NCBI GenBank assembly: GCA_025363795.1
Contig: JANYLE010000300.1
Span: 1 to 31,304 of the forward strand
Length of the DNA: 31,304 nt
Reading direction: 5' to 3'
Source: Mariniphaga sp.
GTDB lineage: Bacteria; Bacteroidota; Bacteroidia; Bacteroidales; Prolixibacteraceae
Numbering within the stretch: the first letter of the stretch is position 1; each line of letters opens with the position of its first letter. This document shows positions 1 to 31,304 of this stretch, piece by piece. Made by a program: the position numbers and the translations under genes. The notes beneath the pieces are model-generated. The model was given only the letters and a program-made list of their open reading frames with translations, made no database searches and was not told the origin of the DNA.

Positions 1-641
1 TGTTTGGTCATTAAAGGGACGAAAATCCTTTTATTGGTTTCGTTGTAGATACGTTTACGGATTTGAGGAGAGACGGCATCGAGTTTGTCGCCCAGAAAAT
101 AGTCAACCCACGCCAGGAAAGTGGCGGTTTCGGCAGAAAACAATTCTACAAAAGGTTGTGATACATCCATAAGACCTGAAAGTTCTTTTGTCTTTGGAAG
201 ATGAGCCGGAACTCCCCAGAATGATTCCTCGCAAATCGACCATACACCATCAATGATCTGATCGACAAAACGCCCTTTGTTTTCGTAGATCTCAGCCAGC
301 AATAAGGTGCCCAGCACTCCCCGCTTCTCAAAACTAATTTTCTGGTATTCATCGCGGTCACCGGTACGTTCAATGAGCAACGATTTGGTCGCTGGAATGC
401 CTGGCCATGCGTAATTCAGGTAGGTTTCCGCCTTTTTGACGTAGGCTTTCATCATTTCGGGATCGGCTTTTGCCCATCCAGCCCGATCGGTAATCTTTGG
501 GAAAGGGACCCATTTATCCTGGTCAATCAGAATCTTTGCAAGTTCTTCCTTCGAAAATTTTCCGCTAAGAAGATTCTGTGATTTGCCTGTAAAACCACAA
601 ATCAATATTAAACAGGTAATTAATAAAATTGATTTTTTCAT
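1..641 (-). CDS. Heparinase II/III-like polysaccharide lyase, N-terminal 213 aa, truncated by window edge (possibly PL33-like)
   Basis: Absent from the ORF track. Manual translation from ATG at 641 gives MKKSILLITCLILICGFTGKSQ (signal peptide)...RGVLGTLLLAEIYENKGRFVDQIIDGVWSICEESFWGVPAH..., open to base 1. The ICEESxWxxPAH motif is recognised from heparinase II/III-like toroid lyases; the family number is inference. Confidence 0.75.
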   Translation of the reverse strand, partial: MKKSILLITCLILICGFTGKSQNLLSGKFSKEELAKILIDQDKWVPFPKITDRAGWAKADPEMMKAYVKKAETYLNYAWPGIPATKSLLIERTGDRDEYQKISFEKRGVLGTLLLAEIYENKGRFVDQIIDGVWSICEESFWGVPAHLPKTKELSGLMDVSQPFVELFSAETATFLAWVDYFLGDKLDAVSPQIRKRIYNETNKRIFVPLMTK

Positions 642-662
642 TTTAGTTCAAGATTAAGTCTT

Positions 663-3380
663 TTATTTAAAGATCACTTCTCCGTCAACTACTGCAGGCA
701 CCTCAAAAATGAGTTGTTTGCCGGAACGGATGGTTTTTATTTGACTAATTTCATTTCTGATTTTCAAAGAAAGTTTTTTAATCCCAGCTGAAGGAATTCC
801 TACTTCAATGGACTGATTGGATGTAATTTTCAATGATTTAATATTGATCGTCATGCTGGCAGCGCCTTTCGGTGTCTTCGATTTCAGGGAGTACCCGGAA
901 TGAGCGATCTGGTTCCCTTCCCCAAGATACAACGAAAATAGTTGTTGATTTTTAAATCCGGCAACTCCGTAAAAACCACTAAATTCCCACTTTTCACCAT
1001 TATAATTTGAAGCATCATCAACTGACTGAAAAATAAGCTGATGTGATGAGTCCTTATTAAATACAGTCAAAGCTGTAAATTTTGCACCATCATTTCGCTT
1101 CTCAATCGATATACTTTCAACACTGTTCCCTTTTTCTCCCTTATAAGATTCAAGCACAGTGACAAATGGATTGGTCTTTGCTTCAGCTTCCGTTCGAATT
1201 GTAAAAACGGGAAGCGGCTTGCCATTATATACCTTACCGGCAGTTTTTGTTTTAAGCGATTTGGCGCGGTAATAAGTTCGCCCTTCAGCGCCCGGAACCA
1301 AAACCTGCATAAAGAGATCGTTCGATTGTTCATCCTTAATTGAGAACAGGGCAATCAGGTTGCCGTTATAGCCTCCCAGTTTCTCAACATCAGTGAAAAA
1401 ACGGAATCCGGGATAGTCCTTTCCGGTAACAGGATATTCGGTTGGTGTAGTTTTTAATTCTATTCTTTTGCTGTTCATAAATGTTACCTGATCGCCGATA
1501 TTGTGATAGACGTAATCATTGCTAATTGGATTATCTGATCTGTAGATATCAACATAGTAACCGGTTGTATCAGAGGTTCTGACAATCGCCAGCGTACGCG
1601 ACTGGTTCGTATTGGTCGATTTATCGAGGTAATGTGTATCGGTAAATGAATAGTCGGGAGATGCCGCTTTCTGATCAGGCATAGGCTCCATCGCAGCCAA
1701 TTCAATCTGTCCGATATTTTTAGCCCCTGCCGATCCGCTGAAAGGGACAGAACTTGATGATCCGGCTGCAACCACAGTGTTATGGGCAGCCCACTGACTA
1801 TAATAATTGCGGTGCAGCGGATGTTCGTAGTTGGGGCCCGTTCCTGCATCAATTCCCATCACCTCGCCCAATCCGTAAAGTTCCATGGCCATTCCATTGC
1901 AATGGTTGTGATTATAGGTCGCACCTTGTACTCCGACCATTAAGCCGGTTTGCAGGTCTGTCCCATTGCGTTGTAAAAAATAGCGGGCAAACTCAAGTGT
2001 GCCGGTTCGTGGCCACTGATATGTCATTTTCGCCTCAGGTATGTCGGGCAGAAAACACAGTAAACCCAGAAAGCCAGATTTATCACGCTGATAGATACCT
2101 CCGTCAATCAATTTTTTCATCGATGCAAGCATCTCAGGCAATTCCGGCTGATTGTATTTTACTGCTCCAACCAAGCCGATTTCGAGCGATTCGGCACTTT
2201 GTGAGGCCCGGCCAGTGTCACCAAAACCACCAACTGTAAGATTGGGAAACGAATACTTAATCATGGCATACGATGCATTGAATAAAGCTGGAAACTGCCT
2301 GAATACATCATGTCCGTTTTTTTCAAGTGCCAGCGATGATAACAATAGATTGCCTACCGGATAGTTATGATATCCTCCTGGTTCTTTCCAGTGACCATCC
2401 GGCGTCAGCCATTTTTCGACAGTCGAAGGCAAAGCAAGCTGTCCACAGCCGCCGTTTATTGTATCTTTTTTAAGAATAAACTGAAGGTAATAATCCTGTT
2501 TCTGCTGATTTTCGAGGCTCAGTGCCGCAAAAACCATTGTCGAGCTTTCGGCTGCATACCAGTTGTTGTTCCAGAAACCGCGGAAAGCAAGCGTTGATGC
2601 AAATTTTTCGAATACAGTTTCGTACCAGTGAAGGTCATACCCCTTTTGTTTCATAAAAGGTTTTACAAAATCGTAGGCAAGTATGATGGGACGGTGACTT
2701 TGATCTCCAAGCGTCTGCATATCAAGCAATCCTGTTCGGCATGGGCCTACGATGGGTTCCTGATAATAAACCCCTTTGGCCCACTGATCCAGCAGATCGG
2801 CGGCAAATTTTGCATACTTTTCATCACCGTTCAGCCAGTATAAAATGGCGGCATCGAGCGCCAGATTATTGATTTCACCATTGATAATTGTAATATATTC
2901 CGAAGGATTAATCCATTCTTTTTGTCCCGTATCCGGATTTAATAACTGCATGACACGCGAAGTGTCGTTTGGAACCAGCTCTTCGATGGTCGGTTTGCGG
3001 TATGAAGTTCCCTTGTCGGTGATCGGAGTCCTTAGATAAGTAGATACCCGCACCGTCGGAACAGGTGCATCACCTGCCCATTTGATCAGTTTCGAACCCG
3101 ATTCGTCGGAATAAACTGTGGTATACCTTTTACCCGGAACACGGTTCATCAAATAACGGCTGAGTATCCAGTCGGGATTGGTCGTATGACGTTCCACGTA
3201 AGGATTGACCTCATTTTGGATTTCCTCAAAAATAGATTTTGCCCAAACCTGTTGTTTGACTTTTTCGAGAACCGATTGTTTATCGCCGGCATTTACCAGA
3301 ATATGCGGATTTTGTGCAGTTGCCGTCCTGACGGTAACCCCCAGTGAAATAACAACAAGAGTGATTAGTAGTTTGCTCAT
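663..3380 (-). CDS. Secreted heparinase II/III-domain polysaccharide lyase, distantly PL17-like (905 aa)
   Basis: Signal peptide; toroid/beta-sandwich lyase motifs GLLDMQTLGD, NNNW, WKEPGGYHNY, GFGDT, HNHCNG, WAAHNTVV. Confidence 0.7.
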   Translation of the reverse strand: MSKLLITLVVISLGVTVRTATAQNPHILVNAGDKQSVLEKVKQQVWAKSIFEEIQNEVNPYVERHTTNPDWILSRYLMNRVPGKRYTTVYSDESGSKLIKWAGDAPVPTVRVSTYLRTPITDKGTSYRKPTIEELVPNDTSRVMQLLNPDTGQKEWINPSEYITIINGEINNLALDAAILYWLNGDEKYAKFAADLLDQWAKGVYYQEPIVGPCRTGLLDMQTLGDQSHRPIILAYDFVKPFMKQKGYDLHWYETVFEKFASTLAFRGFWNNNWYAAESSTMVFAALSLENQQKQDYYLQFILKKDTINGGCGQLALPSTVEKWLTPDGHWKEPGGYHNYPVGNLLLSSLALEKNGHDVFRQFPALFNASYAMIKYSFPNLTVGGFGDTGRASQSAESLEIGLVGAVKYNQPELPEMLASMKKLIDGGIYQRDKSGFLGLLCFLPDIPEAKMTYQWPRTGTLEFARYFLQRNGTDLQTGLMVGVQGATYNHNHCNGMAMELYGLGEVMGIDAGTGPNYEHPLHRNYYSQWAAHNTVVAAGSSSSVPFSGSAGAKNIGQIELAAMEPMPDQKAASPDYSFTDTHYLDKSTNTNQSRTLAIVRTSDTTGYYVDIYRSDNPISNDYVYHNIGDQVTFMNSKRIELKTTPTEYPVTGKDYPGFRFFTDVEKLGGYNGNLIALFSIKDEQSNDLFMQVLVPGAEGRTYYRAKSLKTKTAGKVYNGKPLPVFTIRTEAEAKTNPFVTVLESYKGEKGNSVESISIEKRNDGAKFTALTVFNKDSSHQLIFQSVDDASNYNGEKWEFSGFYGVAGFKNQQLFSLYLGEGNQIAHSGYSLKSKTPKGAASMTINIKSLKITSNQSIEVGIPSAGIKKLSLKIRNEISQIKTIRSGKQLIFEVPAVVDGEVIFK

Positions 3381-3384
3381 TTAT

Positions 3385-4365
3385 TTAGTTTTCAGTTTTT
3401 ATCGATTGCTTTAATTTGACAGGTTGACACCAGGAATTCCTGCCATCATAGACACCATTCATAAGGCAGGTTATCTCGCCATTCTCAATTAATAATTGCG
3501 GCCTTTCTCTTCTTATACATTTTAAAACGGAATTGTCCGTTAACAGAATATCATGGTCATAGACGACCACCGGATTATATTTCTTCCAGCCTTTTACACC
3601 GTCTTCAGAATACCGGTGAATTCCCCATCTTTCATGACCACATACTCCCCCAACATTATCTTCGCAAATAATGTGAAACTGATGATTTGCTTTAAAAGCA
3701 TAGAAATCTTCCAGCTTACAATCTGGCCATATGTCATCATTTTTTATTTCATAGGGTCCTTTGTAAAAATCAGCTTCAGCAAGGTGGACTCTTAAATTCG
3801 CATCACGATAGAATAGCTTTACTTTCGATCCATCCAAAAGTATGGCCGGATTATTTGATTCTGAATTGATCAGTGGTTTATCAGAACGATGCCAGGGTCC
3901 GGAAATTGATTTTGATGAGGCATACCCAATTCGCCGCAGCAAAGCTTTTGATTTATCAGATGATGTAGTGAAATCACTTCCAATATAAAACAACACGAAC
4001 TCATTATCAATTTTGTGAATAGTAGGGTTATGAGCCATATTTGAATCCCAGAAGGAACTATCTCTTTCTCCGATTACAACCTCCTTAAATAAAAAGGGAC
4101 CTAAAGGTGATTTTGATGTTGCCCTCACGATTTCTGAATTTTGACGATAACCTTCAGGAAACGGGCCAGTCTTTTTCCAACGTGAAGCAAACAAATGGTA
4201 GGTCGAATCAACTTTTATCATTGACCCTCCCCAAATCCAATAGCCCTCCATTTTGAATCCACTATTTTTGGGCACCTTATCAAAGCCAAAAGCAATACTC
4301 TGACCCATTCCCGTCCTGGAAATGATTAATACTAAAAATACAGCAAGCAACTTCACTCGTATCAT
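3385..4365 (-). CDS. Secreted five-bladed beta-propeller glycoside hydrolase-like protein (GH43/32/68/117/130 superfamily)
   Basis: Signal peptide; YWIWGGSMI, YHLFASRW, SKSPLGPF, WDSNMAHNPTI, LEDFY and RRERPQLL match propeller GH-like proteins of Bacteroidota PULs. Confidence 0.6.
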   Translation of the reverse strand: MIRVKLLAVFLVLIISRTGMGQSIAFGFDKVPKNSGFKMEGYWIWGGSMIKVDSTYHLFASRWKKTGPFPEGYRQNSEIVRATSKSPLGPFLFKEVVIGERDSSFWDSNMAHNPTIHKIDNEFVLFYIGSDFTTSSDKSKALLRRIGYASSKSISGPWHRSDKPLINSESNNPAILLDGSKVKLFYRDANLRVHLAEADFYKGPYEIKNDDIWPDCKLEDFYAFKANHQFHIICEDNVGGVCGHERWGIHRYSEDGVKGWKKYNPVVVYDHDILLTDNSVLKCIRRERPQLLIENGEITCLMNGVYDGRNSWCQPVKLKQSIKTEN

Positions 4366-4401
4366 TTGTCGATGATTTGTTTTCTGTACTCAACTAATTA
4401 T

Positions 4402-6276
4402 TCACCATTGCGACAGAGGTTTGACTACCGGAACGAAATTATTATCAACATCCGGCCATTGCGGGATAAGCAATATTGAAATCGTCACATTTCCGATCGG
4501 TTCAGTAGTTCTGGCCATCAAACGGCTGACGCCGATATTTTCGCTTTGTGGTTTTGCCTGTTGTGCTGATTCGGATGTAAAAACGGCATTTGCGGGAGAC
4601 AAGATTCTGGCAATCAGCTTTTGTCCTCCAATAATCAGTTGAGCCTGTTTAGGATTAATCAGCTGAATGGTGGCGTCGGTGGTCATCCCCCAGGCAATTT
4701 CGCCGGGTTTGGTTAAGACAAATTCGTCCTGAATAAGGATTGACTTACGTCCGCCAACCACTTTTAATCCGCGGAGGGCAGAACTTGCATAATCTTTATA
4801 AGCTTCGGTAAAATCGATCACGGAACAGGGCTCAGAAACACCTTCTTTATGATTAATAAATTTCGATGTTGCATCTTCACGCTGACTTTTGCCACTTAGC
4901 ATGGGTACATTATGACTTAATGAGTTGAGCCGGTAGTAAGTATAGCGCAGGCTCCCGAAATAATCGGGCAGGTTATAGTCATCTGACCCAAGATCGCGTG
5001 CCCAACGGACACCTAAGGCATCTATTTCAAAATTCCCCAGATCAAGATGGGCATGGTTTACCTTGTTATAGCCGGCCTTGATGCCAACCCACAAACCAAT
5101 TGGATCACTCCATGAACTTCGTGAGAAATAAAGCGCCACTTCTCCGTCGAAAAACTTGTCCAGATCTCTGACTGCTGCAGAATTCGCGTAAGGCCGGAAC
5201 CAGATTACATCATAAACATTAGCCGTCCTTGTTGCAAGTTGTTCATTCACAAAATCGGAAAAGTGATTGTTATTATAGACATTCGCCAGCCACATAGCAG
5301 GATGAGGAGCACCCAATTTTGATTTTTCGCCCGCATCTGCATAGTTTAGCATGTAACCGGTTGGTCCTGCTGAATAGATTGGAAAATAACCGGTAAGGCT
5401 CATTCCCGGAGTTTGGGTTAACCCGAAATCCTTGCCAAGTGCACTTTGCAGGGCAGCAATACCATAGGCAGTATAATCAGTTGCATAACCCCAATATCCC
5501 GGACCTTCACCCCAGACCCCGTCGGGGCCATAACTTTTTAAGGCATAAGGTAAATATTCAATCGCCTTTGGAATGATGGTCAGTCCAATTTCGGGATCGG
5601 TTTCAGCAACAGCCAACGCTCCGATTACCAGTCCGGAATTGCATACCTGGTTCCAATTGTGGTCGACTTTTATCCACCAGGCATTTGCAGCATATGCCTT
5701 TTTACCTTCATTCAAACCCAGTTTGATGAGTCCTGTCCTGATCTGGTTCCGGGTTAGCTGATCCATTTTGTTGTAAAGCCAGTCGTAACCGATTGCAACG
5801 GCGTGTGTCATTTCTGCCACATCCAGGAAATGGGAAGGATTCCAGTCATCAAATGCACAAACAATGCGCAAATTTGAAATTGCTGAACTCAGGTATTTTT
5901 CATTGCCTGTCCAACGGTATGCAAATGCCAGGTTGTAGACGCGTGATAAACATTCACGGCTTTTATCCAACAACCGTGGCCCTATCAATACATGCTGGAT
6001 CGGAGATTTGAAAATATCTTTATCCGCCTGACTCACTACATCGGACACATATTTCTGAAGTCTGGAATCCGAAATACTCAAAGTTTTTAACTCCTGAAGC
6101 CGGGAATCGGTAAGGAGTAATCGCGGATGCTCCAATTTCAAAGTACTAAGTATCCCTGTCAGTGTGGGCGGTTCCACAGGTGTAACATCTTCAGTCGGAT
6201 TTTTTTTGCAGCCTGAAAGTGTAACCCCGTTAAACAGGAAAAAAGTCAGGAAACAACAGGTTAAAAATTTCTTCAT
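4402..6276 (-). CDS. Lipoprotein heparinase II/III-like lyase (PL35-like candidate), 624 aa
   Basis: Start moved from GTG 6306 to ATG 6276 (MKKFLTCC...LSG-C23 lipobox, then KKNPTED). Motifs HPRLLL, DWNPSHFLDVAEM, HNWNQVCNSG, EGPGYWGY, HAHLDLG, SHNV. Confidence 0.75.
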   Translation of the reverse strand: MKKFLTCCFLTFFLFNGVTLSGCKKNPTEDVTPVEPPTLTGILSTLKLEHPRLLLTDSRLQELKTLSISDSRLQKYVSDVVSQADKDIFKSPIQHVLIGPRLLDKSRECLSRVYNLAFAYRWTGNEKYLSSAISNLRIVCAFDDWNPSHFLDVAEMTHAVAIGYDWLYNKMDQLTRNQIRTGLIKLGLNEGKKAYAANAWWIKVDHNWNQVCNSGLVIGALAVAETDPEIGLTIIPKAIEYLPYALKSYGPDGVWGEGPGYWGYATDYTAYGIAALQSALGKDFGLTQTPGMSLTGYFPIYSAGPTGYMLNYADAGEKSKLGAPHPAMWLANVYNNNHFSDFVNEQLATRTANVYDVIWFRPYANSAAVRDLDKFFDGEVALYFSRSSWSDPIGLWVGIKAGYNKVNHAHLDLGNFEIDALGVRWARDLGSDDYNLPDYFGSLRYTYYRLNSLSHNVPMLSGKSQREDATSKFINHKEGVSEPCSVIDFTEAYKDYASSALRGLKVVGGRKSILIQDEFVLTKPGEIAWGMTTDATIQLINPKQAQLIIGGQKLIARILSPANAVFTSESAQQAKPQSENIGVSRLMARTTEPIGNVTISILLIPQWPDVDNNFVPVVKPLSQW

Positions 6277-6318
6277 TTCGTTTAAATTTTGATTTGCAAT
6301 TTTCACTCAGAAGATTGC

Positions 6319-8193
6319 TTACCATTTTGCCAGTGACTTCTCAAATTGAATTTTTTGATTACCTGCCGAGCCTGGAATGAGCAAAACCTGAATGGCTTGC
6401 TTCTGGTTTGGTTTCAATTGTATCTCAAAACCTACGAGCGTTTTTCCCGGATTTGGAGCATCGTAACTGGTAGTCGGTTCTGTAGACCAGGTTTCCATTT
6501 TAATTTCAGAAGGGGAATTGACCATTAAAACCAAAGTATGACCTTCTTTACTTAGGGTAATTTTATTTCTGCCCAGTACCGGGGTTGCCGAAGTCATCAT
6601 TGTCCAGCGGATTGTTGTTGGTTTGTTCGTGGCCATCAATTCATCCCTGATCACAACGTATTTCTGGTCCACGATGGCTACGCCGCGTTTCACTTCAGAA
6701 AGCTGATTTTCGTAAACAGTTGACAAATCAGAAATAGCATACATAAAATCGGGTTTGTCTGAAAACTGATCAATTTTTGCATAGCCTTTAACCTGCTGAA
6801 GCTGATCATTTACAGTAAGCGTATTGTGCGACTTATTGATTAACCTGAAAATACTCCATCGCTGTGCATCCTGCGTACGTCCAAAAACCTCGATACCTTT
6901 CGACTCCAATGATTCATAATCCTGCATTCCAAAATCGGAAGCCCACCTCGAACCGTCCGCTTCCATCACAAAGGATCCAATATCCATGTGACCATGATTG
7001 ACAGATGCTGAACCAGCTTTGAAACCAAGATAAATTGCATTCCGATCGGCCCATGAGGTACGCATCAGGCAAACAGGATTGGCCCCCTCACCTTTCCATG
7101 CTTTTATTTTAGGTTCTGTCACTTTATCGAGCGGAAGATCTTTTCCCCAGATCATCACCGCAGGAAGGAGTCTGTCACCCGTAAATTTGGTGAAGTCGTC
7201 TTTCTGTAAATATGATTTCTCAACCCATAACTGAGAGGGATCGTTATTGCGTTGCGCGAGCCAAAACATAGCCGGACTAAGATTGCCTCCTGTCCCACTG
7301 TCACCCCAGTTGTAACATAAGCCAGTAACCCCAGTCATATTCTGAAGGAATTCTGCGGTTTGCAAAAACCCGGGCGTTTTGTTTAATCCAAAATCGGATG
7401 AGAAAACTTTTTCGATGGCACTCAAAAACATCACATTGAATGAAGTTCCATATCCCCAGTAACCATAACCCTCGGGATAAGCTCCGTCAGGTTTGTATTC
7501 ACCCATGGGCAGCGTGATAGATTCAATTGCCCGGTCGATTATGTTTTTAGAAAGTTCAGGAAAATCCTCCGCCACAGCCAATGCACCATAAGTCATCCCT
7601 GCGTTGCAAACCTGGTTCCAGTTAGTAACCGCTTTTAACCAACTGTTGTATTTTGCATCGAGTGAAGGATTTAAACCTTTGCTGACAATTGCTTCGCGGA
7701 TGATTTTTTTTGATTCATCTGAAAGTTTAGGGTAGAGCCAGTCATAACCAATTGAAACAGCCATCGTCATTTCGGCTACGTCCAGAAAATGGGTGGGATT
7801 CCAGTCGCTGAACCCCGATATTGCAAGTAATTCCTTTTCACATCGTCCGAAATATTTCTCCTGACCCGTTAATCGCCATGCATAAGAAAGATAAAATACT
7901 CTTCGTAACCCTTCGCGCGATTTATCAAGCAACCGTCGACCAATCTGAATTCGTTCAATTGGCGGTAATAAGAGGATACTGTCACATTCTTTTAAAATGG
8001 TTTCATGCATTTTTTCCCAGATCGGATTACCAGCAATCGATTGCGCAATCAGACCCTCTTCTCCTTTCAACAGCAGGATACGCGGATGCTCCTTGCCGGT
8101 AATGGTTTGCAACGAAACGGATTGCTGTGCAAAGCTGATTCCTGTAATGCATGTCAGCAATACAAATACGGTTAAACTTTTCAGGTAGTTCAT
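6319..8193 (-). CDS. Periplasmic heparinase II/III-like lyase (PL35-like candidate), 624 aa, paralog of 4402..6276
   Basis: Cleavable signal peptide ending ISFA-QQ; motifs HPRILL, DWNPTHFLDVAEM, TNWNQVCNAG, EGYGYWGY, HGHMDIG, SHNT. Confidence 0.78.
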   Translation of the reverse strand: MNYLKSLTVFVLLTCITGISFAQQSVSLQTITGKEHPRILLLKGEEGLIAQSIAGNPIWEKMHETILKECDSILLLPPIERIQIGRRLLDKSREGLRRVFYLSYAWRLTGQEKYFGRCEKELLAISGFSDWNPTHFLDVAEMTMAVSIGYDWLYPKLSDESKKIIREAIVSKGLNPSLDAKYNSWLKAVTNWNQVCNAGMTYGALAVAEDFPELSKNIIDRAIESITLPMGEYKPDGAYPEGYGYWGYGTSFNVMFLSAIEKVFSSDFGLNKTPGFLQTAEFLQNMTGVTGLCYNWGDSGTGGNLSPAMFWLAQRNNDPSQLWVEKSYLQKDDFTKFTGDRLLPAVMIWGKDLPLDKVTEPKIKAWKGEGANPVCLMRTSWADRNAIYLGFKAGSASVNHGHMDIGSFVMEADGSRWASDFGMQDYESLESKGIEVFGRTQDAQRWSIFRLINKSHNTLTVNDQLQQVKGYAKIDQFSDKPDFMYAISDLSTVYENQLSEVKRGVAIVDQKYVVIRDELMATNKPTTIRWTMMTSATPVLGRNKITLSKEGHTLVLMVNSPSEIKMETWSTEPTTSYDAPNPGKTLVGFEIQLKPNQKQAIQVLLIPGSAGNQKIQFEKSLAKW

Positions 8194-8219
8194 GAATTAT
8201 TAGTTTAAATACATTTTCT

Positions 8220-8227
8220 CAAAGTTA
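8220..8227 (-). promoter_or_regulatory. Candidate internal Bacteroidota housekeeping-sigma -7 element (TAACTTTG)
   Basis: Perfect TAnnTTTG match 26 nt upstream of ATG 8193; no clear -33 TTG. Confidence 0.4.
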
Positions 8228-8275
8228 AATAAAAAATGGTTGTGATCCCTTTTGCAGGTCCTGCACCCATCTGTT

Positions 8276-10432
8276 TTACAATTTAACGGTTACGCTTTTC
8301 CCGGCATAAACGGTTTGAGGTAAACCGACAGATATTTCGCTGATCCCCTTTTCTTTATTCCATGAAGAAATAAAATGATCGCCACTGCTTTCGATCTTCT
8401 TATTAACAGTTAAATGAATTCTGCCCAGTTTTCGCGAAGGATCCGAAACCGAAATCTCTTTTAGGTTGGAGCCTTCTGTTATAGCCATTACAAGACCAGG
8501 ACTATCTATGCCGATTTTCAAATCATTGCTAATCTGAATCTCACCGGATTGATAGAAGACTACCTGACAAATATTTGAATCCAACTGTTTTACTGCCTGA
8601 ATGAAAGCAGTATTTGATAAAACTTCGATACTGCCTTTTTTACTGTATTGCTCCATCTGCTGTCGAGTGGTTGATGGAAAGACGATATATTCATAAGTTG
8701 AATCCTGTGGTTGTGATCCGTGATTTATCCAGAGTTTGAAAACCTCACTCGTAATTTCTTCTTTGGGTGAATCGGCCTGATGATTGATTTTATACCAGCT
8801 CCCGGTTTCGGCCTGAGCCGACAGGTTGACTTTCTGATGTTTGGGAAAAAGATAACCGATCCCATCATGCAAAATCCACCTTACATTATTCATTTCCTGA
8901 ACACCTTGTTTAACGATTGTATTCCCATTCGCTCCATTTGCGATGACATCTCCACGCAATAAACACTGGTTCATTGTTGTCGCAACCGGTAATTTTGCAT
9001 CTGAACTGATCCCTGCACCAAGACAAACATATTCATGATCGAAAAAGAACCATGCTTTCTTTGCATGCAAAGGGTCATGCGGGCTTTTGAAATCGAAAGC
9101 AACCGCTCCGGTTTTACCATTCGTAACCGCCCCAACAAAATCAGTGAGCCCTTTCTTTTGAATTTCTTTTTCCGAAGGGAGCGAAGGTTTCTGCACAATG
9201 GTTGTTCCGGGGATTTTCTGCCAGTCATAAACAGGTGAGATATTGTAATATTCATCCCCTTTGCATGAAATGTAATTGGTTCCGTCACCACGGTGATGGT
9301 TCATTAACCCTTCGCCGTTATAAGGTTCCTCCATATTGCAAATCCGCGATGAGTACATTCTGACCGATGTAAAGTAATCAGGACACTGGAATGTGAAATG
9401 TTCCGATTGCCAGTAAAAAGTACTGTGAGATAATGTCGTAATGGCCTCACCTTTTCGGATTTTTACAATTTCTTCCAATTCTGCCTTTCTGTAAGTTGTC
9501 GTACCAAGTAATCTTTCGGGTGTCGCTGTTCCAAAAGCAGGATGTCCGTCAAAACGGGTTATATCGCGGTTCATCGCTCCCGGATCGGGATATTTTCCGA
9601 AAACCATCATTTTGCAGATACCATCAAGGTAATAATCAATCAATTGTCGAAGAGGCTGATCGGAAAATTTGTACCGGGTACCCGCAACACTGGCCGCCCA
9701 CTCGGCAAAAGCATCAGCATATCCCGTCCCGTAGGATAAGGTATTGTTCACCTTGTCTTCGCGGTGATGAAAACTAAAATCATACTGCATACCACGGCCG
9801 GTTGAGAATTTAATTTCGCCTTCAATAACCCGGATTACATCATTAAACTGAGCCTCATCATGATTAAAAAGACAAGTCTTGGCCAGGATACCGGCGATTT
9901 TGATACGGTCACCACTTGGGCGGGCACCAGTGGCATTCAAATTGGCACGGCCTACCATTGGTAAGGTTTTTGCAATTTGTTCCTTGCTAAGATCTTTATC
10001 CATGATCAGCAACATACTAACCAGTTGAGTTGGTGTACCGATCTGGTTCCACCACCAGTTTTCGCAAATAAAGTCATTGGCAAGCCAGTAATTGAGTGTC
10101 GAATCAATTATTTTCCTGAGCTTCTTATTGCCTTTAAAGGCGGAACCCTCTTTTTTGAACGCGCGGCTTAAGGCTACCATATTACTTAAGTGCCTTCCGT
10201 GTTCGAACCCTGTTTTGGAAACATCGGTATAGTTGATGTCGGGCCAGGTGCCATCCTCACGAATTGTATTCATCAGATGAATAATCTCGGCTTTGTTGAT
10301 TTCAGGTTGCATCATCTCAGCCACAAACCGTTTCCTTAGAAGATCAAAATCGGAATTTGCCCCGGAAACCATGCCAAAGGAAAAAGTGCATAAAAATACA
10401 ATGAAAAAAAAGCGATAATTTAAATTCTTCAT
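8276..10432 (-). CDS. Polysaccharide lyase family 8 (chondroitin AC/hyaluronate lyase fold), 718 aa
   Basis: Start moved to ATG 10432 (MKNLNYRFFFIV signal peptide). PL8 motifs NWWWNQIG, MQYDFSFHH...SYG, FTSVRMYS, NGEGLMNHHRGDG, YDWQKIPGTT, KKAWFFFD. Confidence 0.88.
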   Translation of the reverse strand: MKNLNYRFFFIVFLCTFSFGMVSGANSDFDLLRKRFVAEMMQPEINKAEIIHLMNTIREDGTWPDINYTDVSKTGFEHGRHLSNMVALSRAFKKEGSAFKGNKKLRKIIDSTLNYWLANDFICENWWWNQIGTPTQLVSMLLIMDKDLSKEQIAKTLPMVGRANLNATGARPSGDRIKIAGILAKTCLFNHDEAQFNDVIRVIEGEIKFSTGRGMQYDFSFHHREDKVNNTLSYGTGYADAFAEWAASVAGTRYKFSDQPLRQLIDYYLDGICKMMVFGKYPDPGAMNRDITRFDGHPAFGTATPERLLGTTTYRKAELEEIVKIRKGEAITTLSHSTFYWQSEHFTFQCPDYFTSVRMYSSRICNMEEPYNGEGLMNHHRGDGTNYISCKGDEYYNISPVYDWQKIPGTTIVQKPSLPSEKEIQKKGLTDFVGAVTNGKTGAVAFDFKSPHDPLHAKKAWFFFDHEYVCLGAGISSDAKLPVATTMNQCLLRGDVIANGANGNTIVKQGVQEMNNVRWILHDGIGYLFPKHQKVNLSAQAETGSWYKINHQADSPKEEITSEVFKLWINHGSQPQDSTYEYIVFPSTTRQQMEQYSKKGSIEVLSNTAFIQAVKQLDSNICQVVFYQSGEIQISNDLKIGIDSPGLVMAITEGSNLKEISVSDPSRKLGRIHLTVNKKIESSGDHFISSWNKEKGISEISVGLPQTVYAGKSVTVKL

Positions 10433-10470
10433 CCGCAAATAGTTGGTTTTAGTATTTCGTTTAGCTTTCC

Positions 10471-10506
10471 CCCGCCTGATCCGATTCATTGGGGATCAAT
10501 CGCGGG
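10471..10506. other. Intercistronic stem-loop without U-tract
   Basis: CCCGC/GCGGG plus TGATCC/GGATCA arms around a 10-nt loop, in the gap between the 10538 and 10432 genes. Confidence 0.35.
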
Positions 10507-10537
10507 AATCAATTTTATTCCATTATTTTACATCGGC

Positions 10538-12604
10538 CTATTGATGCATAATAATCGTTTTTTCGGCACTGATTTTCTTATCTGATTTCAAATCTGTTCC
10601 GTTACCGGCATAACGATTTCGGAATACGTTAATATTTTTACCCGCATACGATTCCACTCCGAAACCGGCATTGTAATGAATCAGGTTATCATTGATCTTT
10701 ACATTCCCCGAACCATTAAAAAGGTACTGGATCAAAATTCCATTTGCATCGTTGGCTTCCAGAAGATTCCCTGATACGGCAATTTCACGGCTTTCAGTGA
10801 TCAGCAATCCAGACCATGCGTTTCGTGCCAGTTCGCAACTGGCTACGCTGACATCAATACATTCTGTCAATGCAATGCCACAACCATTTGGAGAAGTATC
10901 CATGCGGCTCTCCCTGATATCGATTTTTGAACAATGCGTTAAAAGCAGATTGTGCTGAAGCCTGGGACCAGGTACCACACTTGCACCATTTTCATTAAAA
11001 TCGCAGCAGATTATATTCACATTAGTTGTAGCGTTGATAAATACACCGTTGTAGGTGCAGTTTTTTACTGTCAGATTCCGGAGTGTAATATTACTCATTT
11101 GATTTTCGTGCTGGCTCAGAAAAATAATCCCGCCACGATTGGCACCGCTTCTGTACGAACGACGGCTGTTTGGATCACTGCCCGGATCTGTATCCGGAGC
11201 CCCTTCCACTACAAGATCGCATATTGTGATATCGTGCATATCGTCGGATGCATTTACAACTGCATCGCGCAAACCTGAGGCGGGGTCGAGAAAGAGTACT
11301 GTTTCGAGGCCTTCACCCGAAAGGGTAATTCCTGAGGGTATTTTAAGCGTTGCGATAAGTTTATGGATCCCGGCCGTCGCGATCACCCAGCCATTTTTAC
11401 CAGCCGCTTCATCGAGCGCGGTCTGTATGGATTGTCCTGGTGTTACGCGGATGGCATTACCGGGAGTTTTCGTAATTGCCAGATTCATTGCTCCTGCAGG
11501 ATAGGCGATGGACGAAGGAGATATTGTGGCTAATGGATTTATCTTTTTTGATGGTGACCTGAATGCCGTAAGCACACTCCGGCTGGCTTTAGGCCGGGCG
11601 GAGTCAGCAGCCATTCCGGTATATGGAAGATCGATGCCTTGAGATGCATAGTGCCTGTAAACATATTCATAGTCGTCGCGGATGACTTTTGCCCGCTCCG
11701 AGATTTTACCGTAACACTGCGGCGTCTTTCCGTTCAGAAATTGTGCGGTATATTCGTAGCCTAAAGCAATCCGGTTATTGGCAACCGAAAATAAATCAAC
11801 TCCCTGCGTCCATGCAACGCGTGCTGCTCCGGCAAATTCACCCAATCCAAGCTGAACATGACCCTGGTCGCGCATGCTTTCCTGGCACTGCCCGCTCGGA
11901 TAAATGTATTTAAAAATGCTGCCGTTGACGGGTGAATGTAAAAAGTGATCAACGGCATTATTGAACATCTCGCGGTTATCTGTAAAAATGGCAATTGCCA
12001 GAATTGAATGAATGATCGCGCCGTCCCAGTTGCCATTGGCTTGCGGATAATAGAACCGCATCAGAGGATAATAAACGGTCATGAGCATCTGGCTGAACCG
12101 ATCGATCTCATTCTGTTTCCAGCCCGAATCGGTATAACGGAGAATCTCAGCAGTATTGCACAAAAGGTGACCTGTCCATCCTGCGAGTAGCTTCGCATCA
12201 TTATAATCAAAATCCCACAAAACAGGCGACCACTTGTTCAATGCTTCAATCGCCTTGTCTGCATAGGGACGATCGCCCGTGATGTACCAAATCAATGCGC
12301 AGTTGTAAGCAAGGTTAGACCCTTTTGATAAATCGTCGCCACCGATGTTCGGCTTGCCATAAGGACCCCTGACCACATGAGCAAAGGGTTTTATATCAAA
12401 CTGAAGGTCGGTTGCAACCTTAAGACGGCCGAACGCTTCTTTCCATGGACTTTCCCCTGCAAGTACCTGCTTTTTCATATATTCCAGATCTGACAATGTC
12501 TGGTCTACACCGGGGTGAATAAATTTCCGCTCAGAGGAAGTTTGAGCAGAGCAGATAAAACCGATCAATACAAACAATATGCTTGAACACAATATTCTGG
12601 ACAT
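10538..12604 (-). CDS. Two-domain secreted protein: alginate-lyase-type (alpha/alpha) toroid plus C-terminal right-handed beta-helix, 688 aa
   Basis: Start moved to ATG 12604 (MSRILCSSILFVLIGFICSA-Q). N-half has FIHPG, YNCALIWYITGD, NGNWD, GQCQESMRDQGH. C-half starts VTPGQSIQTALD...LKIPSGITLSGEG, followed by Asn/Cys-ladder beta-helix repeats. Confidence 0.72.
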   Translation of the reverse strand: MSRILCSSILFVLIGFICSAQTSSERKFIHPGVDQTLSDLEYMKKQVLAGESPWKEAFGRLKVATDLQFDIKPFAHVVRGPYGKPNIGGDDLSKGSNLAYNCALIWYITGDRPYADKAIEALNKWSPVLWDFDYNDAKLLAGWTGHLLCNTAEILRYTDSGWKQNEIDRFSQMLMTVYYPLMRFYYPQANGNWDGAIIHSILAIAIFTDNREMFNNAVDHFLHSPVNGSIFKYIYPSGQCQESMRDQGHVQLGLGEFAGAARVAWTQGVDLFSVANNRIALGYEYTAQFLNGKTPQCYGKISERAKVIRDDYEYVYRHYASQGIDLPYTGMAADSARPKASRSVLTAFRSPSKKINPLATISPSSIAYPAGAMNLAITKTPGNAIRVTPGQSIQTALDEAAGKNGWVIATAGIHKLIATLKIPSGITLSGEGLETVLFLDPASGLRDAVVNASDDMHDITICDLVVEGAPDTDPGSDPNSRRSYRSGANRGGIIFLSQHENQMSNITLRNLTVKNCTYNGVFINATTNVNIICCDFNENGASVVPGPRLQHNLLLTHCSKIDIRESRMDTSPNGCGIALTECIDVSVASCELARNAWSGLLITESREIAVSGNLLEANDANGILIQYLFNGSGNVKINDNLIHYNAGFGVESYAGKNINVFRNRYAGNGTDLKSDKKISAEKTIIMHQ

Positions 12605-12621
12605 GATATAGTTTATCAAAG

Positions 12622-12667
12622 AAAAAGATAGCCGTTGATCCGGGATTTCTCCAATCAACGGCTATCT
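12622..12667 (-). terminator. Rho-independent terminator-like hairpin inside the operon
   Basis: Perfect 14-bp inverted repeat AGATAGCCGTTGAT (12626-12639) / ATCAACGGCTATCT (12654-12667), followed on the minus strand by UUUUCUUUG. Confidence 0.7.
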
Positions 12668-12679
12668 GTATAAAAATTA

Positions 12680-13663
12680 TTACTTCATCAGGTATCGTTT
12701 AATGCTTATCGTCATGCTTGAAGCGGCGTTATTTACCGCATTAATATAGACATAAGCCCTGTATTTACCATCCGCAGTTTCTACCCATGTACCAGCCTGA
12801 GCTTTCAGATTGATCACAAAGTTAGGGGCGTTGGTAAAATCTACAACCTGAAAGTCAACATCATCAATATAAATACCATACTGCAAACGTGCAAGGTTGA
12901 AATCATTCAATGCCCATGTTTTTGACATTTTCGTAACCTTGTTGACACCTGCAGGAAGCGTAATTCCGGGAAGGTATTCAGCACTTGCACCGGGAGATGC
13001 GAGGGCATGGTTAAATGTAATTCCCGTAATCGCGCGGTATAAATAAACCAGGTCGATCTTATCAGCATTTGCAGCAGCTGTTGCAGCATCATAGATTGCC
13101 ATATCAGCGATTGAAATATAACAAGCCTTATTATCAGTGGCAACAAGATCAAGTTTCATATCCATTTTAGTAATGGCATAAGGTCCCATAGAATAGGATA
13201 CCGTTTGTCCATTGCTTGCTGTGGCAGAGAATGTAAACGAAACAGATTTTCCGCGTGCGGCTTCAGGAATCGTATAAAAAAACCGAAGTGTTGAAGCACA
13301 GGTGTCTTTTGTAAAAGTGACCACCGTTTTCGTGTCGGTTGTTACCGAAGGAGATCCAACTGTAATTCCAACATCCACTCCACTTGCTGAGGTATAAAAC
13401 GACCTGTTTTCGAGATAGGTTCCAGTTGCGGCCGGAATGGTAGCCTCCACCTGCGCGGAGATAATTTTACCTTCTTTAGCCGGAAGAGCAATTGCATAGG
13501 CAAACTCGATGTTGTTCCCAACGATATTCGGGCCCAGCGTTCTTTTAATACAATCATTATTTAATCCTGTTTTGCCAACTGGGACAGTATATTCATCATT
13601 CTTACACGAATTAAAGAAAATGATTAATATCAGTGGGATTAAGCTAAAATATTTACGTTGCAT
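12680..13663 (-). CDS. Surface lipoprotein, candidate surface glycan-binding protein (DUF4466-like)
   Basis: Lipobox FNS-C20 followed by KNDE; beta-rich; lies downstream of susD. The DUF label is recalled, not searched. Confidence 0.6.
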   Translation of the reverse strand: MQRKYFSLIPLILIIFFNSCKNDEYTVPVGKTGLNNDCIKRTLGPNIVGNNIEFAYAIALPAKEGKIISAQVEATIPAATGTYLENRSFYTSASGVDVGITVGSPSVTTDTKTVVTFTKDTCASTLRFFYTIPEAARGKSVSFTFSATASNGQTVSYSMGPYAITKMDMKLDLVATDNKACYISIADMAIYDAATAAANADKIDLVYLYRAITGITFNHALASPGASAEYLPGITLPAGVNKVTKMSKTWALNDFNLARLQYGIYIDDVDFQVVDFTNAPNFVINLKAQAGTWVETADGKYRAYVYINAVNNAASSMTISIKRYLMK

Positions 13664-13675
13664 AGTCTGTTGTTT

Positions 13676-14086
13676 TTAAAGTTTCGGTTGAACCGTAATA
13701 TAGACCGTATATGTCTTTTTCACAATACGGTTACCCGAGATTACCGTATACTTTTTAGGATTCGCCAAATCGGAGAAATCAACCTTGCCTGTAATCTTAG
13801 GATCAAGTTTGGCATCGGTTACAAGCGAAAACTGTGGATACAGGTTTTTAAGATCAGTACCATAAAATACAACGGCATTAATGGTTAGGGCAGTCGTATC
13901 TATAACTGCAGCAGTAGTCCTAACCGTCTGGAAGTCGGCGCCAAGCAATTCAAAATTACTCACATAGCATTGTGCCCTTGTTGTAATTAAAAGACCGTCT
14001 TCGTCCACAGGATAATCCTTGGAACATCTAACCCATGCAAATATGATAAGTATCAGCGAAACTATTATTATTGAATATTTTTTCAT
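13676..14086 (-). CDS. Small Ig-like lipoprotein, candidate surface glycan-binding or SusCD accessory protein (136 aa)
   Basis: Hydrophobic leader with C21 then SKDYPVDED; DFS...KKYTVIS...KTYTVYITV resembles the Ig-like modules of PUL lipoproteins. Confidence 0.6.
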   Translation of the reverse strand: MKKYSIIIVSLILIIFAWVRCSKDYPVDEDGLLITTRAQCYVSNFELLGADFQTVRTTAAVIDTTALTINAVVFYGTDLKNLYPQFSLVTDAKLDPKITGKVDFSDLANPKKYTVISGNRIVKKTYTVYITVQPKL

Positions 14087-14130
14087 TTCATCATTTTTTT
14101 AAACATTTTTCAATATCCTCAGAAGAAAAA

Positions 14131-15972
14131 TTACATCCATGGTTTATTCTGGGTAAGATTTGGATTACGGTTACGTTCTCCCGGTGGAATCCTGAAAATA
14201 TAACACTGTTGATAAGCCAACTCAGAAGAGTTCACAAAATACTGAGATTGGTTTGCACCGTTAGTATCAATTCTCCAGACTCCAAGGCCATAAGGTGGGC
14301 ACCATACTCTTTCAATCGCTCTCCAGCGACGAAGGTCGAAACCGCGCTGTCCTTCTGCAAAAAGTTCAACAATACGCTCCTGCTCGATTGCAGAAAAAAA
14401 CGATGCTTTGTCTCCTGTTTTTGAAGCAGCCAATACGGGTAAGTTACCGCGATGACGAACTTTATTGACCAGTGCAATAGCGTCTGCCTGCGGACCATTT
14501 ACTTCGTTTGTAGCTTCGGCATACATGAGGTAAACATCAGCCAGACGCATAACAGGATAACTATAATCTCCTTCACTACGACCTTGACCGGCATAATTAC
14601 GAAGGAATTTACGGAACACATAACCGGAGTTGGTTCCGTCTGTATTGTAAGTAATATAAGATACTCCGTTAATTGTAATGGTTGATGCCCAGGTTTTGTA
14701 AATAAAAGGACACATCCCAGTTGATTTCAGCGAAGCAAGACCAACACTCATTTCGTAATCCCACATAATGGATGATTTCATACGATAGTCGCGATTGGCA
14801 TAACTTGCAGGATTTACTGCCGAATTAAGTTTAGTGCGGGCACCTGCCGCGGTTGGATTCGTTGGAATCAGCTTCGGTGCAAAGTCTCCGGTAATTGTTG
14901 ATTGATATCTGTCGGCAATTTCATATCGCGGAGCAACCCAGCACTGTGACCCTTCATGTGAACGACCGGCAACATCACGCATCAATTCTTCACCCTGGTT
15001 GGTACCTGTTCCTCCATGAGTAAAAGCCATAATCAATTCAGGATCATTATTGGCAACAGGCATAAAGAGGTAAAAATAATTTGGAAGTACATCCGCATTA
15101 CCCATTGTTCCTACATCACCTGGTTCTCCGCTCCGAAACAGTGTCAGACCATAATTGGTGATAACAGCATTGAAGTCAGCGGCAGCGGCAGTATAGGCTG
15201 CAGTTGCAGCATTGGCATCAGGTACAAATGTATCCAATTCAGGCCAACCGAATTTATTCCAGCAAGCCCAGTAAAGTTGTAATTTACCACGGAAAGCCAA
15301 AGCTGCAGGTTTCGCGGCACGACCGGAAACAGATGCTTTAATGGGCAATTTGTCAAATGCATAGGTAAAGTCTGCCATGATAGAATCTTTTATCTGAGCG
15401 ATAGGGATTCTTTTAAGCGTCGATACTTCAGTATCTGAATAGATAATTTTTGAGAAATAAGGGACATCTCCCCACATGGAAATCAGGCGGAAATAAACCA
15501 TACCACGAAGAAGACGAGCCTCACCAATAACAGCCTCAAGACCGGCAACAGAACTTGGTTTTGCCGTAGGTAGCATCTTCGTCACATTCTCAATAACATA
15601 ATTTGTACGGTTTACACCTCCATAAAGGGAACTATACATCTTATCAAAGCTGCTGCCATATCCGTTTGGATTGTAGTTGCCGCCGTTATAGGCATCCCCA
15701 AGACGAAGATTACCACTTGTTGTACTGGTACCGCGGGTTCTCACATATTCACCGTGTCCGTCCATGTAATAATCCCTGTCAAATAAAGGTCTTACAGCCG
15801 AATAGGCTCCCATCAGAGCGGTAGTTGCATCAGCTTCCGTATTCCAAAAAGCTGAAGAAGGCAAGTCGACCGTAGGCTGCTGCTCAAGCAGATTCTTTGT
15901 GCATGAACTTGCAAAAAACGCCATTCCTGCGAACGCAGAGATAACTAATATTTTGTAATTTAACTTTTTCAT
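14131..15972 (-). CDS. susD: SusD/RagB family glycan-binding lipoprotein
   Basis: Lipobox ASS-C24; GEARLLRGMVYFRL..WGDVP, VMRLADVYLMYAEA, ERIVELFAEGQRGFDLRRW, NPNLTQN; directly downstream of susC. Confidence 0.95.
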   Translation of the reverse strand: MKKLNYKILVISAFAGMAFFASSCTKNLLEQQPTVDLPSSAFWNTEADATTALMGAYSAVRPLFDRDYYMDGHGEYVRTRGTSTTSGNLRLGDAYNGGNYNPNGYGSSFDKMYSSLYGGVNRTNYVIENVTKMLPTAKPSSVAGLEAVIGEARLLRGMVYFRLISMWGDVPYFSKIIYSDTEVSTLKRIPIAQIKDSIMADFTYAFDKLPIKASVSGRAAKPAALAFRGKLQLYWACWNKFGWPELDTFVPDANAATAAYTAAAADFNAVITNYGLTLFRSGEPGDVGTMGNADVLPNYFYLFMPVANNDPELIMAFTHGGTGTNQGEELMRDVAGRSHEGSQCWVAPRYEIADRYQSTITGDFAPKLIPTNPTAAGARTKLNSAVNPASYANRDYRMKSSIMWDYEMSVGLASLKSTGMCPFIYKTWASTITINGVSYITYNTDGTNSGYVFRKFLRNYAGQGRSEGDYSYPVMRLADVYLMYAEATNEVNGPQADAIALVNKVRHRGNLPVLAASKTGDKASFFSAIEQERIVELFAEGQRGFDLRRWRAIERVWCPPYGLGVWRIDTNGANQSQYFVNSSELAYQQCYIFRIPPGERNRNPNLTQNKPWM

Positions 15973-15985
15973 AATTTCAGCTTAT

Positions 15986-18900
15986 TTAAAAACCAACATT
16001 AATACCAATAGAGAACGACTTGTTCAGCGGATACAAATCGCTTGCATTTCCAATTCTTTCAGGGTCAAGACCTCTGAATTTTGTAAATGTTGCAAGGTTC
16101 TCTGCGGATGCGTAAATGCGTAAATTTTCAATAGACAGCTTCGACAATATTACCTTTGGAAGATTATATCCTAACTGAATGTTTTTAACGCGGATAAAGC
16201 TGAGGTCATCCAACCAGAAACTTGTCTGAGCAACGTTGTTTCCAAGACCGGCCAAACGTGGCCAAATACCTGTTGGATTGGAAACAGACCATGGATTGTT
16301 CCATTGTGTCCAGCTTGAAGCATAACGGGTTTGCGGAATATTCGTTGTGTTGTAACTGTTCAGCCAGTAGTCCTTGCGACCTGCAGAACCCTGCAACAAA
16401 ATATTAAGGTCAAAACCCTTCCATGAACAACTTGTCGTCAAACCAAAGTTGGTAGTTGGACGGTCACGTTGAATATTAGTATTGGCCACCTGGTCGTTTC
16501 CGTCAATCTTGCCGTCGCCATTGACGTCTTTAAGAAGAAGGTCACCTGGAGATGCTCCCTGGGGTGTTGCATTATAAACATCCTGCCATGTTTTTGCAAT
16601 ACCCTTATCCTTGTATCCGTAAACAAAATGGTAAGGCATATTTAAGTATACATAGCCCCTGTCGAGATATCCGCTCCAGCTTTCAAGTTGCGTTGTATTG
16701 TACGAAACGTTGAGGTTAACTGAATAATGGAATTTATTAATGTCATCTTTCCATGTGATATTGCCTTCAAAACCACGGTTACGAAGGTTGCCAATGTTAA
16801 CGCGTGGTGCAGTATAGGCACCGGTTAGCAGGTTCGACATCGAAGATGGCTGATTCATTCCTGAAGTCAGACGATCGTAATAGTCAAGCTCTGTTGTCAG
16901 ATGATTATTCAGGAAGCCAAGGTCCAAACCAGCATTAAACACTGTGGTCGTTTCCCACGAAAGAGACTGGTTTGTCATCTTCTGACTGATAAAACCGTTG
17001 ACAATAGTACCGCCAGTCATATAGGCACTTGCACCAAGTGTGGGCTGTTGTTCATAACGACCAACACCACTGTTGTTACCTAAACTACCATAAGAGACTC
17101 GGAACTTACCGCTGTTTAACCATCTTTCGGTATATTTTTTCAGAAAATCTTCCTGGGTAAAACGCCAGCCAAGAGCGGCTGATGGGAAAAAACCAAACTG
17201 GTGACCGGGAAGAAATTTCGAAGATCCGTCATAACGACAGTTTGCCTCAAATAAATATTTGTCGTAGGCCGAATAATTTAATCTTCCAATATAGGAACGA
17301 AGACCTTCAGTACCTGAATTACCGCCGGTTGTCTGGATTGTTGTCAACGCCGCGTCAATTTCATGAAGCGTCGGATAAAGACGGTCATTTCGCGATGCAG
17401 ATTCAAAACGGTCGTACCAGAATTCTTCACTATAAACGAACAAAGCACTTAAGTCGTGATGTTTGGCAATGGAAGTATGATAACTTAGACTGCTGTTCAG
17501 CTGTGTTTTATAACCTGTCTTTGTTTCGTTGCTAATTCCTGCGTTGGCGCCAACATAGACGCGTGATCCAAATGCCTTTGTCTGAAAATTATAGGCCGTG
17601 TTTGGAGTGGCAGCCGACCATAAGAATTGGTTGTAATAGTTCAGCGAATAATCAATGCGGGCCGTTAAACCCTTAATTGGTGACCAGTCGCCATAGATAC
17701 TTGTATTGGCTTCCTGACGGTTTTGATGATTGAGGTTATTGATATAGTTCGTATATGGATTATATGCCTGCGGATCTTCACTATAAGCCATTACTCCGCC
17801 ATAATTGCCAGTAACAGGATCGTAAGGAGTAATCCCTGAAATTGCATACTGCATATCATATCCGGCCGTATTTGTGGCTGTCGGATCGGTGAATCCCTGT
17901 GACCAGAAATAGGTGTATTTTGACCAGTTACCTGCAAACTTAACGCCAATGTTGATATTATCACGTACTTTATAGTCGTAATTGAAACGGGCATTGTATC
18001 GTGAAAAATCATTATTGATCTGTAAGCCCTTCTGATCCATAACTCCTATTGAGATATAGAAGTTTGATTTCTCATTGCTTCCTGAAACAGAAAGATCATA
18101 ATGCTGAACTTCACCATTCCGCATAATGATATTCCACCAGTCAGTGCTTGGATACTGTAAAGGATTGATCATTCCCAAAGCCATCCACTGGTCAATGGTA
18201 CCGTCTTTATAGGTGGAATTTGCACGAAGTGTATTGACGGCATTGGCGCGTTGTTCGAGCGTGAGTGCACGTGGATAGTCAGCCATAAAGTCATAGGCTT
18301 TTGTTGGAGTTTCACTTGCATATGAACTCGAAAAATTGATTGATGTTTTGCCCTGACCCTTACCCGATTTGGTAGTGATTAGTATAACGCCGTTCGCAGC
18401 ACGCGAACCATAAACAGCTGATGAAGCTGCATCTTTCAAAACGGAGATGCTTTCGACATCATTCATGTTTATCCTGTTGATGTCAACATCAGGCATACCA
18501 TCTACAACAACTAACGGAGATGCCGAGTTAATCGTACCCAATCCGCGGATGATCATTGTTGCCTGGTCGTTTCCTGCCATACCTGATGATTGGGTAACTG
18601 CAAGACCCGGAATCAAACCCGACATCCCTGAAGATAAATTCGTCAGCGACCGGCTGGTGAGCTTTTCATCAATTTTAACCGAAGAAACAGCACCGGTGAG
18701 ATTTACTTTCTTTTGGGTACCGAAACCAACGACAACAACCTCCTCAACGCCAATCACATCTGCAGCCATAACAACTGACAATGTTGTACTTGCACCTAAA
18801 GTTATCTCCTGGGGAATTAACCCCACAAAAGAAAACACCAAAGTTTTGGCATTTGCAGGCACAGAGATCGAAAACTTCCCATCGAAATCAGTGATTGTTC

Positions 18901-19066
18901 CAACGTTCAGTCCTTTAATAACAACCGACACCCCCGGAATGGAACTACCATTCTGCTCGGTGACCTTTCCGGAGTACATCTTATTCTGTGCCATTGCTGA
19001 TAGACCAGCAAGCAGCCAGGGAATAAGAATCATTAGTAATTTTAAAAATAACCGTTTTCTTTTCAT
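15986..19066 (-). CDS. susC: SusC/RagA family TonB-dependent transporter
   Basis: EEVVVVGFGTQKKVNLTGAVS, PLVVVDG, SISVLKDAASSAVYGSRAANGVILITTK, RYDGSSKF, C-terminal GINVGF. Confidence 0.97.
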   Translation of the reverse strand: MKRKRLFLKLLMILIPWLLAGLSAMAQNKMYSGKVTEQNGSSIPGVSVVIKGLNVGTITDFDGKFSISVPANAKTLVFSFVGLIPQEITLGASTTLSVVMAADVIGVEEVVVVGFGTQKKVNLTGAVSSVKIDEKLTSRSLTNLSSGMSGLIPGLAVTQSSGMAGNDQATMIIRGLGTINSASPLVVVDGMPDVDINRINMNDVESISVLKDAASSAVYGSRAANGVILITTKSGKGQGKTSINFSSSYASETPTKAYDFMADYPRALTLEQRANAVNTLRANSTYKDGTIDQWMALGMINPLQYPSTDWWNIIMRNGEVQHYDLSVSGSNEKSNFYISIGVMDQKGLQINNDFSRYNARFNYDYKVRDNINIGVKFAGNWSKYTYFWSQGFTDPTATNTAGYDMQYAISGITPYDPVTGNYGGVMAYSEDPQAYNPYTNYINNLNHQNRQEANTSIYGDWSPIKGLTARIDYSLNYYNQFLWSAATPNTAYNFQTKAFGSRVYVGANAGISNETKTGYKTQLNSSLSYHTSIAKHHDLSALFVYSEEFWYDRFESASRNDRLYPTLHEIDAALTTIQTTGGNSGTEGLRSYIGRLNYSAYDKYLFEANCRYDGSSKFLPGHQFGFFPSAALGWRFTQEDFLKKYTERWLNSGKFRVSYGSLGNNSGVGRYEQQPTLGASAYMTGGTIVNGFISQKMTNQSLSWETTTVFNAGLDLGFLNNHLTTELDYYDRLTSGMNQPSSMSNLLTGAYTAPRVNIGNLRNRGFEGNITWKDDINKFHYSVNLNVSYNTTQLESWSGYLDRGYVYLNMPYHFVYGYKDKGIAKTWQDVYNATPQGASPGDLLLKDVNGDGKIDGNDQVANTNIQRDRPTTNFGLTTSCSWKGFDLNILLQGSAGRKDYWLNSYNTTNIPQTRYASSWTQWNNPWSVSNPTGIWPRLAGLGNNVAQTSFWLDDLSFIRVKNIQLGYNLPKVILSKLSIENLRIYASAENLATFTKFRGLDPERIGNASDLYPLNKSFSIGINVGF

Positions 19067-19107
19067 AGTTTGATAATTAATAATACATAAGACTTCTATT
19101 TGTTGAT

Positions 19108-20319
19108 TTAATTAAGTTTTTTGAAGTTTTTCTGGCGTAAAAGTGCCTCCAGGTAATAGTAGTCGGCATAATTAATCGGGACATCAATTTCAGAATTGTG
19201 AGGAAATGAACCCGTTGAATGACCAAGCAGAAATCCCTTATTCTCACCAGGTTTTGATGAATAAATTTCATTCAGGCTGTTCAATATCTGCTCTGCAGAA
19301 TTGATATAGGATGCTTTTTTTTCAGGAACAAACTGAGCCAATTCATAAAGAGCTGAAGCAGTTATTGCTGCTGCAGAAACATCCCTTGGTTTCGCAAGCG
19401 ATGCAGGTGCATCAAAATCCCAGTAAGGTATTTTGTCAGTCGGAAGATTAGGATGTTGGAGGATATAATCAGCAATTTTTTCAGCCTGGTAGAGAAAACT
19501 CAAGATCCCTGTTTCACGGTAACACATCGAGTAACCATATAATCCCCAGGCCTGACCACGTGACCATGCTGATGCATCTGAATATCCCTGATGGGTATTT
19601 TTCTTAATTACAGCACCGGTGATCGTATCGTAATCAACAACGTGAAACGAACTGTTGTCTGCCCTGAAATGGTTTGCGAGTGTAGTTTCAGCATGTTTTA
19701 CTGCAATATTATAATAGAGTTGATCACCTGTTTGCTTTGAAGCCCAGAAGAGGAGTTCAAGGTTGATCATATTATCAATAATTACCGGGAATTGCCATTT
19801 GTCGCGGTTATGATCCCACGAACGAATTGCGCCAACCTTTTCATTAAAACGGGTTGTGAGTGTTTTAGCCGCCTGAATCAAAATATCGCGATAGGCAGAA
19901 TCCCTTGTAATACGGTAACCCTGGCCAAAGCTGCTCATCATTTTAAACCCCATATCGTGGGTATCACCGTTGAACTTCTCCTTTTCGAGCGGCATTGTGA
20001 ACTCACGTGCCAGCTGTTTCAAACCAGCATCACCTGTCAGATCAGAAGCCAGCCACAGCGAACCAGCATAGAATCCACTGCACCAATCTTTTGATGAAAC
20101 TATTTTTAAAGATCCGTCGCTATTAAGGCTTCTGACAGAAACAAAATCTTTACCCGAATTGCCTGTCCTGGCTTTCGCATCGTTAAAATTTACTGATAAA
20201 AAATTTAGCTGATTTTTAATCTGGCTGAGAGAAACGCTTTCAAGTTTATGACCTGACTGACATGAGGCAAGCAAAAAAAACACAATAGCAAGGGGTAATA
20301 CCAGCTTTATAAGGCGCAT
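19108..20319 (-). CDS. ugl: GH88 unsaturated glucuronyl hydrolase, lipoprotein
   Basis: DWCSGF, DTHDMGF, VIIDNMINLELLFW (both catalytic Asp present), SAWSRGQAW, PRDVSAAAI, YADYYYLEAL; lipobox LAS-C. Confidence 0.92.
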   Translation of the reverse strand: MRLIKLVLPLAIVFFLLASCQSGHKLESVSLSQIKNQLNFLSVNFNDAKARTGNSGKDFVSVRSLNSDGSLKIVSSKDWCSGFYAGSLWLASDLTGDAGLKQLAREFTMPLEKEKFNGDTHDMGFKMMSSFGQGYRITRDSAYRDILIQAAKTLTTRFNEKVGAIRSWDHNRDKWQFPVIIDNMINLELLFWASKQTGDQLYYNIAVKHAETTLANHFRADNSSFHVVDYDTITGAVIKKNTHQGYSDASAWSRGQAWGLYGYSMCYRETGILSFLYQAEKIADYILQHPNLPTDKIPYWDFDAPASLAKPRDVSAAAITASALYELAQFVPEKKASYINSAEQILNSLNEIYSSKPGENKGFLLGHSTGSFPHNSEIDVPINYADYYYLEALLRQKNFKKLN

Positions 20320-20372
20320 AATTGTTAGTAGTTAATCCGGGTTTAGTCGTTTGGGATATATAATCTCCGGTT

Positions 20373-20400
20373 CAAAAGTAGGTTTGTGATTATTTTACAA
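20373..20400 (-). promoter_or_regulatory. Promoter of the GH88-susC-susD operon (TTG-N17-TACTTTTG)
   Basis: Perfect TAnnTTTG at 20373-20380 and TTG at 20398-20400 on the minus strand, about 55 nt upstream of ATG 20319. Confidence 0.65.
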
Positions 20401-20409
20401 CGAACAACC

Positions 20410-20469
20410 ATGTTGCAAATTCTATCAATTATGTGCCATCCTGTAAAGGATGTCTCAATATTGGGACAT
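20410..20469. promoter_or_regulatory. Candidate HTCS operator: four ATGTnnCA half-sites
   Basis: ATGTTGCA at 20410, ATGTGCCA at 20431 (21-bp spacing), ATGTCTCA at 20450 and inverted ATGTCCCA at 20469-20462, directly upstream of the operon promoter. Confidence 0.5.
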
Positions 20470-20516
20470 TAGTTAAAAAATGTATAATTCCGTTTCTGTA
20501 GAAGTACCTGAATGAT

Positions 20517-20524
20517 TACTTTCG
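20517..20524 (+). promoter_or_regulatory. Possible -7 element of the HTCS gene (TACTTTCG)
   Basis: One mismatch to TAnnTTTG, about 110 nt upstream of ATG 20634. Confidence 0.35.
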
Positions 20525-20633
20525 CATTCTTGAAAACTGATAATATTGGGATAACCTTAACCCGACCGAAACATTTTCTTATTACTATTGTCAGCGACGA
20601 CAATTTCAGTCATGCAAATTATCCGGGAGAATT

Positions 20634-23600
20634 ATGTATCTAAACTTCTTAAGCAGATCAGTTATTAAAAGCTCCAGGCTTTTGATTGCTCCGCTTTTTT
20701 TATTCCAGTTAATCCTGTTGCTCTTGATAAGGAATCCTGCTTATGCGATGCCCGACGATCTAAAAATAAAGCAGATTTCTCCTGAAGGTGGTTTTACTTT
20801 TGAAGCCCTTAGTTCCATATGTGAAGATAAATACGGTTTTATCTGGTTTGCTTCGAATAATGGCGCTTATCGTTACAATTCAGTAGAAACGGTTAAATTT
20901 ATCAATTCCCCCGATGATAAAACATCGCTGCCCGGAAACTACATCCGGTCACTCTATCTGGATATGAAGCATGAGCTCTGGATATCTACAGATCATGGCC
21001 TGTCTATGTTCGACTATCAATGCGAATGCTTCAAAAGGTATCAGTTTCACGACGCGGAGGGTAACCCAAAAGGTTTGAATGTCTATCAAATCTTTCAAAC
21101 CGCCGACAGTTCATATTGGATGATAGATAGTTCCGGATTTTCACACATTGATTTTAAAACAAATACAGTTTCCTATCTGAAAATACCTGATGCTCAAAAA
21201 AACGACCTTATCCGCATAGCCGCAAAATCGGAGAAAGATGAACGGATATGGCTTGGAGGAACAAATGGAGGGGTTTATTATTGCGATCCTCCCTACCAAA
21301 AAATTGTTTTTTTTTCACATTCAAGAGATCAGAATGTAATTGCCATTTTACCTGACGGCGACAAAATATGGATAGGCTACGATTGGGGAGGAGCAGACCT
21401 TTTCACACGTCAGGGAGTTTTAACAGACCATTTCGATGATAAAATAGAAGGGAAAAATAAAATTCCGAGCTCACGCGTGCGGACGATCTTCAAATATAAA
21501 AACGAAATCTGGCTGGGCACATTCAAAGGATTGGTCCGGGTGAATGAGAATGGCATCGAAGTGGTTGAGAAAGAAAATTATACCGGATTAACAAACAACA
21601 GCATTTACCAGATATACCGTGATTCCAGGAATGGGATATGGATCGGCACCTGGTCGGGAGGATTGGGTTATATCAATGAATGGTCGAACAATTTCGAACA
21701 CTTCAAACGCGAATCGAACAATAATTCACTTAGTGATAATGTAATAAGCAGCTTTGAAGAAACGGAAGACGGTAAGATCATTATTGCAACAGAAGAAGGT
21801 CATTTGAATTACCTGGACCGTTCCAACCATCAGATAACCGATGTCAGAATAAAGGGGCCCGGCGGAATCGTCAACCATATCAAAACATTGTGTATTGATA
21901 AAAATGGAACGTTGTGGATCGGAACATTCGCCAGCGGTGTTTTCTATAAGCTCAAGGGGGCAAAGGATTTCCAAAAATTTAACCTGATTGATGATTTTAT
22001 TGAGCAGTTTTATGACATCATTGGTACCGGCGAGGGATTATGGTTTGCCTCTTCTATCAGAGGTTTATTTTATTACGATTATCAAAAACGTCAGGTCAAA
22101 CATTATTCCTTAAACAATACAGATCCCGGATCATTGTCCTCCAATGCCGTGAGGACCCTTCTGGAAGACTCAAAAGGGAATATATGGATCGGTTCGGGCA
22201 ATGGCCTTAATAGAAAAGACAAGGGCTCTGAGCGTTTCGTCAGGTTCTTTTACAATCCGGATGAGAAAAACAGGATCAGCAGCAATAATATCTATTCCCT
22301 GTTTGAAGATTCAAAACAAAACATCTGGATTGGAACTGCAGGTGGCGGCGTCACGATTTACGATCCAAAGACAACTATCTTCTCGCAACTTTCGAAAAAG
22401 GACGGCCTGCCGGGAAATGATGTCCATGGAATACTTGAAGACAATACCGGTGTAATCTGGATGAGTACCGAAAACGGAATATCTGCTTATTCACCGGCAA
22501 CAAAAAAATTTAGGAATTTCGATTATAACGATGGCCTCCAGGGAAATCAGTTTAATCCGGGTGCTGCTTTCAAAGCCCGTAATGGGGATTTATTTTTCGG
22601 AGGATCGAATGGATTTACAAGGTTCGATCCCGCGCAGATAAAGGGAAATCCTGTTGCACCAAAAGCATATATCACCGGTATTGAGATCAACAACCAGGCT
22701 GCCAATCAGATGAGTGATCCAACGTTGCTTAAACAATCGATAATAACCCGCGATCATCTCGAATTAAACTACAATGAAAATTCATTGAGATTCACCTTTG
22801 TTGCCAATAATTTCCTTTTGCCTCAAAAGAACAGATTCAAATACCGCCTGACGGGATATAATCCAAAATGGATTGAAATCCAAAGAGATAACGAAGCAAC
22901 TTTCACCAAGATCCCGCCAGGAAATTACACTTTTGAAGTAAAAGCAGCCAATAACGACGGTAAATGGAACGATACACCGACACAACTTCAGATCACCATC
23001 CACCCTCCCATCTGGAGGACCGTTTATGCCTACATTTTTTACCTGTTGATTTTGCTGGTGATCTTCTATTTTGTACAACGTGAATTTCTCATCCGGCACA
23101 GGCTTAAGAACTCAATCCTGCACGAGCGGATTCAGCGTGAAAACGAAGAGAAACTTCACCAGTTAAAACTCCATTTCTTCACAAATATATCGCACGAATT
23201 CCGGACTCCGCTGACCTTGATTCTGTCGCCGCTTTCGCTGCTTAAAAAGAAATTGTCGGGACAAGAGGAACCGCTTGAACACCTGACGATGATCGAAAAC
23301 AATGCCAACCGCTTGCTCCGGTTAGTCAATCAGATTCTGGATATACGCAAAATCGAACTTGGGAAAATGGATTTTCAGCCGCAACATTTCGATATTGTGG
23401 CGCTTTGCCAGGAGGTGTTCCAATGTTTTTCGTTGCAGGACAACGACCGGAAAATTAGTTTCAACTTTGAATCGGACTTTTCATCGTTGTTTATAATGAT
23501 TGAGCCTGACAAAATCGATAAACTGATCTTCAACCTGCTTTCGAATGCCATAAAATACACGCCCGATGAAGGTGTTATTCGACTTTCGATTAAAAGTCCC

Positions 23601-24764
23601 AACTGGAAACCCGAGACAATCAAAAAGCCTTACCATTATGCAACGGGCAATGCGATTGATAACGGGTACATTACGATTACTGTTGAAAATGAAGGTCCGG
23701 GAATTAAACCGTCAGACCTTCCGAATATCTTCGATCGGTTTTACCAGGCGCCGGGACAAATTGCCGGTACGGGCATCGGATTGCATCTTTGCAGCGAATA
23801 CATTATCATGCATCATGGCCAGATAGAAGTTTTTACGGGTGAAAATATGGGCGCATCCTTTTTTGTCCGTCTCCCGATATCGCAGGAAGAAATCGAAAAA
23901 GGGGTTCAGGGAGAACTATTCCAGACTTCCGTCTGTGAAGCGCGCGAAATTCATTCGTTACCTGACCCTCACGCTGTTTTGAAGGCTGAAAAAGAGATCA
24001 CCATTCTTGTTGTTGAAGACAACAAAGAAATGCAAAGATTTCTGAACACCATATTAAGCGACACTTACAATGTGGTGACGGCCGATAATGGGAATGAGGG
24101 GATCGTCAAAGTTGGTGAATCGGACCCCGATCTTGTAATTACTGACGTGATGATGCCCGGAATAAATGGAATTGAGTTTTGCCGGATCCTGAAAACAGAT
24201 ATCAATACCAGTCATATACCCATTCTGATGCTAACCGCTCTTTCGTCAGTTGAGAGCCAGCTGGAAGGATTCGAAACCGGTGCCGATGATTATATTGTGA
24301 AACCATTTGATGACCGGATACTGACACTGAGAATTCGCAATTTGCTCGATTCGAGAAGAATATTGCGTGAGAAATTTACAAATTCACATGGTGAATGGCG
24401 CGAAGCGATGCGAAAACTTCAACCCGATCGTGAATTACTCGAAAAGGCAACCTCAATCATTGAGCATCACATTACGGATTTGGTATTTACAGTCGATATG
24501 CTGGCTTCGGAATTAAACCTAAGCAGAAGTTCACTGCACCGCAAACTAAAGGCGCTAACCAACCAGTCGGCGACCGAATTTATTAAATTCGTGAAGATTA
24601 ATAGGTCAATCATGCTTATTGAGGATGGCATGACGAATATCGATGAGATCTGCTTTAAAGTCGGGTTCAATTCACACTCTTATTATTCGATGTGCTTCAA
24701 AAAACAACTTGGACAAACACCTTCTGAATACATCAACCGGATAAAAAGGGAATCAAAAGAATAA
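20634..24764 (+). CDS. Hybrid two-component system sensor-regulator (PUL activator)
   Basis: Beta-propeller sensor repeats, Y_Y_Y domain (YRLTGYNPKW...PPGNYTFEV), TM helix, FFTNISHEFRTPLTLI, NLLSNAIKYT, GTGIGL, receiver DVMMPG, AraC HTH. Confidence 0.96.
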   Translation: MYLNFLSRSVIKSSRLLIAPLFLFQLILLLLIRNPAYAMPDDLKIKQISPEGGFTFEALSSICEDKYGFIWFASNNGAYRYNSVETVKFINSPDDKTSLPGNYIRSLYLDMKHELWISTDHGLSMFDYQCECFKRYQFHDAEGNPKGLNVYQIFQTADSSYWMIDSSGFSHIDFKTNTVSYLKIPDAQKNDLIRIAAKSEKDERIWLGGTNGGVYYCDPPYQKIVFFSHSRDQNVIAILPDGDKIWIGYDWGGADLFTRQGVLTDHFDDKIEGKNKIPSSRVRTIFKYKNEIWLGTFKGLVRVNENGIEVVEKENYTGLTNNSIYQIYRDSRNGIWIGTWSGGLGYINEWSNNFEHFKRESNNNSLSDNVISSFEETEDGKIIIATEEGHLNYLDRSNHQITDVRIKGPGGIVNHIKTLCIDKNGTLWIGTFASGVFYKLKGAKDFQKFNLIDDFIEQFYDIIGTGEGLWFASSIRGLFYYDYQKRQVKHYSLNNTDPGSLSSNAVRTLLEDSKGNIWIGSGNGLNRKDKGSERFVRFFYNPDEKNRISSNNIYSLFEDSKQNIWIGTAGGGVTIYDPKTTIFSQLSKKDGLPGNDVHGILEDNTGVIWMSTENGISAYSPATKKFRNFDYNDGLQGNQFNPGAAFKARNGDLFFGGSNGFTRFDPAQIKGNPVAPKAYITGIEINNQAANQMSDPTLLKQSIITRDHLELNYNENSLRFTFVANNFLLPQKNRFKYRLTGYNPKWIEIQRDNEATFTKIPPGNYTFEVKAANNDGKWNDTPTQLQITIHPPIWRTVYAYIFYLLILLVIFYFVQREFLIRHRLKNSILHERIQRENEEKLHQLKLHFFTNISHEFRTPLTLILSPLSLLKKKLSGQEEPLEHLTMIENNANRLLRLVNQILDIRKIELGKMDFQPQHFDIVALCQEVFQCFSLQDNDRKISFNFESDFSSLFIMIEPDKIDKLIFNLLSNAIKYTPDEGVIRLSIKSPNWKPETIKKPYHYATGNAIDNGYITITVENEGPGIKPSDLPNIFDRFYQAPGQIAGTGIGLHLCSEYIIMHHGQIEVFTGENMGASFFVRLPISQEEIEKGVQGELFQTSVCEAREIHSLPDPHAVLKAEKEITILVVEDNKEMQRFLNTILSDTYNVVTADNGNEGIVKVGESDPDLVITDVMMPGINGIEFCRILKTDINTSHIPILMLTALSSVESQLEGFETGADDYIVKPFDDRILTLRIRNLLDSRRILREKFTNSHGEWREAMRKLQPDRELLEKATSIIEHHITDLVFTVDMLASELNLSRSSLHRKLKALTNQSATEFIKFVKINRSIMLIEDGMTNIDEICFKVGFNSHSYYSMCFKKQLGQTPSEYINRIKRESKE

Positions 24765-24773
24765 ATTAATTGA

Positions 24774-24823
24774 CCATCCTGCGGCAGGGATTGGCAGAGA
24801 TGGCCGCCCTGTCGTCTCTGCAA
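24774..24823. other. GC-rich tandem hairpins after the HTCS stop (possible atypical terminator or REP-like element)
   Basis: CCATCCTG/CAGGGATTGG and GCAGAGATGGC/GTCGTCTCTGC arms; no U-tract on either strand. Confidence 0.3.
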
Positions 24824-25079
24824 CCCAAAAGAATCAACACCACGAATAATGTTTCACAAACAGCGTATTATCAAGACTCAATATAAATAATAAAAATTGA
24901 CAAGCTTGAAATAACAATTAAGTCAGTAAGCATTAAGGATTAAGTCTTAATGAATATTTTTTTTAAATAAAATGCATAATTGATGAACCTTTAATTTTTT
25001 TTAGCGTATAAGAAAGCATGTTCACCTAAAACATATTAATCAAACGCTGTTTTTATACACTAAACTAAATTTAATCGTC

Positions 25080-25817
25080 ATGTCAATGAATTTATCAACA
25101 AGCCGCGCGTCGAATGTAGCCAATCTCGAATCGCTCATTTCCTCTTGTTCAGGTTTTGGAGAATCTTTTAATCCATCACAACCCACGATTACAATTGAAG
25201 CAATGAAAGATATTTTAGCCGAAGGGAAAAATGCCTTACGGTTATTAAATATCGCGATACCGTATTCTAAAAATGCAAAAACTGCAAGGGATAATGGATT
25301 TAGTTTATTGTACAAACTCGCTACGCGGGTCGTAAATGCCTTTGAGGTAAATATACACAACGAACAATCGCAGGCACAGTTCCGGTCACTAAACCGTGCG
25401 TTGCAGGGAACAAAACTCAAATCGAAGAAAGCCCCTGCAGTAAAAACAGAAACAGACCCCGAGGTCAAAGAGAATGTAAAGCACAAATCAGATTTTGATA
25501 ACCGACTCGAGTCATTCGATAGTTTTATCCAGTTTTTAGCCACTTTTCCGGCTTATGCACCCAACGAACCCGAATTGACAGTGGCAGGTCTCACAAACTT
25601 TTACAATGACTTAAAAAATAAAGTTTCGGACGAAGTCAACGCGGAAACCGCATTAAAAAACGCACGCATTAACCGGGATGTAACATTGTATACACCCGTA
25701 ACCGGATTAGCGTTAGTGGGTAAAAATGCAAAGAGCTACGTTAAATCGGCTTATGGACCCAATAGCCCGCAGTATAAGCAAATCTCAAAATTAAAATTCA
25801 CCACTCATAAAATATAG
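25080..25817 (+). CDS. Uncharacterised, predicted all-alpha-helical cytoplasmic protein (245 aa)
   Basis: Long ORF with its own terminator and no signal peptide or TM segment. Blocks SNVANLESLI..FNPS, YAPNEPEL, NARINRD..LY, KSYVKSAYG..SPQYKQI resemble, from memory, a widespread Bacteroidota hypothetical family. Confidence 0.8.
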   Translation: MSMNLSTSRASNVANLESLISSCSGFGESFNPSQPTITIEAMKDILAEGKNALRLLNIAIPYSKNAKTARDNGFSLLYKLATRVVNAFEVNIHNEQSQAQFRSLNRALQGTKLKSKKAPAVKTETDPEVKENVKHKSDFDNRLESFDSFIQFLATFPAYAPNEPELTVAGLTNFYNDLKNKVSDEVNAETALKNARINRDVTLYTPVTGLALVGKNAKSYVKSAYGPNSPQYKQISKLKFTTHKI

Positions 25818-25866
25818 CAATCGGTCGTTTCAATTCTAAAGGTAGATTTTTTTGGTTGGTTTGGTT

Positions 25867-25907
25867 AGAACTGCGGTTATCAGTCAGATGGTCGCAGTTC
25901 TTTTTTT
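25867..25907 (+). terminator. Rho-independent terminator of the 245-aa gene
   Basis: AGAACTGCG (25867-25875) / CGCAGTTCT (25893-25901), extendable by GTTATC/GATGGT with wobbles, followed by a T-run to 25907. Confidence 0.8.
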
Positions 25908-25929
25908 GTCGCACTAATAATCTTCAACA

Positions 25930-26142
25930 TTATAAATTTGTTTGAAAAACCATTATGACTGAATAACCAGCTATGATGAGGCAATAGATAAGGACAATTA
26001 CACAATAATCAGGGACGATGAGGCAATATACATGGACGATGAATGAATAACCAGGCGTGATGAGACAATAGACAAGGACAATTACACAATAACCAGGCAC
26101 GATGAGGGAATAGATGGACACGATGAATGAATAACCAGGCAC
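25930..26142 (-). CDS. Doubtful 70-aa very hydrophobic heptad-repeat peptide overlapping the array
   Basis: Only frame of six that is open across the whole array; Tyr and Ile in every heptad; GTG start only; no promoter seen. Confidence 0.25.
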   Translation of the reverse strand: MPGYSFIVSIYSLIVPGYCVIVLVYCLITPGYSFIVHVYCLIVPDYCVIVLIYCLIIAGYSVIMVFQTNL

Positions 26143-26184
26143 GATGAGGGAATAGATAAGGACGATGACCCAATAAATAGTCGC
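25954..26184. repeat. Tandem array of 11 x 21-nt degenerate units with 42/84-nt higher-order periodicity
   Basis: Units start at 25954 + 21n; AATA is invariant at unit positions 9-12; unit classes Z=GATGAATGAATAACCAGGCAC, X=GATGAGGSAATAGATAAGGAC, Y=AATTACACAATAAYCAGGSAC in order Z X Y X Z X Y X Z X plus one diverged unit. Confidence 0.95.
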
Positions 26185-26331
26185 AAATCTTCATCAAATA
26201 GCCTGGGTGAATGGGTAAACTTCCCGGTGCAACTTTAGCTGCCAAAATCTGTTATTATAATTGCTTACAGATCGTAAGCAATAAAACAATTGGATTGTTC
26301 CGCTAATCAATGTTAAGGAACAAAATATTCC

Positions 26332-26339
26332 TATTTTTG
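26332..26339 (+). promoter_or_regulatory. -7 promoter element of lysC (TATTTTTG)
   Basis: Perfect TAnnTTTG about 75 nt upstream of ATG 26414. Confidence 0.55.
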
Positions 26340-26413
26340 CAAAACAATCTTTTCCATAGATATGGTTAAAGATTTAAAAGACAATAGTTTTAAATAACTA
26401 AAATGAGCTTGAA

Positions 26414-27742
26414 ATGAAGGTATTTAAATTTGGTGGAACTTCTGTCGGAACTGTTGAAACGATGAAGACAGTGATGAACCTTATTGCCGATGGAGAACAA
26501 AAGCTGGTCGTATTATCGGCAATGGCCGGGACAACCAATAAGCTGGTCGAAATTTCCGATTATCTTTCAAAAAAGAACAAGGAATCGGCGTTGGGTATGA
26601 TCAATTCCCTTGAAAAAAAATACTACAATGTTGTATTTGATCTCTATACCACCAAGGAGATGAAAGAGCAGGGGAAACGGGTATTGGCAGAACGGTTTGA
26701 TTTTATTAAGTCGTTCACATCAGGTGTATTTCCCGAACATGGGGGTCGTGCTTTATTGGCCCAGGGCGAGTTGATTTCAACCGCTTTGTTCACGTTGCTG
26801 ATGCAGGAATCAGGGCATAACGCGTTGCTGTTACCTGCCCTCGAATTCATGAAGATCGATGACGATAAAATGCCCGATAATTATTACATCAAGGATAAGC
26901 TCAATGCACTGATAAAAAGCTCGCCGAAAGCCGATTATTATATCACACAAGGTTTTATCTGTCTGAATGAAGCGGGCGAGATTGATAATCTTCAGCGTGG
27001 TGGTTCCGATTATACGGCAACGTTGATCGGTGCTGCAATTAACAGCGAAGAGGTGCAGATCTGGACAGATATCGACGGGTTTCATGATAATGATCCGCGC
27101 TACGTCGAAAATACGCGAAAAGTTGACACACTTTCGTTCAATGAAGCCTCTGAGCTGGCCTATTTTGGCGCGAAGATCCTTCATCCTCAGACGGTATTGC
27201 CTGCCATGATGAATGGCATTCCCGTAAGGCTCAAAAATACAATGAACCCACCCGATCCGGGAACACTGATCACCTCGCACAGCAAGACGAAAGGGATTAA
27301 AGCAGTTGCTGCCAAAGATGGTATCACTGCGATTAAGATCCGATCGGGACGAATGCTGAATGCTTACGGATTTACCAAGAATATTTTCGAGATTTTCGAA
27401 TTCTTCAAAACCTCGATCGATATGATCACCACTTCGGAAGTGGCCGTATCGCTGACAATTGATGATCCAAAACACCTTGACGAGATTGTGGCGGAACTCA
27501 AAGAATATGGGAAAGTTGAAATTGACCGTAATCAGACCATTGTCTGTATTGTTGGAAATATGATCGCAGAAGAGAAGGGATTTGCAGCCAAGGTATTCAC
27601 CGCTTTGTCGGATATTCCGATCCGGATGATCTCTTACGGCGGCAGCCGGAACAATATCTCGGTGCTTGTTAATACCAACGACAAAAAAGCAACGCTTCAG
27701 GCGTTAAGCAGCAAACTGTTGAATTCGGAAAATCCGGACTGA
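26414..27742 (+). CDS. lysC: Aspartate kinase with C-terminal ACT domains
   Basis: MKVFKFGGTSVG, LQRGGSDYTA, IWTDIDG..DNDPR, EASELAYFGAKILHP, DMITTSEVAVSLT, RMISYGGS. Confidence 0.95.
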   Translation: MKVFKFGGTSVGTVETMKTVMNLIADGEQKLVVLSAMAGTTNKLVEISDYLSKKNKESALGMINSLEKKYYNVVFDLYTTKEMKEQGKRVLAERFDFIKSFTSGVFPEHGGRALLAQGELISTALFTLLMQESGHNALLLPALEFMKIDDDKMPDNYYIKDKLNALIKSSPKADYYITQGFICLNEAGEIDNLQRGGSDYTATLIGAAINSEEVQIWTDIDGFHDNDPRYVENTRKVDTLSFNEASELAYFGAKILHPQTVLPAMMNGIPVRLKNTMNPPDPGTLITSHSKTKGIKAVAAKDGITAIKIRSGRMLNAYGFTKNIFEIFEFFKTSIDMITTSEVAVSLTIDDPKHLDEIVAELKEYGKVEIDRNQTIVCIVGNMIAEEKGFAAKVFTALSDIPIRMISYGGSRNNISVLVNTNDKKATLQALSSKLLNSENPD

Positions 27743-27769
27743 AACAGTTAATCTGATATACGTGGGAAT

Positions 27770-27816
27770 AGGGAAAAGGGCTGAAAAGAAATTGACGGCT
27801 GTCTTTTCCCTTTTTT
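27770..27816. terminator. Imperfect hairpin between convergent lysC and HAD genes
   Basis: AGGGAAAAG (27770-27778) / CTTTTCCCT (27803-27811), followed by a T-run on the plus strand. Confidence 0.5.
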
Positions 27817-27822
27817 AGTGAT

Positions 27823-28452
27823 TTAAAACAGGATTTCATCCAAACGATCGAATACAACTGCACCTGAACTTAGCAGCCTTTCCTTTGACTGGTGTCCCTG
27901 GGCAACCAACACACAACTGCAACCAATAGCGAGGGCCACATCATAATCGTGTGTCGTATCGCCGATCAAAAGTGTCCGTTCGGGATCCAATCCTCGTTCA
28001 ACGATCAACGACTTGCCATTTTCAACCTTCGATTTTGCATAATGGTCACTTAACCCGCACAAATCTTCAAAGAAACTGCTGATTCCGTTATCATTTACGG
28101 TCTTTTCGAGTGTCTGCTGTTCCATTGCAGAAAGAATAAACTGGCGGTAACCACGCTGCTGTAACCGACTGAGTAATGGTATTACGTCTTCGTGCAGGCC
28201 ACAAGCTTCCACGGCTTTATTGTAAATGGCAATAAACTGGGATGCGGAGATTTCGAAAGGTTCGTTCTTCAGGTCGAACCCGATCTGCTCGTAATAATCC
28301 TGAACCGGGAACATAAAAACATCAAGGTAACGCTCAAGATTAAGCGGAATCAATTTCCGGTCACGTAACAACTGATTGATGGAATCTATTGCAATATGAA
28401 CATCGTTCAGCAAGGTGCCGTTCCAGTCCCAGATGATGGCATCAAATCTCAC
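27823..28452 (-). CDS. HAD-superfamily hydrolase (phosphoglycolate-phosphatase-like)
   Basis: IWDWNGTLLND motif I, ILSA, SK, IGDTTHD. Start placed at GTG 28452, which overlaps the upstream TGA as GTGA; the track uses TTG 28470. Confidence 0.85.
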   Translation of the reverse strand: MRFDAIIWDWNGTLLNDVHIAIDSINQLLRDRKLIPLNLERYLDVFMFPVQDYYEQIGFDLKNEPFEISASQFIAIYNKAVEACGLHEDVIPLLSRLQQRGYRQFILSAMEQQTLEKTVNDNGISSFFEDLCGLSDHYAKSKVENGKSLIVERGLDPERTLLIGDTTHDYDVALAIGCSCVLVAQGHQSKERLLSSGAVVFDRLDEILF

Positions 28453-29609
28453 TTCTGACTTTCCTGGCAACAGTTTTCGAAACTAAAAACAGGAGTTGAA
28501 TACATTTTCAGCCATAATTCCATGGCCTCTTCCCGGTCTTCATTCACAAGCTTCAAACGTTGGTGGGTTAATTCAATAAATAAACGCTGTTCCTCTGTCG
28601 TATATTGGTCGACATATTTATTGCAATTATAGTATAAGTCGTAGGCGATATAGTTGTTGGGATAAAGTTGGTAGTTTTTATAAATCTGGTTATCGATGTA
28701 TTCAGCGAACCGTTTTAACCGGTCATTGATGGTTCCCTCTTTTGATAAACCTTTCAATGCACTGCGACCTATTGGCTTACCAAACTGGATCTGAATCCTC
28801 CCCTTTTGGTTTTTCAAGCCGCTGACCATACTCAGCAAATCGTCTTTCTCCGTTTTCTGAAAACAGGGATCTGCCTGACGTTTCAACAGCTCTGCCACTT
28901 TTTCATTACCGCATGGTTCAATTTCGTAAGAGATCGCCATCGGAACAATGCGCAATTCCTGAAATCCCCGGACAAACTTTTGTTTGTTCGACATATTCAA
29001 CATTTTCAATAATGCCGGTGATGTTTGATCAAACCCGTCTTTTGAACGTCCTTCGCGCTGGGCAATCCAGATTGAATTTCCGTTATTGATAATTGTTTGC
29101 CTGATATAAGAGGAAAGAAGCTTTGAAGCACCGAGCATTTGCCTGACCGGGATATTCCTTTTCACGATAAATGAGCGGTTGATCCTTGATAAATCCTCAA
29201 TCCACTGATAAACGAGAAGGTTGCTTCCAATGGCAATTTCTGTAGTAGTATAACCGAATTTGTACATTTCTACATTGAGTAATGCAGAATCAAGAACGAT
29301 ATCGCGATGATTGGAAATAAACAAATAACTCTGATCTTTCTCGAGGTGTTCAAGACCTCCGATGGTTAATCCCTGAGTACTCGATTTAAGGATGTTTTCC
29401 AAAAAAGGGACCATGAACCTCCGTTGGAATGCTTCGACATCCCTGGTTTGAAGCATTGCTTCCCTGATTTCGTGAATTTTGGCCTCATTAACAAACAGGT
29501 TATTCAGCACCCTTTCAAACACGGGATCCGCCAATAACCTGGCCATGACTTCGGGAACTTCCTCATCACGATAAGGCCTTATTTCATCGTACTCATTCGA
29601 AACCAACAT
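28449..29609 (-). CDS. Glycerolipid acyltransferase family protein (PlsC/PlsB-like, HX4D)
   Basis: FISNHRDIVLD, NRSFIVKR, WIAQREGRSKDG. Confidence 0.85.
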   Translation of the reverse strand: MLVSNEYDEIRPYRDEEVPEVMARLLADPVFERVLNNLFVNEAKIHEIREAMLQTRDVEAFQRRFMVPFLENILKSSTQGLTIGGLEHLEKDQSYLFISNHRDIVLDSALLNVEMYKFGYTTTEIAIGSNLLVYQWIEDLSRINRSFIVKRNIPVRQMLGASKLLSSYIRQTIINNGNSIWIAQREGRSKDGFDQTSPALLKMLNMSNKQKFVRGFQELRIVPMAISYEIEPCGNEKVAELLKRQADPCFQKTEKDDLLSMVSGLKNQKGRIQIQFGKPIGRSALKGLSKEGTINDRLKRFAEYIDNQIYKNYQLYPNNYIAYDLYYNCNKYVDQYTTEEQRLFIELTHQRLKLVNEDREEAMELWLKMYSTPVFSFENCCQESQK

Positions 29610-29652
29610 ATATTTGTAGTTTTATTACTCTTTAGTAGGCAAAACAAATGTA

Positions 29653-29660
29653 CAAAAATA
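29653..29660 (-). promoter_or_regulatory. -7 promoter element of the acyltransferase-HAD operon (TATTTTTG)
   Basis: Perfect TAnnTTTG about 44 nt upstream of ATG 29609. Confidence 0.55.
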
Positions 29661-29766
29661 GCTGTTCGGGCGAATATCTGTTGATAAATCTTAAAATAGA
29701 CACAAAAAATCCTTTAACTAACTGATTTAAAATAACAAAAATCACATCTTCTGCCCTCTGATTAAA

Positions 29767-31304
29767 TCAAAACCTGTAATAAAGCAAGGCTCTGAGTTCC
29801 GTTCGGTTGTTTCCCATCGTCACATCGTTACCTGAACCCCACTCTGATGCTCCTTCATGAATTGTACAGCCTGCTTTCAGATAAACAGTGATCAGGGAAA
29901 CCGGGCGCCATTTTAAATTGACATAAATCCTGTGTCCTTTCCCATGAAACTCGGGGATTGAGAAACTATACAACAAATCATTCTCGTAAGTATAGATACG
30001 TGAATTGTAACCGTCTGTGGAAAAATACGCATATCTCAGCCATAGCTTCAAACTGCTGACCGGTGAATATACAATATCCTGAAAAGCAAGATATCCATCC
30101 TCATGTTGGTCGTTAAAGGAATAACCGGCATATTCAACTCTTGTACGAAGGGTGAAATTCTCACTGATTTCATATTCTGCATGAATCCTGAGCTTTGTCG
30201 TCACTTCATCATAATCATCTGCAACACCAGTAATACTACCAGCTTTCTGAGGTTTCGATTCATACTTCCCCTTTACATAAACTGAAAATCTCCTGGATAA
30301 CGCCAACTCAACCTGGGCCATATAATCGCTCCCGCTTTCGGGTGCCATTGTACTGTAAGTCAACCATGGGAAATGGTAAATATCAACATAGCAGGAGATC
30401 TTCAACTTTGGAAGCGGGTATAGCATCACGCCTGTATAAAGCCCGCTTTCGTTGCGGTTTCCCGAACTCTCGCTCAGCGAGGTTCCATAGAAGGTGTGAA
30501 ACCCGGGATCAAAATAGCGGTAGTAAACCGCCCAGCTAATCTGCGGATGTGCATGCCAGACAATTCCCTGGACACCACCGGGCTTCATGCTCTTTGATAA
30601 TCCTGCTTCACCAAAAAACTGAATTCCGGGCAGCGCTAACTGATAATCGATGCCGCCGTTAAAGTTCTCACTGCCCGAAAAGCTTTTTGCCTTATAAGGT
30701 GAAGTTCCGGCTTCCATGGGGATATTAAACTTTTGAAACGCAAACAAAGCTCCGACTCGGAACCTGCTAAATGTCAATTCGCTGTAACCGCCTGCAATTT
30801 GCTCGTTGACACTTTTCTCGTCCTCTATTTCGGAGGAAGTCCTGTGATAACCGGAGGTTTGAAGCGATGTAAAATACCGGGAATTGGCTTCAGTATCTGA
30901 AATGACATTCGCATCCCTGTTTTTATTTGAATAGAAAAGCATCAGTTTAAACGGACCGCTTCCCAACGTTGTGGAGATCCCTCTGAAGAAACGATTTTCG
31001 TCAGTCGAAGTATAGGGCCGTACCCCCTGACTAAATTTCATAATTCCCAACACTTCGCCCGATTTCCCCATCCCGGAACCTGTCCAGAAACTCACACCCT
31101 GGCCGAACCGAAGCAGGTAATCACCCACGGTCACCTGGCGGATAAAGCCCTTCCCTTTCCACGAAAGAAAGCCCGAATAGTAATCAAACCCAAGCTTATT
31201 ACTTCCTTTGAAAAATGCTTCACCAGCATCGTGGTCTGTAATTAATCCCAATTCAAATTTCCCGGGAATTTCGAGGTGATAACGATTATATAAAGAGACC
31301 GGCA
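29767..31304 (-). CDS. Outer-membrane beta-barrel protein of the Bacteroidota family usually annotated helix-hairpin-helix/ComEA-domain protein; N-terminus beyond window
   Basis: Frame stays open past the track's TTG 31251 to the edge (PVSLYNRYHLEIPGKFELGLITDHDAGE). Motifs GDYLLRFGQG, PYTSTDENRFFRG, NESGLYTG, RIYTYENDLLYSFS; C-terminal YYRF. Confidence 0.7.
   Translation of the reverse strand, partial: PVSLYNRYHLEIPGKFELGLITDHDAGEAFFKGSNKLGFDYYSGFLSWKGKGFIRQVTVGDYLLRFGQGVSFWTGSGMGKSGEVLGIMKFSQGVRPYTSTDENRFFRGISTTLGSGPFKLMLFYSNKNRDANVISDTEANSRYFTSLQTSGYHRTSSEIEDEKSVNEQIAGGYSELTFSRFRVGALFAFQKFNIPMEAGTSPYKAKSFSGSENFNGGIDYQLALPGIQFFGEAGLSKSMKPGGVQGIVWHAHPQISWAVYYRYFDPGFHTFYGTSLSESSGNRNESGLYTGVMLYPLPKLKISCYVDIYHFPWLTYSTMAPESGSDYMAQVELALSRRFSVYVKGKYESKPQKAGSITGVADDYDEVTTKLRIHAEYEISENFTLRTRVEYAGYSFNDQHEDGYLAFQDIVYSPVSSLKLWLRYAYFSTDGYNSRIYTYENDLLYSFSIPEFHGKGHRIYVNLKWRPVSLITVYLKAGCTIHEGASEWGSGNDVTMGNNRTELRALLYYRF

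Follow-up and report, generated by a model that had tools for sequence, protein, structure and literature searches.

A gene family of Bacteroidota and its private 21-nt repeat arrays, seen from an insert beside lysC in Mariniphaga sp.

What is a gene for an orphan basic protein, followed by a regular tandem array, doing between a sugar-sensor gene and lysC? The question is raised by a 31,304-nt stretch of the Mariniphaga sp. genome (assembly GCA_025363795.1, contig JANYLE010000300.1, positions 1 to 31,304), referred to below as the window. The 1.5-kb insert found there belongs to a very large, unnamed gene family of Bacteroidota, called family A here, and the segment 24765-26258 is a copy of a widespread and accessory Bacteroidota module with two parts, a protein gene and an array.

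The locus and its insertion site

The module starts with an AT-rich leader (24765-25079, plus strand) directly 3' of the stop codon (24762-24764) of a hybrid two-component sensor gene; lysC is the downstream neighbor. The open reading frame of the 245-aa basic, all-helical protein occupies 25080-25817 on the plus strand and is followed on that strand by a conserved terminator-like hairpin with a T-run (25867-25908; stem AACTGCGGT.../...GCAGTT). About 46 nt 3' of the T-run lies the tandem array (25955-26185), 11 units of 21 nt with super-periods of 42 and 84 nt. A non-repeated tail that travels with the array (26186-26258) forms the right edge of the module. The initial annotation had recognized a basic helical 245-aa protein, a strong terminator and an array some 46 nt further on, and each is found where it was placed; its remark that transposase, integrase, reverse transcriptase and cas genes are missing agrees with the list of open reading frames of the window, which holds none between the sensor gene and lysC.

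The edges of the module are clear from relatives that lack it. A clean empty site, lacking the segment 24765-26258, is seen in three congeneric species: homology with module-less genomes of the genus stops at 24764-24775 and picks up again at 26259-26264. The host hairpin ATTGCTTAC-AGATC-GTAAGCAAT (26260-26282) is outside the module and marks the insertion point, since in the module-less genomes it stands 12-24 nt after the sensor stop codon, which puts the insertion exactly between stop codon and host hairpin. Neither terminal inverted repeats nor a clear target-site duplication were seen at the one junction examined, by eye. The empty site in sister species, a copy number of 0-10 per genome across the genus and carriage in cassettes elsewhere are the reasons for calling the module accessory.

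A large protein family without a name

The 245-aa protein has a pI of 9.48 (32 Lys and Arg against 23 Asp and Glu), a Lys-rich linker at residues 105-137 and a final stretch of 31 residues with seven Lys or Arg and no acidic residue. Its AlphaFold2 model is all-helical (pLDDT 85.4, pTM 0.75), with two helical halves and a disordered connector at 112-134. Family A as a whole has a median pI of 9.27, a linker and a C-terminal tail rich in Lys, and the invariant residues R70, R199 and K218; the basic pI, the Lys-rich segments and these invariant residues make the protein a plausible nucleic-acid binder.

The widespread uncharacterized Bacteroidota family to which the initial annotation had likened the protein turns out to be real and large, with 3,095 representative clusters at 50% identity, and these roughly 3,100 clusters are without an entry in any domain library searched. 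Profile searches of Pfam, NCBIfam, PHROGs, PADLOC and the PDB return no match, and Foldseek of the model against the PDB gives nothing at E < 0.1 and thus no solved structural relative. Searches of AFDB clusters and the ESM Atlas give only family A itself or unnamed proteins, and VIA-align finds only generic helical bundles (Z <= 10). In domain libraries and structure searches the protein maps to no known family, so this refuting outcome named in the initial annotation did not occur. The model shows an elongated helical bundle of a generic kind, in which fold searches recognize no DNA-binding motif; these searches, with Pfam and NCBIfam, also show no recognizable recombinase, transposase or nuclease features. 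No Rep family appears in Pfam, NCBIfam or PDB profile searches, and the fold searches lead to generic helical bundles only. Membership in DUF6261 (PF19775) was considered and rejected, as there is no Pfam match and hhalign between the paralog sets gives a probability of 0.4%; the language-model neighbor score of 0.82 between family A and DUF6261 is a lead only, and a shape search finds no DUF6261 cluster.

The spread of the family is patchy and multi-copy. It is present in 12 of 401 genomes in a sample of the phylum, and the Mariniphaga sp. genome alone has 10 paralogs, some of them only 30-45% identical. Some 395 genome loci of the family are known, one of them (L085) in a cultured species, Breznakibacter xylanolyticus DSM 6779.

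Linkage of gene and array

The initial annotation had suggested looking for arrays repeatedly flanking homologs, and this is what is found. All 10 paralogs in the Mariniphaga sp. genome have a 21/42-nt array just downstream, as do nine of 10 homolog loci in the phylum sample. Among 80 loci from species-representative Bacteroidota genomes (76 testable downstream, 77 upstream), an array lies within 400 nt downstream of 66 of the 76 genes (87%; median distance 80 nt) and upstream of only three of 77. The Mariniphaga sp. genome has about 99 such arrays, most of them not adjoining family A, for about 3,000 open reading frames, so the background is near 3%. To our knowledge, few links between a gene and a repeat are as strict, those of CRISPR and type III toxin-antitoxin loci aside. 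The two parts are inherited together, and the array is kept while its own sequence turns over. This conserved linkage supports reading protein and array as a probable functional unit, the part of the earlier proposal that stands, be it a binding pair, a toxin/antitoxin, a defense pair or a selfish element.

The array itself is highly regular. Tandem Repeats Finder reports periods of 21, 42 and 84 over 25955-26177, and the 11 units keep a strict 21-nt register, with no variation among them at positions 1, 2 and 4 (A, T, A) or at 8-11 (AATA). A pattern of two phased units is matched eight times in the array and never in 100 shuffles of the window. Two turns of B-DNA take 21 nt. The period is 21 in 59 of the 66 downstream arrays of family A in other genomes, and family A arrays run from 5 to 27 units of 21 nt (42 as a pair); half contain some indels, so phasing is imperfect. 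Coding repeats were rejected because no strand or frame is consistently open across the family's arrays, several of which have stops in all six frames, and a CRISPR array because the units are contiguous without spacers and no cas open reading frame is nearby.

The hairpin between gene and array recurs as well. It has 15 pairs (25867-25901) ahead of its T-run and folds as RNA with -18.6 kcal/mol (z = -5.0 against shuffles). Within the Mariniphaga sp. genome the stem sequence occurs 3' of five family A genes and of one orphan array and nowhere else; in other genomes the hairpin is found in about 30 of 68 loci, with compensatory changes in the stem, and in many loci it stands between gene and array. 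Rfam shows no known RNA family in the cassette or at eight related loci. A TAnnTTTG motif, the -7 promoter box of Bacteroidota, lies within 150 nt upstream of the gene in 34 of 68 family members; boxes before arrays (4 of 68) are not enriched in family A. In the module studied here the leader (24765-25079) has no exact box and there is one just 5' of the array (TAAATTTG, 25933-25940, plus strand, ending 15 nt before it), which is not kept in the 92%-identical ortholog locus L042 and may be a chance match.

Array turnover and orphan copies

Do the arrays follow the proteins? Orthologous loci at 74-92% protein identity retain the array, with units rewritten around a kept GAATAG-type core. All 23 array pairs at 90% protein identity or above share 10-mers, compared with 6% of pairs at 60-70%, and the sharing is almost always on the same strand. 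Array sequence thus tracks protein identity, as the co-variation of unit and protein tree proposed in the initial annotation would have it, and judged from these comparisons it turns over faster than the protein yet stays linked to it.

Arrays also occur without the gene. The array at 25955-26185 has an orphan copy (C275:7159-7496) that is 84% identical to it and in which its invariant positions are invariant too. The tail at 26186-26258 matches the flank of this orphan over some 60-70 nt and is kept in the ortholog loci L042 and L044 as well as in L179, a remnant where a degenerate array and the tail are left without a gene. Array types have one to five copies each per genome, zero to four of them orphan, and the orphans sit in unrelated contexts; array-plus-tail and hairpin-plus-array units are likewise duplicated elsewhere without the gene. 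Array core 8-mers are present in the promoter region of the gene itself in 10 of 43 loci, which is no enrichment over the controls (6 of 43 and 9 of 41), so simple autoregulation is not supported, and an autoregulatory operator was rejected on these control-level counts.

Carriage in integron-like cassettes

In Paludibacter the module is found inside cassettes that end in an attC-like repeat of about 150 nt with RYYYAAC and GTTRRRY ends. About 30 cassettes stand there in one orientation behind a Xer/IntI-like recombinase. In 19 of 20 Paludibacter-type loci the module is the final element ahead of attC, and no attC immediately precedes it; it often follows restriction-modification genes or adjoins type I restriction genes. 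The consensus fold of the 150-nt repeat as RNA is weak, so it is read as a DNA recombination site. The upstream neighbors in 72 loci belong to 62 Pfam families, the commonest of which include no partition ATPase, and 65 of the 72 neighbors are co-oriented with the family A gene.

The copy in the window is different. An integron gene cassette was rejected for it, since it has no attC-like site and no integron integrase in its genome scores above the family cut-off, although attC cores are present in 19 of the 20 Paludibacter-type loci. No attC-like or common element flanks the arrays of the Mariniphaga sp. genome, and a conserved element after the arrays of the Prolixibacteraceae group has only two copies in the genome concerned and is hence not a cassette site there. 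The initial annotation had foreseen neither this carriage in Paludibacter nor the orphan arrays nor the empty site in sister species. The module is carried as cargo in Paludibacter rather than being a feature of cassettes such as the defense cassettes of sedentary chromosomal integrons (bioRxiv 10.1101/2024.07.02.601686).

Comparison with known systems

A close likeness in layout is that to the F sopB-sopC, P1 repA-incA and F repE-incC loci, where short direct repeats in tandem also stand immediately 3' of the gene of one particular protein, with a spacing near two helical turns and a repeat private to each system. The 11 units of 21 nt likewise fit the tandem, helically phased 17-22-bp repeats beside a gene that characterize iteron replicons. 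Unlike these systems, the module has no partition NTPase, its helical-bundle protein shows no match to Rep, ParB or RHH families and no recognized replication initiator fold in the profile and fold searches, its neighbors are unrelated chromosomal genes, and it reaches 10 copies in one chromosome. An autonomous replicon was rejected on its chromosomal position between the sensor gene and lysC, the synteny kept in relatives and the 10 copies per genome, and a plasmid or phage partition locus on the lack of an adjacent ParA-, ParM- or TubZ-type NTPase next to the same two neighbors.

Type III toxin-antitoxin systems (toxIN, cptIN, tenpIN, abiQ/antiQ) also combine a protein gene with a direct-repeat array and a terminator-like hairpin between them, in private, fast-evolving pairs that are patchy, multi-copy and found in defense or mobile contexts. 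Their arrays have two to six units of 34-45 nt before the gene, whereas the module has 5-27 units of 21 nt (42 as a pair) after it. A type III toxin was rejected because the AlphaFold2 model is all-helical and not an endoribonuclease of the ToxN/AbiQ, CptN or TenpN type, with no Pfam or PADLOC match, and the type III arrangement because arrays follow the gene in 66 of 76 loci and precede it in only 3 of 77.

The BrickBuilt/PgRS elements of Porphyromonas gingivalis are intergenic Bacteroidota minisatellites of 23-/41-nt units that, like the module, have a leader, a tail and dispersed copies (PMC4596501). They consist of one sequence present about 19 times per genome, with IS5-type inverted ends and no tie to a gene (PMC4596501), whereas each family A array type is private to one gene, with zero to four orphan copies. 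A MITE of this type was rejected on the one to five copies per array type and the lack of inverted ends at junctions, the latter judged by eye only.

A possible role for the array

The reading that we favor, tentatively and at a little under an even chance, is that the family A protein binds its own phased array as DNA. We infer that it would recognize every unit through a short core (here AT.A...AATA) and that neighboring molecules would line up along the same face of the DNA, so that a nucleoprotein block would form at the 3' end of the transcription unit or cassette. The protein would also be able to settle in trans on orphan arrays that have this motif, and the block could serve module maintenance, defense or local regulation. 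The array appears to be under constraint, because it is kept in the 74-92%-identity orthologs around its GAATAG-type core and has invariant positions in 11 units and an orphan copy. A role of DNA rather than RNA is suggested by the 21-nt period common to unrelated arrays and families, the lack of promoter enrichment, the intervening hairpin and the unrelated contexts of the orphans. Some observations count against binding to DNA: the generic helical bundle without a recognized DNA-binding motif, the control-level array 8-mers in the gene promoter, the indels in half of the arrays and the 41-nt period of DUF6261-linked arrays; co-divergence of gene and array could also come from physical linkage alone.

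Could the array act as RNA instead, in a type III toxin-antitoxin-like pair or an autoregulatory ribonucleoprotein? It would then be transcribed by leaky read-through of the hairpin or from its own start, and its 21-/42-nt repeat RNA would bind the protein and neutralize or regulate it, with a private repeat per paralog avoiding cross-talk. The arrays are indeed private, fast-diverging and gene-linked, with their similarity among relatives almost always on the gene's strand, and orphan arrays would parallel orphan antitoxins. The patchy multi-copy spread (12 of 401 genomes; 0-10 copies per genome in the genus), the integron-like cassettes and restriction systems nearby, as is often the case for toxin-antitoxin and defense genes, the gene's own promoter box in 34 of 68 copies and the -7 box 15 nt before the array in the window are all in keeping with such a pair. 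The unit range of known type III antitoxins includes 42 nt, the super-period seen here. A look-up of RNA runs gives none that contains the window or the locus L014. The order is opposite to that of type III systems, with the array after both gene and hairpin, promoters before arrays are not enriched (4 of 68), and the all-helical protein is unlike ToxN, AbiQ, CptN or TenpN and has no PADLOC match. Nor would a protein-specific RNA fold predict a 21-nt period shared with unrelated families, and the module has kept its chromosomal position between species whose proteins are 74% identical; on this evidence an RNA-level pair seems unlikely.

A new element, non-autonomous or self-mobilizing, that inserts between a stop codon and a terminal hairpin (terminator or attC) would make the array and tail an end structure or a by-product of movement, and the protein a mobility or maintenance factor. 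The clean empty site with insertion exactly between stop codon and host hairpin, the co-orientation of 65 of 72 upstream neighbors and the position last before attC in 19 of 20 Paludibacter-type loci, without attC just upstream, point this way, as do the gene-less array-plus-tail and hairpin-plus-array duplicates, which resemble non-autonomous copies, and the L179 remnant, which holds only degenerate array and tail. There is also a precedent in the repeat-filled MITEs of P. gingivalis, with their 23-/41-nt units (PMC4596501). We nonetheless hold this to be quite improbable: the protein is not recognizable as a recombinase, transposase or nuclease, inspection of one junction by eye showed neither terminal inverted repeats nor a clear target-site duplication, array types have only one to five copies per genome, and orthologs remain at the same site over considerable divergence. 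Still less probable is the absence of any direct interplay, in which slippage or recombination would leave arrays across the whole genome as a by-product, to be tolerated in the intergenic DNA 3' of genes and linked to this gene family historically, from an ancestral cassette. Most of the roughly 99 arrays of the Mariniphaga sp. genome are not beside family A, arrays there also adjoin ordinary genes, and linkage alone would lead one to expect co-divergence; yet neutral leftovers should decay and not be renewed, and the array is kept in 87% of loci despite complete sequence turnover and across paralogs of 30-45% identity. Its one-sided placement (66 downstream, 3 upstream) and core positions that are invariant within arrays and conserved between orthologs speak against mere tolerance as well.

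Other array-linked families

The 21-nt period recurs in arrays of unrelated sequence and with at least four other, unrelated array-linked protein families in the Mariniphaga sp. genome. The set of five consists of family A, a helical protein with a CarboxypepD_reg domain, DUF6261, a helical-Fn3 family and one more, and hhalign probabilities of at most 1.1% show no kinship among them. The DUF6261-linked arrays of this genome have a period of 41 nt and not 42, which weakens a purely helical-phase argument. It is conceivable, though we think it fairly unlikely, that Bacteroidota harbor a class of systems, undescribed so far, that pair a protein with a private phased repeat array, comprising at least five unrelated small-protein families in which each copy has its own 21- or 41-nt array; with orphan arrays of the same sequence, these would together make up an addressable set of protein-marked DNA sites that moves as cargo of integron-like cassettes and defense islands.

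If the protein reads its own array, each paralog would be a natural orthogonal protein-DNA (or RNA) address pair, of interest for chromosome biology, for the biology of the integrons and defense islands of Bacteroidota, and as a set of specific binders for use as tools. The arrays also matter in practice: they break short-read assemblies, and many contigs of the Mariniphaga sp. genome end in arrays. A joint that skips 126 nt (six units) is seen in all four population-read runs, in contigs only, and may be an effect of assembly.

The module and its gene family

In the window, a hybrid two-component sensor gene and lysC flank a module composed of a leader, a family A gene (25080-25817, + strand, 245 aa), a hairpin of 15 pairs followed by a T-run (25867-25901), and a tandem array of 11 contiguous 21-nt units that begins at 25955 and shows super-periods of 42 and 84 nt. 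The protein is basic (pI 9.48), with a Lys-rich linker (residues 105-137) and a C-terminal stretch of 31 residues holding seven Lys or Arg and no acidic residue. As RNA the hairpin folds at -18.6 kcal/mol (z = -5.0). Positions 1, 2, 4 and 8-11 of the unit are invariant across all 11 units, and a phased two-unit pattern gives 8 matches in the array vs 0 in 100 shuffles. The ORF, pI, AlphaFold2 model, fold energy and unit register bear out the initial annotation, which had proposed a basic helical protein, a strong terminator and a 21-nt array; its statement that transposase, integrase, reverse transcriptase and cas genes are absent held in a survey of the ORFs at the locus, none of which encodes a recombinase. 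In contigs from four sediment metagenome runs there is a form lacking exactly 126 nt (six units) within 25993-26120, which could reflect genuine variation in copy number or an artefact of assembly; these contigs also show a second strain, about 9% diverged in the 3' part of the family A gene.

The same proposal had likened the protein to a widespread, uncharacterised Bacteroidota family, and both points stand. An exhaustive profile search recovered 3,095 representative clusters (50% identity) at E <= 1e-3 and 1,378 at 1e-30, nearly all of 240-260 aa; median pI is 9.27, R70, P161-N162-E163, R199, K218 and F240 are invariant, and no fusions occur among the best 150 members. Searches with the protein against Pfam, NCBIfam, PHROGs, PADLOC and PDB sequences gave no hit. 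AlphaFold2, given 36 homologs, predicts with confidence (pLDDT 85.4, pTM 0.75) an all-helical protein whose two halves (helices 5-108 and 127-233) are alike and are connected by a disordered joiner (112-134). Apart from family members and unnamed proteins, fold searches with this model yield nothing but generic helical bundles, such as LemA, chemoreceptor sensor domains, talin rods and Avd, the bundles all at Z <= 10, which is uninformative for helical proteins. No paper on the family or its array linkage was found in the open-access text searched.

Linkage of gene and array

The window's assembly (514 contigs, 3.84 Mb, 78% complete) encodes ten family A paralogs at 30-55% identity, and all ten are followed by a 21- or 42-nt array, usually 87-169 nt past the stop codon. 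Tandem arrays of this genome, which has about 3,000 ORFs, number 78 with a 21n period and 21 with one near 41, so the background odds of an array after any gene are a few percent. Beyond this genome, family A is present in 12 of 401 sampled Bacteroidota genomes, with a downstream array at 9 of its 10 full-length loci. Scanning one genome per species with a pattern gave 395 loci, and array flanks were scored in the best 80. Here the linkage is one-sided: an array lies within 400 nt downstream in 66 of the 76 genes with enough flank and upstream in only 3 of 77. Across these 66 arrays the median gap to the gene is 80 nt and the period is 21 in 59, 42 in six and 19 in one. Homologs are thus repeatedly flanked by such arrays, the observation on which the initial annotation had made its idea of a functional unit depend.

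Family A arrays have a median of 6 copies with about 70% unit-to-unit match, and 29/62 are free of indels. Coding repeats were considered and rejected, as no reading frame on either strand stays consistently open and stop codons interrupt all six in some arrays. Many contigs of the window's genome begin or end inside 21/41-nt arrays (e.g. C135, C358, C367, C426, C450, C466, C287 and C406), which makes these arrays a likely cause of its fragmentation.

Turnover, hairpins and orphan copies

The array is retained while its sequence turns over. The orthologous locus, with sensor gene, family A gene, array and lysC, is present on three metagenomic contigs. Where the proteins are 92% identical, the unit type is kept and the order and number of units differ; at 74% the units are rewritten, with the GAATAG-type core alone kept. 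Over all locus pairs, the share with common array 10-mers drops from 23/23 at protein identities of at least 90% to 36/49 at 80-90%, 47/143 at 70-80%, 63/997 at 60-70% and 2/85 below 50%; unit sequence thus follows the protein tree, the co-variation that the initial annotation had proposed to test. The shared 10-mers are almost always on the same strand relative to the gene. The array is thus kept as a feature and its sequence replaced faster than the protein, a pattern which argues that selection acts to maintain an array in phase, with a short core held constant.

The hairpin recurs as well. The stem AACTGCGGT.../...GCAGTT with its T-rich tail occurs six times in the window's genome, five after family A genes and one before an orphan array on contig C224. 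About 30 of 68 loci from other genomes share it, with compensatory stem changes (e.g. GG/CC to AA/TT and C-G to T-A). A good T-run does not always follow, and the hairpin-arm motif is itself the building unit of some arrays. The hairpin could be a conserved terminator alone or a recognition element as well.

Copies of these arrays also occur without the gene. Clustering the 99 arrays of the window's genome by shared 11-mers gave 20 multi-member clusters, many of which join one gene-linked array with at least one orphan. A 16-unit copy of the window array, 84% identical and with the same invariant positions, lies between unrelated genes (C275:7159-7496), and the homology there spans 18 nt of leader, the array and some 60-70 nt of tail. 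Contigs C19 and C224 have hairpin and array in common. In another genome of the genus (L179, G405:C59), a degenerate array and tail alone, with no family A gene, stand at the orthologous site about 150 nt upstream of lysC.

Genomic setting

Upstream of lysC, none of 17 other species of the genus has the family A gene or an array. In three of them (L178, L180 and L182), the orthologous sensor gene is followed within 12-24 nt by a host hairpin, GCTTAC-AGATC-GTAAGC, and then lysC; window segment 24765-26258 is therefore a 1.49-kb insertion between stop codon and hairpin. Copy number within the genus ranges from 0 to 10 per genome. In 65 of 72 loci the upstream neighbour is co-oriented with the family A gene; the neighbours belong to 62 Pfam families, of which about ten are restriction enzymes (types I, II, IIG and III). 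Judged from these comparisons, the module is accessory and placed at the end of transcription units.

Modules are carried in integron-like cassettes and in defence islands. In Paludibacter-type loci the array is followed by an element of about 150 nt with an RYYYAAC-like core at its start and GTTAGGC-type cores at its end. One complete Paludibacter chromosome, that of a MAG, has 37 copies of this attC-like element, about 30 of them same-strand within 60 kb, each preceded by one or a few co-oriented genes. The resulting integron-like array of about 60 kb and 30 co-oriented cassettes (L173-L176, G401:C1:1640001-1712000) is headed by a co-oriented 555-aa Xer/IntI-like tyrosine recombinase that scores above cut-off for NF040815 and at 217.7 bits, under the cut-off of 265, for TIGR02249. 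Both family A genes of the chromosome sit in this array, each ending a type I restriction-modification cassette. In 19 of 20 Paludibacter-type loci the module comes last, just ahead of the attC-like site, and in none of the 20 does such a site lie just upstream of it. The window's genome has no shared attC-like element and no integron integrase above cut-off, so cassette carriage is one travel route and not part of the module's definition. Among the cargo of the Paludibacter cassettes are two type I restriction-modification sets and an HNH protein; a third 21-nt array there, with no family A gene beside it, has units bearing the hairpin-arm motif AACTGCGGTT (L174, ~18360-18564; reverse-complement coordinates 33437-33641 of the joined region). 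In a Prolixibacteraceae-type group (L093, L097, L105 and L111, ~3400-3700 each), the array is followed by another conserved element, which is about 250 nt long and contains an imperfect inverted repeat; one complete genome has only two copies of it.

Possible modes of action

Could the array be the target of the protein? We infer that the family A protein would bind its own array, and double-stranded DNA is the favoured target. A period of 21 nt amounts to two helical turns and is common to unrelated proteins and sequences, promoter boxes are scarce before arrays (4/68), a terminator-like hairpin often stands between gene and array, and orphan arrays occur in arbitrary contexts. Several findings speak against it: the fold lacks any known DNA-binding motif, the array motif has no operator-like copy at the promoter of the family A gene, half of the arrays are imperfectly phased, and the DUF6261 set has a 41-nt period.

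A protein and array paired at the RNA level would recall a type III toxin-antitoxin locus, but the module has the reverse order; we regard such a pairing as unlikely. The insertion beside a host hairpin would suit a mobile element that targets hairpins, a reading we hold to be rather improbable. That protein and array have no direct interplay is the most doubtful of the alternatives. Among known systems, the module would work most like a centromere or iteron array beside its binder's gene, or like a type III toxin-antitoxin locus in reversed order, but it lacks defining features of each. Among repeats described in Bacteroidota, BrickBuilt and PgRS of Porphyromonas gingivalis come nearest; these are multi-copy MITEs that, unlike the module arrays, are not tied to any gene (PMC4596501).

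Other array-linked families

In the window's genome, arrays also accompany at least four further, unrelated families (200-310 aa), and profile comparison detects no kinship among the array-linked families. An unnamed family of ten members has a helical N-terminus and, in longer members, a CarboxypepD_reg-like end; a 21n array flanks nine of the ten, mostly 137-378 nt upstream (C191, C220, C225, C245, C248, C280, C78, C81 and C325; loci L027-L029 and L037). Orphan copies of several of these arrays exist at other sites. The seven DUF6261 (PF19775) members have arrays of period near 41 nt, 36-256 nt upstream (C38, C209, C300, C302, C316, C465 and C514; loci L030-L032, L045, L052, L056 and L058-L061), and upstream 41/42-nt arrays recur at three of eight DUF6261 loci of other genomes. 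Another array-tied family has three members. Lastly, a helical-Fn3 protein is encoded divergently from a LuxR/GerE-type gene, with a 21/42-nt array between the two genes, in two copies (L035, C122:6932-8854; L036, C338:4383-6409).
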